This document shows, piece by piece, positions 1-64,000 of a stretch of 64,000 nt of DNA. Made by a program: the position numbers and the translations under genes. The stretch comes from a virus, in the IMG/VR virus record IMGVR_UViG_3300033816_000828, positions 1 through 64,000 of that record. One strand, 5' to 3'. The notes below the pieces were generated by a model, which saw only the letters and a program-made list of their open reading frames with translations, had not been told where the DNA came from and did no database searches. Each line of letters begins with the position of its first letter. Within the stretch, counting starts at the first letter, position 1.

Positions 1-9
1 TAGGAAATT

Positions 10-3000
10 ATGAGCGATTGTAAATGCGATAGTACGAGTTCTACAGAAACAACACCATGTGTGCCTTTTACTCCTCCTACTGGGTGTGCTCGTATACGCA
101 TGTTTTTTGGAGAATCTGCTCCTCCTCCTGATTCTCAACTTGGAAGCAAAACTAAACCCGGACAATTAAATAAATTATACTATACTTCAGAAATTAATGA
201 AGATCATATTAAGCTTGGATTTAGAATACCAGACTATTCAGCACAAACTCTTGTTGATGCTGGAGTATTAAAAAATAATTTTGGTAAATTTGATTCTGAA
301 GACAATCCAACAAATACATTTGATTTAACAGAAGTAGAGTTACTAGCGGCAGCATCTTGGGAGTCTTGGATAACATGGCTTACAGGAGAATTATTAGCTA
401 TTCCATTAGATAAGCTAGATGATAATAGCAGTAATAATGGTAGAAGTTTTGGATTTTATTGTTTAAAGAGTGCTAATATTGATTTAATACAAATGAGAAT
501 CGATGGCTTTAAGATGTTTCAGAGTCTTAAGGATGGTGATACTCATGGGTTTTATTCTGCTTCTCAAAAAAATACCAGCAATGCCCCAAATACCGCCGGT
601 TGGCAAAAGAGAATTGAGTATTATATTACTAGTATTATAGATCGTTTTGATTGTAAATTTCTAAGACGAGCAGAAGATGTTGAAAAATTAGTATTATGTT
701 ATGAATGGTTAAAAAATATTCATGATACATACTATGGAAGACAGTTTTTGGTTAGAATAGGTGATTCTGTACCAAAATCAGAAGGAACAGCAAATTATCC
801 ATTAGATACTATTTGTATCAAAGATGAAGATGGTGATTATCCAAATTTTGAATATCCATATTTTGTAGATAGCGACGGATCTGCACAAGGATATTTTTTA
901 AGTGATATTATTGATAATAGTGGAGGCTTTCCAGATAAATATGATGATAATATTATAGGATTAGAAAATTTAGATTGGATACAAACAGAAAATGGTAAAG
1001 TTGGATCATTTGTTAGAATAGGACCGTATTCTAAGCCTGTAGAAGCCACCGCTCCATGTTCAGGATTATTTGAACAAATTAAATATCCAAAATTTTCAAG
1101 AAGCAGAGGAGAAACGGAAGACGATTGTGAAAATTACATAATTGATATTTCTAAATTAAATCCTGATAGTTTTTCTATTGGTGCTACCGCCGAGAGCGAA
1201 GCCTTTCCTTCTATACAATATTTATATATGTCGTGCTCAGTATCTGAGCTTTTATATGTGGATGAAAATGGAACTTGGGCGCATATTACACTAGCAGATA
1301 AAGTACCAATGATTTTAAAGGGGTACTCTAGTGCTCAAGGTTTTGTTATGATGGATCTCTTATTGAATGCTGTTGCTAATTTTAAAACAGATATTAGTCA
1401 GATTTATTTATCACTATTAAATCAGCCATTCAATGTTGCCGGAGTTGGAATTTTACAATACTTTTTCAAGTTAACTGGTTATAATACTAATTATCATGGG
1501 GCTAGACCTGACTCTAACATATTAAATATTGCTGGTACTAATAGTTTTTGTTTAATACCAGAAGCTGCTGCTATACCATTTAAAAGTAATTTGTATAAAT
1601 ATGGACCATTTTATTATGGTGATGCTAACGCTGGTGGTGTTGATGTTGTTTTTGATGAAGATATAGCTCCGTGGAATTTTATTCAAGCTGGTCAAGATTC
1701 TTTACCAGCAGGATATGCTTATACCGAAATGGAGAACATAGGTAAAGCAACAGCATCATCATCTCCAAGAGATTTACAAAAATTAGAAAAGGGACGTATT
1801 ACTGTAGCGGGATTACCATGTTATTGTTTAGGTCATTGGGTGGATAATAAAGAGTGCTATGATGAAGCTAATGAGCTAGGCCCAACATTATTAACAGATA
1901 TCAATGTTGAATTTGGTTCTGGCGGATATAATACAACATATAATTTTGCCACATATACTCCAAGATTCGGTAAACCAGAAAAGTATCTGACAGAAGCTTG
2001 GAAAACATCAATTAAAGATACTCAGTACTTAAACAAGTACCTAAAATCATTAGAAAAACAAGTTGATCAAACTAATCAAAGTTATAAATTACGACTGATT
2101 AATGGTGAGCGTGGTGGTAATACATTATTTCCTGGCCAAAATTTATATTTTGGACCAAACATATTACGCAAGTCTACTCCAAATAGTGTTATGTTTAGTG
2201 GTTATTATTTTGATCCGTCTCCAACTCCTAGTTTGGACATGGATGACTATAAAGAACAAGAAGAATATAATACTATACCAACTTCTTATCCGGAAATGTC
2301 GGAATGCGGAAAATATATTTGTACAACCCCCACTCCAATAACCTGGGATCCTGCCGAATTTACTACGCCGTCTAGACTATATTCATTCGCAGAAACCGAT
2401 AAAGCATATACAACAGAGTATATGCAGAATACATATCATCAGTTGAGCGGCATGAGTCTTGATGGATTTTATTTACCAGTATCTTTAAGAGGAGTAAATA
2501 AGGATGCTCGTGTTAAAGAGTATAATAAATATCCAGACAATCATGAAAGCACACCCAATCAATTTGAAATTAGTGGAGATAAATTAATACCTAATGCCGA
2601 TTGGACAAATTCCGCCAGACTACCACGGTTTGCTAAACGATGTGAACATAATGGAGAATTTGTAGAATGGGATGCTTTATCTGATGATTATCCTGATGGT
2701 CTAAATCGTGATATATCAAATGGTAATGGACAACCTATATCGTCTAAAACTCGTGACGAAATACCACCTTTTAAATTAAATCATATAGATGGAGAAAATG
2801 GGTTAGAGGATAAATATTGTTATTCATTACAAATTAATCAAAGATATCTTAATCCTATGTTATCTGTTAAGAATCTTATTGGTGATGCTGATGATAAAAT
2901 ACAAGGTTGGGATGATAGAATAAATAATAGTGATAAAGGATTTGTAATATCAAGTATCATATTTGGTCAAGATCATATTGATTATCAAATTACTCATACC

Positions 3001-3855
3001 AATCCTGAGGATGCGTCTGATGATATAGAAAGTAAAGATACTGATGAATTTATACGTCAACAGTTTAAGAACTTCAGATTTCCGGCCTTAAGAGGTCCGT
3101 TAGTTTTACAAGGATGGGGATACGATACATCTGGCAAGCCTATTCCTAATAAAGCTGATGGTTGGGGCCATGCTCAACAGGGAGAATTTAGAAAAGAAAA
3201 TTTAACTGATAAATTTATGCAAAACTGGTTACAGAATCCTAAAACATGGCCGGTGGGACCAATAGATTTAAGATTCGATAGAGAACGAGGAGTCTGGACA
3301 TGTCCTTCTCCTAATAAAATTGTTGTAGCAAGATTAAAAGAAAAACTAATTCCTAATGGTAGTGCTAAGGCCGAATTGATTAATCCAGAAGCTGGCGCTA
3401 ATACCGGACAACCTATTAGATTTTATGAAAACTATAGTATTAGTGGACCAAATGGTGAAAATGTAAAATTACATATGGAAAATACAGAAATTACTGTATA
3501 TGATTTCTTAGGTATAGATTTATGTCAATGTGATATTGTATATGCTTATTATGATGATAATAGATATATTGTATTAGAGAGCGATAGAGCATACAAAGAT
3601 CCTAATGATATTTGTACTGAAATCGTATGTACAACTACAACAACCACAACCACCACGCCAACAACAACAACAACAGTACCAACAGAGACCACAGAAACAC
3701 CAACAGAAACTACACCGCCACCACCGCCGTGCGATTGGTGTGGTCTTGAATGTTTACAATCTTTACCAGGCTATAAAACTGATGGAACATTAATACTTGG
3801 AGCAAAAGATGGTTGCTTACAATGGTTTGAAACTACAGAATGCGGAGCAACTTAA
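10..3855 (+). CDS. Large Cys-rich hypothetical protein, probably virion structural, with a C-terminal Thr/Pro-rich mucin-like tract
   Basis: 1281-aa ORF preceded by AGGA; Cys clusters at both ends; C-terminal TTTTTTTTPTTTTTVPTETTETPTETTPPPPP; no recognisable catalytic motif. Confidence 0.55.
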   Translation: MSDCKCDSTSSTETTPCVPFTPPTGCARIRMFFGESAPPPDSQLGSKTKPGQLNKLYYTSEINEDHIKLGFRIPDYSAQTLVDAGVLKNNFGKFDSEDNPTNTFDLTEVELLAAASWESWITWLTGELLAIPLDKLDDNSSNNGRSFGFYCLKSANIDLIQMRIDGFKMFQSLKDGDTHGFYSASQKNTSNAPNTAGWQKRIEYYITSIIDRFDCKFLRRAEDVEKLVLCYEWLKNIHDTYYGRQFLVRIGDSVPKSEGTANYPLDTICIKDEDGDYPNFEYPYFVDSDGSAQGYFLSDIIDNSGGFPDKYDDNIIGLENLDWIQTENGKVGSFVRIGPYSKPVEATAPCSGLFEQIKYPKFSRSRGETEDDCENYIIDISKLNPDSFSIGATAESEAFPSIQYLYMSCSVSELLYVDENGTWAHITLADKVPMILKGYSSAQGFVMMDLLLNAVANFKTDISQIYLSLLNQPFNVAGVGILQYFFKLTGYNTNYHGARPDSNILNIAGTNSFCLIPEAAAIPFKSNLYKYGPFYYGDANAGGVDVVFDEDIAPWNFIQAGQDSLPAGYAYTEMENIGKATASSSPRDLQKLEKGRITVAGLPCYCLGHWVDNKECYDEANELGPTLLTDINVEFGSGGYNTTYNFATYTPRFGKPEKYLTEAWKTSIKDTQYLNKYLKSLEKQVDQTNQSYKLRLINGERGGNTLFPGQNLYFGPNILRKSTPNSVMFSGYYFDPSPTPSLDMDDYKEQEEYNTIPTSYPEMSECGKYICTTPTPITWDPAEFTTPSRLYSFAETDKAYTTEYMQNTYHQLSGMSLDGFYLPVSLRGVNKDARVKEYNKYPDNHESTPNQFEISGDKLIPNADWTNSARLPRFAKRCEHNGEFVEWDALSDDYPDGLNRDISNGNGQPISSKTRDEIPPFKLNHIDGENGLEDKYCYSLQINQRYLNPMLSVKNLIGDADDKIQGWDDRINNSDKGFVISSIIFGQDHIDYQITHTNPEDASDDIESKDTDEFIRQQFKNFRFPALRGPLVLQGWGYDTSGKPIPNKADGWGHAQQGEFRKENLTDKFMQNWLQNPKTWPVGPIDLRFDRERGVWTCPSPNKIVVARLKEKLIPNGSAKAELINPEAGANTGQPIRFYENYSISGPNGENVKLHMENTEITVYDFLGIDLCQCDIVYAYYDDNRYIVLESDRAYKDPNDICTEIVCTTTTTTTTTPTTTTTVPTETTETPTETTPPPPPCDWCGLECLQSLPGYKTDGTLILGAKDGCLQWFETTECGAT
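3631..3729 (+). repeat. Low-complexity ACA/ACC/CCA tract encoding a poly-Thr/Pro linker
   Basis: acaactacaacaaccacaaccaccacgccaacaacaacaacaaca...ccgccaccaccgccg. Confidence 0.85.
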
Positions 3856-3857
3856 TA

Positions 3858-4373
3858 CTAGCACAAATTAATTCCTGCTGCATTTAAGCATTCATTAGCT
3901 TTAGGATCATTACATATGACACCAGTAAATAGATAACACGCTAGTGCTTGAGTTCCTGTTTGGCATGTTCCAGGACCCGTTACAACGTCGGTGCTTACAC
4001 ATTCAGAACAGTCATTTACAATACGAAAACGCCAATACCATTGTTGTTGAGCTATTGCTGCTCCCGATATTCTATCTGGTTCTGACGAGTTGAAACACAC
4101 AGATCCTGCGACTTTTATACTATCTTGTATTACATTTTCTCCAACACACCCAAAAATCACTCCTTCGTCTCCAATAACCTCGTATGTTCCATCTGGCTGA
4201 TCTCCAGGAACAACATCTGCCTGATATGGCTCCCACCACCCACTATTTGTCCAAGCGGCATTATAAAACGAAAAAACTTTTTCATAACATACATGACAAC
4301 AACAGTTGGTATCGGTACCAACCAAGTCATCTCTCATCAAAACTTTACCATTTTGAATAGTAACATTAACCAT
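3858..4373 (-). CDS. Cys-rich hypothetical protein; paralog of 43487..44170
   Basis: Shares NSSEPxRxxGAAxAxxQWYxRxRxVxDCSECVxTDxxxGPGxCxTGT with the 227-aa ORF. Confidence 0.7.
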   Translation of the reverse strand: MVNVTIQNGKVLMRDDLVGTDTNCCCHVCYEKVFSFYNAAWTNSGWWEPYQADVVPGDQPDGTYEVIGDEGVIFGCVGENVIQDSIKVAGSVCFNSSEPDRISGAAIAQQQWYWRFRIVNDCSECVSTDVVTGPGTCQTGTQALACYLFTGVICNDPKANECLNAAGINLC

Positions 4374-4705
4374 TATTTTTCTTTAGTCCACTTGTGCCAG
4401 CCCTTATTCGGTAAATAATTACCATCATCATCTTTACGCTTTGGAAATAGCGTTCCACCCTTTTTATGTTGACCAAATGCTAAAATCGCTCCACAATCAG
4501 AACATCTTAATTCGTAATAATCATTACCTTCCACATTACGAACAACAAATCTAAGATTGGTACTACCACACAATCCGCATTTTTCTTCGGCAAAGATTTC
4601 TTGAATTAGTGCCAATTCTTTAAAAATTTCTTTTTGTCCAGATCCCTCTAATTCAAACTCTAATTTATCTCCAACCTTATACTTTACTTTCATAATTATC
4701 TCCAT
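4373..4705 (-). CDS. Zn-ribbon hypothetical protein
   Basis: CGLC...CSDC; coupled to the upstream annealing-protein gene. Confidence 0.6.
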   Translation of the reverse strand: MEIIMKVKYKVGDKLEFELEGSGQKEIFKELALIQEIFAEEKCGLCGSTNLRFVVRNVEGNDYYELRCSDCGAILAFGQHKKGGTLFPKRKDDDGNYLPNKGWHKWTKEK

Positions 4706-5406
4706 TCATTATCATAACCAACTAATTTAGATGGAATATCATTTAAACTTTGTTGATACTTTGACAGTTCTCGTATGATGCCAACAGCGGCATCGTGACT
4801 AATACTTTTTATATTAGCTGTATTTAATGATAAATCAAGCAATAATTGTTTAATATTAATATTGCTTCTTTTAGCCATAACATCAATAAAATTAATTTGT
4901 TGTTCACTAATCTTATTAACACTATGACCATCAGGATCATCCTCAATATTTTGGGCCAATTCTTCAGCAGCAACCACTTTTCTTAATTTTAAGCCTCTTC
5001 TTAGTGCTCGTCCTTCTGCTCGTGTTTCGGCCACTGCTACAGGATGATTGCGATAGATTTTGTCACAATTTCCCCAATAAACATCTGCCGCTCCACTCAC
5101 AATTTTCTTTATATTTAGATTGACCTTGTCTGACCCCTCGATATTTAAATAATACGCTATAGTATGAACCACGGTGGCTCTTTTCTCATTATTAGGATCA
5201 GGACTCTGCACAACCTGACTCAAAGATTCAACCACCGTACAATTTAGAGCAATTTCAAAAATTCGTCTTAATCCATCAGTAGTAGGATTACCATCTATTT
5301 TTTCATCATCAGATAATAGTCCTAATACATAATCATTCCATTCTAAACTATTAGTATCAACCTTGTTGGTTTTGGTATCACAATCAGTCTTCTTTTCTTT
5401 AGCCAT
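4696..5406 (-). CDS. Putative Rad52/Sak-like single-strand annealing protein
   Basis: G.ADV...AVAETRAEGRALRRGL motif plus C-terminal ISEQQINFI helical domain. Confidence 0.5.
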   Translation of the reverse strand: MAKEKKTDCDTKTNKVDTNSLEWNDYVLGLLSDDEKIDGNPTTDGLRRIFEIALNCTVVESLSQVVQSPDPNNEKRATVVHTIAYYLNIEGSDKVNLNIKKIVSGAADVYWGNCDKIYRNHPVAVAETRAEGRALRRGLKLRKVVAAEELAQNIEDDPDGHSVNKISEQQINFIDVMAKRSNINIKQLLLDLSLNTANIKSISHDAAVGIIRELSKYQQSLNDIPSKLVGYDNEWR

Positions 5407-5423
5407 ATACTTTTTCCTTTTTA

Positions 5424-6215
5424 TTAATAGTCCGTAATAGAGATAATCTTATTTTTTACATTATTAGTTTTTATATCATCTAATATATGAATTAATTTAT
5501 CATATATTAAGTTTGATCTAGACACAGAATAGTCCTTTGTTTGTTTAATTCTGATTAGATAGAATCCTTTACCAAGAATTAATCCTGTCTTTTTTTCATC
5601 ATATTTTATATTTCTTTTCAACGAATCGTCACCCCACACAGGAGAGAAATGTGATGGCCCATCAACTTCTATAGCCACATTAATACTAGGTATCACAATA
5701 TCAATTTGCAATTTGGTATTTACCAAAGTTTGTTCTTGATGAAATTGTATCTTATATCCGTCACCAATAAGTTTTTGTGCTAAAAATTTTTCTAATTTGG
5801 ATCCTGTTTTACTAGCAGATCTAACTGCTTCATTAGCTTTTTGTAACATATTTGCTTTTTCATCGTCACTTAACTGATCCCAATTATCTTTAGCTTTATT
5901 TTTTCTTTTTTTAAGTTCTTGATCAGATAAACTCTCCCACGACACCATCACACCTTGACCAATCTTGTTTTTTACGCTTTCTGGTCTAGATTTACCTTTG
6001 GTCGGATGACAATGCTTTCCTGTATTCAATGCGTTTTTTTGTGCTGCACTTTTGTCTCTAATTTTAATTTCAAATTTAATAGCATCTCTACGAATTTTAT
6101 TAGGATATGTATTTAGCAATAAAGCGATATCTTGAAAACTTTTATTCTCATTTGTATAGAATTTTTTAATCAGTTGTTTTTTTTCATTATCTGTATATTC
6201 ATTATACTTTTTCAT
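5424..6215 (-). CDS. Vsr/DUF559-like endonuclease with NUMOD3-like DNA-binding segment (free-standing homing endonuclease-like)
   Basis: SKLE...IDIVIPSINVAIEVDGPSH...DEKK...LIRI; KGKSRPESVKNKIG resembles NUMOD3. Confidence 0.7.
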   Translation of the reverse strand: MKKYNEYTDNEKKQLIKKFYTNENKSFQDIALLLNTYPNKIRRDAIKFEIKIRDKSAAQKNALNTGKHCHPTKGKSRPESVKNKIGQGVMVSWESLSDQELKKRKNKAKDNWDQLSDDEKANMLQKANEAVRSASKTGSKLEKFLAQKLIGDGYKIQFHQEQTLVNTKLQIDIVIPSINVAIEVDGPSHFSPVWGDDSLKRNIKYDEKKTGLILGKGFYLIRIKQTKDYSVSRSNLIYDKLIHILDDIKTNNVKNKIISITDY

Positions 6216-6573
6216 TTAATTTATCCTTTATACTATTAATAGCATCAATTAGATTTGTCCATCTAATATTCAAATATGATTCATTAGAGCCAATCGCCTC
6301 ATCTGAATCATATATTACCATACATCTATCAAGTTTATCCTTAGGAACATATTTTAGATCAGTATGATATACCAGAATATAATAATTATAAAAACAATGT
6401 CTTAAATATAGTGTTGAAAATATAGGTATATTTTTTGTAATAGGAGCGCTATTATGATCAGTATATATTACAGGATGAAGCAGCAATTCATTAGCATATA
6501 GTTGTTCATAAATCTTTAATGCTAAAGAGTCAGTATTGTTTAATTTATGACTAAATAATGCTATCTCAAACAT
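6202..6573 (-). CDS. Hypothetical protein
   Basis: 123-aa ORF overlapping both neighbours in an operon. Confidence 0.55.
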   Translation of the reverse strand: MFEIALFSHKLNNTDSLALKIYEQLYANELLLHPVIYTDHNSAPITKNIPIFSTLYLRHCFYNYYILVYHTDLKYVPKDKLDRCMVIYDSDEAIGSNESYLNIRWTNLIDAINSIKDKLNEKV

Positions 6574-7256
6574 AATTGATTTTTTACTCTTTCTATATTT
6601 TGCATATTATTGATAACGGTAATCGCTTTATTATTTATTCGGATGGGTCTTAACTCCATACCTCTTTCTATATAATAATTGATAATCTCAAATAGATATA
6701 ATTTACTAATATCATAAGTTTGTTCATTAAATATATCAAAGTCTTTTTTATTAATATACAGAATATCATATAGACTATTAGGTAAATCATAATAGCAATT
6801 AATTAAACGATCATTATTTATTATAACCCCAATATCACCCTTACTACTATTATGCATAATAAAAGAATTATTATATGATAAGGCTTCTTTAATTTTATTA
6901 ATAGCAAAACTATGTAATATATGATTTGTGTTCATAATCAAATAATTTCTAGAACCCTTAACCATTCTTAATGCCTCCTTAAGGCAAGCACCAATATTGG
7001 ACGTATCATTCATATCATATTCTAAATACTTAATATTAGTATATTTTTTATTAGATAAATATTTCTTTATTTTTTTATTTTCAAATCCACAAGAAAGTAT
7101 AATTTCTGGATTATAAAATATTTTATTTAAAATAGATATATGATAATCTAGAATATTAGTATTCTTTTTAAGCTGAATTAAACATCTATTACCTAAAGAT
7201 TTAATTTTTTTATCTGGTAACGTGTCAAGTAATATTACTGAGCATTCTTTAATCAT
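6561..7256 (-). CDS. Degenerate sugar-nucleotidyltransferase-fold protein
   Basis: VILLDTLPDKKIKSLGNRCLI resembles IILAAGxGxRxxxxxPKxL but lacks the glycines; ILSCGFE; Y..SNIGACL. Confidence 0.5.
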   Translation of the reverse strand: MIKECSVILLDTLPDKKIKSLGNRCLIQLKKNTNILDYHISILNKIFYNPEIILSCGFENKKIKKYLSNKKYTNIKYLEYDMNDTSNIGACLKEALRMVKGSRNYLIMNTNHILHSFAINKIKEALSYNNSFIMHNSSKGDIGVIINNDRLINCYYDLPNSLYDILYINKKDFDIFNEQTYDISKLYLFEIINYYIERGMELRPIRINNKAITVINNMQNIERVKNQLCLR

Positions 7257-7717
7257 TTTGTGGCTTTGATATAGTATTCAAATATGTTTATATATTTTTT
7301 TTCTACAATATTTAGCTTTCTATTTTTTAGTTCAGATTCTATATCATACAAGGTATATATGGCTTTTTTATTTTGGTATAATACTATTTTGGTTGTGTCC
7401 AAATCTATATCGTTAAATGTTACCGCTGTTGCTAATTGGTATAAATCAACAGACTGTATAATAATACTACCATTTGTACATAGTTTATTAATTAAAAGAT
7501 CTAATATATTAGTACTTTCATTATATGATAAGTAATCTAATAAATCATTAATAATAATTTCATTACAACTATTATCAGGAATCGTATCTATATTAGTTAC
7601 TGATTCATATTCGCTGCCCACAGAGATAAAATCTGGCTTAATAAGATGCAGGAATAGTTTTTTATTATTTAAATCTTGAACATCTTTTTCGTTATTTGGA
7701 ACAGTAGATTCTGCCAT
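7253..7717 (-). CDS. Methyltransferase-like hypothetical protein (degenerate)
   Basis: IPDNSCNEIIINDLLDYL...LCTNGSIII resembles the C-terminal half of class I SAM MTases. Confidence 0.4.
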   Translation of the reverse strand: MAESTVPNNEKDVQDLNNKKLFLHLIKPDFISVGSEYESVTNIDTIPDNSCNEIIINDLLDYLSYNESTNILDLLINKLCTNGSIIIQSVDLYQLATAVTFNDIDLDTTKIVLYQNKKAIYTLYDIESELKNRKLNIVEKKYINIFEYYIKATK

Positions 7718-8130
7718 ATTTTTATGTTATCCTCATCTTTAGAATTATAAGATAATATCTGAACGTCTTTTAGATCCCACGAGTCGCTCACCTTTTTACT
7801 AATACATATATGATGCATACATGGGAAGTGATTCATTTGTTTTATTTTTTCATTATCATACAATGGATTTTTAATCGTATGATCAATTAATAATACTGGT
7901 AAGTGTAATTTTCTAGATAAGCTAGCACAGTCATTATGGAATTCTATTTTATTATTACAAATAATTAAGTTTGGAATATTATCGCCATAATATAGCTGGG
8001 AAAAATTCACTAATTCGCATCCGGCAGATTTAATAAAATCTTCGAATTCAGTATTAATTGGTGTCCATAAAACCTTAATTTTATCTGTAATTTTGAGTTG
8101 TTCTCTATATAGAATAGATGATACTATCAT
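7669..8130 (-). CDS. Hypothetical protein (possible GT-B N-terminal fragment)
   Basis: PNLIICN...LHLPVLLIDH...ICISK..SDSW. Confidence 0.45.
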   Translation of the reverse strand: MIVSSILYREQLKITDKIKVLWTPINTEFEDFIKSAGCELVNFSQLYYGDNIPNLIICNNKIEFHNDCASLSRKLHLPVLLIDHTIKNPLYDNEKIKQMNHFPCMHHICISKKVSDSWDLKDVQILSYNSKDEDNIKIWQNLLFQITKKMFKI

Positions 8131-9230
8131 GGTATTAGCTTTTCTATAAATTTATATGAAAAAATTTCTTTATCAAATGCTTGTTGTAATTCTTGTTTTT
8201 GTGTTAATGATAGATTATATGCTTTACGCATATTAGTTCTTAGCTCATTAATAGATGGCTCAAGCCATTTCTCGTACATTGTAAAAATATTCTTAATCAT
8301 AGTATTTGAACATAATACGGGAACTTCTGTACTATTAATCATTAAAGCGTTAGTAGAATTAAAATATGTATTAGATCCTATATTTTTAGTATTAATAACC
8401 ACACTGTTGCATAGAGCAGCCTCTATAGAGTTATCGCCAAAGCTATCTGCTCTAGCAAAATTAATATAACAATCGCAGGATTGATGGAGTCTTATTATAT
8501 CATTATCAGACAAATATCCACACAACACGTCAACATCTGGATAATGATCATTAGGTTTTCTAATAATATTTTTAATATTAGACATATCATATTTAACAAT
8601 ATGCTCTAGATCTTCGTTGGTTTTTCTGTGATCATATGTCTTAATAAATAGCTTTACATTGTCTTGTTTATTAAATTCTAATAAATAAGCCATAATTATA
8701 CTTTTAATATTTTTTTTCTCAGTATATTGACCTATGGTATAGAATATAAATGGATTCTCATGATAACCGAAAAAACCATCCCTTTTATTGCTATATGTTT
8801 GTAGATTATATGGTTCTGGTATAATTTTTATTGGGGCTGTTAATCCGCTAGAAATTAAACTGTTAGCAGAAAATTGTGAACCTGTCCATACTTCGTCCAT
8901 CAAATTTAATTTATCTATCCATCCAGAGTGTTTGATATTCAAAGTTTCAATATCAGTAATGGCTATATTTTTACCAAAATTACTATTATATTCAATATAC
9001 TCTGGTAGTATGTGTTGTATTAAAGTGTCATATGTTTTAAATGTATTGACTTCATATTCTTTGTATGTATCAGTACTTGTTTGTTTAGCAATTAAATTTT
9101 GTGTAACATATATTGGTCTGATAGCTAAATTATATTTTGGATTATTAGATAAATACTGTATATATCTTTTACAGGATGCCCCTAGTCCATTGTTATCATA
9201 ATATTGACCGATATATAAAATATTTTTCAT
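8127..9230 (-). CDS. Glycosyltransferase family 4 (GT-B)
   Basis: FYTIGQYTEKKN, DCYINFARADSFGDNSIEAA. Confidence 0.8.
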   Translation of the reverse strand: MKNILYIGQYYDNNGLGASCKRYIQYLSNNPKYNLAIRPIYVTQNLIAKQTSTDTYKEYEVNTFKTYDTLIQHILPEYIEYNSNFGKNIAITDIETLNIKHSGWIDKLNLMDEVWTGSQFSANSLISSGLTAPIKIIPEPYNLQTYSNKRDGFFGYHENPFIFYTIGQYTEKKNIKSIIMAYLLEFNKQDNVKLFIKTYDHRKTNEDLEHIVKYDMSNIKNIIRKPNDHYPDVDVLCGYLSDNDIIRLHQSCDCYINFARADSFGDNSIEAALCNSVVINTKNIGSNTYFNSTNALMINSTEVPVLCSNTMIKNIFTMYEKWLEPSINELRTNMRKAYNLSLTQKQELQQAFDKEIFSYKFIEKLIP

Positions 9231-10861
9231 TATTTACTATATCCAATAATATCTTTAAATGCATCTGGTAAAGAACTCGAACCCGTTACTCTAACAGTTT
9301 CTATAGATACTTTATTTTTAGCATATGTTTCCAATATTTTAATATAATTTTCAATATTAAAGACAAATTGTTTTGTGCCATTTTGAACAAATCCATCATT
9401 AGCACTCCTAATTAGTTCTTCAATAAAATAAGTATTTTTTAGATACGGCTCTTGAATAATATTATCTATAATATCATATATACAAGTTCTATGATCTGAT
9501 ACTCCACTAATGCTATATGACATATTAATTTGTCTCTGAGGAGCATCCCAAGGAATCTTTGATGAAACATCTACGCTGTCAAATATGGTTTCAAATGTTT
9601 TTGCTGTCTTGTCCCAATGATAATTTTGTAGACATTTTTTTCTACAACCATCGCCTATTTTATTTAATTCGTTTATTGGCATATTCATATACCGTTCTAA
9701 TATAGAGTACAGATGATCATTATTTGGATATGATCTTTTAGCATTAGTTTCTTGCTCTCTAAATACTCTACACACATCAACTAATTCAGCGTTGATATTT
9801 TTTCCAACTTCTCCCATAGCCTCGCTATTTATACTAATAATAGGATTTTTGCATGCGGCAGCTTCTACAGGAGGAATTCCAAAACCTTCACAAATAGCAT
9901 ATTGAACATATACATCAAATAAATTATATATATCGCACAACTGATCCTCTGATACACTATTTCTTAAACTTGCTATAAATGCACTATTTTGATTACAATG
10001 TCTACAAACAGAACGAACACCCTGAAAAACACTAGGAAAAATTTTATGACAATTTTTGCATATGTGTGTTAGTAAAACTTTATCTGCTATTTTATACTCT
10101 AATAGCAGAGACGGAAGATCCCACATTAATGCATCGGGATAAGATGTGTGCAAGTATAATAATATATTCTTATCTAAATTGTTGTGTCTTAATTTACTAA
10201 ATACTTCTAAAATATCAGGAATCAGTTTGCGTTTTTGATTCCTCATTACAGATCCAATAACAAATGAATCTGGAGGTATATCGTATTTAATTTTATGAAA
10301 TCTTTTACTATATCCTATTGGCTTATAAACATTATGATCTACGGCGTCATTAACTATTGGACCAAGATTTTGATGAGGATAATGAAATTTATTAAGCAGA
10401 TCCTGCTTGGCCCATTCGGTATGAAAACATACAAGATCAGCATTACCAAATAGATTCAAGGTTTCCAGTTTTTGTGGAGATGAATCGTAGGTTGGTCCTA
10501 TAATCCAATTATAAAAAGGTCTTAATACTGATGTTTCTTGATATGTAAAATTCCAAAAGTCTCTGATATCAAAAACAATATGAGGCTTAAAATCTAATAA
10601 TACCCAATCAAATACTAATTGTCCAAACTGGTTAGCATCATTACCAATATAGTCTTTATATAATGGATGATTGGTTGGTACGGCCGCCGGATATACTGTC
10701 CAAGGTTCTGTTTTTGATACTGAACTATCTCTATAACAAGATAATTCTGCTATTTCGTATTTGCCAGTATCATGTAATCTTTGTAGAATATTTTTAGTGT
10801 AGTTACCAAATCCAGAAGTAATATGGCTGGATTCTCCACACATAAGTATTCTTTTTTTCAT
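9230..10861 (-). CDS. Glycosyltransferase family 4 with inserted Zn-finger
   Basis: SGFG, RNQKRK, DVYVQYAICEGFGIPPVEAAAC; CKNC...CRHC insertion; ATG at 10861 preferred over TTG at 10885, which lies in the terminator. Confidence 0.85.
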   Translation of the reverse strand: MKKRILMCGESSHITSGFGNYTKNILQRLHDTGKYEIAELSCYRDSSVSKTEPWTVYPAAVPTNHPLYKDYIGNDANQFGQLVFDWVLLDFKPHIVFDIRDFWNFTYQETSVLRPFYNWIIGPTYDSSPQKLETLNLFGNADLVCFHTEWAKQDLLNKFHYPHQNLGPIVNDAVDHNVYKPIGYSKRFHKIKYDIPPDSFVIGSVMRNQKRKLIPDILEVFSKLRHNNLDKNILLYLHTSYPDALMWDLPSLLLEYKIADKVLLTHICKNCHKIFPSVFQGVRSVCRHCNQNSAFIASLRNSVSEDQLCDIYNLFDVYVQYAICEGFGIPPVEAAACKNPIISINSEAMGEVGKNINAELVDVCRVFREQETNAKRSYPNNDHLYSILERYMNMPINELNKIGDGCRKKCLQNYHWDKTAKTFETIFDSVDVSSKIPWDAPQRQINMSYSISGVSDHRTCIYDIIDNIIQEPYLKNTYFIEELIRSANDGFVQNGTKQFVFNIENYIKILETYAKNKVSIETVRVTGSSSLPDAFKDIIGYSK

Positions 10862-10883
10862 AAAATCTTTCAGAAAATAATAC

Positions 10884-10911
10884 AAAAAATCCCCGCCGTC
10901 CTAGCGAGGAT
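10884..10911 (-). terminator. Rho-independent terminator downstream of ssb
   Basis: Minus strand ATCCTCGC-loop-GCGGGGAT followed by a T run. Confidence 0.7.
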
Positions 10912-10930
10912 CTTTTGTACTTAGATAATT

Positions 10931-11308
10931 TCAGAATGCAGTAACGACTTCTGCTGGTTCCTTATCTTTCTTCTTACCATTACCACGATTTAACTTAGCA
11001 AAATTATTTACTCTAACCTTTAAAGTAGAGTGCTTTACTCCATCCTTTTCCCACGAGTCATTTCGTAAAGATCCTTCAACCATTACAAGATCACCCTTCT
11101 TCAGAGTATCGGCAATTGCTTCGGCACCACTGTCCCAAGCCTCACACTGAACAAAAGTAGTAATTTTATCAGTGTCACCGTTTTGTTTAGTAAACTCTCT
11201 AGAAGTTGCTACTGTAAAATTAACAACAGATGTTGACTTGTTGCTAGCATTAACAGTTCTGAGTTCCGGATCACGAGCCAAATTTCCACGCAAAATAACA
11301 AGATTCAT
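10931..11308 (-). CDS. ssb: Single-stranded DNA-binding protein
   Basis: MNLVILRGNLARDPELR, CEAW, KKGDLVMVEGSL; C-terminal F. Confidence 0.95.
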   Translation of the reverse strand: MNLVILRGNLARDPELRTVNASNKSTSVVNFTVATSREFTKQNGDTDKITTFVQCEAWDSGAEAIADTLKKGDLVMVEGSLRNDSWEKDGVKHSTLKVRVNNFAKLNRGNGKKKDKEPAEVVTAF

Positions 11309-11346
11309 AAATATCTCCTTTTTGAAGTAAAACCAACTCTATAGAT

Positions 11347-11374
11347 ATAGTAGCCACAGACCATGAGGTGTCAA
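11347..11374 (-). promoter_or_regulatory. sigma70-like promoter for ssb
   Basis: TTGACA-16 nt-TACTAT upstream of an AAGGAG RBS. Confidence 0.6.
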
Positions 11375-12907
11375 CTAGATTTGCCAACACTTCTTTACAA
11401 AAATTGAGTCTTTATTTTTTGATTGTTCCAAACTAAACATTACAGTATTCCCTTCATATAAGATATTTCTTATGTTATCAAATTCTTTTGGAAATACAAT
11501 AATATCAGCAGAACCTGTTCCATCGCTTATTTTTATAAATGCCATTTCTTGACCAGGGTTTTTTCCCTTTTTTGTTTTTACAATATTAATATTAGCTATT
11601 TCTGATGCTATTAGAATATTTTTAGGTAACACTCTGTCTCTGTTGAGCCTTTGACAGTCACAATTAGCCGCTTCTGTATTTCTGGCGTCTATAATAGAAC
11701 AGGTAATCGCTATTCCTAATAGTTGTTTTTCAGTATTTGCTATCCATTCATAATTATCATCCAAGCTATATGCGGGCGCTTCTAAAGCATTGATCAGTGA
11801 TAATATAACTTCTTTTCTTCTTTTATTTGTACTATCTTTGACCTTATGTAAAATATCAATTAGTGTTGAGTTTAGATCTATATTATTAATAATTATTTCT
11901 TTTTCTCTATTGCTCAGATGTGATATTGTGTCTAAGTAAAATAGGATTTTTTTTCTAGAAATTTTCAAATAATCAAATGCTCCAACAGATATTAAATTTT
12001 TAGCTGCTGTTGAATTGATTTTATCCAGAATCCAGAATAATATCTCGTTTAGGCACATGTTAGATATTTCCAGATTATTGTTTTGGATTATATCCTTAAT
12101 TTTATTAAATACAGACTCTCCAACACCCTTTATATTTGTAAAACCAAAATAAATTATATCATCAATTAATTCAAACTCTTTATTCATTTTGGTGAAATCG
12201 GGTCTGTATATTCTAATATTATGTTCAATAGCATTATTTCCAAGATCGTTGATTTCTCTCATGGGGTCGATTTTATCTTTTGCGAACCTTAAATAAGATG
12301 TAAAAAATTGAAGTGGAAAATGAGCTTTTGCATATGCTGATACATAAGCATTAAGAGCATAACTAATAGCATGACTCTTATTAAAAGAGTATCTTTGACT
12401 TTTTTCTATCCAACTAAATATCTGCTCTGCTTCTGACTCATTAACCATATTAGTCTCTTTGCTTTTTTGTATAAACAAAGTTTTAATCTTGGCCATTTCT
12501 TGCGGATTTTTTTTGCCAATAGCTTTTCTCAACATGTCCGCTTCTGATAAATTGAAACTAGCAATTTTTTGACAAATTTGCATAGCCTGTTCTTGATAAA
12601 CCATTTCCCCGAATGTTTCAGACAAAATGGATTCCAAAGACTCATGAAAGTAGTCGATAGATTCTTTATTATTCTTTTTGTCTATATAATGGTTACTAAC
12701 AGTTTTACCATCCCTAACGGCTTCTAAGCATCCTGGTCTTAGGATACTAATAAGAGCAGCTAACTGCTCAATATTTTGTGGTTTCAGTTTTTTGGACATA
12801 CTTTGTCCAAGTCTGGATTCTAATTGAAAGACACCCTTAGTGTCCCCACTACCAATAAGATCCCATGTTTTTGGACACGATAGATCAATATTTTCAAAGT
12901 CAATCAT
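11375..12907 (-). CDS. dnaE: DNA polymerase III alpha (DnaE), C-terminal half: fingers, HhH, OB
   Basis: GVFQLES, LRPG, MVYQEQ, ADMLRKAIGKK, YSFNKSHA, IKGVG, MAFIKISD.TG. Confidence 0.92.
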   Translation of the reverse strand: MIDFENIDLSCPKTWDLIGSGDTKGVFQLESRLGQSMSKKLKPQNIEQLAALISILRPGCLEAVRDGKTVSNHYIDKKNNKESIDYFHESLESILSETFGEMVYQEQAMQICQKIASFNLSEADMLRKAIGKKNPQEMAKIKTLFIQKSKETNMVNESEAEQIFSWIEKSQRYSFNKSHAISYALNAYVSAYAKAHFPLQFFTSYLRFAKDKIDPMREINDLGNNAIEHNIRIYRPDFTKMNKEFELIDDIIYFGFTNIKGVGESVFNKIKDIIQNNNLEISNMCLNEILFWILDKINSTAAKNLISVGAFDYLKISRKKILFYLDTISHLSNREKEIIINNIDLNSTLIDILHKVKDSTNKRRKEVILSLINALEAPAYSLDDNYEWIANTEKQLLGIAITCSIIDARNTEAANCDCQRLNRDRVLPKNILIASEIANINIVKTKKGKNPGQEMAFIKISDGTGSADIIVFPKEFDNIRNILYEGNTVMFSLEQSKNKDSIFVKKCWQI

Positions 12908-13614
12908 TGAGCTGAATTTAGAAATGAGTCTTTAAATTTTATTTTGGAACCTACATTACGATGTAGTCGTAAAAATCTAATTAAAATATTTGCACAGTCC
13001 TTAACATCTTTTGTTGCATCATGAGCATTAGTTTTGTCTATACCTAAATAGTCTCTTAGATTATCTAGTGCTAATGATTTAATATCTGATATGTTTTCAA
13101 ACCATAACCAACTAACAGCCATTAAATCTATTTGATCTCTTGGATGAAATAAGTCGGTATTATTTTCTTTATTTGTATTATTGTATTTCTGGCTTAAACG
13201 ATTGATAATTTTCATATCAAATCTAATAATATTATAGCCACAAGCTATAGGAGCAGAAAACTGACTTTTGGATTTTCTAATATTAGTGTGGTAATTGTCC
13301 AAATAATTAACAAATTGATTCCAACTATATTTTTGTTCTGGATATTTTACCCAAGAATCAAATATATTCTCTTTGGTAGTATTTTTAATTTTAGCATGCC
13401 ACTCTAATATATCACTATCATTATAGAGACTGATATCAGGAGTCTTTGTATTTTCTATTCTTTCTGGCCTTAGAAATACATTAAACTCTGAATCTTTTAT
13501 AATTTCTAATCTGTGAGTATCTACAATTACAGCAGATAGCTGAACAGGACTACATACCGACGGATCAGAACCATCGGTTTCAAAATCGAACACACAAATA
13601 TTATTAGTTATCAC
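12904..13614 (-). CDS. DEDDh 3'-5' exonuclease (DnaQ/epsilon-like)
   Basis: VFDFETDG (ExoI), GYNIIRFD (ExoII), AHDATKD (ExoIII). Confidence 0.88.
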   Translation of the reverse strand: MITNNICVFDFETDGSDPSVCSPVQLSAVIVDTHRLEIIKDSEFNVFLRPERIENTKTPDISLYNDSDILEWHAKIKNTTKENIFDSWVKYPEQKYSWNQFVNYLDNYHTNIRKSKSQFSAPIACGYNIIRFDMKIINRLSQKYNNTNKENNTDLFHPRDQIDLMAVSWLWFENISDIKSLALDNLRDYLGIDKTNAHDATKDVKDCANILIRFLRLHRNVGSKIKFKDSFLNSAQ

Positions 13615-13783
13615 TATTGATTTTCTCTACTTCTTCAATTGGCTTGATCATTACTTTTTGGTTATTGCTGAGATTAACAGCATTTAAAGTTTTGCAACAT
13701 GATACTTTTTTGGGTTCGGTTTTAGTATATGTTGTATTTTTATATGTAAACTGATCTCCAACTGATAATTCTGAAAATTTCAT
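13604..13783 (-). CDS. 59-aa small protein absent from the ORF track
   Basis: MKFSELSVGDQFTYKNTTYTKTEPKKVSCCKTLNAVNLSNNQKVMIKPIEEVEKINSDN; ATGA overlap with the dnaE-N stop; fills the gap exactly. Confidence 0.7.
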   Translation of the reverse strand: MKFSELSVGDQFTYKNTTYTKTEPKKVSCCKTLNAVNLSNNQKVMIKPIEEVEKINSDN

Positions 13784-15654
13784 TTTTTATAACTCCCTAT
13801 TAATTGATTCACAAACATAATTTTGTCTAGCAATGCTATGCCTAGAATATCAAACTTTATTACTCCTAAACCGTCCAAATCATTCATTTCTAAACCAGCA
13901 ATATTTTGATTGGTTTTAGTATCAAAGATCATTGGACAAATTGAACCTAAAGGTTTAGCGGATATTGCCACTCCAGCAGCGTGTTTTGACTGATGAAATT
14001 TGGTTCCCTCCATTCTAATAGCTTGTTCAAACCTTTTGGCAAGTGGACCATTTAATTGTCCGTTTTCGTCAATTTGACACCATTCTTTAAATTTGTCTGG
14101 ATCGTTCTCTAAAGCCCACTTTATAATAGACGCCGATCCTTCTTCTTCTTTAATTTCTTGTAATTCGTCAGCTATTTTAGCCTCGTCAGGAATATGTTTA
14201 GTAATATTATTCATCTCTTCAAAAGATATATTATCATGTACCCTTAAGACTTCTTTTAAAGCCCCTCGTCCTTTGAGAGTATTAAATGTAATCATTTGAG
14301 ATACTTTATCATGACCATATTTGTCTTTAATGTATTGAATAATAGTATCTCTTTGATTAATAGGAACGTCAACGTCAATATCTGGCATGGAGACTCTAGT
14401 TTTGGTATTACGACCAGCATTATAAAATCTTTCAAATAATAAATTATACTTTATAGGATCAATATTTGTAATACCTATTAAGTATGATACCAAGCAACCA
14501 GCAGCACTACCTCTACCCGGCCCAGGAATCCACCCTTTAGACCTCACAAATTCCAATATGTCTCGTACTATTAAAAAGTAGCTGGACAAACCCGCCGTTT
14601 CTAATACCTCTAGTTCGTACTTGATTCTGTCTATATATATTTGTTGATCGTTTTTATCAATTTTTTTGTCTATTTTTTGCTTCCATCCGTCACGGCATAA
14701 TTGTCTTAAATATTCTGATTCATTTTTGAATTCTTTGGGAAATATAAAATTGGGCAAAATATGTTGACCAAGAGGGGAAAATGCTTCACACGCCGAATCT
14801 ATCAAAAAAGTATTTTCTATCTCTTCTGTATCATAAAGCTGAGACACCGTATCATTATCTAATATATGGTATTTATCAGAATTAAAAAAATGATTAAATC
14901 CAGTATCGATATTAGATAAAATCTTTTTAGATATTTCTGGTAGTGTCGTTTTGAGAGAACTGCACAATACTATTCTCTGGTCAACATGGTCATCATTATT
15001 ACAGTAGTAACTATCTATACCAGCAATACGCCTCCAATTTTCTTGTTTGCATAGTAATCGGAATTCTTCCATAACATTTAATTGATTATAATAGTCATTA
15101 AATAATTGTATCTCTATAAACACATTTTCTTCACCAAAAATACTATTCAATTGCTCAATATGATGTTTTGCTATATTTTCCCAATCTAATTTCAATTGAT
15201 TATCAGAGGTTGTATTCTTCCACAAAGAAGATCCATAATATCCAGTAATACATATTAAAGAATCATTATCTACTAATTTTTGTAGATTTTCTAAATCTAT
15301 TCTTGGTTTTTTGTGAAAAAATTGTTCCGAGTTAGTTTGTGATACTATATTAATCAGGCTTTGCCATCCCTTTAGATTTTTACATAAGATAGTAATCTTT
15401 GACAAAGATTCGTTTTCAGTATTTTTTATAGAAGCATCATGATCAGTAATAAAAATTTCACAACCTAAAATTGGTTTAATATTATTTGCTGTCATTTCTT
15501 TATAAAAAGCTATGGCTCCTGAGATATTGCCACTATCTGTTAAGGCGCAACTTTTTATACCAAGAGACAAGCATCTATCAGATATATCTTTAGGTTTAGA
15601 TAAGCCTAATTGTAAACTATAATGAGAATGAACGTGTAATGGAATATATGACAT
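13780..15654 (-). CDS. dnaE: DNA polymerase III alpha (DnaE), N-terminal half: PHP, palm, thumb
   Basis: LHVHSHYS, IKPILGCE, GPGRGSAAG, LLFERF, MPDIDVD, HAAGV, KFDILG. Confidence 0.93.
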   Translation of the reverse strand: MSYIPLHVHSHYSLQLGLSKPKDISDRCLSLGIKSCALTDSGNISGAIAFYKEMTANNIKPILGCEIFITDHDASIKNTENESLSKITILCKNLKGWQSLINIVSQTNSEQFFHKKPRIDLENLQKLVDNDSLICITGYYGSSLWKNTTSDNQLKLDWENIAKHHIEQLNSIFGEENVFIEIQLFNDYYNQLNVMEEFRLLCKQENWRRIAGIDSYYCNNDDHVDQRIVLCSSLKTTLPEISKKILSNIDTGFNHFFNSDKYHILDNDTVSQLYDTEEIENTFLIDSACEAFSPLGQHILPNFIFPKEFKNESEYLRQLCRDGWKQKIDKKIDKNDQQIYIDRIKYELEVLETAGLSSYFLIVRDILEFVRSKGWIPGPGRGSAAGCLVSYLIGITNIDPIKYNLLFERFYNAGRNTKTRVSMPDIDVDVPINQRDTIIQYIKDKYGHDKVSQMITFNTLKGRGALKEVLRVHDNISFEEMNNITKHIPDEAKIADELQEIKEEEGSASIIKWALENDPDKFKEWCQIDENGQLNGPLAKRFEQAIRMEGTKFHQSKHAAGVAISAKPLGSICPMIFDTKTNQNIAGLEMNDLDGLGVIKFDILGIALLDKIMFVNQLIGSYKK

Positions 15655-16688
15655 TATTCACCAGGAGCTTTATAAAATCCAAAAGTGTGATTTGGGTGTT
15701 TATAGTATTTTATCACAGAATCGATTCCTTGCAACTGTACATCATGAGCAATTTGTTCACATTTACACATTGTTTGTCCTTTTGGAGTAGACTCTCCATC
15801 CCTATATTCTTCTAATGGATAAATATTAGTATTTTCAAATGTGGTTTTGCCAAAATGGCATAACTTTTTACACATCCAGCTTTTATTAAGATATGGTCGT
15901 TTCACGGCTTTAATTTTATCAAACTTATCTCTTAGCATTTGTTCAGTTTTTATTAGATCTGATTTTTGGAAACACATAGAAAACGGCCCGCCATCATTTA
16001 TAAAATTGATTGTAATCATAATATTGTCTATATTAGGATATAGATGGCTTACAGCATAATGATATATTCTTAGTTGTGGATCATTTTCGAGACATTCTTG
16101 TGTTTTTTCTTTTCCTGTCGCCCAGTTTAATCTTCTTCCTGTTTTCCAATCTATAATTTCAAAAAAATTATCATCAATTTGTGTGATTAAATCTATCGTG
16201 CCTTTTAAGGCTAAATTTCCTTCTAGTACTCCATCTTCAGTATCATATGAATATTTTGCCCAAGGCTTATCTATGATAAAATCAAAATGTTGTTCTGGAC
16301 AAATTATATTCCGATTGCGAGGATCAAACATACCATTATTAAATTCTAATGTTTTATTAACCCACTTTAAGCAATCTTCCTTATCTTTATCTTTCCATTG
16401 ATGATGACTATTATTTTTTGTGTAATGGTTATATACGATATCAAATATATCTGATATACTATAATTATTAATATTAATTATTCCAGCAATATCATCAGTA
16501 AAAAGAGTATTTTTATTTTGTTCTGTTTGTTTAATAAATGCTAGTATTTCTAGTACTTTATGTACTATGGTTCCCTTATCTGCTTTTTGATTTGATGGAC
16601 CTCTCCACCCAAGCACATACTCTATAAAGTATTGCTGCTCACATAAGCTATGAGTATTGAATGACGAGCTACGAAAATATGTTATTAT
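15654..16688 (-). CDS. Cas4/AddB-like PD-(D/E)XK exonuclease with predicted Fe-S cluster
   Basis: GTIVHKVLE, GTIDLI, IIDWKTG, QLRIY, CKKLC; the frame stays open upstream of GTG 16616 and adds SSFNTHSLCEQQYF, so an ATA start at about 16688 is likely. Confidence 0.8.
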   Translation of the reverse strand: MITYFRSSSFNTHSLCEQQYFIEYVLGWRGPSNQKADKGTIVHKVLEILAFIKQTEQNKNTLFTDDIAGIININNYSISDIFDIVYNHYTKNNSHHQWKDKDKEDCLKWVNKTLEFNNGMFDPRNRNIICPEQHFDFIIDKPWAKYSYDTEDGVLEGNLALKGTIDLITQIDDNFFEIIDWKTGRRLNWATGKEKTQECLENDPQLRIYHYAVSHLYPNIDNIMITINFINDGGPFSMCFQKSDLIKTEQMLRDKFDKIKAVKRPYLNKSWMCKKLCHFGKTTFENTNIYPLEEYRDGESTPKGQTMCKCEQIAHDVQLQGIDSVIKYYKHPNHTFGFYKAPGE

Positions 16689-17281
16689 AATTGTAATAAC
16701 CCTTTCTTTTTTAGAAAAGTGAGTATAGCATAATTTTTATCTGATACAGATAAATTGTGGTTATAGACAACCAAGTCAAAATTTTTATGGTTATAGTTTG
16801 TTTGGTCTAATGCTGTTTCACTATCATGGTCAGAGTTGTGTGGATTAAGCATAAGCTTGATAACAATGCCACCAGCCTTTTTAACGGCTTCAACCTCATT
16901 AGGAAATCGACAATCTGCAATAATAGCTAATTTAGGATTTTCTGTCTTAATCTTATTAATAGTGGCTTCGGCCCAGATATTTGGTTTCATTTTTCTAAAA
17001 ATATCGGTACCGACAAACTGCATCACCTCTCTGGCGGTCATTTGTTTTCCGTCCCATTGCAAATCTGTGATTTGATTTTTAAAATTATCATCGCCATAAC
17101 ATTGTTCGTGTGATAATCCTAAAATTTTCATACAAATATCATTTTTTAACGGATCGGCAAAGTTATATATTTTAATTCCTGTACTATTACCAACAACTTT
17201 ATCATAAAAGTCAAGAATCATTTCTGATGATGATGTTTTACCGGATTGTTTTCTTCCGGCAAAAGCAATTATCTGTGTCAT
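16685..17281 (-). CDS. Deoxynucleoside monophosphate kinase
   Basis: AGRKQSGKT P-loop, FADPLK, REVMQFVGTD, DCRFPNE, HDSE. Confidence 0.88.
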   Translation of the reverse strand: MTQIIAFAGRKQSGKTSSSEMILDFYDKVVGNSTGIKIYNFADPLKNDICMKILGLSHEQCYGDDNFKNQITDLQWDGKQMTAREVMQFVGTDIFRKMKPNIWAEATINKIKTENPKLAIIADCRFPNEVEAVKKAGGIVIKLMLNPHNSDHDSETALDQTNYNHKNFDLVVYNHNLSVSDKNYAILTFLKKKGLLQL

Positions 17282-18402
17282 AAAAATACCTTTATTTCTT
17301 TTTCTATTTCTGTGGATGTCATTTCGGCTATATCATTTTTTGATATGGTAATATTTTTAATATTGTATGTTTTATGGCATTTATCATGAATTAATTTAGC
17401 TGCTTTAATACCAGCATCATCATTATCCATAATAGTAATTATAGTCATTGCGCCACTCATATCCAAAATAGTTTTCTGTCTATCTGTTAGATTTGAGCCG
17501 AATAATGCCACACTGTTATGGATATTATTTTCTTCAAGTTTCCATACATTACCAGGACTTTCTACCAGTATAACAGTGCTTGAATTCATTATATATTTTT
17601 TAGCATACCAGTAATTGTATAAATGGTCTTGAGTTTTAAAGCCAAAATTATGTCTCCATTTACTGTGTTTCCAACTGTTTTCTTCATCTGGACATTCACC
17701 ATCATGATAAGATTTACATTGGGTGCATTTTTCAAAAATACTACGTCCTGTACACCCTACCATAAATTTATGATCAATATCGTATACAGGTACCACAGCC
17801 CTGTTAAACATTTCTTTATTGGCATTCAAACAATCGCCAACATCATATTTATCTAGTATGTTTTTAGCAAAATTTCTTGATAAGAAATATTCACTAGGAA
17901 CACGTAAATGATTCCTAATATCTTGTCGTAGAATACCCTGTTTATTATTAATGGTAGTTTTTTGAAGAAGTTTAACATTGTTTACAAAAGTATTCTTGTC
18001 TTTTGTATTTTTATTGATTTTAATATCATCAAGAGATACATTTAGAAAATTTGTAGCATAATCCAGAGCCTCTTTAAACGAACAGCCCTCGTCGCCATCT
18101 TTAGACCAATTATGATTTCTGTTAGATAATATTCCACGAATAAAACCAATAATCGATCCCTTAAACGTTTCCTCACAGTGATGTGTGCGACACTTCCAAT
18201 TGCCCCTATAAAAATCTCCTACATGATACAAATTTAATGCGCTATTATTGTCACCGCCATGTATGGGACAACTCATGGAGATAAATTTACCATTAGTCTT
18301 AAATTCGAGATTAAAATGTTCTAATAAATCTTCTATACGATCACATAATTTATCGCAAATAATTTTAATTTTATTTTGATCAAATGAAGTCGATTTTTTC
18401 AT
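17278..18402 (-). CDS. DNA primase (Zn-binding domain plus TOPRIM)
   Basis: CPIHGGDN...WKCRTHHC; ILVESPGN; MDNDDAG; likely start MKKSTSF at 18402. Confidence 0.85.
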   Translation of the reverse strand: MKKSTSFDQNKIKIICDKLCDRIEDLLEHFNLEFKTNGKFISMSCPIHGGDNNSALNLYHVGDFYRGNWKCRTHHCEETFKGSIIGFIRGILSNRNHNWSKDGDEGCSFKEALDYATNFLNVSLDDIKINKNTKDKNTFVNNVKLLQKTTINNKQGILRQDIRNHLRVPSEYFLSRNFAKNILDKYDVGDCLNANKEMFNRAVVPVYDIDHKFMVGCTGRSIFEKCTQCKSYHDGECPDEENSWKHSKWRHNFGFKTQDHLYNYWYAKKYIMNSSTVILVESPGNVWKLEENNIHNSVALFGSNLTDRQKTILDMSGAMTIITIMDNDDAGIKAAKLIHDKCHKTYNIKNITISKNDIAEMTSTEIEKEIKVFL

Positions 18403-19846
18403 TTTCTGTTTGTTGTGAGCCAAATTGCTTATCATTAGTAACAAATCCTCCATTATTATTCATAATTTCTATTCTTGTTTTACCTTCTATAATTTTTGCA
18501 CACCAACCCTTCATATGACAATTAATATAGTCATTATCCTCTATTCCTGGTCCGTGTCTACTAATTACAGGAATCAGTTTTCTGTTTCCAGAATCAGAAC
18601 CATCATCCGCTATTTCTTCATCGGATTTACGTTTAAAAATGGTAAAATTGCTACACAACCATATAATTCTGTCTGATCCTGATGCTGTGTCGGTTGTTTC
18701 TTTTGTAATACCATCCCTATTTAATTGAACAAATGCGACAATTGGTAATTGATATTTACACGCAAAATTATGTAAACTCGTCATCATAAAACCCAAAACT
18801 TGATATTCTTTCATATCTTGACCAATGCCCTGACTATCCATAAGTTTCAAATAGTCATAAAAAATCACACAAGGTTTAGCAGATCCATCAGTATTTAAGC
18901 CGACCTCCTTAACTATCCATCTTTTCATAATAGATAATTGTTCATCAAACGGCTTACCCGCTATCGGTTTATAAAACAAAGGAGTCTCTTTTAATTCTTC
19001 AACAGCTTTGTTTACTTTATCTATCATTACAGTAGAATCTGTAAATTTACCAGTTTCTATTTTTGATATTTCTATTTCTGTAATCATGGCTATTAGCCTG
19101 TTTAGATGATCTTCTTTTGTCATTTCTGTATCAAGATTTAAAACTGGAATTTTTAACTTATTAGCAATATAAAATCCCATATTATCAGCTAATAGCGTTT
19201 TGCCTGTTTTTGGTCTAGCTGCTATGACATTGATTGTGCTTTTTCTTAATCCTCCACCTATAGCAGAATCATATACTGGGAATCCAGTTGAAATACCAAC
19301 TTGTTTAATCGGATTATTAATTAGATTGTCTATATAGGCTTCTAAATCTGTGGCGACGTGTGCTGGACCATTATCGCTGTCTGTTAATTTAGAAGAAAAA
19401 TTGAAAATACCATCCTCTGCAATGCTTAAGATTTGAGTGATACTTTCTTGTCCGGATACTTCTAAGATTTTATCTTTGGTTTCTTCTAATTCATTATAAA
19501 GCTTTCTGGCTATCTCTAGTTTTTTAATTTTTGCGGCGAAAGTTGTTGCATTGGCTTTATTGGCTGGAAAATCTAATATAGCCTTCAAGTGTTGAACTTC
19601 TTCTTTTCTTTGAAGAATATGATCAACGCCAATATCTTTAGCTGCTGAGTATAAAATACCAATATCTATAATAGTATTGGCATTTTGTTCTAGTATATGC
19701 TTTAGGCACTGAAATATAATTTTATTACTATCTATAGTAAATGTGGTTTCAGAAATTAGATCAGAAATTTCTAAAAATACAGATTCTCCATATTGACATA
19801 TGGTAGATAGTAAGGCTCTTTCAGCGGAAGGGTCTGATAGTATCAT
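18380..19846 (-). CDS. dnaB: Replicative DNA helicase DnaB
   Basis: STGF..D...GG, AARPKTGKT, DTEM, DYLKL, QLNR; likely start MILSDPSAE at 19846. Confidence 0.92.
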   Translation of the reverse strand: MILSDPSAERALLSTICQYGESVFLEISDLISETTFTIDSNKIIFQCLKHILEQNANTIIDIGILYSAAKDIGVDHILQRKEEVQHLKAILDFPANKANATTFAAKIKKLEIARKLYNELEETKDKILEVSGQESITQILSIAEDGIFNFSSKLTDSDNGPAHVATDLEAYIDNLINNPIKQVGISTGFPVYDSAIGGGLRKSTINVIAARPKTGKTLLADNMGFYIANKLKIPVLNLDTEMTKEDHLNRLIAMITEIEISKIETGKFTDSTVMIDKVNKAVEELKETPLFYKPIAGKPFDEQLSIMKRWIVKEVGLNTDGSAKPCVIFYDYLKLMDSQGIGQDMKEYQVLGFMMTSLHNFACKYQLPIVAFVQLNRDGITKETTDTASGSDRIIWLCSNFTIFKRKSDEEIADDGSDSGNRKLIPVISRHGPGIEDNDYINCHMKGWCAKIIEGKTRIEIMNNNGGFVTNDKQFGSQQTENEKIDFI

Positions 19847-19853
19847 TATGGTC

Positions 19854-20222
19854 TCAACCTGGAGATGAGGAACACCTATTACATTTATATCTGTCTGGCG
19901 ACTCATACAAAACAGCAGGATTTATAGACTCAGATCTTCCACAAACCCTGCACTTGACATCTATTGTTTTAAATTGTCTATTGCGTGGTGTTGGAGGATT
20001 TTTTTGTAGCATCTTATCTATTGCTACGTCTTCCTTATGTAAATTATGAAAACCCAGAGAAATGAACTTATTTTCTGTCTTTGGTTCATTTCGTTTAATG
20101 GGTTTGATCTGATGTTCTAAATCTGATTGTGTTGGTGTCGTAGGGCTAGTCTTATTTTCAGAAGACAATCCTTTTTGTAATATAGCGATTAATTGTTTAA
20201 TATCATCATTATCAAGAGGCAT
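19854..20222 (-). CDS. Hypothetical protein with C-terminal Zn-ribbon
   Basis: CRVC...CNRC. Confidence 0.6.
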   Translation of the reverse strand: MPLDNDDIKQLIAILQKGLSSENKTSPTTPTQSDLEHQIKPIKRNEPKTENKFISLGFHNLHKEDVAIDKMLQKNPPTPRNRQFKTIDVKCRVCGRSESINPAVLYESPDRYKCNRCSSSPG

Positions 20223-20718
20223 GTTTCACCTTTATTTTTTGTACTGAAAGTATAACATCAGATAAGTTTTTAATACCATTAGCCAGATATGATAATCTGT
20301 CCATTCTCTGTTTTGCGTATTTTTGTATTTTATGCAATGACTGTGCCTTGTCATTATGTTTAATTGCTTGGTAAGATTTTTCTAAATACCCATAACCTTT
20401 ATAATTATTAATCTCGTCCGCAATCGTCTCCTTCACCGTTTCTTCTGCCCAATTATATCTAGCGATTTCTCTATTTAATGTTCTTTGTAAGTAAAAAGAG
20501 TATTGTGCTAGTCTATAAGATATTTGAGCACAATCTTCAGGAGTTAATTTTTCAATTTGATCCCTACTCATTGTGAAATATATATTGAGTTCTTGATCAT
20601 TAAATCCGTGTGTGTTTTGATATTGACCAAGACCTATTGATGACTCATATTCATCTAATACTTTATCCCATTGTTCGACTTGTTCTTTAGTTGTTTGCAA
20701 CGATATGCTCCCATTCAT
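20212..20718 (-). CDS. Helical hypothetical protein (possible UvsY-like recombination mediator)
   Basis: Coiled-coil-like; lies between the recA and dnaB genes. Confidence 0.4.
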   Translation of the reverse strand: MNGSISLQTTKEQVEQWDKVLDEYESSIGLGQYQNTHGFNDQELNIYFTMSRDQIEKLTPEDCAQISYRLAQYSFYLQRTLNREIARYNWAEETVKETIADEINNYKGYGYLEKSYQAIKHNDKAQSLHKIQKYAKQRMDRLSYLANGIKNLSDVILSVQKIKVKHAS

Positions 20719-21088
20719 TAATAGTATTATAAGCTAGTTCTATATATGATATACCATTAACACGACACCATTCGCATTTATCTTTATCTCTCTTTTGTGC
20801 TTTTAAGAAAGACAATTTATTATTATGATAAAAGGATGAAAATGCGTAATGCTGTTCACCATGCACTTCTATGCATTTACGATTTAGTGGTAAATAAAAA
20901 TCTAAATATAAAACTTCTGATTTTCTGACATGTACTGGAACTTCCTCTAAAATTTGCATTGTGGGATATATTTTTTTAAGTACTTCTCTGGCTTTAATAT
21001 GATAACTAGACTTATGCTGATAAGATTTACTCATATTACCAGTTAATTGCCAAATAGAACTATTACCGTCCAAATCAATCACATTCAT
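20687..21088 (-). CDS. Vsr/DUF559-like endonuclease
   Basis: LDFYLP...IEVHGEQHY...RDKDK.EWC..NGI. Confidence 0.75.
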   Translation of the reverse strand: MNVIDLDGNSSIWQLTGNMSKSYQHKSSYHIKAREVLKKIYPTMQILEEVPVHVRKSEVLYLDFYLPLNRKCIEVHGEQHYAFSSFYHNNKLSFLKAQKRDKDKCEWCRVNGISYIELAYNTINEWEHIVANN

Positions 21089-22098
21089 TATATACCCATA
21101 GTCTTTTTGACTTCCTGATAAAGATTTTCATAAATATCTTTATTTTCAATTAGAAAGTTTCTGACCTTTTCTGTTCCTTGAAATTTGTTCTTATCGTCAT
21201 TCATAAACGATAGTGTGTACCAAGCTCCACCCTTATTAATTAGTCCTATATCCACAGCAAGATTGATAAGCTCCATTTCTTTATCAATACCTTTACCATA
21301 TCTAATAAAAGATGTGATATTACCACCGGGAGGACCTAATGCTGAACACATAGTTTGCCATTCAACTTCTTGACCTATTTGAGTATTGTCTGTACCTAAT
21401 AACCAAGGTTTAAAACTTTTGGCCCTAAGCTTAATATCTGTTTGATAAGCTATTGCCTGCCCACTCTTTTCTTTAAATTCTGCACCATATCCAGTTGGAT
21501 TACCCATAAGATGGGTTATGCCAATAACAATATTTTTATTAACAGGAATCACATTGGCAACTTTTCTACAAAATTTTGCTAATAGTTTTGCCCCATCTGC
21601 TCTTTGCATCTTATCCATATCACTGGTAATTTCTGCCTCAGTACACAAAGCTGAATAAGAGTCTATTATTAGTACAGATCCAGGATCTTCATTAATAATT
21701 CTTTCGCCAATTTGTAGATATTCTTCTGCGTGTAAAATTTTACCTGTTTGAGACCCTATAACATCAAATTTATCTAAATTTAGATTCGGTATGCCCTCAA
21801 TATCTCTTTTTTTCAATCTTCCTTCAATATTCAAGTAATATACATTTCTAGGCTCTGAACCAATTGCATATTCTTCTCTTTGTGAGGTAGCGGCGAAGTC
21901 TAAACTCGTTGTTGTTTTTCCGCACTTCGGTTGACCTGTTAATACAACAAAACTACCTTCTGGAATACCTCCATTTAATATTAAGTCTAGTGCTGGACTT
22001 ACTGGTATAACTATATTTTTTTTATCAATAATGCTATTAGCTGATAAAATTATATCATTACCAAAATCTTTTTTTATACTATCTTGAATTGCTACCAT
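21088..22098 (-). CDS. recA: RecA/UvsX-like recombinase
   Basis: LDLIL.GGIPEG, GQPKCGKTT, LIIDSYSAL, GID...L..LA...GLI.KGGAWY. Confidence 0.9.
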   Translation of the reverse strand: MVAIQDSIKKDFGNDIILSANSIIDKKNIVIPVSPALDLILNGGIPEGSFVVLTGQPKCGKTTTSLDFAATSQREEYAIGSEPRNVYYLNIEGRLKKRDIEGIPNLNLDKFDVIGSQTGKILHAEEYLQIGERIINEDPGSVLIIDSYSALCTEAEITSDMDKMQRADGAKLLAKFCRKVANVIPVNKNIVIGITHLMGNPTGYGAEFKEKSGQAIAYQTDIKLRAKSFKPWLLGTDNTQIGQEVEWQTMCSALGPPGGNITSFIRYGKGIDKEMELINLAVDIGLINKGGAWYTLSFMNDDKNKFQGTEKVRNFLIENKDIYENLYQEVKKTMGI

Positions 22099-22513
22099 TG
22101 TCTATGTCCTTTAATTTGTCTAGAATATTTTTTTTATGGCCGGAGTTTTGCTTACCTTCTTGAAGAAAGTTTCTATCAACAGGTGGTTTGTGCGTATGAT
22201 CTTTTTGCGAAAGCTCTTTCTTCGCTTGCCTATCTACTATATCGATCAGGTGAGGCGCTCGCAATGAATAAATTTTTACGCCATCACTAGTGGATAATGC
22301 GCTAATTATAGTTTTTGGATTATATTTTTTTAATAACTTATGCGCAGTAGCAATTTGTCCTTTATATTCTTTTTCCCATTCTGATGAAACCCAAAATCTA
22401 TAATGTAAATCCTTTTTATTTTTTTTTGCTATTCTTTCACATATAATCTCAGTAATGAATTGGGCAGCAGTGACAGTTTTACCATTAGAATACTTAGATG
22501 GATACTTGTTCAT
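22079..22513 (-). CDS. Hypothetical protein
   Basis: 144-aa ORF coupled in operon. Confidence 0.6.
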   Translation of the reverse strand: MNKYPSKYSNGKTVTAAQFITEIICERIAKKNKKDLHYRFWVSSEWEKEYKGQIATAHKLLKKYNPKTIISALSTSDGVKIYSLRAPHLIDIVDRQAKKELSQKDHTHKPPVDRNFLQEGKQNSGHKKNILDKLKDIDNGSNSR

Positions 22514-22839
22514 TTATTTGGCTTAAAAATATGATCCTGTGATCTTCCTTGATGATTAAATTTCTTTTTTGCATTATCATTGAATGCTGACGCTTCTCTA
22601 GTCATAATAGAGACATTATTGGTTTGTTTGTCTCTGGTGTGTCTTATCATTAATTCTTTAGATGATTTTACAGGTTCACTTTTGGTTGCAAGTGTATTTG
22701 TATTTTGCACATGATGTTTTTCTATATGCTCTTTTACGGTATCAATTTGTAAATTTAATTCTTCTGCTATTTCGTCGATTGATTTATTATTACTATATAG
22801 CCAATTAATAGCATATGTCGTTGATTTAGATAATTTCAT
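22510..22839 (-). CDS. HTH-containing hypothetical protein
   Basis: KSIDEIAEELNLQIDTVKEHI. Confidence 0.6.
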   Translation of the reverse strand: MKLSKSTTYAINWLYSNNKSIDEIAEELNLQIDTVKEHIEKHHVQNTNTLATKSEPVKSSKELMIRHTRDKQTNNVSIMTREASAFNDNAKKKFNHQGRSQDHIFKPNK

Positions 22840-23214
22840 TTAATTTAACTCCCTTTCGGCATTGGTTAGCCAAGCCCTATTTTTTGTTCTTAAAAACGTC
22901 AAATACATCTCAAATACTTTGGCATTGACTTGTTTAAAGTCCCAAGCCTTTTTGCCAGTTTTTGCTAAAAATTTAGCACCTGTTCCTTCTGAGTATAGTC
23001 CGATTGGATCATAGATCTTACCGTATAATCCGGTTTTGATAAAAAATTTGGTAGATTGATCACCTATAATTTTTTTTGCACACACGTTTGGTTTTTCACT
23101 ATTGAGTCTAGGATTTTTATCTTCGTCTATATATTCGTGTTGTCCAATCATAGTAAAATATTCTATGGTATTATTTGTATTATCTTTTGGCCTTACAAAA
23201 AAATCTTGATTCAT
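22840..23214 (-). CDS. Hypothetical protein
   Basis: 124-aa ORF coupled in operon. Confidence 0.6.
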   Translation of the reverse strand: MNQDFFVRPKDNTNNTIEYFTMIGQHEYIDEDKNPRLNSEKPNVCAKKIIGDQSTKFFIKTGLYGKIYDPIGLYSEGTGAKFLAKTGKKAWDFKQVNAKVFEMYLTFLRTKNRAWLTNAERELN

Positions 23215-23594
23215 TTTTTAATATTCCTTCTTTTTTTATTTCCAGATGTTCCTGGCCATTTTATTTTTGGTTGTTTTTTTACCCTAGACATTCCAGAAGG
23301 TAAAGGTTTTTTATATTGATCATCTTTATAGGCATTGTGTTTACTGTATAAGGCTTGTTTTTCATCATCGCTCATTCTTTCTGAGTTTCTCAATGCTAGG
23401 TCACCAATTGTTTTTAGTTCTGTATCAGATTTTTTTACAGAAGTATTTAATGTGATAGCATCTTTGGTTATGTTTCGCTCTGTTGAACCAGATTGACATA
23501 CTACACATGATGGATTTGAAATATAATCTTTAATATAGAAAAATAGCTCAAATTCAGAATGGCATTTATTACAAAAATAAGAATATGTTGGCAT
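23211..23594 (-). CDS. FmdB-family Zn-ribbon protein
   Basis: MPTYSYFCNKCHSEFE...CVVC.S. Confidence 0.8.
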   Translation of the reverse strand: MPTYSYFCNKCHSEFELFFYIKDYISNPSCVVCQSGSTERNITKDAITLNTSVKKSDTELKTIGDLALRNSERMSDDEKQALYSKHNAYKDDQYKKPLPSGMSRVKKQPKIKWPGTSGNKKRRNIKK

Positions 23595-24181
23595 TAATAG
23601 TTAGATAATTGAGGCAAGTAGTTGACCCATTCTTCTGGCATATCGTCTTTTATTTTATTCAAAAGCTCACACACAGGCAAGTATTTCAAATGTTTATTGG
23701 GTTTTATTGGGATATTGCACAATGGCATATTGGCCTCTTTGGGTGTTCTATTTCTTTTTTTTCTATTACATTCTATACAGGCTGTTACTATATTTGTCCA
23801 ACATGTTGCTGATCTATTATCATCATTCCATTTAGATTTCGGTATTACATGATCATATGTTAAAGTATTTATATCATATTTTTTATTACAATACTGACAT
23901 GTATAATTATCTCTTATATAAATATTTTTTCTAGAAAATGTCACCAGTTGGTGATTGATCTTAAAAAATCTTTGAGTCTTGGCTATTGCCGGTATAGGGT
24001 ATTTTTTATCGACCCCATTAATATAATCATTTTTGTAAAAGTCTAATATTTCTATGCCATACTTTGGATTATGTTCAAATCTCATAGACCATATCATAGC
24101 TCTTTGCCATGATATAATATTTAGAGGACTATAATCAGCATTTAATAATAAACATTCTTTATGCTTGTGTTCCATTTTCAA
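23594..24181 (-). CDS. HNH endonuclease (McrA-like)
   Basis: LLLNADYSPL, RDNYTCQYC, TYDHVIPKS, NIVTACIECNRKK.NRTP.EA. Confidence 0.9.
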   Translation of the reverse strand: MKMEHKHKECLLLNADYSPLNIISWQRAMIWSMRFEHNPKYGIEILDFYKNDYINGVDKKYPIPAIAKTQRFFKINHQLVTFSRKNIYIRDNYTCQYCNKKYDINTLTYDHVIPKSKWNDDNRSATCWTNIVTACIECNRKKRNRTPKEANMPLCNIPIKPNKHLKYLPVCELLNKIKDDMPEEWVNYLPQLSNY

Positions 24182-24887
24182 AAGTGTCTAATCTTGATAA
24201 GATCTTGGCTATAATAGGATTTCTGACAATATCTGAAGATTCTAGTTTACAATTTCCAATACCTTCAATTCCGTCCAAAGCGTTGATCATATTAATAAAA
24301 CCTCCTTGTAGATGTCGGCTCAAGTCGGACTGACCTATATCTCCAGTAAGAATAAGTTTACTGTCATGACCTACTCTTGTCAATAACATTTTTAATTGCT
24401 CATATGATGCATTTTGGCATTCGTCAGCAACTATAAAACAATTATGAAAATTACGACCTCTCATAAGCCCTAATGGGACAACTTCGATTTTATTATTTAG
24501 TTTTAGAGACGCATATTGTGCCATACTGATAAAATGATTAATTTCATCAATAATCGGCAATAAATAAGGATGTAATTTTTCTTCTGCTGTTCCTGGTAAA
24601 TATCCAATTTTTTCCCCAGCTTCTATAACTGGTCTTGTAATAACAATTCTATTAACTTTCTGGTCCAATAAATATTCTAACGCCATACCAATTGCTATAT
24701 GAGTTTTACCTGATCCGGCCAAACCTTGACAAAAAGTTATGGTATTTTCAGCAACAGTTCTTATATACTCTTTTTGATTATCGCTTCTTGGTTTTAATTT
24801 ATTTCTAAATATATTACCAATTTGGGTATGATTATCAATATTATTAGTTAAATCAACAGCTTTTTTCTTTTTGTTATTTTTTCTCAA
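24159..24887 (-). CDS. phoH: PhoH-family ATPase
   Basis: GLAGSGKT, TRP, GYLPG, MRGRNF, DECQN, LTRVG, GD..QSDL, DIVRN. Confidence 0.95.
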   Translation of the reverse strand: MRKNNKKKKAVDLTNNIDNHTQIGNIFRNKLKPRSDNQKEYIRTVAENTITFCQGLAGSGKTHIAIGMALEYLLDQKVNRIVITRPVIEAGEKIGYLPGTAEEKLHPYLLPIIDEINHFISMAQYASLKLNNKIEVVPLGLMRGRNFHNCFIVADECQNASYEQLKMLLTRVGHDSKLILTGDIGQSDLSRHLQGGFINMINALDGIEGIGNCKLESSDIVRNPIIAKILSRLDTFENGTQA

Positions 24888-24909
24888 TGGTTACCCTTTA
24901 TGAATAAAG

Positions 24910-27102
24910 TTAAATTAGACATGCACCACCAGCGCAACTAATTTCCTCTATTCCGACCGTGTTATCCTCCGTTTCAGATAGTTGCGTATAATCAACCTTC
25001 TTAAAACTATTAAACAGATCGCAGTATATTTTCCAATTATATACATCTTTCATACAGTAAGTTAATCTTCTAGTATCCCCATCAAAATATTTACCGGCAA
25101 AGTTTTTCATTTTTGTCACAAATATTAATTTGGATTCGTGATGATCTTTGCTTGCTTGATTCAAAGTTACATAATCACAAGCTGCCCATAGATTATTATT
25201 GAATGCATTAAGAGCTAATTCAATTAAACCAGAGCACCATAATGCAGCATCCCCATACTCTTTAACAATTTCACGACTTGTATAAACTGTTGTAAATGGT
25301 GCTTGTGGATAGTCTTTGTCTCCACTTTGTGGGATTAAACTAATACCAGCAAAATATTTACGATTATCATAAATAAATTTGGTTACATCAGTCCACTCTT
25401 CTGGTTTAACTGTGACAGTGTTGCTCACATTATGGCTAAGATATTCTTGGGTACATAATGATTTATTTTTACCAGAATAGACCCAATTTTTTTGAGTATC
25501 TTTTACAATAGATAACATTTCTACTGCTGGTAATTGATTCTTTAATTTAGCACCGTCTGGTACTTCTATTGGGAATTTAATTACCTCATCAGTATTATTG
25601 GCTGACCAACTAGACTTCTCACAGGCTTGCGGGTTTAGTTTTTTAAAGTGCTGATATGGTGCTTCTAAAATATTGGCCTGTACATGTCTTATATATCGTT
25701 TGGCGTGATGAGGATGAATACCAGAACTTGTTCCCAGCATACTTGAACTGGTGCCTTCTGGCTTTAAACAGGTCACTCTAGCGGCCTGATTGATATTGAT
25801 CTTTTTTGATAAAACCTTATTAGTTTCAACGGCCACTTTAGCTCCTGTTCTTAGGATCTTTTCTGATAGTACAAGGTCATGCTTTTCCATAGTGCCAGTT
25901 AGAGAAACTCCTAATAAGGCCTCTCTTGCAAAGATTTTGCAACTGGTCTCTCCGAGATAGTCTAATTTAGTAAAGCCAGCTTGTAAAGTACCAATAATTG
26001 CTGCCGCTTTGCATCTTTCATAAAAGTCATTTTCGTCTTCTATTGATGAACAATTAATAGTAGAAAGATTGCATCCTTGCCATCCGCTTTTTCCGCTTTC
26101 CTCATCTACTGGCCACATACCTACCTCAACACATGGATTAAATGTCATTTCAGTAGAATCACTCCAAATAAATCCTGGTTCTCCAAATTCTTTAACAGAC
26201 TCCATAAGTGTGTTGAATTCTTCAAACGTAACACTGTCTCTGAGTAAAAGGGCTGAATTGTTGCTTCGTGCTCTTTGGGGATTATCTATATACCAATTGC
26301 CAGTTTTAGCTTTTGCCATTTCTTCGTCATCATGACTAAACAATGCAAGACTAGCAGATCGTCTAACTCCGCCACTCAATACAGCGTCGCTACTATGCAT
26401 AATAATATCATAAGCATCAATTGGACGTAATTTTTTTTGTCCATTAGCAATACAACGGTCTAGTAGGGTTCGTATTTTTTCTAAGCCGTTCGCTAATGGT
26501 TCATAACCAGGAGCCTTACCTACTCCAGAAGCCAAAGAAGATCCTTTTGGTCTAATATTAGAATAGTCAAATAATATGTGACAATTTTTATATTGTTGGA
26601 ATTCTTCGATAGGTTTACTAAAGTAACTACTCAATAAAACACCTAAAGCGTCAGACCAACCCTCAATACTATCATCAATTACATATTTAGTGCCTATGTC
26701 CTCTGGAGGATTGTGTTCTAATGTTGGTAATTTAGAAACATGGTGTTTTTGTACACTAAACCCCGTACCACTACCACACAATAATAGCCAGAAACACTCT
26801 TGAAAAAATCTTAATCTGTCACAATAAGAACTTGTACAATTATATATTTTGGCATGTCTTTTTAAAATTGGTTCGCCACCAAATTGTAATGCTCTTTGGC
26901 TTCCAAGAACTTTCTTTTTATACATCATATCATAAGCCCAATCTATATCGTCTTTTATATCAAACCCACCATAAACAGTGTGCATCATATTGCGAACCCT
27001 GTCTACTGCTTCCTTCCAAGTTTCACGACGATTTTTTTCTTCGATCCAACGAGCATATTTACTGACAAATGTATAATTCTGTAGTTCTTGAAGCGAGGAC
27101 AT
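24910..27102 (-). CDS. nrdJ: Class II (adenosylcobalamin-dependent) ribonucleotide reductase
   Basis: IYNC, GGVRRSA, RARSNNS, GEPG, NPCVE, CNL, KPEGTSS, C-terminal CAGGAC. Confidence 0.92.
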   Translation of the reverse strand: MSSLQELQNYTFVSKYARWIEEKNRRETWKEAVDRVRNMMHTVYGGFDIKDDIDWAYDMMYKKKVLGSQRALQFGGEPILKRHAKIYNCTSSYCDRLRFFQECFWLLLCGSGTGFSVQKHHVSKLPTLEHNPPEDIGTKYVIDDSIEGWSDALGVLLSSYFSKPIEEFQQYKNCHILFDYSNIRPKGSSLASGVGKAPGYEPLANGLEKIRTLLDRCIANGQKKLRPIDAYDIIMHSSDAVLSGGVRRSASLALFSHDDEEMAKAKTGNWYIDNPQRARSNNSALLLRDSVTFEEFNTLMESVKEFGEPGFIWSDSTEMTFNPCVEVGMWPVDEESGKSGWQGCNLSTINCSSIEDENDFYERCKAAAIIGTLQAGFTKLDYLGETSCKIFAREALLGVSLTGTMEKHDLVLSEKILRTGAKVAVETNKVLSKKININQAARVTCLKPEGTSSSMLGTSSGIHPHHAKRYIRHVQANILEAPYQHFKKLNPQACEKSSWSANNTDEVIKFPIEVPDGAKLKNQLPAVEMLSIVKDTQKNWVYSGKNKSLCTQEYLSHNVSNTVTVKPEEWTDVTKFIYDNRKYFAGISLIPQSGDKDYPQAPFTTVYTSREIVKEYGDAALWCSGLIELALNAFNNNLWAACDYVTLNQASKDHHESKLIFVTKMKNFAGKYFDGDTRRLTYCMKDVYNWKIYCDLFNSFKKVDYTQLSETEDNTVGIEEISCAGGACLI

Positions 27103-27191
27103 TATTTCTCCTAATAGAAAAGAATATGGCTATATCGCCAATTGATTGTGTAGATTATTTTTCATTTTAGCGATACCGTTATTAGTTATTA

Positions 27192-27659
27192 TCATAATAC
27201 ACCACCCAAGTCTTTAAGCCAAGAAAGATTAGGTTGTATATAAATAATTTCTATTCCGCTCATTGAAACGAAATTTTTAAAAATATTTTTTGCTTCTTCA
27301 TCGAATAAATGTGTGCCATGATTATTTGACATAACTACTTTCTTGATACCTTCTTGCCATAGTGCCATAATACAATCATTACAACTTTGACCAGTAACAT
27401 ATGCTATTCCATTATCTGGTCTTACAACACAGTTTGATAGAGCATTTCTTTCGGCATGAATCATCCACGGATATTTTTCTGGCCGTGTTTTAGGTAATAA
27501 ATCATCATCAAGTCCGCGAGGAAAGCCATTATATCCTACGCCTAGAATTCTATCCCTAGAATCTGTGATAACACAGCCGTGCTGTGTTTGCATATCGTGA
27601 CTACGTTGAGAAACAACTTTAGCCAAACCTAAAAAATAATCTGTCCACGATGGTCTCAT
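27192..27659 (-). CDS. dCMP deaminase
   Basis: MRPSW..YF, GYNG.P.G, HAERNA, SCNDC. Confidence 0.9.
   Translation of the reverse strand: MRPSWTDYFLGLAKVVSQRSHDMQTQHGCVITDSRDRILGVGYNGFPRGLDDDLLPKTRPEKYPWMIHAERNALSNCVVRPDNGIAYVTGQSCNDCIMALWQEGIKKVVMSNNHGTHLFDEEAKNIFKNFVSMSGIEIIYIQPNLSWLKDLGGVL
27198..27203 (-). promoter_or_regulatory. GGTGTA phage promoter-like motif upstream of nrdJ
   Basis: GGTGTATTATGATA; same motif recurs at other gene boundaries. Confidence 0.5.
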
Positions 27660-27665
27660 GGAACT

Positions 27666-27693
27666 ATTATAACAAAATGGATGGTCTGGTCAA
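27666..27693 (-). promoter_or_regulatory. sigma70-like promoter, probably giving a leaderless dCMP deaminase mRNA
   Basis: TTGACC-16 nt-TATAAT with a TGn extension; ATG lies 6 nt after the -10; no SD. Confidence 0.6.
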
Positions 27694-27696
27694 GTT

Positions 27697-27945
27697 TTAT
27701 TTTGTTGTGAGCTTGTTATATAAAACTAGAGATAAAACGCCACCAGCAACACCCATAATTACTCCTGCTGGAGAAACAGCTTCGTAACTTCCTAGTAGAT
27801 AAAGTATGGCACCTCCCATATATGAGCCAGCAACACCTAATGCTACTGTTTTTACAAAACCAAAATTTTCTTCACCGGGTACTATACTTTTGGCGATAGA
27901 ACCCACAAATAAACCATATACGCACCACACTAGAATATTAAACAT
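27697..27945 (-). CDS. GlsB/YeaQ/YmgE (transglycosylase-associated) membrane protein
   Basis: GLFVGSIAKSIVPG...LGVAGSYMGG; three hydrophobic helices. Confidence 0.8.
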   Translation of the reverse strand: MFNILVWCVYGLFVGSIAKSIVPGEENFGFVKTVALGVAGSYMGGAILYLLGSYEAVSPAGVIMGVAGGVLSLVLYNKLTTK

Positions 27946-28363
27946 TTGCTGCCTCCACTAAGGTTATGACTTCATCATCCTTGAGATCTGCTCCTGTATC
28001 TAACATAGCATTTAATAATTGCATACCATATTTAGCATATTGTTCTTTTGATAATTCTCGTCTTAATATTCTTTTTATTCTCATTTTTGTAAACATACCA
28101 CGACGAGAACTATATTCTTTGATTTCTGATCCATAAAGATTGTATTTATCTTGAGCAGTATACTCGCCAGATAGTTTATTTTTATTGCACTCTTGTAGTA
28201 CTCTGATAACTGTTAGAATAATACTAATCATCATAAGTATAGCAATAACACTACCAAATTTTTCGTCTTCGGGTACTCCAGCTTTATTTAAAACTTTGGC
28301 AGAAATAGCTTTTAACTTTTCATTATTCATTTTCGTATTACTCTGCATCCATTTGGAGTACAA
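27938..28363 (-). CDS. Hypothetical membrane protein
   Basis: One TM segment FGSVIAILMMISIILTVI. Confidence 0.6.
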   Translation of the reverse strand: MYSKWMQSNTKMNNEKLKAISAKVLNKAGVPEDEKFGSVIAILMMISIILTVIRVLQECNKNKLSGEYTAQDKYNLYGSEIKEYSSRRGMFTKMRIKRILRRELSKEQYAKYGMQLLNAMLDTGADLKDDEVITLVEAANV

Positions 28364-28653
28364 ATAGTACCACTTTTAATTACACCGGCTTGAGGAAGAC
28401 TCTGCATATGTGTTCCTGTTTCTGGTTCACAATATCCACAATCAACCATCTTGATACCGTCGCCACTAAGATACTTACCAGTACCCTTGCATACTGGACA
28501 ATTTTTTCTCTTATATTTTGTATCTGGCATTTCGATATGTGTTGATTTGATTATTCCACCAGCCAGAACAACAGATGCTGTAGTAGATCCTTTGTATTGA
28601 GATGATCCAAATAATACGGTTGCTATTAGTACCAACCCTAATAATTTATTCAT
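28327..28653 (-). CDS. Signal-peptide protein with CxxCxGxG (DnaJ-like) Zn motif
   Basis: MNKLLGLVLIATVLFG; CPVCKGTG...CGYC. Confidence 0.6.
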   Translation of the reverse strand: MNKLLGLVLIATVLFGSSQYKGSTTASVVLAGGIIKSTHIEMPDTKYKRKNCPVCKGTGKYLSGDGIKMVDCGYCEPETGTHMQSLPQAGVIKSGTICTPNGCRVIRK

Positions 28654-28813
28654 TTTTTACTCTTGGAAAGATTCTTTTTCTTTTTGGTTTTGGATGATCC
28701 ACGCTATCATCAGCTTCTGTCTTTTCTGGTACTATTAATTTAAGTACCGCCAAGATAAAAGTTAATAGCATACTAATTAGTCGTTGCAAAGCGATTCTAT
28801 CTATTAGTCTCAT
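28646..28813 (-). CDS. 55-aa membrane protein absent from the ORF track
   Basis: MRLIDRIALQRLISMLLTFILAVLKLIVPEK...RKRIFPRVKNE; fills the intergenic gap. Confidence 0.6.
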   Translation of the reverse strand: MRLIDRIALQRLISMLLTFILAVLKLIVPEKTEADDSVDHPKPKRKRIFPRVKNE

Positions 28814-28818
28814 TATTA

Positions 28819-28824
28819 TACACC
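28819..28824 (-). promoter_or_regulatory. GGTGTA phage promoter-like motif
   Basis: GGTGTATAATAATG directly before the 55-aa ORF. Confidence 0.55.
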
Positions 28825-30867
28825 TTATAAGTAATCAAACCCATAATCTGGTAATTTTTGTACAGGAAATCCATTAAAATTACTAAAGGCATAAGTTCCA
28901 TTTTGTTTAATCATGCCTTCTGCTACGTCACTATGAATTAAGAATGAACCATCTGGAATTGGACCCCATTCTGGATGACCACCATCATTCCACTTGCCCC
29001 AACTGTTTTGTACTAAAAATGCTGTTTCACCATTGGTATCATCGCAGGCTATCCAAGCCATACAATGAGCCCAACTACCACTAGTTCTAGCAAAACCCTT
29101 ACTATCTCTTTTATTACTAAAACCATAATTAGAACAGACTGCTAATCCGTAGCCATTCGCTAATGCGTCTCGTGCTTCTTCGACACTTTTAATAAGTGAT
29201 GTGGTTCTAATTTGATGGTCATTAGCTAAATCTAATACTTTATCTGGAACACCACGACCACCCCATCCGGCACCTAGCATTCCGTCATATTTACTCAGAT
29301 CAACAACACCCTTATAATTTTTACGAACAAGTACTCCGCCAATCTTATTAACAAATTCAGCAGCTTTACTGCCTGTCATACCTTGACCACTCCAACCACG
29401 AGCACCATAAATGGCTTCGGTTGCTCCTCTTGCTACCCAACTTTCCTTTTCACCTAATATATCAATCTCTACTGCTCTACTAATATCACATGCGTTTCTT
29501 GTGCCGTGTGAGACACAGTTGTGTGAAATTATTCCATTTGCTATAAAAGAATGATCATCTTTAACGTTTATACAATAAACATTATTGGTATAAGTTTCTT
29601 TTATTATTTTACTTATGGGAGCTAATAGACCTAAACTACAAGTTAACCGATTTTGTTTAGAACGCACTTTTGTCATCGTTGATAGTTCGGGATAAATCTT
29701 ATATACCTGATCCCCATATAAATCTACCTGATACGCTTCTTTGCTTTTGTTTCTTGGAGGTCTAATTGTAATGGTATGTTGAATTTGTAAAGAAATTAAT
29801 ATATCTGAAATATTATGTATCAGTGTTTTAGATACCGATACTCCTACTAATTTTCGTCTTTTTTCTGTGGTAACACTACCATCTCCATCAGACCAGCCTC
29901 TTAAAAATGATAGCTTGTGCCATTTAGAAGAATTAAGAATTTCATTATCGAGATTTTTGGTCCATTGATTACCTTTAACAAAGTGAGCAAATAGTCTGGC
30001 TACAATAATATTGGAACATCTCACACAACAGACATTTTGATCAACACGATTAAAAATACTAGATTTAGCACCAAATATATCAGATAACAAATATACTATA
30101 CGGTCTCTGAGTTGAGTTTCTTTGATATTTAGATTAAATGTTATTCTTTCTTTATTTGCTCCATCAACACCTCCTTCTGCGGCATAAAGTCCTATAAGCC
30201 ACATAAGATCATTAGAAAGTTTGATAAATCTTTTAAGTTTATTCTTACTAAATTTAACTCTAATAGTATCATTAATAATTTCATATTTTAAATCTGAAAT
30301 ATAGTTACTTAGATCTAAGATTTTATCATCGACCGAATTATTATTTTGTTTTGGCAAAACTAATAGATCGCCTTCCTTTAAAGATTTAGCTTCTATCCAT
30401 TCATAACCACTATCATTAAATACCATGACTTTGTGATCATTTGTCATAGATAAAATTTTATCATACTTTTTAATATGTACATGGTTAATTTGTTTTTCTG
30501 TTGGCAATTTATTAATTAGTTCATAAACCGGTTTAGGTCTGTTATTGTGTGTAATAACGCTTTCTCCAATTTGTATATCTTCGATATTTTTAAAAGAACC
30601 ATCAGACATTAATACTTTGGTACCTTGGATTAAACAATCACCAGTAACTTGTCGTTCTTCATAAGGTTTTTTATCAAACTTCAATACGCTTTTGTATGGT
30701 GTTGATAATTTACCTTTACCACTATTTGTTATTCTAGAACTAGCATCACCAAAGTATGGATATTTTAAAATTTCCATTAAGTGATCAAATTCTAGTTGAT
30801 TCCAAATAGCTCCTTGAAAGCCTTGTCTATAGTTATTATAAAGATCAATTGGTGATAGTCGAGCCAT
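28825..30867 (-). CDS. Papain-like (C1) cysteine peptidase interrupted by an intein
   Basis: Spliced product reads RQVTGD|CVSHG (oxyanion Q, catalytic C), WAHCM (His), QNSWG..W (Asn). Confidence 0.85.
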   Translation of the reverse strand: MARLSPIDLYNNYRQGFQGAIWNQLEFDHLMEILKYPYFGDASSRITNSGKGKLSTPYKSVLKFDKKPYEERQVTGDCLIQGTKVLMSDGSFKNIEDIQIGESVITHNNRPKPVYELINKLPTEKQINHVHIKKYDKILSMTNDHKVMVFNDSGYEWIEAKSLKEGDLLVLPKQNNNSVDDKILDLSNYISDLKYEIINDTIRVKFSKNKLKRFIKLSNDLMWLIGLYAAEGGVDGANKERITFNLNIKETQLRDRIVYLLSDIFGAKSSIFNRVDQNVCCVRCSNIIVARLFAHFVKGNQWTKNLDNEILNSSKWHKLSFLRGWSDGDGSVTTEKRRKLVGVSVSKTLIHNISDILISLQIQHTITIRPPRNKSKEAYQVDLYGDQVYKIYPELSTMTKVRSKQNRLTCSLGLLAPISKIIKETYTNNVYCINVKDDHSFIANGIISHNCVSHGTRNACDISRAVEIDILGEKESWVARGATEAIYGARGWSGQGMTGSKAAEFVNKIGGVLVRKNYKGVVDLSKYDGMLGAGWGGRGVPDKVLDLANDHQIRTTSLIKSVEEARDALANGYGLAVCSNYGFSNKRDSKGFARTSGSWAHCMAWIACDDTNGETAFLVQNSWGKWNDGGHPEWGPIPDGSFLIHSDVAEGMIKQNGTYAFSNFNGFPVQKLPDYGFDYL
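29518..30636 (-). mobile_element. Intein with LAGLIDADG homing endonuclease (373 aa)
   Basis: Block A CLIQGTKVLMSDG; LAGLIDADG motifs LIGLYAAEG and FLRGWSDGDG; blocks F/G VYCINVKDDHSFIANGIISHN followed by Cys. Confidence 0.93.
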
Positions 30868-31365
30868 TTATTTTGCTCCTTGTGAACAAGCCCACGCCAA
30901 TGCTTTAAAACCCTCAGCAGCCTGAATGCGGGATTCTCTATTTAATGCTACACTATCATCGCCAATAGCCTCAACTATTACAGCCTTACAAGCTTCTGCT
31001 AATTTAGGATATTTATTTTTAATATCCAGTTTGAGCATAGTTCCCGCTAATTTGTTGGCTTGTCTAATTTCTTCTGTATTTTTAATAACCTCATCATCAC
31101 CATCTAAGGTTACAAGAGTTGCTAAATCTACATATAAACTAGATAATCTTTTACCATCAGTTTTACGATCAGGATCACCGTCTTTTAAAACCCTAACAAC
31201 CTCATCAGCTTTAGCTTTTAAGCCTTCTCTAACCGGTGCAGATAATTCTGCAATATCAACAACAACAGGTTGTGGACGATCTACCAATGATCCAAGATCA
31301 GGTTTGAATAATCCAATTCCTATTAGTATAAAAGCTAATGCTAATAATAATGTTTTAGTATTCAT
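30868..31365 (-). CDS. Membrane-anchored/secreted helical hypothetical protein
   Basis: N-terminal hydrophobic LLLALAFILIGIGLF. Confidence 0.65.
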   Translation of the reverse strand: MNTKTLLLALAFILIGIGLFKPDLGSLVDRPQPVVVDIAELSAPVREGLKAKADEVVRVLKDGDPDRKTDGKRLSSLYVDLATLVTLDGDDEVIKNTEEIRQANKLAGTMLKLDIKNKYPKLAEACKAVIVEAIGDDSVALNRESRIQAAEGFKALAWACSQGAK

Positions 31366-31739
31366 GTTGACTCCTTATCTCCACAAACAACAGGACTTAA
31401 AAATGGAAACATTTGATCAGCAACTTCAACCGCTTTGTCGCAGCCACATTCAGACGCTAAATCTCGTGTTTGTTTCCAACTTACAATGAGCTTAAAAAAT
31501 ATATCCTCTTTAGTTGTAACTACAGGTTTGACTGATGGAACAACTACAGCAACAGGAGTTACAGGTTTTAATGGAGATACATTCTTAAATTTTTCTACTA
31601 ATCCGCCTAGAAATGTTTGAACAGGGCTTAGTTTATCCTTAAATAATACCCATAGTATTAAACCAACACCGGCATACAGGGCCAAATCCATTGGTCCAAC
31701 CTTGCTAGCAAACTCTTCAAAAGTTTCTGTGTAATTCAT
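31362..31739 (-). CDS. Hypothetical membrane protein
   Basis: TM segment LALYAGVGLILWVLF; Pro/Val linker. Confidence 0.6.
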   Translation of the reverse strand: MNYTETFEEFASKVGPMDLALYAGVGLILWVLFKDKLSPVQTFLGGLVEKFKNVSPLKPVTPVAVVVPSVKPVVTTKEDIFFKLIVSWKQTRDLASECGCDKAVEVADQMFPFLSPVVCGDKEST

Positions 31740-32122
31740 AGTCCAGCCTCTCTTTTAATAAAAACCCCAGTATTTCTAAAAATTGTAACAGTAGCATCAA
31801 TAGTAGCGCCCACCATAATCATGAGGATATTTTTGATGTACTTATGTATAATAGGCTCAACAAGATTAGGAACAAATGGAACATCTACCACTAAAAATAC
31901 CTTATCGTAAAAACTATTTAATAGTTCTAATGCTATGGCCTTTTTATCTGGACCACTCAAATCATTAGCTACTTTTTCTATAATTTGAACTAAACTTGCC
32001 GTGGCCAATTGTAATAGTTTCCACGCTTCACCAATCGCTATATTTTTAATGCCTGATATTGAATTTTTTGTTTCTTCTGTAATCTTATTAAATTCTACTA
32101 AAATTAATTCTTTCGGTGTCAT
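31736..32122 (-). CDS. Hypothetical protein (holin-like amphipathic)
   Basis: SGPDKKAIAL motif recalls LL-H-type holins; hydrophobic C-terminus. Confidence 0.45.
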   Translation of the reverse strand: MTPKELILVEFNKITEETKNSISGIKNIAIGEAWKLLQLATASLVQIIEKVANDLSGPDKKAIALELLNSFYDKVFLVVDVPFVPNLVEPIIHKYIKNILMIMVGATIDATVTIFRNTGVFIKREAGL

Positions 32123-34884
32123 ACAATAGTTTCTCCAGTATTGATATTTATAGTACCAAGATTTTTAGGTATTGGTAAATTTGTTTCTTTGCACATACAG
32201 TTCATACGCATTCTAGATTGAGTATGATCAACATCATAAATTCTCGTACTATTGACCTCTGGATCGCCTTCACTAGCACCAGGATTAATTTCTGTGTATC
32301 CTAAATCTACTAAATGTTTTAATGTTAATCTGCTTAAAACTCGTTTCTCATTTGGCTCTGGAGCGTATCCAATCATCAATTCGTCCCAAACTCCATAATA
32401 AAATGGTTCTGTAGATTGTTGTAATCTCAATCCATCTTCCCAATGACTATCAACAGTAGTTATATTGCCCTGAGCGGCTCCTCTATTTTCGAGAGGTGTT
32501 TTTGTTCTTGATAATCCAGTTATACTATTATAAGCGGTTTGTGTTTGTGAATATGCTGTACCATTTAATAAGTGATTAATTGGTCGAACACCACCAGATA
32601 GAGTGCTATATTCATAATTCCAATAAACTCCCAGCCCTAATGCATGACACAACTCGTGCGCAAAAATATCTACCCAATTTGAATGATTATATCTATTTTG
32701 ATAAAAGGTATTTACTCCCATAACATAAGAAATTGTATTGGCTTTTACCCCTGGCAATCCATAAACCTGAGCAAATGAGTCGATGCCAGCATATGCAACG
32801 AATGGACCATCTTCTTCATAATGAAAATCAATATAAATTGGAAAAGCTCCACTCCATTCAGCACCATAAAAATTACGTATAGCCTGTACAACAGTATCAT
32901 CATATTTAATGTATTTAGATAATCTATTAGTAGCTTCTAATATATATTCTTTCCATGGAGATATGGCTGTTATATTATTATAGTCTGCATGAAATTGTAA
33001 TATTTCATCTAATTGACTATTATCAAATAATATTGGAGGAGTTTTAGGCGTGACAACATTACTATTATCAGAATATGGGCCAGTTCCAACAGAATTAATA
33101 GCAGCAACCTTAAATATATAAGATGTGTTATTAGTTAAATTATCTACTATATAACTAATTTTATCACTATTTATAGTAGCAACATCTGTCCAAATTGATC
33201 CACTATTTGTCGATTTTTGAATTTTATATGAAATAATTGTTGAGCCACCATTGTCTGATGGTTGTTTCCAATTTAATACAGCCTTGGAATCTAATGGTTC
33301 AGCTTTAAGATTAGTTGGTTTTTGCGGCACTGTTGGCTGAGGAGTAACGCTAGAACTTGCAGAACTATATGGGCTGCTACCAATAAGATTTGTGGCTGAT
33401 ACTCTAAATTTATATGAGGTTCCATTTGTAAGTCCTGTTATTAATACGCTATTTGATGCCACTGCTGATCCATTATTTGATAATGACCATGAAGCGCCAT
33501 TATTTGATGATTGCTGTATTGTATAATTTAATATGGGTAATCCACCAGTATTAACTGGAGCATCCCATGATAATAATACTGATTTATTTTTCGATACACC
33601 CTGCACATTAGATGGAGCATCTGGTGGTGGTGAACCAGGAACAACAGGGATAGAATTATCGCTATATGAACTAGTGCCAATATTATTCACTGCTGCTACT
33701 CTAAAAACATATGATTGTCCAACTGTGAGATTTTCTACTGTCATTGAAGTATTTGATGTAATTGAAGCATAAGTAATCCAATTACTTCCATCATTATATT
33801 GAATTAAATAATATAATATTGGAATATTTAATCCTCCGGTATTTGTTGGTGCTGTCCATGATATGGAAACTGAACTATTACCCAAACCAGTTATTTGCAT
33901 ATTTGTTGGACTGCCGGGAACACTTGTTGGTCTAATAATAATTTTATTACTCCAAACACTACTACCATCTGGTATATTATATTTTTCACTACCAAATACA
34001 TTGAATGCTCTTATTGTTAATGCATAATATAATCCGTTAGTTAAATTAGAAACTGTAAAACTATTAATATTATTAGTATTATTAAATCTTCTTCTAGATA
34101 GTTCAAAAGGAGTAATGTTTTGAGGTGTTGGTATATATTTTTGTGCTTCTGCTAGTGTTTTAAATCCAGCACATCTAATAGCATACTCAACTATATTTTT
34201 TCCACCATTATTGGTTGGAGGTGTCCAATTAACTAAAGCGGCACCACCGCCACTAGCAGGACTACCAACAAAAGATGTTGGTGGTGATGGTGGAGCAAAT
34301 ACTAACACAGAAATAGGAGAGGTTGTTGGACTCCAGCCGTTTTGGTTTTTTGCTGAGATTCTGCATAAATACGTTGTACCATTTGATAATCCTGATATAG
34401 TATAACTAAATATATTAGAAGATATACCTGTTATTGGTGTCCATGAACTGCCACTATTGCTAGAATATTCAATTTTATATTCACTAATTGGTGTGGCTCC
34501 AATATTGGTAGGAGATTTCCAATTAACTAAAATACTATTGATATTATTTAAAGCGGTTACATTTACTGGTACTGATGGAGTTACAGTTAATGGTTTTACC
34601 GGAGATGTTTGTGGGCTGTATGGACCAATACCAAAAGTATTCGTTACAGCTATTCTAAATATATAAAATAGATTGGGATTTAATGATGATATTGTGGTTG
34701 TTGTTACTGTGCCATTTATTCTTCCTGGTGGTGTGGGGAACGTTGTCCATGATGAGCCACTATTTGTACTATATTGTATTGTGAAAAAACTTCTACTAGG
34801 AACACCAGGAAGCTTATTCCATCTTAAAACTATAGATAAGATTTTGGGAGTAACAGAGGTAATAACTGTTGACTGTGTGCTCAT
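32119..34884 (-). CDS. Fibronectin type III repeat protein with C-terminal leishmanolysin-like (M8) Zn-metalloprotease
   Basis: About six FN3 repeats (W..P...GG..I..Y...Y.FRV.A.N..G); HELCHALG, SHW, DELMIG Met-turn. Confidence 0.85.
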   Translation of the reverse strand: MSTQSTVITSVTPKILSIVLRWNKLPGVPSRSFFTIQYSTNSGSSWTTFPTPPGRINGTVTTTTISSLNPNLFYIFRIAVTNTFGIGPYSPQTSPVKPLTVTPSVPVNVTALNNINSILVNWKSPTNIGATPISEYKIEYSSNSGSSWTPITGISSNIFSYTISGLSNGTTYLCRISAKNQNGWSPTTSPISVLVFAPPSPPTSFVGSPASGGGAALVNWTPPTNNGGKNIVEYAIRCAGFKTLAEAQKYIPTPQNITPFELSRRRFNNTNNINSFTVSNLTNGLYYALTIRAFNVFGSEKYNIPDGSSVWSNKIIIRPTSVPGSPTNMQITGLGNSSVSISWTAPTNTGGLNIPILYYLIQYNDGSNWITYASITSNTSMTVENLTVGQSYVFRVAAVNNIGTSSYSDNSIPVVPGSPPPDAPSNVQGVSKNKSVLLSWDAPVNTGGLPILNYTIQQSSNNGASWSLSNNGSAVASNSVLITGLTNGTSYKFRVSATNLIGSSPYSSASSSVTPQPTVPQKPTNLKAEPLDSKAVLNWKQPSDNGGSTIISYKIQKSTNSGSIWTDVATINSDKISYIVDNLTNNTSYIFKVAAINSVGTGPYSDNSNVVTPKTPPILFDNSQLDEILQFHADYNNITAISPWKEYILEATNRLSKYIKYDDTVVQAIRNFYGAEWSGAFPIYIDFHYEEDGPFVAYAGIDSFAQVYGLPGVKANTISYVMGVNTFYQNRYNHSNWVDIFAHELCHALGLGVYWNYEYSTLSGGVRPINHLLNGTAYSQTQTAYNSITGLSRTKTPLENRGAAQGNITTVDSHWEDGLRLQQSTEPFYYGVWDELMIGYAPEPNEKRVLSRLTLKHLVDLGYTEINPGASEGDPEVNSTRIYDVDHTQSRMRMNCMCKETNLPIPKNLGTININTGETIV

Positions 34885-35189
34885 TTTTTAATATTCTTTC
34901 TTTTGGTGGTTGTAGTTTTCTTTTTTGTTGTTACTGGTTTAATATTATTTTCTTTATTATCTGTATTGATATATATTTTTTTAATTTCTGTTCTGCCTTT
35001 TATATATCTAAATAATACACTTAATTGTCCAATAATTAGTATCAAAGCCTCAAGACCTCTACTAGTTTCTTGAATAAGATCTTCTTTTTGAGAATGATCA
35101 TTTAATATGCCTAATAAATATAATCCACTAAATAAGAAACTTACTAATGTAAACCAGAATTCACTAGTCTTGTATCCTGGTTTTATCAT
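34881..35189 (-). CDS. Putative holin-like two-TM protein
   Basis: KPGYKTSEFW, two TM helices, basic C-terminal tail. Confidence 0.55.
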   Translation of the reverse strand: MIKPGYKTSEFWFTLVSFLFSGLYLLGILNDHSQKEDLIQETSRGLEALILIIGQLSVLFRYIKGRTEIKKIYINTDNKENNIKPVTTKKKTTTTKRKNIKK

Positions 35190-35401
35190 CAGACATCACC
35201 ACCATCTACGCCTGAGCTACCGTAGTAATAACTAGGATCATCAAATCTATTATCGTATTTAGATTCTATATCAGCAATGACAGGAGTATTTTTTACATAA
35301 GTATTTAGAACAGAATATTTACCGGTATTAGAGCATGTAACAATGGCTGTGCCATTTTTTAATAGATTTTCTGAAATTGCTTTAGTAATATCATTAGCCA
35401 T
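35189..35401 (-). CDS. Hypothetical protein
   Basis: 70-aa ORF with AAGGA RBS. Confidence 0.55.
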   Translation of the reverse strand: MANDITKAISENLLKNGTAIVTCSNTGKYSVLNTYVKNTPVIADIESKYDNRFDDPSYYYGSSGVDGGDV

Positions 35402-35434
35402 AATATTTTCCTTATTTTAGAAGATATTTAATAT

Positions 35435-35761
35435 TTAGTTTATTGTGACAGTACCGTCTTGATTCATAGTAAAATTACCGATTACTGAATTGCCTTCGGC
35501 TATTGCTTCTGGTTTTACTGTTGCCAAGAGTTGACCTAGTTTGTAATGTAACTCAAAAACCTCTTTAGCATCAGTTCCTAATTCAGCAGCAATTTGTTCT
35601 GGAGTTGCACCAGTACCGTTTTGCCAAAATGTGTTTGATCCACGATTAAATGCGTTGACCATTTGTTGATATGTTTGTCTTGTGGTTTGAATTAGTCTAT
35701 TAGCGGCCAACTTTGCTGGCGACATTGGGGCTGGAACATTATTTTGATCTAATATACTCAT
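35435..35761 (-). CDS. Hypothetical protein (possible fibre-associated chaperone)
   Basis: 108-aa ORF downstream of the fibre genes. Confidence 0.55.
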   Translation of the reverse strand: MSILDQNNVPAPMSPAKLAANRLIQTTRQTYQQMVNAFNRGSNTFWQNGTGATPEQIAAELGTDAKEVFELHYKLGQLLATVKPEAIAEGNSVIGNFTMNQDGTVTIN

Positions 35762-35762
35762 T

Positions 35763-36563
35763 TTAATTTCTCCATATTTCTAGATTTTTGTACTTATCAC
35801 TCAAAAATTTACCAAGAGTTTTTTCACTATCATGAGGTACAGGATTTACTATTGGGCGAATAGAGTGTAGATTGGGAATTCTATGAACACCTTCATCGTC
35901 CTCTTTAGTATACTGTTCAACATTATTAAAATTGTGATTAAAGTAAGGCAATTCTAAATAATCATACACCAACTTCATAGTTTGTGCTGGCGTTGATGTT
36001 AATGCGTCAAATTCCAAAAAAAATAACTTATTCTTATAACCACGACTTATAGCATCTTTGACTCTGTTGTAGGCTAATCCTACTGGCTGACTTTGATTTG
36101 ACCATATTTCACACCGACCTTCCACAGTTTGAGCTTTAAAATAATCACTTTGTTCAAAATTCCATTGAGAAAATCCTGTGCTTTTTCTCCATAATTTTTC
36201 AAAACTACTTAATATTTCATTTAAATTACGTACCGGAACAATAATTTTAGGAGTATATCCCAAAATAAATTCCATCATTTCTATTAAGCTTAACCAGCCC
36301 CTGCCCTTATCTATTAACAAGTTTTTATCTGTAGTATGATAATTATTAAGAACAGATGTTAGTACTCTTTTTAATTGATCGTAATCCACACCTTCTGCTT
36401 GATGTTCAATTAAACGATCCCACTGATTGCGTATATTAAATAAAATGTCGTGGCATCCGCTTGTAGCTTTGCTAACAAACAAATTATCATTTTGAGCCAA
36501 TATGTTGCAAAGTAGTGTGCTTCCTGATCGTGGAAGTCCGCTAATAAAAAAGAAATTTTTCAT
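35763..36563 (-). CDS. Sulfotransferase family protein
   Basis: FFISGLPRSGSTLL PAPS-binding loop; IDK.RGW; KIIVPVR...ILSS. Confidence 0.85.
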   Translation of the reverse strand: MKNFFFISGLPRSGSTLLCNILAQNDNLFVSKATSGCHDILFNIRNQWDRLIEHQAEGVDYDQLKRVLTSVLNNYHTTDKNLLIDKGRGWLSLIEMMEFILGYTPKIIVPVRNLNEILSSFEKLWRKSTGFSQWNFEQSDYFKAQTVEGRCEIWSNQSQPVGLAYNRVKDAISRGYKNKLFFLEFDALTSTPAQTMKLVYDYLELPYFNHNFNNVEQYTKEDDEGVHRIPNLHSIRPIVNPVPHDSEKTLGKFLSDKYKNLEIWRN

Positions 36564-36587
36564 AATATTCTCCTATGACTATACTAT

Positions 36588-36616
36588 ATTATAGCCAAGC
36601 GATCAACCATACGCAA
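36588..36616 (-). promoter_or_regulatory. sigma70-like promoter for the sulfotransferase gene
   Basis: TTGCGT-17 nt-TATAAT, then an AGGAG RBS. Confidence 0.55.
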
Positions 36617-37829
36617 TTTCTACACCATCAACATGAGCAACCCAGCGAATAGTTTCACCAGTTTGCCCGATCACATTAATTTGAAGAGCATCATTTGTAT
36701 CATCGGCTGTTATTGATACATCATAAGAAGCGTCATCTTCAACATCTGTGCCTAATATACTAACTGTTCCTATAAGGCTTGTGGTTCCGCTTATGTTTTT
36801 AATTGCTACTTTACGAATATAATGAATGGCTTTGCTACCACCATTAATAATACCAGCAATAGAAACTGTAGCAAATAAAGCCTTGCCAGACGGAATAGTT
36901 AATCTTATACTGTTACTATCAAGAAAGAGTTCTGTTGGTGTGTCATCTGACGTAATTTGACGTAGAATAAAATTTACTCTTTGTGCATCACCGTCAGATG
37001 CAAAACTTCCGGCGGAATATGCTTGCATTCCGTACCTGTCGGCTTTAGCCTGTAACCCGCCGCTTATGGTGCTGCCGATGGCGCTAGCATTGTTGTTATT
37101 GCCGCCACTCACAGTGCTGTAGTACGCGCTGGCGGTATTACTGCCGCCGCCACCAATCGCAGAAAGGGGGCCACTGGCCGTGTTGCTGTTACCGCCGCAA
37201 ATGCTGGCATAAAAATTTGTGGCGCTGTTGTAATTTCCGCCACCAATAGTGGCATACAAAGCACTGGCGGTGTTATGCGAACCGCCGCCAACAAAACCTT
37301 CGTTTTCCGCCGTGTTGTAACGACCGCCGCATACAACGGAATAAGGAGCGATAGCGGTGTTGTTTTGACCGCCGCCGATAAACGCGTAGTCGCTCCCGAT
37401 AGGAATTGAATTGTAAGATCCGGCGCTAATTCCGGCGTATGTGCTTTCAACAGTGTTCTGATAGCCGCCGCCGATAAACGAGTAGTCGCTGAACTGAGCG
37501 TTGTTATTTTTACCACCTCCAACCACAGCATACGAACCGCTAACCGTATTGTTGTCTCCACCACCAACAACGCTACTGCCAGCGTTAACACCTACACTAT
37601 TGCCGCCATTAGTTGGTAAAATATTAAAATTTTCGTCAAGTATATATGGAAATGCTGGAAATAGTCCGCTAACACTACTATTAAAATCTGTTATATTTGA
37701 ACTGGTATGAGTATGTCCACTAACGCTAACAAATACATTATTTAATGTTAAGCCTGTTGTAAAATTACCACTAGAGGCAATAAGATTGCCGCTTGTTGTA
37801 ACATCATTATTACTATAATTAATTGCCAT
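36603..37829 (-). CDS. Tail fibre/adhesin with Gly-rich beta-roll repeats
   Basis: Repeats of about 14-15 aa (S/A)x(I/V)xGGxxNxA; HTH..SNITDF motif; C-terminal IRWVA domain shared with 37865..42403. Confidence 0.75.
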   Translation of the reverse strand: MAINYSNNDVTTSGNLIASSGNFTTGLTLNNVFVSVSGHTHTSSNITDFNSSVSGLFPAFPYILDENFNILPTNGGNSVGVNAGSSVVGGGDNNTVSGSYAVVGGGKNNNAQFSDYSFIGGGYQNTVESTYAGISAGSYNSIPIGSDYAFIGGGQNNTAIAPYSVVCGGRYNTAENEGFVGGGSHNTASALYATIGGGNYNSATNFYASICGGNSNTASGPLSAIGGGGSNTASAYYSTVSGGNNNNASAIGSTISGGLQAKADRYGMQAYSAGSFASDGDAQRVNFILRQITSDDTPTELFLDSNSIRLTIPSGKALFATVSIAGIINGGSKAIHYIRKVAIKNISGTTSLIGTVSILGTDVEDDASYDVSITADDTNDALQINVIGQTGETIRWVAHVDGVEIAYG

Positions 37830-37864
37830 TTAACTTCCCCCCATGTTTATAATAATTAATAAGA

Positions 37865-40800
37865 TTATGGACTACCAGTACTAACCTGACTAATATCAAT
37901 TACTGCCACCCAACGTATAGTTTTGCCACTTATTCCAGTAACATTTATGTCGAGTGTTTCAGTGGTATCATTAGCAACAACTGTTATATTTGCTGAACTA
38001 AGAGAGCTTTCCGCAAAACTTTCAGTAATTAACCCACCAATTAATGATGTTTGAGCCGATGCATTTCTTCTTATTCCTCCTCTGAATATCCACCACCCTC
38101 CCTCGTTATCAGTATCATTATATGCGCTGACTTTAATTTCGAATGTCCATGTTGTTTTGGGTGGAACCGTTATTGGTCTTAATGAGCCATCAAGATATAG
38201 TAACGCCGGTGTATTTGTATTAGTGCTTCTACGAGCCACTAAAATCATATGTTGTGCATCTCCGTTAGCAGCAAATTTGCCAGCGGCGTGACATAATGCT
38301 CCATAATGACTAGTTTTGCCATTAAAACCTCCGGGTATAGTAGCATAATTACTATTATAGGATTCATTTTGATATCCTCCGCCTATAGTATTGTGTGATG
38401 CATACCAGTGTATGTAATTGCTTTGTCCACCACCAATCGAACTGTATGGAGAATAATCTTCTACTATATTCGAACTACCTCCAGCTATAGTATTGGCGCT
38501 GGAATTAGCGCTATTTTGTTCACCACCACCAATAACAGTGTATGTTCCCCCAGCATAATTATTAATGCCACCAACTACCACATTATAATTACTTGTAGTC
38601 TCATTATCATCACCACCACCAATAAATGAATAGGATCCATCTGATATGTTATTTGCTCCGCCACAAATTACACTATAGTCTCCTTTAGCAACCATGGTTC
38701 CTGTTGATCGTACAGTTTGCCAATCATTAGCATATTCACCCCTAACATTTCCACCGCTATCTCTCTGTATGGATCCTATACCAGAAGGTTGAATAATTAT
38801 ATTTCCATTAGAATTTTGACTACTAATAGTATTACCGTCTAACCTCAAATTATCGATATCAATAATTCCACTAACCGCTAGTATAGTTCCGTCAAATGTT
38901 AAATTGGTTTCGGCATTAATTTCATTAGATGTTCCAGTACTAGTCAACACCCGATTATCTGTATAATTTGTTATTATTATTCCGCCACTAGATGCTATGG
39001 TATAGATTCCACTATTTGTAGATACTAATATCCCACTACCAGAAACAATATCTTTAACTGGTAATAAACCACTAACAGAATTACTAAAATCTGTAATATC
39101 GGCAGAAATGTGGTTATGGATAGAGTTAGCATAACTTCCGCTGGGTTGTAGACCAGTAACACTTATCGTATAGATATTATTAACGAATGATGTTGTGACA
39201 TATCCACTACCACTAATACTAGGTAACAGACCACTAACACTACTATTGAAGTCAGTAATATTACTACTAGTATGAGTATGTCCATTTAGACTAACACCAG
39301 TACCATTAACATTTAATGATGTAAAACTACCACTAGCAGCACTTAATAATCCACTGCTAATTGTTAAACCATTAGTAAAAGTATGAACAGCATCAATAGA
39401 ACGAGCCTCATTGATATGAATATATTGATAGTGGTCATCATCACCTAATCCGAATAAGTTGCCGTGATCATTTTGACTAACACCATAAGTTGCCGTAATA
39501 ATACTTTTGCGTAAATCTAAGATACTTTGTAAACTACTCTTGGGAGTATTGGTAAATGTATCATTAGTAACAAAGATTAATCTGTATAATGGTCTTAATT
39601 CATTTGTTGGAATATTTGTGAGATTAATATCACTCCAATTATTATTATTCTCAGCGGACTGTAAGCTACTATCTTCTCGTTGACCCATAATAGCTAATAT
39701 AGGATCATTAATATCATTAGTACCAACAATCCACATGGCAAAGTATCTATTATTAGTAACATTTGGTGTTGTCCATGTTCCACCAGAATATAAATTATAC
39801 AATGCTCTAGTACCATTATATTTTAATGGATATGTTGTCGCGACATCTCTCACCCACTGTCCAGTAGATCCAAGATGATAATAAACTGGAATATAAGCTA
39901 TTGGATTTAGCTGTTGAATAAATGCTCCAGCGCCTGTTCCATTGGTGATATTAATAATAATATCTTCTTGATAAAGAGTACCATCACTAATATCAATTTG
40001 AGCATGGCTGTTAGAGCTTCCATTGCCAAGAAGAGTATATCCACCAATACTTAATCCGTCAATATATTGCATACCGAAAGTGTTATGTATCCACTTATGG
40101 GTGCTACTATCCATTCGTATGCCGTGACGCTCTTCACCAAAGAATGTGCTTTGATTAATGTCGCTATTCCAATGAATATAGGCGATTGGAACGTCGGTAT
40201 CAAAATTAAAGCCTGTGGTTTTATTGCTTAACAATCCAGTACTAGTATCAAAATGAAGATAATTTAGTGCTGTGCCGCTTCCTATAACAATGCTTTCACC
40301 CAATGTTTTGGTAACTTTAACGCCTTCAATATAAATATCATAACTAGAACCCGTAGGAGCAATTGTAAATGTTCTTGAAGAATCATCAAAAGTTATAACA
40401 CTATCAACTCTATTAACAAATCCTTGAGGTTCTAAACTAAGCTCATTAATTTGAGTATGAAGATTATCTAATGTTAAGGTGTTAGCGGCGTCATTATAGG
40501 TTAATTGAACACCTGTTCCGGCCACTAAAAAACCACTACCCAAATTATCTTGAATAGTTTCTAGAATTACACCACTAACATCAGCATTAATGGTATAAAC
40601 ACCACTAGTTGATGATACGGCTATTCCGCTACCAGCAATTATATCCTTAACTGGCAGTAGTCCACTAACACTACTATTAAAATCTGTAATATCTGTACTA
40701 ACATGAACGTGTTCACTAGGATAACGACTAAGTTCAACGTATGGACCAATTAAATTATACACTCTAACATGGCCACTATCATAATCAGTATTACCATCAT

Positions 40801-42403
40801 TGAAAATAGCTCCTATAGCTAAAATATTACCATCGCTATTTAAGCTGACGCTGATCCCACTATTATCATTAGCTGCTTCGCCATCAATATCGCTTGCCAA
40901 TTGAATCCATGAGCTTCCATCCCAATAGTATACTCTAACATGGCCACTGTCGGCGCCATTATCATCATTACCATTTGCGCCAACTGCTAGAATATTACCA
41001 TCACTATTTAAACTAACACTATATCCGCTAGTATCATTAGCAGCTTCACCATCAATATCATTTCCTCGCTGAATCCATGAGCTTCCATTCCAAGCATAAA
41101 CTCTAACGTGACCACTATTGCTACCATTACCATCATTATAGATAGCTCCTATAGCTAAAATATTGCCATTGCTATTTAAACTAACGCTATACCCACTAAA
41201 ATCATTAGTTGCTTCACCGTCTATATCGCTTCCTCGTTGAACCCACAAAATACCGTTCCAAACATATACTCTAACATGGCCACTATTACTACCGTTATCA
41301 TCATTGCGAGTTGCCCCTATCGCCAAAATATTGCCATCACTACTCAAACTAACACTATATCCACTCAAATCATCCGCTGCTTCGCCATCAATATCTACTC
41401 CTAGTTGAATCCATGAACTTCCGTTCCAGCTATATACTCTAACATGACCACTATTACTTCCATTACCATCATTAAAATATGCTCCTATAGCTAGAATATC
41501 ACCATCACTATTTAAATTAACACTAATACCACTATAATCACCAATAGCTTCACCATCAATGTCTGTGCCTAATTGAGTCCATATAGTTCCATTCCAAGAA
41601 TAAACCCTAACATGACCTGTGTTAGTATTATTGCCATATGCTCCTATGGCTAAAATATTGCCATCATTATTTAAAGCAACACTATATCCACTATAATTGT
41701 AAGAGGCTTCTCCATCGATATCGCTTCCTCGTTGAATCCATGAATTACCATTCCAAACATATACTCTAACATTACCACTATCATTACCATTATCATCATT
41801 ATCAGGCGCACCAACAGCTAATATGGTACCATTACTATTTAAACTAACTGACGCACCACTAAAATCGCCAGCCGATTGACCATCTATATCATTTCCCAAC
41901 TGAACAGAATATGGCGATGAAACATATCGATAAATTTTATTGGTATCTAATGTAACATATATTGTACCACTAGTTCCAACCGTTGCTAACAATGCTCCAT
42001 AATCAGCAACTTCTACTACATCATTAACACCGTCCAAAGCATTTTGTAATCCAGAAACATCAGAAATAATATGACTATGACCATCAAAACTAACACCACT
42101 AGTACTAATAGTTAAACTATTTGCTAAATCGTTATAATTAATATTAATACCAGTTCCAGCAACTAAAAAACCATCTCCTAAAATATCTTCAATATCTTCA
42201 GGATCAATAGTAGCACCCGCATTAAAGTAAGCTAAACTATTCCATGGAGTACTTCCATCTCCAATTTTTAATTTACCAGTATCTTTTTCATATCCTGGTT
42301 CACCCAATCGTAAAACTTCACCACCGGGTTGAGGTTCACTTGCTGTCCATTCTGCTGCTGTTCCACGACGTAATCTAATAATACCATGTTTGTTGTTTGA
42401 CAT
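37865..42403 (-). CDS. Long mosaic tail fibre (Mtd/hyaluronidase-like N-terminus, FG-GAP propeller, HxH repeats, beta-roll)
   Basis: IRLRRGTAAEW...GEPGYEKDTGKLKIGDG..WNSL.Y; seven DIDGEA..D.SG.SVSL..DG.ILAIGA...SGHVRVY repeats. Confidence 0.85.
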   Translation of the reverse strand: MSNNKHGIIRLRRGTAAEWTASEPQPGGEVLRLGEPGYEKDTGKLKIGDGSTPWNSLAYFNAGATIDPEDIEDILGDGFLVAGTGININYNDLANSLTISTSGVSFDGHSHIISDVSGLQNALDGVNDVVEVADYGALLATVGTSGTIYVTLDTNKIYRYVSSPYSVQLGNDIDGQSAGDFSGASVSLNSNGTILAVGAPDNDDNGNDSGNVRVYVWNGNSWIQRGSDIDGEASYNYSGYSVALNNDGNILAIGAYGNNTNTGHVRVYSWNGTIWTQLGTDIDGEAIGDYSGISVNLNSDGDILAIGAYFNDGNGSNSGHVRVYSWNGSSWIQLGVDIDGEAADDLSGYSVSLSSDGNILAIGATRNDDNGSNSGHVRVYVWNGILWVQRGSDIDGEATNDFSGYSVSLNSNGNILAIGAIYNDGNGSNSGHVRVYAWNGSSWIQRGNDIDGEAANDTSGYSVSLNSDGNILAVGANGNDDNGADSGHVRVYYWDGSSWIQLASDIDGEAANDNSGISVSLNSDGNILAIGAIFNDGNTDYDSGHVRVYNLIGPYVELSRYPSEHVHVSTDITDFNSSVSGLLPVKDIIAGSGIAVSSTSGVYTINADVSGVILETIQDNLGSGFLVAGTGVQLTYNDAANTLTLDNLHTQINELSLEPQGFVNRVDSVITFDDSSRTFTIAPTGSSYDIYIEGVKVTKTLGESIVIGSGTALNYLHFDTSTGLLSNKTTGFNFDTDVPIAYIHWNSDINQSTFFGEERHGIRMDSSTHKWIHNTFGMQYIDGLSIGGYTLLGNGSSNSHAQIDISDGTLYQEDIIINITNGTGAGAFIQQLNPIAYIPVYYHLGSTGQWVRDVATTYPLKYNGTRALYNLYSGGTWTTPNVTNNRYFAMWIVGTNDINDPILAIMGQREDSSLQSAENNNNWSDINLTNIPTNELRPLYRLIFVTNDTFTNTPKSSLQSILDLRKSIITATYGVSQNDHGNLFGLGDDDHYQYIHINEARSIDAVHTFTNGLTISSGLLSAASGSFTSLNVNGTGVSLNGHTHTSSNITDFNSSVSGLLPSISGSGYVTTSFVNNIYTISVTGLQPSGSYANSIHNHISADITDFSNSVSGLLPVKDIVSGSGILVSTNSGIYTIASSGGIIITNYTDNRVLTSTGTSNEINAETNLTFDGTILAVSGIIDIDNLRLDGNTISSQNSNGNIIIQPSGIGSIQRDSGGNVRGEYANDWQTVRSTGTMVAKGDYSVICGGANNISDGSYSFIGGGDDNETTSNYNVVVGGINNYAGGTYTVIGGGEQNSANSSANTIAGGSSNIVEDYSPYSSIGGGQSNYIHWYASHNTIGGGYQNESYNSNYATIPGGFNGKTSHYGALCHAAGKFAANGDAQHMILVARRSTNTNTPALLYLDGSLRPITVPPKTTWTFEIKVSAYNDTDNEGGWWIFRGGIRRNASAQTSLIGGLITESFAESSLSSANITVVANDTTETLDINVTGISGKTIRWVAVIDISQVSTGSP
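40750..41905 (-). repeat. Seven imperfect FG-GAP-type repeats of about 55 aa (beta-propeller)
   Basis: Repeat visible in both protein and DNA (recurring actctaacatg.ccacta). Confidence 0.85.
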
Positions 42404-42404
42404 A

Positions 42405-42725
42405 TTATGTTCTTTCTATTCTATCTTCTAAGGCTTCTAATGTTTTACCTAAGGTTGCTATTTGAACTTTTAATTCATTCATCACATCAGTATTTCTTTG
42501 TAGTGCTGATGCAAAAGCTGCCTGTGTTTCTTTATTACTAGCTAATCTTTCCATAATAAATTGACGATCAATAAGATATGGACTATCATTTTTAACAATT
42601 TCTAATACTTCACTTTTGGTTACCATTTTTCGGCCTATTGTTACCCAAAATCCTAACATCGTAACAATTATACCAATACTGGTTGTTGCAATATTTTCCC
42701 AAAAATGAATAATAGTATCACTCAT
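42405..42725 (-). CDS. Single-TM coiled-coil hypothetical protein
   Basis: TM segment IGIIVTMLGFWVTI followed by a heptad-like C-terminus. Confidence 0.6.
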   Translation of the reverse strand: MSDTIIHFWENIATTSIGIIVTMLGFWVTIGRKMVTKSEVLEIVKNDSPYLIDRQFIMERLASNKETQAAFASALQRNTDVMNELKVQIATLGKTLEALEDRIERT

Positions 42726-42742
42726 AGATAGTGTCTTTCTGT

Positions 42743-42784
42743 AAAAAAATATAAGCTAGCGATATATTTACCACTAACTTATAT
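42743..42784 (-). terminator. Long hairpin plus T run (intrinsic terminator)
   Basis: Minus strand ATATAAGTTAGTGGTA-loop-TATCGCTAGCTTATAT-TTTTTT. Confidence 0.6.
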
Positions 42785-42818
42785 TACACTAAACTTTTAA
42801 TTGAGTATCAGAAATTGA

Positions 42819-43406
42819 TCAGCCGGTTTTCTTTTTATAAGCATCCGTAACAATCTCAGGACTAGATGTTTTATATGTTAATTCACCAGGAACATCTCGT
42901 GTTGGACGAGCAGCATCATCTTGACTAAATGTATCAATAGCAACAACAGGATAACCAACATCAAATTCCCCACTATATTCATTCCAGTGACCTTCTCTAA
43001 TAGCTGTTGTTAAGCGACGAGTTCTAACTCCGTCGTTACAGCCCATTCCACAAGCTTTAATATAATGAATACTTTGGATTAGGTCTGGTTGTGATGCTCC
43101 ACTTAATAGAACACTATTTGCTGATCCATTAAGTTCTGTTGTTACTTTTTTAGCAATTGGACCGGGATTATTATAGGCTAATATGCCACCACCGTAAACT
43201 TTTTCGATATCGTTTGTATCAACAACTGATGAACCAAACACACCAGCATCGTATCGTGATACACTAACGCCATCTAAAAGATTGGTATTTGAAGCTTTGG
43301 CAACTGAACCACCATTACCACCAGCACCACTACCACTAACATTTGGAGGTACTGTATTATAAGGACTACCATCGGTTTTGACTGCGACTACTTGTGAAAT
43401 GGCCAT
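42819..43406 (-). CDS. Hypothetical protein, probably structural
   Basis: Gly/Ser-rich 195-aa ORF with GGAG RBS and an upstream GGTGTA motif. Confidence 0.6.
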   Translation of the reverse strand: MAISQVVAVKTDGSPYNTVPPNVSGSGAGGNGGSVAKASNTNLLDGVSVSRYDAGVFGSSVVDTNDIEKVYGGGILAYNNPGPIAKKVTTELNGSANSVLLSGASQPDLIQSIHYIKACGMGCNDGVRTRRLTTAIREGHWNEYSGEFDVGYPVVAIDTFSQDDAARPTRDVPGELTYKTSSPEIVTDAYKKKTG

Positions 43407-43449
43407 TTTATTTCTCCATATTATATTAGTAAAAAGATCAATATTCTTT

Positions 43450-43455
43450 TACACC
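43450..43455 (-). promoter_or_regulatory. GGTGTA phage promoter-like motif
   Basis: GGTGTAAAAGAATAT upstream of the 43406 start. Confidence 0.5.
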
Positions 43456-43486
43456 AAATTTAAATGATATTTTATTTATTATTATA

Positions 43487-44170
43487 TCAAGGTTCAGGTG
43501 TTGGGGTTGGCGTAGGAGTTGTATATGTTGGCGTAGGAGTTGTATATGTTGGCGTAGGAGTTGTATATGTTGGCGTAGTGTTGTAACAGGGATCAACACC
43601 TGTTTCTTCCAAACATTGTGAATATCCTTCACATAGCTGTTGTGTAAAAGGTACGCACGATACCGTCGTTGTTCCTGTCTCGCATTCGCCGGGGCCTATT
43701 ATAGGATCAGTGGTTACACATTCAGAACAATCATCAACAACACGATAACGATAATACCATTGAGAGCGAGCGGCCGCTGCTCCTGTCTCACGAAATGGTT
43801 CGGACGAATTATAACACGCTGTTCCAGGATAATTAATATGATCTTGAAAAATACCAGAAGTACCAACACATCCACCAAAAGTGTCACCAACAACATAAAG
43901 AGTTCCGTATGGCTGTTCAGACGGAACAAGCTCTGAAGTCATAGGACTAGCATTTCCTCCTTCTGTCCATGTTACGTTATAATAACCATCTACTTTCTCA
44001 GTGCATAGGAAGCGATTATAAGAATCGCATATGCACGGATTGATTGTTGGTGTTGGTGTAGTTGGCGTAGGTGTTGGCGTGGTCGGTTCAAAAATAACAC
44101 ATTCTTCACAAACATTATCTATTATTCTACGATTAAATCGATTATAATTTATTATTAATCTTTTAGACAT
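43487..44170 (-). CDS. Cys-rich protein with mucin-like TP repeats; paralog of 3858..4373
   Basis: PTTPTPTPTTPTPT near the N-terminus; repeated TTPTPTY at the C-terminus; many Cys. Confidence 0.75.
   Translation of the reverse strand: MSKRLIINYNRFNRRIIDNVCEECVIFEPTTPTPTPTTPTPTINPCICDSYNRFLCTEKVDGYYNVTWTEGGNASPMTSELVPSEQPYGTLYVVGDTFGGCVGTSGIFQDHINYPGTACYNSSEPFRETGAAAARSQWYYRYRVVDDCSECVTTDPIIGPGECETGTTTVSCVPFTQQLCEGYSQCLEETGVDPCYNTTPTYTTPTPTYTTPTPTYTTPTPTPTPEP
43506..43578. repeat. Perfect 21-nt tandem repeat, about 3.5 copies
   Basis: GTTGGCGTAGGAGTTGTATAT at 43506, 43527, 43548, plus a partial copy at 43569. Confidence 0.95.
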
Positions 44171-44192
44171 AATATTTATTCATCATATTTTT

Positions 44193-46034
44193 TTAAAATG
44201 GATTATCTAATGCTTGTAATATAAATTTTTTATTTATACTCTCTTCTAAACCATCAGCTTCTGCTTGTTCATCAAATAAAATAACTGGATATAAATATTT
44301 TGATGGTGCTATTCCGCCAACATTTGTTGCGCTATTAATTTGACCAAGATCAATAACCTGATTTATATTGTATACATTCCCACTTGCCGGTATCAAATCA
44401 CCATTACCAGAAACAACAAATCCTGGAGCATGATTATAATTTTCACCGCCATTATACCAACATGCCCACCCTTTTTCAGATCTTGGAGGTTTATCATTAC
44501 TTTGTATAATGACTTCTTTCATTAATGCCATATCATCAAGAATTAGATCCGGTGCTGATTCATTGTTTGGCATTACACTAGTTATTGCGCCAGGAGCATT
44601 TGGAACATAAAATGCAGGACTTATTGAACGTCCAGACCTGATTGGTCTGGCATAAGTATTAGCACTATTCGCATCTCTGCCTTTTAAAGTATAAGGCAAC
44701 ATCATTAATCTATTATATGAATCTGTAAAGCCAGGATCGGTTGCATTCTCATTAGGTTCAAAATATATTCTTAATGTTCTGTTAATTGGCTTGCCACCCA
44801 CTATAACTGCATATGTTAAATTTATATAATCTATATAACAATCATATTTATAGTCTATATTATCAACTTCATATCTGTATCCTTGTGGACACGGACATCC
44901 GTCTTTACATTTAAAATTAGCTGTACCATGAATTTTATTAATAAGATTTTGTAACGTATTAGCTGTTTCTACAATTTTATTATCAATACTTGTGGTTGAA
45001 TCCTTAATATAGTCATTAATAGTAAAATTATATGAAAATTTATCTGCTAGTGATCTAGCACTAAGACTATTATTAGGAATATCCAATATTTCTGACATAT
45101 GATCGTACATATAATTTATAGTGAATTCTCGTGCTACTTCATTTCGTCTTGCCTGCCACTCTGGCGTGTCAGCACGAATACGTCCTAGTTTGGCATCTTT
45201 CTGTATAGCCTGCTGTAGATCAAGAACGTAACCTGGAGGCATTGTAAGAGTTCCAAGATCATCGGACACATATTCGACTTCTGGAGGTTTATCTTTAAAA
45301 TCAAATACTGATGCACTATAATGATATTTCAGTTTTGTTGTTTCATTTGTTTGATTATTTATTCTATTAATATGAAAAACTATATCAAGACGATCTTTTA
45401 CTTTTATACCAATTCTTACATTTCTTGTGGGTGCGTCCGGATCAGTAAGATTATTAAAACTAAATTTCATAGTGGTATAATGCTCGTCTCCTGGATGACC
45501 ATTAGGATCACCAGAATCAGTTCCAATCATAAAAGGTCCAAAAGTATCAAAAAATAATTGTAATTTACATAAGTCAAAAAAATCAATATTGATACTAGCG
45601 TTAGTTTTTTTATTAATAGCAACCAGCTTTAAATCTGTTAAGTATGTCAATGCACTAAAATCAAAAGTATCTATTTTCCCAGATGATGTTGTAAAGACTA
45701 TTTTAGTAATAGATTTTTCTGTAAACAATTTATATAATACATTATTTAATGGTCCATTGTATTGTAATAATGAAGTGCCAAACACAATAGGATTATAATT
45801 TTTGGCGAATCTTGGAAGCGGTTTCCATAGATCTAAATTACAATCATCATCATTGATTTGTAGTCTTTGAGTTTCTGATGTTCCTTTTGGTGCTTCGTGC
45901 CAAAATTTTACAGTATCATACCTATACTTATCATGTCTTGGTTCATCATCTCCATTCCAGTCTGATCCGTCATTAAGAATGATATTTTTAAGTCTTTTAA
46001 AATCATCCAACTCATTAGTTGTAAAATTTGGCAT
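44193..46034 (-). CDS. Hypothetical protein (613 aa)
   Basis: Long ORF with no recognised motif; contains CKDGCPCP. Confidence 0.65.
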   Translation of the reverse strand: MPNFTTNELDDFKRLKNIILNDGSDWNGDDEPRHDKYRYDTVKFWHEAPKGTSETQRLQINDDDCNLDLWKPLPRFAKNYNPIVFGTSLLQYNGPLNNVLYKLFTEKSITKIVFTTSSGKIDTFDFSALTYLTDLKLVAINKKTNASINIDFFDLCKLQLFFDTFGPFMIGTDSGDPNGHPGDEHYTTMKFSFNNLTDPDAPTRNVRIGIKVKDRLDIVFHINRINNQTNETTKLKYHYSASVFDFKDKPPEVEYVSDDLGTLTMPPGYVLDLQQAIQKDAKLGRIRADTPEWQARRNEVAREFTINYMYDHMSEILDIPNNSLSARSLADKFSYNFTINDYIKDSTTSIDNKIVETANTLQNLINKIHGTANFKCKDGCPCPQGYRYEVDNIDYKYDCYIDYINLTYAVIVGGKPINRTLRIYFEPNENATDPGFTDSYNRLMMLPYTLKGRDANSANTYARPIRSGRSISPAFYVPNAPGAITSVMPNNESAPDLILDDMALMKEVIIQSNDKPPRSEKGWACWYNGGENYNHAPGFVVSGNGDLIPASGNVYNINQVIDLGQINSATNVGGIAPSKYLYPVILFDEQAEADGLEESINKKFILQALDNPF

Positions 46035-46309
46035 TAATAGTATCTCCTAATAGGATAGTTAGGAGCAAAAGTAATTGGTTCATTATTTGCTATTCCAAAA
46101 GATGGATCACTATGAATAATATATGATCTCAGATCATTCATATCCAATACGGTATAATCGTTTTGAATACTGGTATTAATACTTTTATGTAATTTTATTT
46201 GAATATTATTTTCTAGAATTGGTAAAGGATGATCCATAGGATCATTATATATATTATATCTAATAATATTAGAATCTATTGTAAATGAATAGATAGTATG
46301 TATGCTCAT
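46034..46309 (-). CDS. Hypothetical protein
   Basis: 91-aa ORF downstream of a GGTGTA motif. Confidence 0.5.
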   Translation of the reverse strand: MSIHTIYSFTIDSNIIRYNIYNDPMDHPLPILENNIQIKLHKSINTSIQNDYTVLDMNDLRSYIIHSDPSFGIANNEPITFAPNYPIRRYY

Positions 46310-46348
46310 AATTAAATAGTCTTTTTTACTTAATTTAATATTTATATA

Positions 46349-47074
46349 CTACACCGTTTTAAATAGATTATTCCAATTGTCATACGCTACACACTGAATA
46401 TTATTCTTACAGCTATCAGATCGTTGTGTTTTAGAACCAAAACTAGAGCTAGCTGATACTAATTTAGTATTGGAGCAATAAACTTTGAATTTATTAAGAT
46501 TGGCCGATATACTACTATCAATCTGTTTGTTTAATGGAAAAACTGATAATAATTTTTGAGCACCAGACGGTGTGACTATGTATCCGTATGTTCCTGTAAT
46601 CAATCCTGACGGTTTAGCAATAACATCATCTATTGTGACTTTTCTAAATCCTGGAATTTCATTATATCCAATATAGAAAATATCATAAGATAAATTTGGT
46701 AATATGGTATATAGCTTATTAAAAATATTATTAAAATTTTTATGAGGTATAATATCATCTTCAAAAATTAAATATGGATTTTTAGCTTGTGAACATTCTT
46801 CCCAAATTTTTTTATGAGAAAGTGCGCATCCTAAAGATCCGTATGTTAATGATACGCCATAGATTTTTTGTTTTTGAGATGTTATAGATTTACGACCATC
46901 ATTAGTAATAATGCTATCATCAATAGTATTTATATCGATAGTTTTTCCATCCACCCCAACAAATCTTTCACACTTATCCTTAAAAATAGTTTTATTTATT
47001 TGCTGTATAAAAAAAACATTTTTTTTAGTATCACAATCCAAATTTACATAATAGATTTTATCAAAATATAACAT
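46349..47074 (-). CDS. Glycosyltransferase family 25
   Basis: IYYVNLD, RFVGVDG, GSLGCALSH..IW, LIFEDD, GTYGYIVT..GA.KLL, ID. Confidence 0.88.
   Translation of the reverse strand: MLYFDKIYYVNLDCDTKKNVFFIQQINKTIFKDKCERFVGVDGKTIDINTIDDSIITNDGRKSITSQKQKIYGVSLTYGSLGCALSHKKIWEECSQAKNPYLIFEDDIIPHKNFNNIFNKLYTILPNLSYDIFYIGYNEIPGFRKVTIDDVIAKPSGLITGTYGYIVTPSGAQKLLSVFPLNKQIDSSISANLNKFKVYCSNTKLVSASSSFGSKTQRSDSCKNNIQCVAYDNWNNLFKTV
46350..46355 (-). promoter_or_regulatory. GGTGTA phage promoter-like motif
   Basis: GGTGTAGTATATAAA upstream of the 46309 start. Confidence 0.5.
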
Positions 47075-47075
47075 A

Positions 47076-47987
47076 CTATTTAACCAAATTATATACGTAG
47101 ATTTTATCTGTTAATTGTTCTTTTACGAATTCTTCTTTGCCCCAATTGTCCCAATCTATTATAATTTTATTACCAGTTATTTTAAAACTACCATGATCAT
47201 CATTATTAATATTATATAATCGATTATTTCTTTTATTTAAATATATATATGATTGCCATTTGTGACTGCGAAATTGAGCAATGCAGCAGTGTTCATTTTG
47301 AATTGTAGTAACATCTTGATCTAATAAAAAAGCAGAAGATGTATTTTTATTATGTATATTATATGTAAAAGGCTCGAAATCTTCTATAATTTTACTTTTT
47401 AAGTTATGCTGTCTCCAATATGTTCTCCATGAACCGTCTTCAAAATGATGAATTTTTTTAGCTTGTGCCAGTGTTATATTTAAAATAATATCGCAGGCTT
47501 TTCTATTAAAAATATATGTTGGTGGCATTCCAAATTTGATAGAACTTTCGGTGTCAGGCCCCCACACCCCAATAGACCGAATAGAGTCTTTAATTTTATT
47601 ATTATTAATATGATGTTTTGGTATATAAGATAATATATCGCAATCTGATGAGCTATAGTATTCTATAGATTTTTTAATATAGTCTTTATGATATATATCA
47701 TCATCATCAATTTTAATGAATAAATCATAATCTAAACTATTATATGATTTTATAGCATTCAAATAATTAGTATGTTGATCTTTATTACTATTATAGATAA
47801 TTTTTAATCGTTGATCAGATAAGAAATCTTGTAATAGATTATTATATAATAATTTTTCTTGATTAGAATTAATATTAATATTTAATCCATAATGAATATC
47901 AATATATGATTGATGCAATATAGTATTTATGGCATTATATATATAATAAGGTCTATTATAGGATGTAGTAAAGCATAGGATTTTCAT
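47076..47987 (-). CDS. Glycosyltransferase family 2 (GT-A)
   Basis: TSYNRP...I..ILHQSY; IKIDDDDIY; HFED. Confidence 0.8.
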   Translation of the reverse strand: MKILCFTTSYNRPYYIYNAINTILHQSYIDIHYGLNININSNQEKLLYNNLLQDFLSDQRLKIIYNSNKDQHTNYLNAIKSYNSLDYDLFIKIDDDDIYHKDYIKKSIEYYSSSDCDILSYIPKHHINNNKIKDSIRSIGVWGPDTESSIKFGMPPTYIFNRKACDIILNITLAQAKKIHHFEDGSWRTYWRQHNLKSKIIEDFEPFTYNIHNKNTSSAFLLDQDVTTIQNEHCCIAQFRSHKWQSYIYLNKRNNRLYNINNDDHGSFKITGNKIIIDWDNWGKEEFVKEQLTDKIYVYNLVK

Positions 47988-49240
47988 AGATTAATAATAA
48001 TTTTATTAGACCACCCACTATTAGATAATGGAATTATCACACAGCGAAATGGACGTTCTTCTGTATAAACAGTGGATTTAATTTTATTAGTAAATTTTTT
48101 CAAGTATTTTTCTTCTTTAAGATCTTTACGATATAGTAATTTTCCATCTTTTGTTTCAAAACCAAAAAAGAACATACTATAATTTTTATTATCTGGTATC
48201 TGATTTAATGGCCACTCAATATCAAACTCATATTTGTCTAACATACCAGATGTCCATTCTTGGTGTGTCATAATGTGTGGCTCTAAATATTCTTCTCTAG
48301 GATCGTAGGCGGATTTATGAACTCTTTGGTTTTTAAAATCCAAACCCACATACAATTCATAATCATGTAAGGATCTCACATTTCCAAAACCATATTGTTT
48401 AAAATCAATATCATTATGATCAATACCAAATAATTTACGCTGTCTTTTTTTAGATGATGCGTTTCTATGCTCTCCCTCCTCTACAAATCCATTTTTTTTA
48501 ACATGATCAATCCAATGTTTGGGGCTTTTTTCTCTTAAATATTCATGCCAAATAACAGTATAAGACGGATGAAAAAAATCGTATCCATGAGTATACGCTC
48601 TGGCACTTAAAGATAATTCTTCGCCCCTAAAATAAAAATTAGGATCGTACATACACTCATTAACAAAATTACCGTGCGTAAATATAAAATGGCCAGATAG
48701 TAATCTAGCTTTAATTAGTTTTCTTTCTTTATTAACTGCTATATGATTTTTTATATATATAGGGCGAGAAATAATATCTCCATCAGTTCCAAACGATTCA
48801 AATGTGCTTATCCTATAAGGTTCATTTTTTAATGGAATATTTTTTTCTGGCCAGAATGTTGTACCATATGTTCCAATAATAGGCTTACTGGAACTATTTA
48901 ATGCTTCATTATACAGGGCGAAAAGGTGTTCGTCCCAATCGTTGATGAATCTATGATGACTATCTAGTTGAAGATAAAAATCTTGATTATCGTATAAATG
49001 TTTCTGTATAGAATGTCTTGCCCAACAAGCACCCTTACTTTCTCTCCAATCATATTCTTCTATCTTAATATTAGATAATTTATTAATATCTGATATATCT
49101 TCTGATTCGTCTCTTTGCCAATTAATACCAAAAAATAAATTATTTGGATATTTAGCTTTACTAATACAGTCTAAAACTGTGGGAACTAATTGTTTATCTC
49201 TATATGATGCTATGCTAATAAAAATATTTTTAAAAGTCAT
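47984..49240 (-). CDS. GT60-type GlcNAc transferase (Skp1/polypeptide alpha-GlcNAc-T family)
   Basis: IFISIASYRD, SKGACWAR, YLQLDSHHRF...WD, YF.GEE.SLSARAYTHGYD, VIWH.Y, G.VRSL.DYE. Confidence 0.85.
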   Translation of the reverse strand: MTFKNIFISIASYRDKQLVPTVLDCISKAKYPNNLFFGINWQRDESEDISDINKLSNIKIEEYDWRESKGACWARHSIQKHLYDNQDFYLQLDSHHRFINDWDEHLFALYNEALNSSSKPIIGTYGTTFWPEKNIPLKNEPYRISTFESFGTDGDIISRPIYIKNHIAVNKERKLIKARLLSGHFIFTHGNFVNECMYDPNFYFRGEELSLSARAYTHGYDFFHPSYTVIWHEYLREKSPKHWIDHVKKNGFVEEGEHRNASSKKRQRKLFGIDHNDIDFKQYGFGNVRSLHDYELYVGLDFKNQRVHKSAYDPREEYLEPHIMTHQEWTSGMLDKYEFDIEWPLNQIPDNKNYSMFFFGFETKDGKLLYRKDLKEEKYLKKFTNKIKSTVYTEERPFRCVIIPLSNSGWSNKIIINL

Positions 49241-49866
49241 GGTATTAATTTAAGAGCTAGAATATTATTACAACTAAATCCATACATATTAGATTTAAGA
49301 ATCTGTTTAATATGTTGTTGGGTCCAGACATTTCCATTAATAATAGTATTTATTGATGTTTTATTATGCAAGTATCCGCATGCTACTATATTATCATCTA
49401 AGGAATCTAGAAAAAAACCAGAGGATGGATATACTATGTTAATGCCTGACGATAATAATATTTCACAAGCCTTAGCTAAAATTTGATGATCAAATTTCCT
49501 GTATTCTAATATATATCTAATTTCTCTATTTTCACATATGTCTAAGTTTTTTTTTATATCTTCTCTGATTTTATCGTATTTTCTATTTACTAAATAATAA
49601 AAAGGTAATGTTATAGCAATATAGTCTATATTATATTTTATAGCGTCTTGAATCATAGAATGCCTATGATAACTTTCACAATTAGCTACAGGATAATCTA
49701 TAAATGCTCCGACCGTTAGATTTGGAAAATTTTTTTTTATTAATTTAGCACAGTGATGGGTGGCTATAATTTTTCTAATAGAAGTATTATTAATTAAATC
49801 TTCTAGATTTTTTTTTATATCTATATCTTTCTCATCAATAGTATTGATATAATATTCTATATTCAT
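49237..49866 (-). CDS. Deoxyribose-phosphate aldolase (DeoC)-fold protein, catalytically degenerate
   Basis: VGAFIDYP~VIGFP, IRYILE~LKVIIE, VYPSSGF~VKTSTGF; no Schiff-base Lys. Confidence 0.6.
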   Translation of the reverse strand: MNIEYYINTIDEKDIDIKKNLEDLINNTSIRKIIATHHCAKLIKKNFPNLTVGAFIDYPVANCESYHRHSMIQDAIKYNIDYIAITLPFYYLVNRKYDKIREDIKKNLDICENREIRYILEYRKFDHQILAKACEILLSSGINIVYPSSGFFLDSLDDNIVACGYLHNKTSINTIINGNVWTQQHIKQILKSNMYGFSCNNILALKLIP

Positions 49867-50531
49867 TTATTTAATTTTCTTTTGATAGCTTCTATCGATC
49901 CGTATTGGTTTTGACCATATATACCATCAGCGAATCCGTTGTGTACAGCCTCTGAAGCGTTTAGAATCCAATCTGATTTTTGAGATAATTGTGATGATAT
50001 ATACTTTTTTACACTAGATTTTTTCCATTCTCTCTCTTTTGCTAATGGAGACTCCAAACATTTATCAGTAAAAATATCTAACATTTTTTTGGCTTCTTTT
50101 TCATTCCATTGAATATTACTAATGGCCGCTTTGTGTTCTCCGTCTAGTGAGAAAAAACCATAATGAATTAATAGATAACTATTTGGCATTAAAATTCTTA
50201 ATTTAGCAGCTTGGAATATTACGCCGCTAGATGACTCTGCTTTAGCATATGCTAAAATACCAATAGGGGCTTTGGATTGGATGATGGTGTCATATATACC
50301 CAAACAATCTGTCCAATCTCCACCCGGTAAATGCATGTGTACAATAATAGGATCAGAAGATATAATATTAAGATATCTTATATTTTTTTCAAAATTAATG
50401 GCTACCCTATAATCAACACCGCCCTCCTCTTCTCCACTATCTATAAAAGAATGAAGATAAACTTCTCTATTATCAACATCTAATCCATATTCATGGATAT
50501 AATTTAATCTATTTTCTTGTCCGTTAATCAT
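49863..50531 (-). CDS. ClpP-like serine protease
   Basis: PGGD....GIYDTI, AESSSGVI, PNSYLLIH, DWILNASEAV..GFADGI. Confidence 0.85.
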   Translation of the reverse strand: MINGQENRLNYIHEYGLDVDNREVYLHSFIDSGEEEGGVDYRVAINFEKNIRYLNIISSDPIIVHMHLPGGDWTDCLGIYDTIIQSKAPIGILAYAKAESSSGVIFQAAKLRILMPNSYLLIHYGFFSLDGEHKAAISNIQWNEKEAKKMLDIFTDKCLESPLAKEREWKKSSVKKYISSQLSQKSDWILNASEAVHNGFADGIYGQNQYGSIEAIKRKLNK

Positions 50532-50916
50532 TGGTTATATTAAAAATTGATGTTATTATTGTATTAATATTATTCATAACTTCTCTATCTATAAATGCTT
50601 TACCAAAACCAACCCTAAAGCGATATCTAGTAAAAATATCCAATGTTTCTACACCATCAACTTCCTGAATTATAGTAGCTATTCTATTAGACAGATTAAA
50701 GTTAGTATGGCCTATCCAAAAATTAAAAATTTTCGAACAATCAGTATATTCATTATATGGAATCATTCCCATATTTGTTAATAATACTTTGTGATATTTT
50801 ACTGAATCGTCTACAGTCTCCTTTTCTATGTCTTCAAAATAGTTTGTATCATCGGTATCATCTTTACCAAATGGATCAGACCATTTTTCCCATATAATTT
50901 TAGGACTATCTAACAT
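50524..50916 (-). CDS. Hypothetical phage protein
   Basis: FNFWIGHTNF...VDGVETLDIFTRYRFRVGFGKAF. Confidence 0.65.
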   Translation of the reverse strand: MLDSPKIIWEKWSDPFGKDDTDDTNYFEDIEKETVDDSVKYHKVLLTNMGMIPYNEYTDCSKIFNFWIGHTNFNLSNRIATIIQEVDGVETLDIFTRYRFRVGFGKAFIDREVMNNINTIITSIFNITND

Positions 50917-51325
50917 TTTGTTTGAATGTTAATAAAGGATCTATCATTGGTTTATGTTTATCATTTAAATAGTTTGTTGCCCAAGAACTTAATATATAAT
51001 CAACAATATGTTTATTATTGCTATTTTTGATTGACTTTAATTTATCTATTATATCAGCACTAATCGGACTATTATACATCAACAAATGAAGAAATGAACC
51101 TATATGATTCGCGTCTATTTCAGACACATTCTGTTTTGGTAGACATATATTATAGTCCCCATTACTATAGTATTCAATTGAAAATATTGACTTATTACGC
51201 TTTTTAAAGAACATATTATTATATGAGTCTTTGAATTTTTTCAATAGATTTTTTAATATTTTGTCTGACTGCTTCTCTAGTAATATTAAATTTTTTACCA
51301 ATTTGTGCAAAAGTCTGATTTTCAA
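50906..51325 (-). CDS. Hypothetical protein
   Basis: ORF; true start is probably the internal MFFKKR just after the sigma gene. Confidence 0.5.
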   Translation of the reverse strand: MKIRLLHKLVKNLILLEKQSDKILKNLLKKFKDSYNNMFFKKRNKSIFSIEYYSNGDYNICLPKQNVSEIDANHIGSFLHLLMYNSPISADIIDKLKSIKNSNNKHIVDYILSSWATNYLNDKHKPMIDPLLTFKQNVR

Positions 51326-51863
51326 GATAATATAATCTTAAACATTCTCTTTGACGATCAGATAAAATATTGTTATTATCTGATAATATTTGATCAATCA
51401 TATGTTTATTTTCAGAACCACTTTCCTTGTCTAACAAAATATCTAATGGGGATTTGCTAGAGTCTGGTATAATGTCTAATAATGATAAATTTTCATCATT
51501 AAATTTAGTATCAATATCGACAGAATGACCTTTATTTTTTTTATACTTCTTTCTTGTCATATAGCTTTTTATGGCCCAAATGGCACATTGATTTCTATAA
51601 GAGTATTTATTCTTTTGTTGTCCACTTTCTCCTTTACGTTCTTTATCCCATCTCCAATCGGCCATCATGATACAATTAGCTACATTAGCTATAGCGTCTT
51701 CACTTTTTAGCATTTCCTTGCCTAAACTTGGAGAAAAGTTTTTAGCAAATTTAGATATAGTTTTTTTAGCTAAATCTAGATATACAGATAATGACTCAAA
51801 TTCAATTGTAGAATGGTCTTGATATTTAATTTTTTGATTACCAACAGATACAATATCTATCAT
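51219..51863 (-). CDS. Phage sigma70-family RNA polymerase sigma factor
   Basis: Region 2-like A..RWD..R...SY....IW.I; region 4 LSDRQRECLRLYY...TFAQIGKKFNITREAVRQ. Confidence 0.85.
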   Translation of the reverse strand: MIDIVSVGNQKIKYQDHSTIEFESLSVYLDLAKKTISKFAKNFSPSLGKEMLKSEDAIANVANCIMMADWRWDKERKGESGQQKNKYSYRNQCAIWAIKSYMTRKKYKKNKGHSVDIDTKFNDENLSLLDIIPDSSKSPLDILLDKESGSENKHMIDQILSDNNNILSDRQRECLRLYYLENQTFAQIGKKFNITREAVRQNIKKSIEKIQRLI

Positions 51864-51912
51864 GTTTTTCCTTTTTAAAAGTCCTAGTAAATATATTCTT
51901 AACTAATTTTAG

Positions 51913-52494
51913 TTATTTAGTTAATTTTTTCCATTGCTTTGGATCTGGTCGATCCGGGTCTCCGGGCTTTGCTGGTCTATATTTTTTTCCTTCTCTTTCT
52001 TTCTTTTTTCGTATATTTTCCCATAGTCCAGGCTTATCCTCTGACATTGTTTCTTCAACAGGTGCCGTAACTATACTATCGTCCTTTGAGGGCTGAAAAG
52101 TATAGTGCGGAAGATTTTTTATTTTAACTTTTTTTTTATGTTCTGCTGCTTCTGTGTCAGTTTCTGTGCGTCCAAACATAACAAAATTATGAATTGTTAA
52201 CATATAATCTTCAGTAATAGCAATTTTACCCTGTAGCCAGCTTTCTGTCAAGGCTTCTCTTACGGACGGATTATCTAATGCTTGTAATATAACATTAGCG
52301 TGTGTCATTATTGACTTTATGGATCCAATGCTCATTTGATAAAAATCATTTTTATATTCCATCATTTCCATTTCTGGACTTTCAACTTCCATTTCTTCAA
52401 TTTTGGTAAAATCTCCATCTTCTGATTTGGTTTTGAGATTTTCATTTACTGAATTTAATATATCTTTAAAACGTTCGCTCATTTTAATATCCAT
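51913..52494 (-). CDS. Hypothetical phage protein
   Basis: ESWLQGKIAITEDY domain; basic C-terminus GLWENIRKKKER...PGDPDRP. Confidence 0.65.
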   Translation of the reverse strand: MDIKMSERFKDILNSVNENLKTKSEDGDFTKIEEMEVESPEMEMMEYKNDFYQMSIGSIKSIMTHANVILQALDNPSVREALTESWLQGKIAITEDYMLTIHNFVMFGRTETDTEAAEHKKKVKIKNLPHYTFQPSKDDSIVTAPVEETMSEDKPGLWENIRKKKEREGKKYRPAKPGDPDRPDPKQWKKLTK

Positions 52495-52979
52495 TCTTTA
52501 TAATTAAGATAAAATTGCTTTAAGTGTTCTTCATCTCTTATCATTCCTTCAATTATATTACACTGTACGCATAAAATTCCTCTAATCTTACCTGTATCAT
52601 GATTATGGTCAATTACTGCGGCATTGCCCCTATTTTTTGAATGATGACGAACCTCAATACCACAGATGCTACAATGTGATATAAGTCTTAATTCTTTTAG
52701 TTCTTTATGATCAATGTTATATTTCGTTGTAAATTTATAACAAGTAGTACATAATCCTGAATTAAAATAAATGTGTCTAGTTTGATAACATGACTCACAT
52801 TGACCAATATTTCCCTTGCTCATTCTGCATAATTTACAAAACTTATGTTTTTTGGATTTAAAACCAACGCCACATTCACACGTTTGAGATTTTATTTTAC
52901 ATTGATCGCAAAATTTTCTAAAATTTTCTGATACTTGATTTAATTTACATTTTCGGCATTTTCTCATTATTATCACCAA
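52479..52979 (-). CDS. Endonuclease VII-family (His-Me finger) homing endonuclease
   Basis: CSIC...VIDHNHDTGKIRGILCVQCN..EG; Cys-rich N-terminus. Confidence 0.85.
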   Translation of the reverse strand: MVIIMRKCRKCKLNQVSENFRKFCDQCKIKSQTCECGVGFKSKKHKFCKLCRMSKGNIGQCESCYQTRHIYFNSGLCTTCYKFTTKYNIDHKELKELRLISHCSICGIEVRHHSKNRGNAAVIDHNHDTGKIRGILCVQCNIIEGMIRDEEHLKQFYLNYKEWILK

Positions 52980-53482
52980 CTCTTACATGCCCAATACCGA
53001 CTTTTCCAACGAGGACCAGGATTATCACAATTATGTCTTGCTCTGAAACTTCTACGGCGCTCAGGAATATTTTTCTTAATTGTCATGTTAGGATCACCAA
53101 ATCTAACTATAACAACATTACCACTTTCATTTTTTACATATACCGCAAATTTCTTAGGACCATCTGGTGTTCTAAATGGCTTATTAAGAGTTACTTTGCG
53201 TCCTTGATATTCTGAAGCAATAACTTTACCGTCTTCATCATAAATTTCGTTAACTTCAACTTCATATACAAATTCATTCCATTCATCATCCCAAGTATAA
53301 TTTTGTGCAAATAATTCGTCATGTACCTCTTCTAATAAATTTCCTTTTGTACGGGTTTGTCCGAGACAAATAGCTACTCTTTGTTTATTATCTGGATATT
53401 CTTTTTTCATAGTCTCATTACCCATGCAACGAGACACATAAGCATTTTTATCTTCGTTTTGTTTTCTTTTTGGAATAGGCAT
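52973..53482 (-). CDS. Conserved basic phage protein
   Basis: LNKPFRTP.GPKKF.VYV...VRFGDPNM...RRSFRARHNC...YWAC..W. Confidence 0.65.
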   Translation of the reverse strand: MPIPKRKQNEDKNAYVSRCMGNETMKKEYPDNKQRVAICLGQTRTKGNLLEEVHDELFAQNYTWDDEWNEFVYEVEVNEIYDEDGKVIASEYQGRKVTLNKPFRTPDGPKKFAVYVKNESGNVVIVRFGDPNMTIKKNIPERRRSFRARHNCDNPGPRWKSRYWACKSW

Positions 53483-53504
53483 ATATTATCTCCTTGTAAT
53501 TAGA

Positions 53505-53510
53505 TACACC
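53505..53510 (-). promoter_or_regulatory. GGTGTA phage promoter-like motif
   Basis: GGTGTATCTAATTA upstream of the 53482 start. Confidence 0.55.
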
Positions 53511-53512
53511 AA

Positions 53513-54580
53513 TCAATTGATCATATTAGAATATATGATATTGGCTGTATTATGCCAGGATAAATTATTGGCTGTTTTTAATCCATAAGAATTATCTCTT
53601 ATATTATTTTTATAAACATATCTCATATGTTCGATAAATTGATCGATTTGTTTTTCTTCTATGGATGCCCAATTTCCACTACCATTAAACCATATACCGT
53701 CGTTTGCTGGTACGGTAGTATCTATATCAACTAAATAAGCATTGTCTTTATTGCAAAACTGTGTGTGTGCAGAATAGTTTGTGATGATAATTGGTTTATC
53801 CATAGCCATCATTTCTATTGCTTCATTATTCCATCCTTCTGCCCTTGATGGAAAAATACCACAATCAGCATAGCTCATAATTTGTGCCAATGATATTTGA
53901 TCAGGAATGCGTGGAAAAAATCTTATTTTAGATGATAGTTTAGAGTTATTATATAAATTTATCCATTGTTTAATTTGGTCTTGATTTAAAAATGGATTAT
54001 GATTGATCATCCATAGTTCCACATCGTCATTTTCATTAAATGCATTATTAAATAAATCCACTAAAATATCATGACCTTTTCTAATTTCAAACTTACCAAT
54101 ATTGATAAATATGTATGTATTTTTATTTTTTTTATCTTCCGGTTTTTGAGCATTAAAAATGCTAGTATCAACTCCCATAGGACACACGATAATGTCTTTT
54201 TTTATTCCGTTATTTTGTAAAACATTTTTTGCCCATTCAGAAGGCATAAATATAATATCAGCAATATTATAGCTTTGCTGTTCGATCTCTGTTAATTTAT
54301 CTATTTCAAAGAAAGATAATACTCCGTATTTACCATCTCCATGAGTTTTAGTAAAGAAATCATTAGCATGCCATAATTTAAAAGAGGGTGCTGATTTATC
54401 AAAATGGCTTCTAGATCCTATGCCATTTTTTATGCATTCTATATCCCATCCCTTTTCAGCATTAATATTACCTATTGGAAAAAGCAAACTATTATTATTT
54501 AAATAATAAATTTGACGCCATATATTATATCCGGTAATCCCATAGCCTGTATAACTATCTACTGGTGAAATTATATTCAT
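53513..54580 (-). CDS. Glycosyltransferase family 4
   Basis: TGYG, FINIGKFEIRKG, DCGIFPSRAEGWN.EAIE.MA. Confidence 0.88.
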   Translation of the reverse strand: MNIISPVDSYTGYGITGYNIWRQIYYLNNNSLLFPIGNINAEKGWDIECIKNGIGSRSHFDKSAPSFKLWHANDFFTKTHGDGKYGVLSFFEIDKLTEIEQQSYNIADIIFMPSEWAKNVLQNNGIKKDIIVCPMGVDTSIFNAQKPEDKKNKNTYIFINIGKFEIRKGHDILVDLFNNAFNENDDVELWMINHNPFLNQDQIKQWINLYNNSKLSSKIRFFPRIPDQISLAQIMSYADCGIFPSRAEGWNNEAIEMMAMDKPIIITNYSAHTQFCNKDNAYLVDIDTTVPANDGIWFNGSGNWASIEEKQIDQFIEHMRYVYKNNIRDNSYGLKTANNLSWHNTANIIYSNMIN

Positions 54581-55701
54581 TTTTCATAAACCTTATTATG
54601 TGTATTATTGACTTGTATAAATGTTGTTTTCTTGCCGAAATCTTTAATTTTATCAGCACCTATATATGTACAAGCGCTTCTAAGGCCACCATAGATATCA
54701 TATAGTATTTCTTCTGCTGGTCCTTTATATGGAACAGTAACGCACTTACCTTCTGCTGTTCGATAATTAGCTACTCCATTATGATGTTTATCCATAGCGT
54801 TTTTACTACTCATGCCATAATACTTTAAAGATATTTTTTTGTTAGGAGTAGAATATCCTGGATTTAGTGTTTGCCAAAATCCCGGAGCAGAGGATCCTGC
54901 CTCAACATAATACTCATACTCCCACTCTCCTTCGCATTCTTCAGTTCCTGCAAATACGCTTCCTAGCATTACAAAATCACTATTACCACCAAAAGCCTTA
55001 CAAATATCTCCAACTACTTTGCAGCCACCATCAGAACATATGTGTCCACCAAGACCATGAGCAGCGTCAGCACACTCCATCACAGCACTCAACTGTGGAT
55101 ATCCAACGCCAGTTTTTAAACGGGTAGTACAAACACTGCCTGACCCTATACCAACTTTGACTATATCAACTTTGCCATGAAGTATAAGTTCTTCGACCAT
55201 TTCAGGAGTAACCACATTACCAGCCATAATTATAACTTCTGGAAAAGTTTTGCGTAGGTGTGCTGCTGTTTTAACAAATTGTTCTGTATATCCATTAGCA
55301 ACATCAAGACATATATTAGGCAGTAACATATGATGTTTGTGCAACTTATCGAAAACATTATTAATTTTTTCTAAATCTTTTTGTGATGTTCCTGTTGAAT
55401 AAAAAACATAATCTTTTAGATCAGGGTATTGTCTATAAAAATCTACTAATGATTCTATAGAATAGTGTTTATGTAAACATACTATACTTTTATGTTTACT
55501 AACAACTTTTGCCATATCAAAAGTACCAACAGTATCCATGTTTGCAACCATTATCGGTATGCAATTTAGGTGTCTAGGAGAATGAACGAAATGAAAATCT
55601 CTTAATAAAGAGACTTGTTTTCTACTTGTTAGAAAAGATCTCTTGGGCCTAATAAGAACATCATCAAAATCTAGTTTAGTTTCATTAATTATTTTTTGCA
55701 T
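54577..55701 (-). CDS. guaC: GMP reductase
   Basis: LDFDDVLIRPKRS, ANMDTVGT, DVANGY, KVGIGSGSVCTTR, SDGGC, YYGMSS, YRTAEGK. Confidence 0.95.
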   Translation of the reverse strand: MQKIINETKLDFDDVLIRPKRSFLTSRKQVSLLRDFHFVHSPRHLNCIPIMVANMDTVGTFDMAKVVSKHKSIVCLHKHYSIESLVDFYRQYPDLKDYVFYSTGTSQKDLEKINNVFDKLHKHHMLLPNICLDVANGYTEQFVKTAAHLRKTFPEVIIMAGNVVTPEMVEELILHGKVDIVKVGIGSGSVCTTRLKTGVGYPQLSAVMECADAAHGLGGHICSDGGCKVVGDICKAFGGNSDFVMLGSVFAGTEECEGEWEYEYYVEAGSSAPGFWQTLNPGYSTPNKKISLKYYGMSSKNAMDKHHNGVANYRTAEGKCVTVPYKGPAEEILYDIYGGLRSACTYIGADKIKDFGKKTTFIQVNNTHNKVYEK

Positions 55702-56224
55702 TGAAGAAGTACCATCTTTTGTGCGTGTCTATATTTTCTGAAGTGTGTATATGTTCTAAATAGTTTTTAATCTCATCCCAGTTGGAAAAAATCATTTGGT
55801 GAGGAATTGTTCCAAACAGCCAATCTGGAGTTTTATTTTTACCTTGAACCATATGTACTATAATAGGCTTTTTCTGGCGGTTTGCCCAAAAAATTTCTTC
55901 ATAGGTTCCACAAGGATGAATATCTAGATCCAAATTGACTATAAGAAAATCACTAATATCTACGAGACGTAAATCTACAGCACGAATAGTTTTCATCATT
56001 GCACTTAGCTCATCATATCTATTCATCTGTTTGAGCTTTGTTTTTATTTGGTGAGTATCATGATCTTCTAATCCAATATCTGTTGGTTTACTAATTGGAT
56101 TAAATACTACTATACCTAAATCTTGTAGGAACGGAGTGATATTATCCCTCCATCCTGTTCCACGATCTGCTACTCTGTCCATGGCTCCAGCAAGATAAAC
56201 TCTTTGATTATTTAGTCTCTTCAT
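55685..56224 (-). CDS. Nucleoside 2-deoxyribosyltransferase-like / nucleotide N-hydrolase
   Basis: VYLAGAM...WR, VFNP, DL..VD.SD, GTYEEI.WA...KKP. Confidence 0.8.
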   Translation of the reverse strand: MKRLNNQRVYLAGAMDRVADRGTGWRDNITPFLQDLGIVVFNPISKPTDIGLEDHDTHQIKTKLKQMNRYDELSAMMKTIRAVDLRLVDISDFLIVNLDLDIHPCGTYEEIFWANRQKKPIIVHMVQGKNKTPDWLFGTIPHQMIFSNWDEIKNYLEHIHTSENIDTHKRWYFFNAKNN

Positions 56225-56999
56225 TAAAACTCCGCAGTGTCATTCTATACTCGTTCAAATATTTAATATACAAATTTGGATAGTTTGGTAATGGAATATC
56301 TCCCTTTTTCCATCTCGTACTATCCTGTTTTGTAGCAACAGCAAATTGACATCTTTTAAATCTCGAAATGGATGATAAGATATTATAATATTTAAATGAT
56401 AATAATAATACTGTTTCTGGATTAGGGTTATGTTTTTTTGATATCTCTTGAAATCCAATATCAGAATCCATATATTCTACCACACCAAGCATTTGGTGAA
56501 AAATTTTAGATGGGAAAATATGATGTCTGTCTGTGATCCCCCCATAATCCTCTCCTTCTGGTATCCATATTTTATCATTAGGTAGAACTGGATGTTTATA
56601 TTGATAAAAATGATCCGATCTTGTTAGGATAATTCTATCATATTCATTTATAATATTATAGCAATTCTGTTTAAGAAAATGTCTAAATGCAAATATAATA
56701 GCTCCAGATCCGTTATATTTGTTTAATCCTCCAGCTAAACCATGACGCTGTCCACAAAGAAATGATTTTTTCCAAAAATTATGAAAAAACTGCTCATAGT
56801 AATCTGTCCAATCATCATATTCATCTATTTCAAATATATATTTTGCTATCTTGTATAGACTAGATGATGCGTTAATAGTTTTACCAAAGCATAACAATAA
56901 ATCTGCATTATAAGGATCTATAAGATTATTATACAGTGTATTCCATGCGGTTTCACCACCACGAGCATTACCTATTAAAATTATTAATGTTTTTTCCAT
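56208..56999 (-). CDS. Putative GT-A glycosyltransferase-like protein
   Basis: YDRIILTRSD, GITDRH; located in the glycan cluster. Confidence 0.5.
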   Translation of the reverse strand: MEKTLIILIGNARGGETAWNTLYNNLIDPYNADLLLCFGKTINASSSLYKIAKYIFEIDEYDDWTDYYEQFFHNFWKKSFLCGQRHGLAGGLNKYNGSGAIIFAFRHFLKQNCYNIINEYDRIILTRSDHFYQYKHPVLPNDKIWIPEGEDYGGITDRHHIFPSKIFHQMLGVVEYMDSDIGFQEISKKHNPNPETVLLLSFKYYNILSSISRFKRCQFAVATKQDSTRWKKGDIPLPNYPNLYIKYLNEYRMTLRSFNEETK

Positions 57000-57000
57000 A

Positions 57001-59094
57001 TCAATTATGATTTATTATATGCGGTTCTAGCAGATATTTTTTTTGTTCAAATAATACTGGCGACACCCACCAATAATCCCATGAACGAACCTTATCTTTT
57101 GGTACCCAGTTAACATAAGACGGATCATTACTTTTATCAAATGGATTTTTAATCTTAATATATCCATTAGAAATTAAAATTTTATTATTGTGTAAATTTT
57201 CTGCACTAATTAATAGAATTTGTCTTTTATTAAAATCAATACCTTCAATCACTGATTCTTCAACTCCTTCAACATCAAGTGATAAATAATCTATTATATA
57301 TGGCGCATCAATTTCATCTAATAATGAATTTAATGTTTTTTGAGATAATTTTTTAATTATTTTATTTTTCACCGCATTATCATAAAGTACAATAATATCT
57401 TTTCTACCCATAGAATCTTCTGTTGATAATTTATTGAAGGATTCTTGAGTACAAGATAATTCATGATAATCTTGATTAGTAAATTCAATAAAATCAACAC
57501 TATCACAATTAGAATTGCCCAAAACACAATTAATATTTTTTGAGTTAGGTCTATTTTTATTTAAAAAATTAAACTTACTTGTTGGTTCAACAAGCACCCC
57601 TGTCCAACCTAATATATTTTCTAAAAAATAAGTATTAGAACTATTTTTTCCGTCACAAGCACCAGCTTCTATATAATATCCTTTATGGGTATTACCAAAT
57701 ATATAATGTACAAACTGATCGTTATGTGTTATATTGGAGGTATAATTCAATACTTTTTGTGATTTTGTTATAAATAAATCTTTAGATACAATAAAAGAAG
57801 TAATATCATTAGATTCATTAGGATTTTGTTTAATTAATTTTTTATTATTAATAACATATAACTTTTTATCAGAATTAAACCAAACAAACGCTATTGGTGT
57901 TTTATAATCAAACTGAATAGCTCTTTGTGTATTAGTATGACAATTTATCCAATAGTCATTAATAGCTAAATATATATCTTCTATACAATCATATGATCCA
58001 ATAAAATAGCAATCATTATTATTAAATGGCCTAAAAGTATTTATACTCGGTATATCTTTAGATAAGATATTAGTATTAGTTTTAATCAAGCAGTCTTTTA
58101 CATCTAATGTATCAAAAGTATTTTTATAATATAAATTATATTTTTTAATCCATTTTTCTACATAATTTGTTACTAGAACATTGGAATTTTTAACTGCTGG
58201 ATATAATCCACCCCAAGAAAGAGAATTTTTACTATCATAATGTCCACTAAAGGTGGCATGTTCATAACACCAATCGTTAAAGTGATATACTTTGTTTCTA
58301 TCCATAAATATCTGTATAGTAACAGCTTGACTAATTAGATCATTCCATCTACGAGTATATTGATATCCGCTATTATCATAATTTTGAAGAAATTTTTGTA
58401 CATCATCTCTCATCCAAAAACTTAATTTACTAATCAAGAAATTATTATAATAACCTAAAATATTATGTTTTTTAGTTGTAGAAATTTCATTATATAATCC
58501 ATATCTATTTAAAAATGTTGGCGTAATATTATTATTATCACAATAATTTTTACAAAATTCTATTAATCCACGAGATACAGATATGTGATCGTTACAATAC
58601 GAGCGAAATCCATATTCATATCCATTGTCATACATGAATTTAAATAAATCATATTCTATTCTAGAATGTAATAATGAATCATCGTCCATCCTCATGTACC
58701 ATTCATATCCCAAATTAATTAAATATTTATAAATTAGTATACCATACCATCTCATCATATTACGATACCCAACAGAAAATTTCGGGTCTGCCCACAATTT
58801 AGGATCCGGATTATTTTTGAGCTCATCACATTGTGGAGGACACCATAGTTCATCTGGAATTAATTGAAATTTAATTTCTTTTCTGTCTTTAGTTATCTCC
58901 CTAATATCTGATTCTGTAAATGGATATTTTTTATCATAAAAAATAATAATATCATGTTTAAATTCATTGTTATAATTTAGATATAAAGTATCTAAACTTT
59001 TTTCTAACATACTTCTTGAGTCTCTACCATAAGATTCATCTCTTTTGGTATTCATGGCTAAATATACAATTACCGTTTTATCTTTATTATACAT
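57001..59094 (-). CDS. Fusion of GT15 (KRE2/Mnt1-like mannosyltransferase) and FkbM-family methyltransferase
   Basis: N-half YRNMMRW, YMRMDDDS, YNNF.I..L.FW, RWND; C-half YIEAGACDG..SNT, WTGVLVEP, IDYLSLDVEG.E. Confidence 0.8.
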   Translation of the reverse strand: MYNKDKTVIVYLAMNTKRDESYGRDSRSMLEKSLDTLYLNYNNEFKHDIIIFYDKKYPFTESDIREITKDRKEIKFQLIPDELWCPPQCDELKNNPDPKLWADPKFSVGYRNMMRWYGILIYKYLINLGYEWYMRMDDDSLLHSRIEYDLFKFMYDNGYEYGFRSYCNDHISVSRGLIEFCKNYCDNNNITPTFLNRYGLYNEISTTKKHNILGYYNNFLISKLSFWMRDDVQKFLQNYDNSGYQYTRRWNDLISQAVTIQIFMDRNKVYHFNDWCYEHATFSGHYDSKNSLSWGGLYPAVKNSNVLVTNYVEKWIKKYNLYYKNTFDTLDVKDCLIKTNTNILSKDIPSINTFRPFNNNDCYFIGSYDCIEDIYLAINDYWINCHTNTQRAIQFDYKTPIAFVWFNSDKKLYVINNKKLIKQNPNESNDITSFIVSKDLFITKSQKVLNYTSNITHNDQFVHYIFGNTHKGYYIEAGACDGKNSSNTYFLENILGWTGVLVEPTSKFNFLNKNRPNSKNINCVLGNSNCDSVDFIEFTNQDYHELSCTQESFNKLSTEDSMGRKDIIVLYDNAVKNKIIKKLSQKTLNSLLDEIDAPYIIDYLSLDVEGVEESVIEGIDFNKRQILLISAENLHNNKILISNGYIKIKNPFDKSNDPSYVNWVPKDKVRSWDYWWVSPVLFEQKKYLLEPHIINHN

Positions 59095-60097
59095 GATTAC
59101 CTTTGATATTATTTAGTTGATTATTTATCCATTCATATGTTTGTTTAAGTCCATTAATCAATGGTAATGATGGTTGCCATGATAATTTTTCTGCAATTAA
59201 TTTATTATCAGAATTTCTACCATTAACACCAACAGGGCCACTAATATTAGATATACCAATATTTTTACCAGAAATATCTATTATCATTTTAGCAAATCCA
59301 TTGATACTCACCATTTCTTCTGATCCAATATTTACTGGTCCTATAAAATCTGATCTCATTAATCTAATAGATGCTTCAACGCACTCGTCTATAAACAAAA
59401 ATGATCTAGTTTGTTGTCCATTTCCCCAAACTTCTATAGATGTATTATTAGGTGCCAATATAACTTTTCTACATAATGCAGCAGGGGCCTTTTCTCTTCC
59501 TCCGTCATATGTCCCTTCTGGACCAAAAATATTATGATATCTAGCAATCCTTACATTCAAATTATAGTTTCTCATAAAGGATAAATATAATCTTTCACTA
59601 AATAATTTTTCCCATCCGTATTCACTGTCTGGTGCTGCTGGATACGCTGAATCTTCTGAGCATTTTGGATTATTAGGATCTTCTTGATTATATGCTGGAT
59701 AAATACACGCACTACTACTATAGAAAAGTCTTTTTACAGATTTAAGCACAGCTTCCTTGGCAACATTAATATTAATTAAAGCGGAGTTATGCATAACATC
59801 GGCATCATGTGTGCCAGTAAAAATATATCCAGCACCACCCATATCTGCTGCTAATTGATAAACTTCATCGAAACTATTTGAATAGTCATCTTGACTAGTT
59901 TGTTTTGGAGCAAACATAGCTCTTGAAACTAGTGATTGGTCTCTTAGATCTCCAATTATAAAATCATCAGCTTTTGTTTCGGAAAAATCTGGATATTTTA
60001 AATCAACTGATCTTACCCAAAATCCTTCTGATTTAAGCCTTTTGACTAAATGAGAACCTATAAATCCCCCGCCTCCACAAACTAATGCTGTTTTCAT
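59087..60097 (-). CDS. NAD-dependent epimerase, GDP-mannose 3,5-epimerase-like
   Basis: GGGGFIG, QLAADMGG.G, SSSACIYP, YGWEK, REKAPAA.CRK, GRNSDN. Confidence 0.88.
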   Translation of the reverse strand: MKTALVCGGGGFIGSHLVKRLKSEGFWVRSVDLKYPDFSETKADDFIIGDLRDQSLVSRAMFAPKQTSQDDYSNSFDEVYQLAADMGGAGYIFTGTHDADVMHNSALININVAKEAVLKSVKRLFYSSSACIYPAYNQEDPNNPKCSEDSAYPAAPDSEYGWEKLFSERLYLSFMRNYNLNVRIARYHNIFGPEGTYDGGREKAPAALCRKVILAPNNTSIEVWGNGQQTRSFLFIDECVEASIRLMRSDFIGPVNIGSEEMVSINGFAKMIIDISGKNIGISNISGPVGVNGRNSDNKLIAEKLSWQPSLPLINGLKQTYEWINNQLNNIKGNHV

Positions 60098-60732
60098 ATA
60101 ACCTCAACTATATGTTTATATCGTGTATGATATTTAAAATCATGAAATCCAAAAGAATTATTAATATTTATATCGCCAACTTCAGTAGAAAATGTATAGC
60201 CTATTTTAGAATTAGCATATTTACATCCCAATGATTCAAACTTTTGTCTCAATACTATACACAATTCAACATCTTCATTATGTTGTATATTATGCTTTTC
60301 GCATATTGTTTTTTGACAGCTTAAAAATTGCTTACTTTTTAAGCAAAATCCACCATTGCCAACCATATGATTGAACCAGGGCCAAGGAGCACCAATATAA
60401 TCATATTCCAAAAATTCATCTCTCCAAGCATCAGGATTTACTATAAAACCATCCCAATTAATACACAAGAAATGACCGCTAAACTTTGGATCAACATTGG
60501 ATAATATTATTTCTGGACTTTCATAAACAATAAATTTTTGATATTCTTTTATAGATGGTATATTTTTTATTAAAATATGTCTAATATTTGATTCGGTAAT
60601 TATACTATCTGTTAGATATATAGTGTCATAAAATTTTACTAACTTCTGACAATAATTGATTGCCTTGATGGTTTCTGGTACTTTTGTTGATCCAAAAGCC
60701 ACTAGTATAACTTGGTTAGATAAATCTAACAT
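60094..60732 (-). CDS. DUF5672-type GT-A-like protein
   Basis: DGFIVNPDAW..EFLEYDYIGAPW, VGNGGF.L.S, ED, FSTE, FGFH. Confidence 0.8.
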   Translation of the reverse strand: MLDLSNQVILVAFGSTKVPETIKAINYCQKLVKFYDTIYLTDSIITESNIRHILIKNIPSIKEYQKFIVYESPEIILSNVDPKFSGHFLCINWDGFIVNPDAWRDEFLEYDYIGAPWPWFNHMVGNGGFCLKSKQFLSCQKTICEKHNIQHNEDVELCIVLRQKFESLGCKYANSKIGYTFSTEVGDININNSFGFHDFKYHTRYKHIVEVI

Positions 60733-60733
60733 A

Positions 60734-60865
60734 TTATTTACCTAACCAATAATTTATCATACTTTTATTTGGTATTCGATGAGTACAATTCTTTAATTCT
60801 ATTATAGATTTAGTATATCCTACAGTTAAGCCAATAAATAAAAAACAAATTAATAGAAAATACAT
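60734..60865 (-). CDS. 43-aa single-TM protein absent from the ORF track
   Basis: MYFLLICFLFIGLTVGYTKSIIELKNCTHRIPNKSMINYWLGK; fills the gap. Confidence 0.5.
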   Translation of the reverse strand: MYFLLICFLFIGLTVGYTKSIIELKNCTHRIPNKSMINYWLGK

Positions 60866-60870
60866 AAGTA

Positions 60871-61401
60871 TTATTTTTTGATATAAACATATACTGGAAT
60901 ATTATTCCATATATCTTTAATCAATTCTGAGATAAATTGCCAATCTCCACCAGCTAATCCGCTACCAAATTTTGGGCAATGTATTTCGGTTTCTGTAGTA
61001 ATATCACGAGATTTCAGATCTATAGTTTTACTTTTAATATCGTTCATACAATTAGCTAGTGCAAAATAGTTAAGTGGTCTCGAATTAGATTTACTAATGA
61101 GTCCATTTTGTGCTATCATATTTGCAATAAAAATTTTATTACCGGTATTTTTATTAATATACGCTTCAACAAATTGAGTATACCCTAATTTGGCTTTGTT
61201 GCCAAGCATATGAAAATTTTCTTTAACTGATGGAAACATATTGCTGATATAGCCAGCAAATCCAGCACCAAAACCATTTACATTATTGCATACATGCGGT
61301 ATAATAATATTATGTGTAGAGGTTCTATCTTTAGCAAGATCAATTATGTCTTTATTTTTAATTAAAACGTAACATTTGTCTTTGTGTTGTGTACTATACA
61401 T
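60871..61401 (-). CDS. Macrodomain protein (TARG1/DarG-like)
   Basis: HVCN...FGAGFA, NMIAQ, HCPKFGSGLAGGDW..I. Confidence 0.85.
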   Translation of the reverse strand: MYSTQHKDKCYVLIKNKDIIDLAKDRTSTHNIIIPHVCNNVNGFGAGFAGYISNMFPSVKENFHMLGNKAKLGYTQFVEAYINKNTGNKIFIANMIAQNGLISKSNSRPLNYFALANCMNDIKSKTIDLKSRDITTETEIHCPKFGSGLAGGDWQFISELIKDIWNNIPVYVYIKK

Positions 61402-61750
61402 TTTCTTTAGTCCATTTATTTAGTGGGCATTCCTGATCAGCCCATGCTAGTTTATTCATGAAAATTTTTTTATTATTAACATTACATCCACACTGTAAAC
61501 ATTCTTGATGTTTAGTATCATAACTATCACAGGATAAGCATATATTGTATCTGTAATCAATTTGTTGCTGATTACACTTTGGAAGTCCAGATGCAATATG
61601 AAAAATCAATGATTTAATAAATACTATTATTTTAGTTAACATATTATTTATCTGTCTCCCACTCTTTCCATGAGTCATCATCTTCAATAATTTGTTTTTT
61701 GCGTTGTTTAAATTGTTTGTTTGCTGCTTTATTATTAGATGTTTCATCAT
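61394..61750 (-). CDS. Small Cys-rich (Zn/Fe-S) protein
   Basis: R..IC.SC...C.QCGC...K.......CP..KW; true start is probably the internal MLTKII. Confidence 0.6.
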   Translation of the reverse strand: MMKHLIIKQQTNNLNNAKNKLLKMMTHGKSGRQINNMLTKIIVFIKSLIFHIASGLPKCNQQQIDYRYNICLSCDSYDTKHQECLQCGCNVNNKKIFMNKLAWADQECPLNKWTKENV

Positions 61751-61841
61751 CTAAAAAATGTTTTTGAGTTTTTTTGTGAGAAAATTTTTGTTTTCTATTG
61801 AATTTTTCTTGAAATTGATCGTCATTCATGTACATATTCAT
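61644..61841 (-). CDS. Small charged hypothetical protein
   Basis: The listed TTG start at 61883 is the -35 box; in-frame ATGs follow a GAGG near 61835-61841. Confidence 0.5.
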   Translation of the reverse strand: MNMYMNDDQFQEKFNRKQKFSHKKTQKHFLDDETSNNKAANKQFKQRKKQIIEDDDSWKEWETDK

Positions 61842-61854
61842 AGCCTCATTAGTC

Positions 61855-61883
61855 ATTATATATGGCCGTATTTGGTGTGTCAA
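61855..61883 (-). promoter_or_regulatory. Perfect-consensus sigma70 promoter
   Basis: TTGACA-17 nt-TATAAT with an upstream A/T tract. Confidence 0.85.
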
Positions 61884-61907
61884 GCACTGAAATAAAAAAA
61901 TATTTTC

Positions 61908-61936
61908 TTGACTACGACGAATACTACAACTATAGT
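61908..61936 (+). promoter_or_regulatory. Divergent sigma70-like promoter pointing antisense into the subtilisin gene
   Basis: TTGACT-17 nt-TATAGT. Confidence 0.5.
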
Positions 61937-61955
61937 ATTATTCAGACGGTTGATA

Positions 61956-62870
61956 TTATATATTAGGTAATCTCAATATTCCGTATCCTTGATACTCTTT
62001 TGTTCTAAATTTCTTGTTTTTTAATTGACTTGCACACTGTGAAAATATACTGATATAATCAGCTGTATTATTTAGTTTCAAAGATTTAGTTTGTCTACTA
62101 TAAGATAAAAGCAGACTTGCACAACCAACAGCAAATGGATTAGCCATACTAGTACCACTCATTGCTGCGTAGGAATTATTCGGAACACAACTGACTATAT
62201 CTTGTCCTGGAGATAAGAAATCCAGTTCATTACCCTTACATGTAAAGCTAGATCTGTTTAAATTTCTATCAATAGATCCAATAGCTATTGTTTCATCGTA
62301 TTTTGCCGGATACATAATTGGACTAGTTTCTCCGCTGTTTCCAGCAGCACAAAAAATTACGCATCCTTTTTTTATAGCGTATTTAATTGCATTATATATA
62401 TCTTTAGAGTTACTTGGTGATCCTAATGACATTGTAATAAAATCACACTTATTATCAGCAGCAAAAACTATTCCTTTTGCTATATTAATATTGTTGCCAT
62501 TACCAGAACCGTCTAGAGCCTTAATTGGTAATACTTTGGATTTTGGAGCGATACCAACCATTCCATAACCATTATTTTCTCCACAGATTGATCCCGTAAC
62601 ATGAGTACCATGACCATGATCATCATAGGGATCTTGTTTTTTATTTAGTAGATTAATTCCTTGTAGAATATTATTTTTCAGATCAGGGTGATTATAGTCA
62701 CACCCGGTATCAATAACTGCTATCTTTGTATTTTCTCCTTGACTTTTCTTCCAAAATGATTGTATATTAAATAATATAATTTCCCAGCCTAATATCTGAC
62801 TACTTTGTGGAGATAATCCATAAATATTTTCTCTATAATGCGGTAATAGAGAGCAATCATTCTTTAACAT
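61956..62870 (-). CDS. Subtilisin-like S8 serine peptidase
   Basis: IAVIDTG, HGHGTHV.G, AAGNSG, SGTSMA.P. Confidence 0.93.
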   Translation of the reverse strand: MLKNDCSLLPHYRENIYGLSPQSSQILGWEIILFNIQSFWKKSQGENTKIAVIDTGCDYNHPDLKNNILQGINLLNKKQDPYDDHGHGTHVTGSICGENNGYGMVGIAPKSKVLPIKALDGSGNGNNINIAKGIVFAADNKCDFITMSLGSPSNSKDIYNAIKYAIKKGCVIFCAAGNSGETSPIMYPAKYDETIAIGSIDRNLNRSSFTCKGNELDFLSPGQDIVSCVPNNSYAAMSGTSMANPFAVGCASLLLSYSRQTKSLKLNNTADYISIFSQCASQLKNKKFRTKEYQGYGILRLPNI

Positions 62871-63606
62871 ATCTATTTTCTCTTATCCATGATACAAATT
62901 TTGATACTCTAGTATGACAACCCTCATCCATATATGACGAGTCTGGTTTTTTGTCCACTGCCATGACACAGGAGTTGATTCCTGCCAGTTTGCCGTCAAT
63001 AAATAAACCTCCACCGCTGTCACCACTAGAAATTAAAAATTCAAGTGCTGTGTGATTTTTGGAGCCTCTGCGTGTTGGTGAACATACTAACAAATCCTTT
63101 TCAAATGCGTCTACTTTATTTGATCCAGCTCTTCTATTATTATCTGATTTTTTAGCTCCTGTAAGAAATGTTCCATGTATTCCAAAACCAGATATACAAC
63201 ATACTTTATTTAACTCATCTGTATTTTCATATAATTCAGGATAAAAATCTATATTAAATGAGGTATCAGAGTGTCCTATAGCAATATCAGAATTTCCAAT
63301 TTCGCTATTGAAATCTTTATGTATAATAATTTTTTTCACAATAATAGTTTTATCTTTATCTAATTTAATAAGAGCTAATTTATGATCTTTAACTACATGG
63401 GCTGCGGTTAAAAAATTATGATTATCTATTAATACCGCAGACGCACAGAACTGAGTATCGTCATTATATACTCCACATAGTCGTGTAACGTATTTAAATT
63501 TTGATCCATATTCTATATATTTAGAATCTTCCACACTTGGATCTGTCGTTCCACCAAAACAAGATAATGATGTAAAAAATAAAATCAAAAAGAGGAATTT
63601 TTTCAT
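62857..63606 (-). CDS. Secreted trypsin-like S1 serine protease
   Basis: Signal peptide; LTAAH, DIAI, GDSGG. Confidence 0.9.
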   Translation of the reverse strand: MKKFLFLILFFTSLSCFGGTTDPSVEDSKYIEYGSKFKYVTRLCGVYNDDTQFCASAVLIDNHNFLTAAHVVKDHKLALIKLDKDKTIIVKKIIIHKDFNSEIGNSDIAIGHSDTSFNIDFYPELYENTDELNKVCCISGFGIHGTFLTGAKKSDNNRRAGSNKVDAFEKDLLVCSPTRRGSKNHTALEFLISSGDSGGGLFIDGKLAGINSCVMAVDKKPDSSYMDEGCHTRVSKFVSWIRENRYVKE

Positions 63607-63639
63607 AGTATCCTCCAGTGTTATATGATCTTATTTTAA

Positions 63640-63645
63640 TACACC
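63640..63645 (-). promoter_or_regulatory. GGTGTA phage promoter-like motif
   Basis: GGTGTATTAAAATA upstream of the trypsin-like gene. Confidence 0.55.
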
Positions 63646-63648
63646 AAA

Positions 63649-64000
63649 TTATAATATTTGTGATGCTATTAAGCATCCTTTAGAAACCGCATGTAATGGA
63701 TCTGATGCGTGTTTAATTTGTTTAATTTCTAGAGGAAAATTATTTTCTACTAGTTTTTCTGAAAATTTTTCTATATAACCGCTGGCCTGCGATGTTCCTC
63801 CAGCAATTACTATTGTTAGTGGATTTTTAAATTTAGGTAAAGATTTATGGCCAATTAATGCTACACTCAATTGTTTAGTTGTATAGTCAATTAATCTTTC
63901 ATAATAGGCTGACACCGCCCCCAAAATAGGATTATCATTTGATTCTCCTATTCTAAAACCTCCATTCTCCTTCTCTGCCTGCACAACGCTATCAGTCTCT
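63649..64000 (-). CDS. Actin-like ATPase (ParM/MreB/Hsp70 fold), C-terminal part truncated by the window edge
   Basis: IVIAGGTS...DPLHAVSKG (adenosine and connect-2 motifs). Confidence 0.65.
   Translation of the reverse strand, partial: ETDSVVQAEKENGGFRIGESNDNPILGAVSAYYERLIDYTTKQLSVALIGHKSLPKFKNPLTIVIAGGTSQASGYIEKFSEKLVENNFPLEIKQIKHASDPLHAVSKGCLIASQIL

Follow-up and report, generated by a model that had tools for sequence, protein, structure and literature searches.

How does a phage replicate its DNA when the gene for its DnaE-type polymerase is broken in two, and what is the part played by the exonuclease gene that lies in the break? The window in which this locus occurs is a 64,000-nucleotide stretch of DNA from a lake-water phage (IMG/VR record IMGVR_UViG_3300033816_000828, positions 1-64,000; the record itself is about 58% complete). 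The features of the locus, in the order in which they are read, are:

15654-16616, minus strand: upstream gene for a PD-(D/E)XK-type exonuclease; its stop shares 1 nt (15654) with the dnaE-N start
13780-15654, minus strand: dnaE-N, 624 aa; PHP domain with a degenerate metal site, palm and thumb; catalytic Asp residues in PDIDVD and KFD
13780-13783, minus strand: ATGA overlap of the dnaE-N stop and the S59 start, read directly
13604-13783, minus strand: S59, 59 aa; predicted SH3-like beta-barrel with an invariant Cys-Cys pair
13614, minus strand: GTG start of EXO, an 11-nt overlap with S59, read directly
12904-13614, minus strand: EXO, 236 aa; DEDDh 3'-5' exonuclease with a GTG start; candidate proofreading subunit
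12904-12907, minus strand: ATGA overlap of the EXO stop and the dnaE-C start, read directly
11375-12907, minus strand: dnaE-C, 510 aa; fingers with FNKSH, HhH and OB fold
10931-11308, minus strand: SSB gene directly downstream of dnaE-C (PHROG 44, 6e-34)
10879-10921, minus strand: strong terminator-like hairpin after ssb (19-pair stem and T run)

The ORFs and their end sequences are as described in the first-pass annotation, the split is real, and the start/stop overlaps reported there, including both ATGA junctions, are present at every junction of the minus-strand order dnaE-N, S59, EXO and dnaE-C. No clear Shine-Dalgarno sequence precedes the dnaE-C start. The four genes and the upstream nuclease gene apparently form one coupled translation unit, and a shared transcript probably runs on through ssb to the hairpin, which is the probable end of the transcription unit; a promoter scan gives chance-level matches only. 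Production of the subunits in stoichiometric amounts may follow, a suggestion drawn only from the overlapping stops and starts. In annotation pipelines, each half receives the name 'DNA polymerase III subunit alpha', and the split goes unremarked.

The two products divide the domains of a DnaE alpha subunit between them. By Pfam, dnaE-N matches PHP and PF07733, while dnaE-C matches PF17657 from profile position 20, HhH and, weakly, OB, such that the DnaE-type order of PHP, palm/thumb (PF07733) and fingers (PF17657) runs across the halves; the TIGR00594 profile is covered at positions 1-572 by dnaE-N and at 580-1022 by dnaE-C. All of the catalytic Asp residues (D425, D427 and D602, invariant in 26 homologues) reside on dnaE-N, and the fingers reside on dnaE-C, where the FNKSH site is intact at residues 173-179 and F175, N176, S178 and H179 are invariant. 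The alpha subunit is not a single polypeptide, as the two ORFs lie 870 nt apart. The dnaE-C product ends after the OB fold, which is preceded by a conserved PPYSLxD motif; neither a tau-binding C-terminal domain nor a canonical QxxLF beta-clamp motif is recognised in it.

The break falls at Taq alpha 640|643 and at about 577|583 of the E. coli protein. In structure alignments, N residue 610 pairs with Taq 626 and C residue 2 with Taq 643, and likewise N 619 pairs with E. coli 572 and C 3 with E. coli 585; the profile of intact PHROG 405 proteins is covered at 42-615 by dnaE-N and at 623-1077 by dnaE-C. In intact relatives this linker is uninterrupted, and the same sequence runs on in one chain. 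These comparisons agree with the earlier claim that next to nothing is missing between the halves, since at most a few residues, of linker only, are unaccounted for. The break position is identical in all split forms, and the cut lies in the variable linker between palm and fingers.

One way in which an intact enzyme could still arise is by rejoining of the halves across the 870-nt gap, whether by RNA splicing, by translational bypass or by a cryptic split intein. Both the gene family and this genome are rich in inteins, and split inteins do rejoin the pieces of dnaE in cyanobacteria and in the 'fractured' loci (PMC2677866). Such rejoining is nevertheless highly improbable here. Pfam detects no Hint/intein domain in any of the four products, in keeping with the intein-free break first described, and there are no spare residues for a cryptic intein at either end of the break; by contrast, the inteins of relatives are in-frame, detected by Pfam and located at other sites within the C half. 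No intron family has a covariance-model match at E <= 1 within 11000-16000, where Rfam gives chance-level matches only. The gap of the window is occupied by two conserved genes under purifying selection, S59 and the DEDDh exonuclease, and contains no homing endonuclease. In other clades, unrelated genes (e.g., ThyX-like and methyltransferase-like cargo) fill as much as about 3.9 kb of the gap, usually between EXO and the C half, and splicing of the halves is therefore excluded there. The spacing from the N stop to the next start is variable, and thus no recoding site is conserved.

The split is likewise not an assembly artefact, as both junctions are bridged by contigs from three lake metagenome runs that are not flagged as source, none of which skips 12907-13780; the assembly chimera that the first-pass annotation had considered is not borne out.

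As that annotation anticipated, related phage contigs keep the split and its gene order. The arrangement of N, (small ORF), EXO and C is retained in 57 distinct viral contigs (40-72% N identity), with EXO between the two halves, and 8 further viral contigs end after N-EXO. Stand-alone C halves that start at the break make up 196 of 274 related proteins, and the best 120 of the 3233 matches in a near-length search are all stand-alone C halves, from contigs of up to 211 kb. The split is thus not unique to the window; intact relatives also exist, with 38-45% identity over the C half. A scan of metagenome contigs for an intact relative yields only an N-terminal fragment, and viral scans with P0315 and P0303 as queries return nothing or split loci only. 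Among isolates, the nearest EXO homologues are those of Bacteroides phage DAC19 and its kin and of Chryseobacterium phage MA9V-3, and no DnaE halves lie beside them; thus, no cultured phage with the arrangement is found in that isolate collection.

The split is conserved and under purifying selection, with pN far below pS in all four genes. These features bear on the proposal that the split gene is decaying or inactive and that the host Pol III replicates the phage. While a phage beta clamp or clamp loader is not found, as might be expected of a phage that borrows the host machinery, a very large clade has retained the split, its active-site residues do not vary, and the phage has its own DnaB, primase, SSB and RNR, which makes an inactive polymerase very unlikely. 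In each of the four complete relatives (157-231 kb), there is a single ORF for the palm, of about 630 aa, and a single ORF for the fingers, of about 514-547 aa; PolA, PolB and the beta clamp are absent from all four. The split alpha seems, from these gene inventories, to be the only polymerase of this phage group.

A related question is whether the halves form one enzyme or have separate jobs; N might, for example, be a nucleotidyltransferase or a PHP nuclease, and C a factor that binds DNA or the clamp. Cargo genes can place C about 3 kb away from EXO (L026 and L088), and another split, 'minimal' Pol III is encoded by distant genes (Iyer et al., PMC7824862), both of which would suit independent functions. 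Against this, N and C each occur once per complete genome and always share one gene cluster, in an unvarying order; the fingers that bind dNTP are on a different product from the catalytic Asp residues; and intact relatives carry the same sequence as one chain. Separate jobs are thus considered unlikely.

The reading that best accounts for the locus is a non-covalent alpha, because the split is real, intein-free and conserved, the motifs are divided between the products, and no other DNA polymerase is recognisable in the four complete relatives. The locus probably encodes a naturally fissioned DnaE-type Pol III alpha that acts as a two-piece enzyme, with the DEDDh gene most likely its proofreader. 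In this enzyme, the N product would supply PHP, the palm with all three catalytic Asp residues and the thumb, while the C product would supply the dNTP-binding fingers with FNKSH, the HhH and the OB fold. Neither product is expected to polymerise alone; thus, the halves would have to assemble non-covalently to form the phage replicase. Of the earlier proposal of a heterodimeric alpha, the split, its conservation and its standing as the sole recognisable polymerase of the complete relatives are observed, and the association of the halves is inferred rather than demonstrated.

EXO matches PF00929 at 32.2 bits (cut-off 24) and PHROG 192, 'DNA polymerase exonuclease subunit' (1e-22). Its residues D10, E12, D133, H198 and D203 are invariant and complete the ExoI, ExoII and ExoIII motifs of a DEDDh enzyme, and its C-terminal tail, KIKFKDSF, is conserved. 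The resemblance to epsilon is weak, as DEDDh enzymes other than epsilon head its sequence matches in the PDB: a DnaQ chain there is matched at E = 0.42, ExoI and PolC-exo are matched better, and EXO has no DnaQ equivalog match. Even so, the invariant catalytic residues and the conserved linkage to dnaE, which extends to relatives with an intact dnaE, support the epsilon-like role first suggested for this gene. In bacteria, the loss of PHP metal ligands accompanies a separate epsilon (PMC3666897). The PHP ligand positions of dnaE-N read H H L S E K Y D Y, and five of the nine metal ligands are lost in the window's subclade. EXO is thus most likely a proofreading partner of the split alpha, a candidacy that stems from its linkage and the decayed PHP site. 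Most relatives keep all nine PHP ligands and have EXO as well; thus, EXO is not a simple replacement of PHP.

The 59-aa protein is a different case. The theta subunit (HolE) is a small, helical binding partner of epsilon, whereas the AF2 model of S59 is all-beta and SH3-like (pLDDT 95), and sister clades either lack S59 or have an unrelated protein of 71-82 aa in its place. The theta-like identity proposed earlier is therefore unsupported, and of the two accessory subunits in the proposed compact Pol III core, the epsilon-like one has support. S59 has no Pfam or NCBIfam match, its PHROG matches are weak and to families of unknown function, and its ESM Atlas matches are to viral hypothetical clusters only. 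Its fold matches are generic, the closest structural neighbours being uncharacterised small proteins of unrelated phages. The search finds no longer, fused forms of S59, which is weak evidence. Complex prediction for N + EXO with S59 as the partner gives 0.08 versus a mark of 0.32, which speaks neither for nor against binding. With a rough dN/dS of 0.16-0.37, S59 is a real, conserved gene, and its role as a polymerase subunit is only putative. An AP2-like identity, seen by eye in the alternative 71-82-aa family, was dropped as Foldseek gives no match.

The history of the gap raises the possibility that the small ORF and EXO are a mobile or relocating cassette that landed in the dnaE linker, with the split a tolerated by-product and not an adaptation. 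The intact relatives are nested inside the split clade and a single clade of split forms is rejected (AU test, p = 2e-7); EXO lies inside, upstream or downstream of dnaE depending on lineage (with an intact dnaE, just upstream or about 2 kb downstream); and the gap gathers cargo, while the small ORF is swapped between clades. All of these would be expected of a cassette. By contrast, the gap of the window has neither homing endonuclease nor intein, the break position is the same throughout the split forms, and EXO and DnaE lose identity in parallel from clade to clade, a pattern that vertical co-inheritance would give. A cassette is thus rather doubtful; it is compatible with a two-piece enzyme as the way in which the polymerase works. 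An origin by in-frame insertion of an exonuclease domain, as in PolC, is unsupported, as none of the 274 DnaE-family proteins is fused to an EXO or S59 segment. In evolution, the linker appears to have tolerated more than one event of fission and fusion, and the gap to have turned into a landing place for cargo genes.

That the split is itself adaptive, such that a large group of aquatic phages builds a two-chain C-family replicase and adds to it the proofreader as a subunit, joined in this clade by an SH3-like microprotein, is a tentative and rather unlikely extension of the two-piece reading. Were it so, the palm-fingers linker would have been repeatedly split and re-fused, assembly of the halves could be a control point of replication, and EXO could dock in a way that an intact alpha does not allow.

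To our knowledge, C-family polymerases are described as single chains in which PHP, palm, thumb and fingers always follow in that order, and the natural splits known to us are rejoined by inteins or concern a minimal module. Here, in a phage group that is large and abundant in fresh and marine waters, it is a full-length alpha that is divided, with the catalytic palm on one side of the cut and the fingers that bind dNTP on the other; no paper on this arrangement was found in the literature searched. The split offers a natural system for the study of palm-fingers assembly in trans and of proofreader recruitment, and shows that a single linker can be the site of recurrent gene fission and fusion.

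Several known systems share parts of this arrangement. The cyanobacterial DnaE (PRK09532 / PRK07373) is likewise encoded by two genes; however, these are split-intein halves at two separate loci, cut at the FNKSH site (equivalent to about residue 175 of the C half), while in the window this site is intact and no Hint domain occurs. The 'fractured genes' of environmental phage-like DNA, which include three dnaE loci, also come from aquatic metagenomes and have a gene lodged in the break (Dassa et al. 2009, PMC2677866), yet they carry split inteins and a free-standing homing endonuclease, neither of which is present in the gap of the window. In group 2.2 jumbo phages, the C-family catalytic module is also two proteins; these comprise the core nucleotidyltransferase and template-binding modules only and are encoded by distant genes beside PolB (Iyer et al. 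2021, PMC7824862), whereas here a full PHP-to-OB alpha is the only recognisable polymerase. The E. coli Pol III core (alpha-epsilon-theta) similarly joins a degenerate-PHP alpha to a separate DEDDh exonuclease (PMC3666897), but in the phage the alpha is two chains, EXO is a distant DEDDh relative of epsilon, and a theta homologue is lacking. Another parallel, and a precedent for a two-piece enzyme, is gp43A/gp43B of the T4-related Aeromonas phages 25 and 44RR, likewise a phage replicative polymerase in two adjacent, intein-less cistrons (PMC2988022), for which the phage 25 products co-purify and are active (Petrov et al. 2010, reviewed in PMC2988022). The dnaE-N and dnaE-C genes share these attributes of adjacent N and C cistrons without an intein. 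The gp43A/B enzyme is of the B family with the exonuclease in the same chain, and either an untranslated spacer or a homing endonuclease (seg) separates its cistrons; by contrast, the phage described here has a C-family enzyme cut between palm and fingers, with a proofreader-type gene as the insert. The locus is of a kind already known, the intein-less split phage polymerases, of which a full C-family alpha with EXO in the gap is a variant.

The Pol III alpha of this lake-water phage is encoded by two separate genes, dnaE-N and dnaE-C, with a 59-aa ORF (S59) and a DEDDh exonuclease gene (EXO) in the gap between them. The source record is linear, 80 kb long, ~58% complete and ~31% G+C (IMG/VR), and the cluster is organized as follows:

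13780-15654, minus strand: dnaE-N, 624 aa
13783-13780, minus strand: ATGA overlap
13604-13783, minus strand: S59, 59-aa ORF between dnaE-N and EXO
12904-13614, minus strand: EXO, DEDDh exonuclease, 236 aa, GTG start
12907-12904, minus strand: ATGA overlap
11375-12907, minus strand: dnaE-C, 510 aa
next after dnaE-C: ssb
10921-10879: strong terminator-like hairpin, after ssb

The start/stop overlaps of the first-pass annotation, including both ATGA sites, are borne out by direct reading of the minus strand, as are an 11-nt overlap of S59 with EXO and a 1-nt overlap of an upstream PD-(D/E)XK-type nuclease gene with the dnaE-N start. The GTG start of EXO agrees with homologue N termini. Genes for dNMP kinase, primase and DnaB are located upstream of the cluster. 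A large glycosyltransferase-like gene follows ssb in the window (8127-10885) and in L046 (11847-13517), a viral locus with an intact (single-chain) dnaE; thus, the dnaE-ssb-glycosyltransferase synteny, as judged by eye, seems to persist across split and intact types.

The break separates the palm from the fingers. By Pfam, dnaE-N includes the PHP domain and the PF07733 palm/thumb module, and dnaE-C includes the fingers profile (from position 20), an HhH domain and a weak OB fold. All catalytic Asp residues (PDIDVD, KFD) belong to the N half and the fingers, with FNKSH, to the C half; across 24-26 homologues none of these residues varies. When mapped on Taq alpha, as the first-pass annotation proposed, the N half reaches approximately residue 640 and the C half begins at 643 (~577|583 in E. 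coli numbering). Only positions 616-622 of the intact PHROG 405 profile are uncovered by the two halves, and intact relatives (41-57% identity to the halves) read straight through the same variable linker. Sister-subclade C halves have a ~25-aa leader in which a CGC motif is conserved (alignment columns 1-27; e.g., L011:9218-9300 and L043:10740-10820), which is missing from the C half of the window. Cys11 of the C half is nearly invariant, and S59 has an invariant Cys-Cys pair; there might be a shared metal site or disulphide.

The split is genuine. As first proposed, no intein is found at the break: no Hint domain is detected by Pfam in any of the four products, and no spare residues are present at the end of the N half or the start of the C half. 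Relatives that do bear inteins (recognized by Pfam as PF14890 and PF14528) carry them in-frame at other C-half sites, at least three in number, near residues 56-63, 102-129 and 175-178 (the cyanobacterial DnaE intein site). These include L021, L022, L032 and L033 (C-half ORFs of 755-779 aa) and the related proteins P0042, P0048 and P0142-P0154, some with LAGLIDADG. The intact dnaE of L052 also has a 1.2-kb in-frame insertion in its palm (L052:2626-3866). No Rfam intron family matches between 11000 and 16000 at E <= 1. Nor is the split an assembly artefact: the stretch is present in 24 lake/freshwater metagenome runs, and both junctions are bridged by contigs from three of the runs that carry no flag as its source, with no gap-skipping contigs among them.

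The split is also ancient and widespread rather than unique to this phage. Related contigs keep the split and gene order, with EXO between the halves in 62 of 87 related viral loci (57 distinct contigs, as five were fetched twice); the others stop after N-EXO (8), stop within or after the N half (10) or have an intact dnaE (7). The best 120 of 3233 matches in a near-length search are all stand-alone C halves (~506-545 aa, longer with an intein) on contigs that come from JGI, ENA, Logan and Tara and reach 211 kb, and almost all of the 150 top clusters (50% identity) are stand-alone C halves as well. For 196 of 274 classified proteins the chain begins at the break; the other 78 are intact. All four genes have pN far below pS versus relatives, with dN/dS values of 0.06-0.37 that are rough because synonymous sites are saturated. 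In L033, the N half lies in two frames (8001-8243 vs 8162-9859), which suggests a frameshift or sequencing error in the contig.

In a tree of the C region (274 sequences), every split form falls within one clade (support 0.98) together with 36 intact forms; the outgroups, too, have dnaE in one piece. Within the clade, intact forms make up three or four nested subclades, and grouping the split forms in a single clade is rejected by an AU test on a 71-row subset (p = 2e-7), the tested group having been named after the tree was seen. Either a single split was followed by several re-fusions, or an EXO cassette entered and left repeatedly.

The small ORF between the N half and EXO varies among loci. 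The S59 family is present where the N half is at least 55% identical to that of the window. Many loci of the 44-48% clade instead have a 71-82-aa alpha+beta family unrelated to it (AF2 pLDDT 88, no fold match), seen at the S59 position in L035, L054, L056, L057, L059, L063 and L067, and the ORF is absent from L064 and L065. A theta-like role, once suggested for S59, does not fit its model, a high-confidence SH3-like barrel (pLDDT 95) with only generic PDB matches, or its best viral matches, which are small uncharacterized phage proteins (from EP335 and N4, among others).

EXO is related to epsilon only distantly; its DEDDh residues are invariant, and the KIKFKDSF tail at its C terminus is conserved. 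Its linkage to dnaE is kept where dnaE is intact (directly upstream in L047-L052, ~2 kb downstream in L046). Additional cargo genes usually lie between EXO and dnaE-C, a space that collects unrelated kinds, including ThyX-like, pilin-like and methyltransferase- or glycosyltransferase-like genes (L026:10731-13361, L035:8649-9425, L088:10693-13757); L026/L027 have a ThyX-like gene and others, and the 48% clade a methyltransferase-like gene. Extra ORFs also occur between the N half and EXO in L067 and L082.

The PHP domain of the window (residues 7-216 of dnaE-N) reads H H L S E K Y D Y at the nine ligand positions, with five ligands lost, as in the close subclade of L002, L003, L005, L006 and L030. 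H H D H E H H D H is retained in most of the remaining relatives, whether split or intact, which also have the DEDDh gene; thus, they may have two exonuclease activities, and the ligand loss is recent and is not the explanation of the split. The loss in the window fits the known association of variant PHP domains with a separate exonuclease (PMC3666897).

The split dnaE is the only recognizable polymerase in four complete relatives (G001, G002, G003 and G005; 157-231 kb, two with terminal repeats). Each has exactly one palm ORF (~630 aa) and one fingers ORF (~514-547 aa), and none has a match to PolA, PolB or beta clamp. The record of the window, while incomplete, presents the same picture. 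For processivity, these four may rely on the host clamp or on an unrecognized factor.

The split proposed in the first-pass annotation is genuine, ancient, widespread and intein-free; the theta-like reading of S59 finds no support. The best-supported mechanism is a putative alpha assembled non-covalently from two pieces and served by a proofreader of its own. The literature searched contains no account of a full-length alpha that is divided between palm and fingers and has the exonuclease gene in the gap. Deposited Bacillus phage genomes have dnaE in pieces at other sites: vB_BceM_WH1 is annotated with three pieces (unannotated gaps of ~400-700 nt) and Jayan with two (a 76-aa ORF between), and these interruptions resemble introns or endonuclease inserts. 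Other jumbo phages have a described split minimal Pol III (PMC7824862), and intein-associated splits of dnaE are known (PMC2677866); by contrast to cyanobacterial DnaE, the split-intein site near residue 175 is intact in the window. For PolB, split phage polymerases that lack an intein are known (gp43A/B; PMC2988022); the window shares the intein-less state, but its split gene is dnaE.
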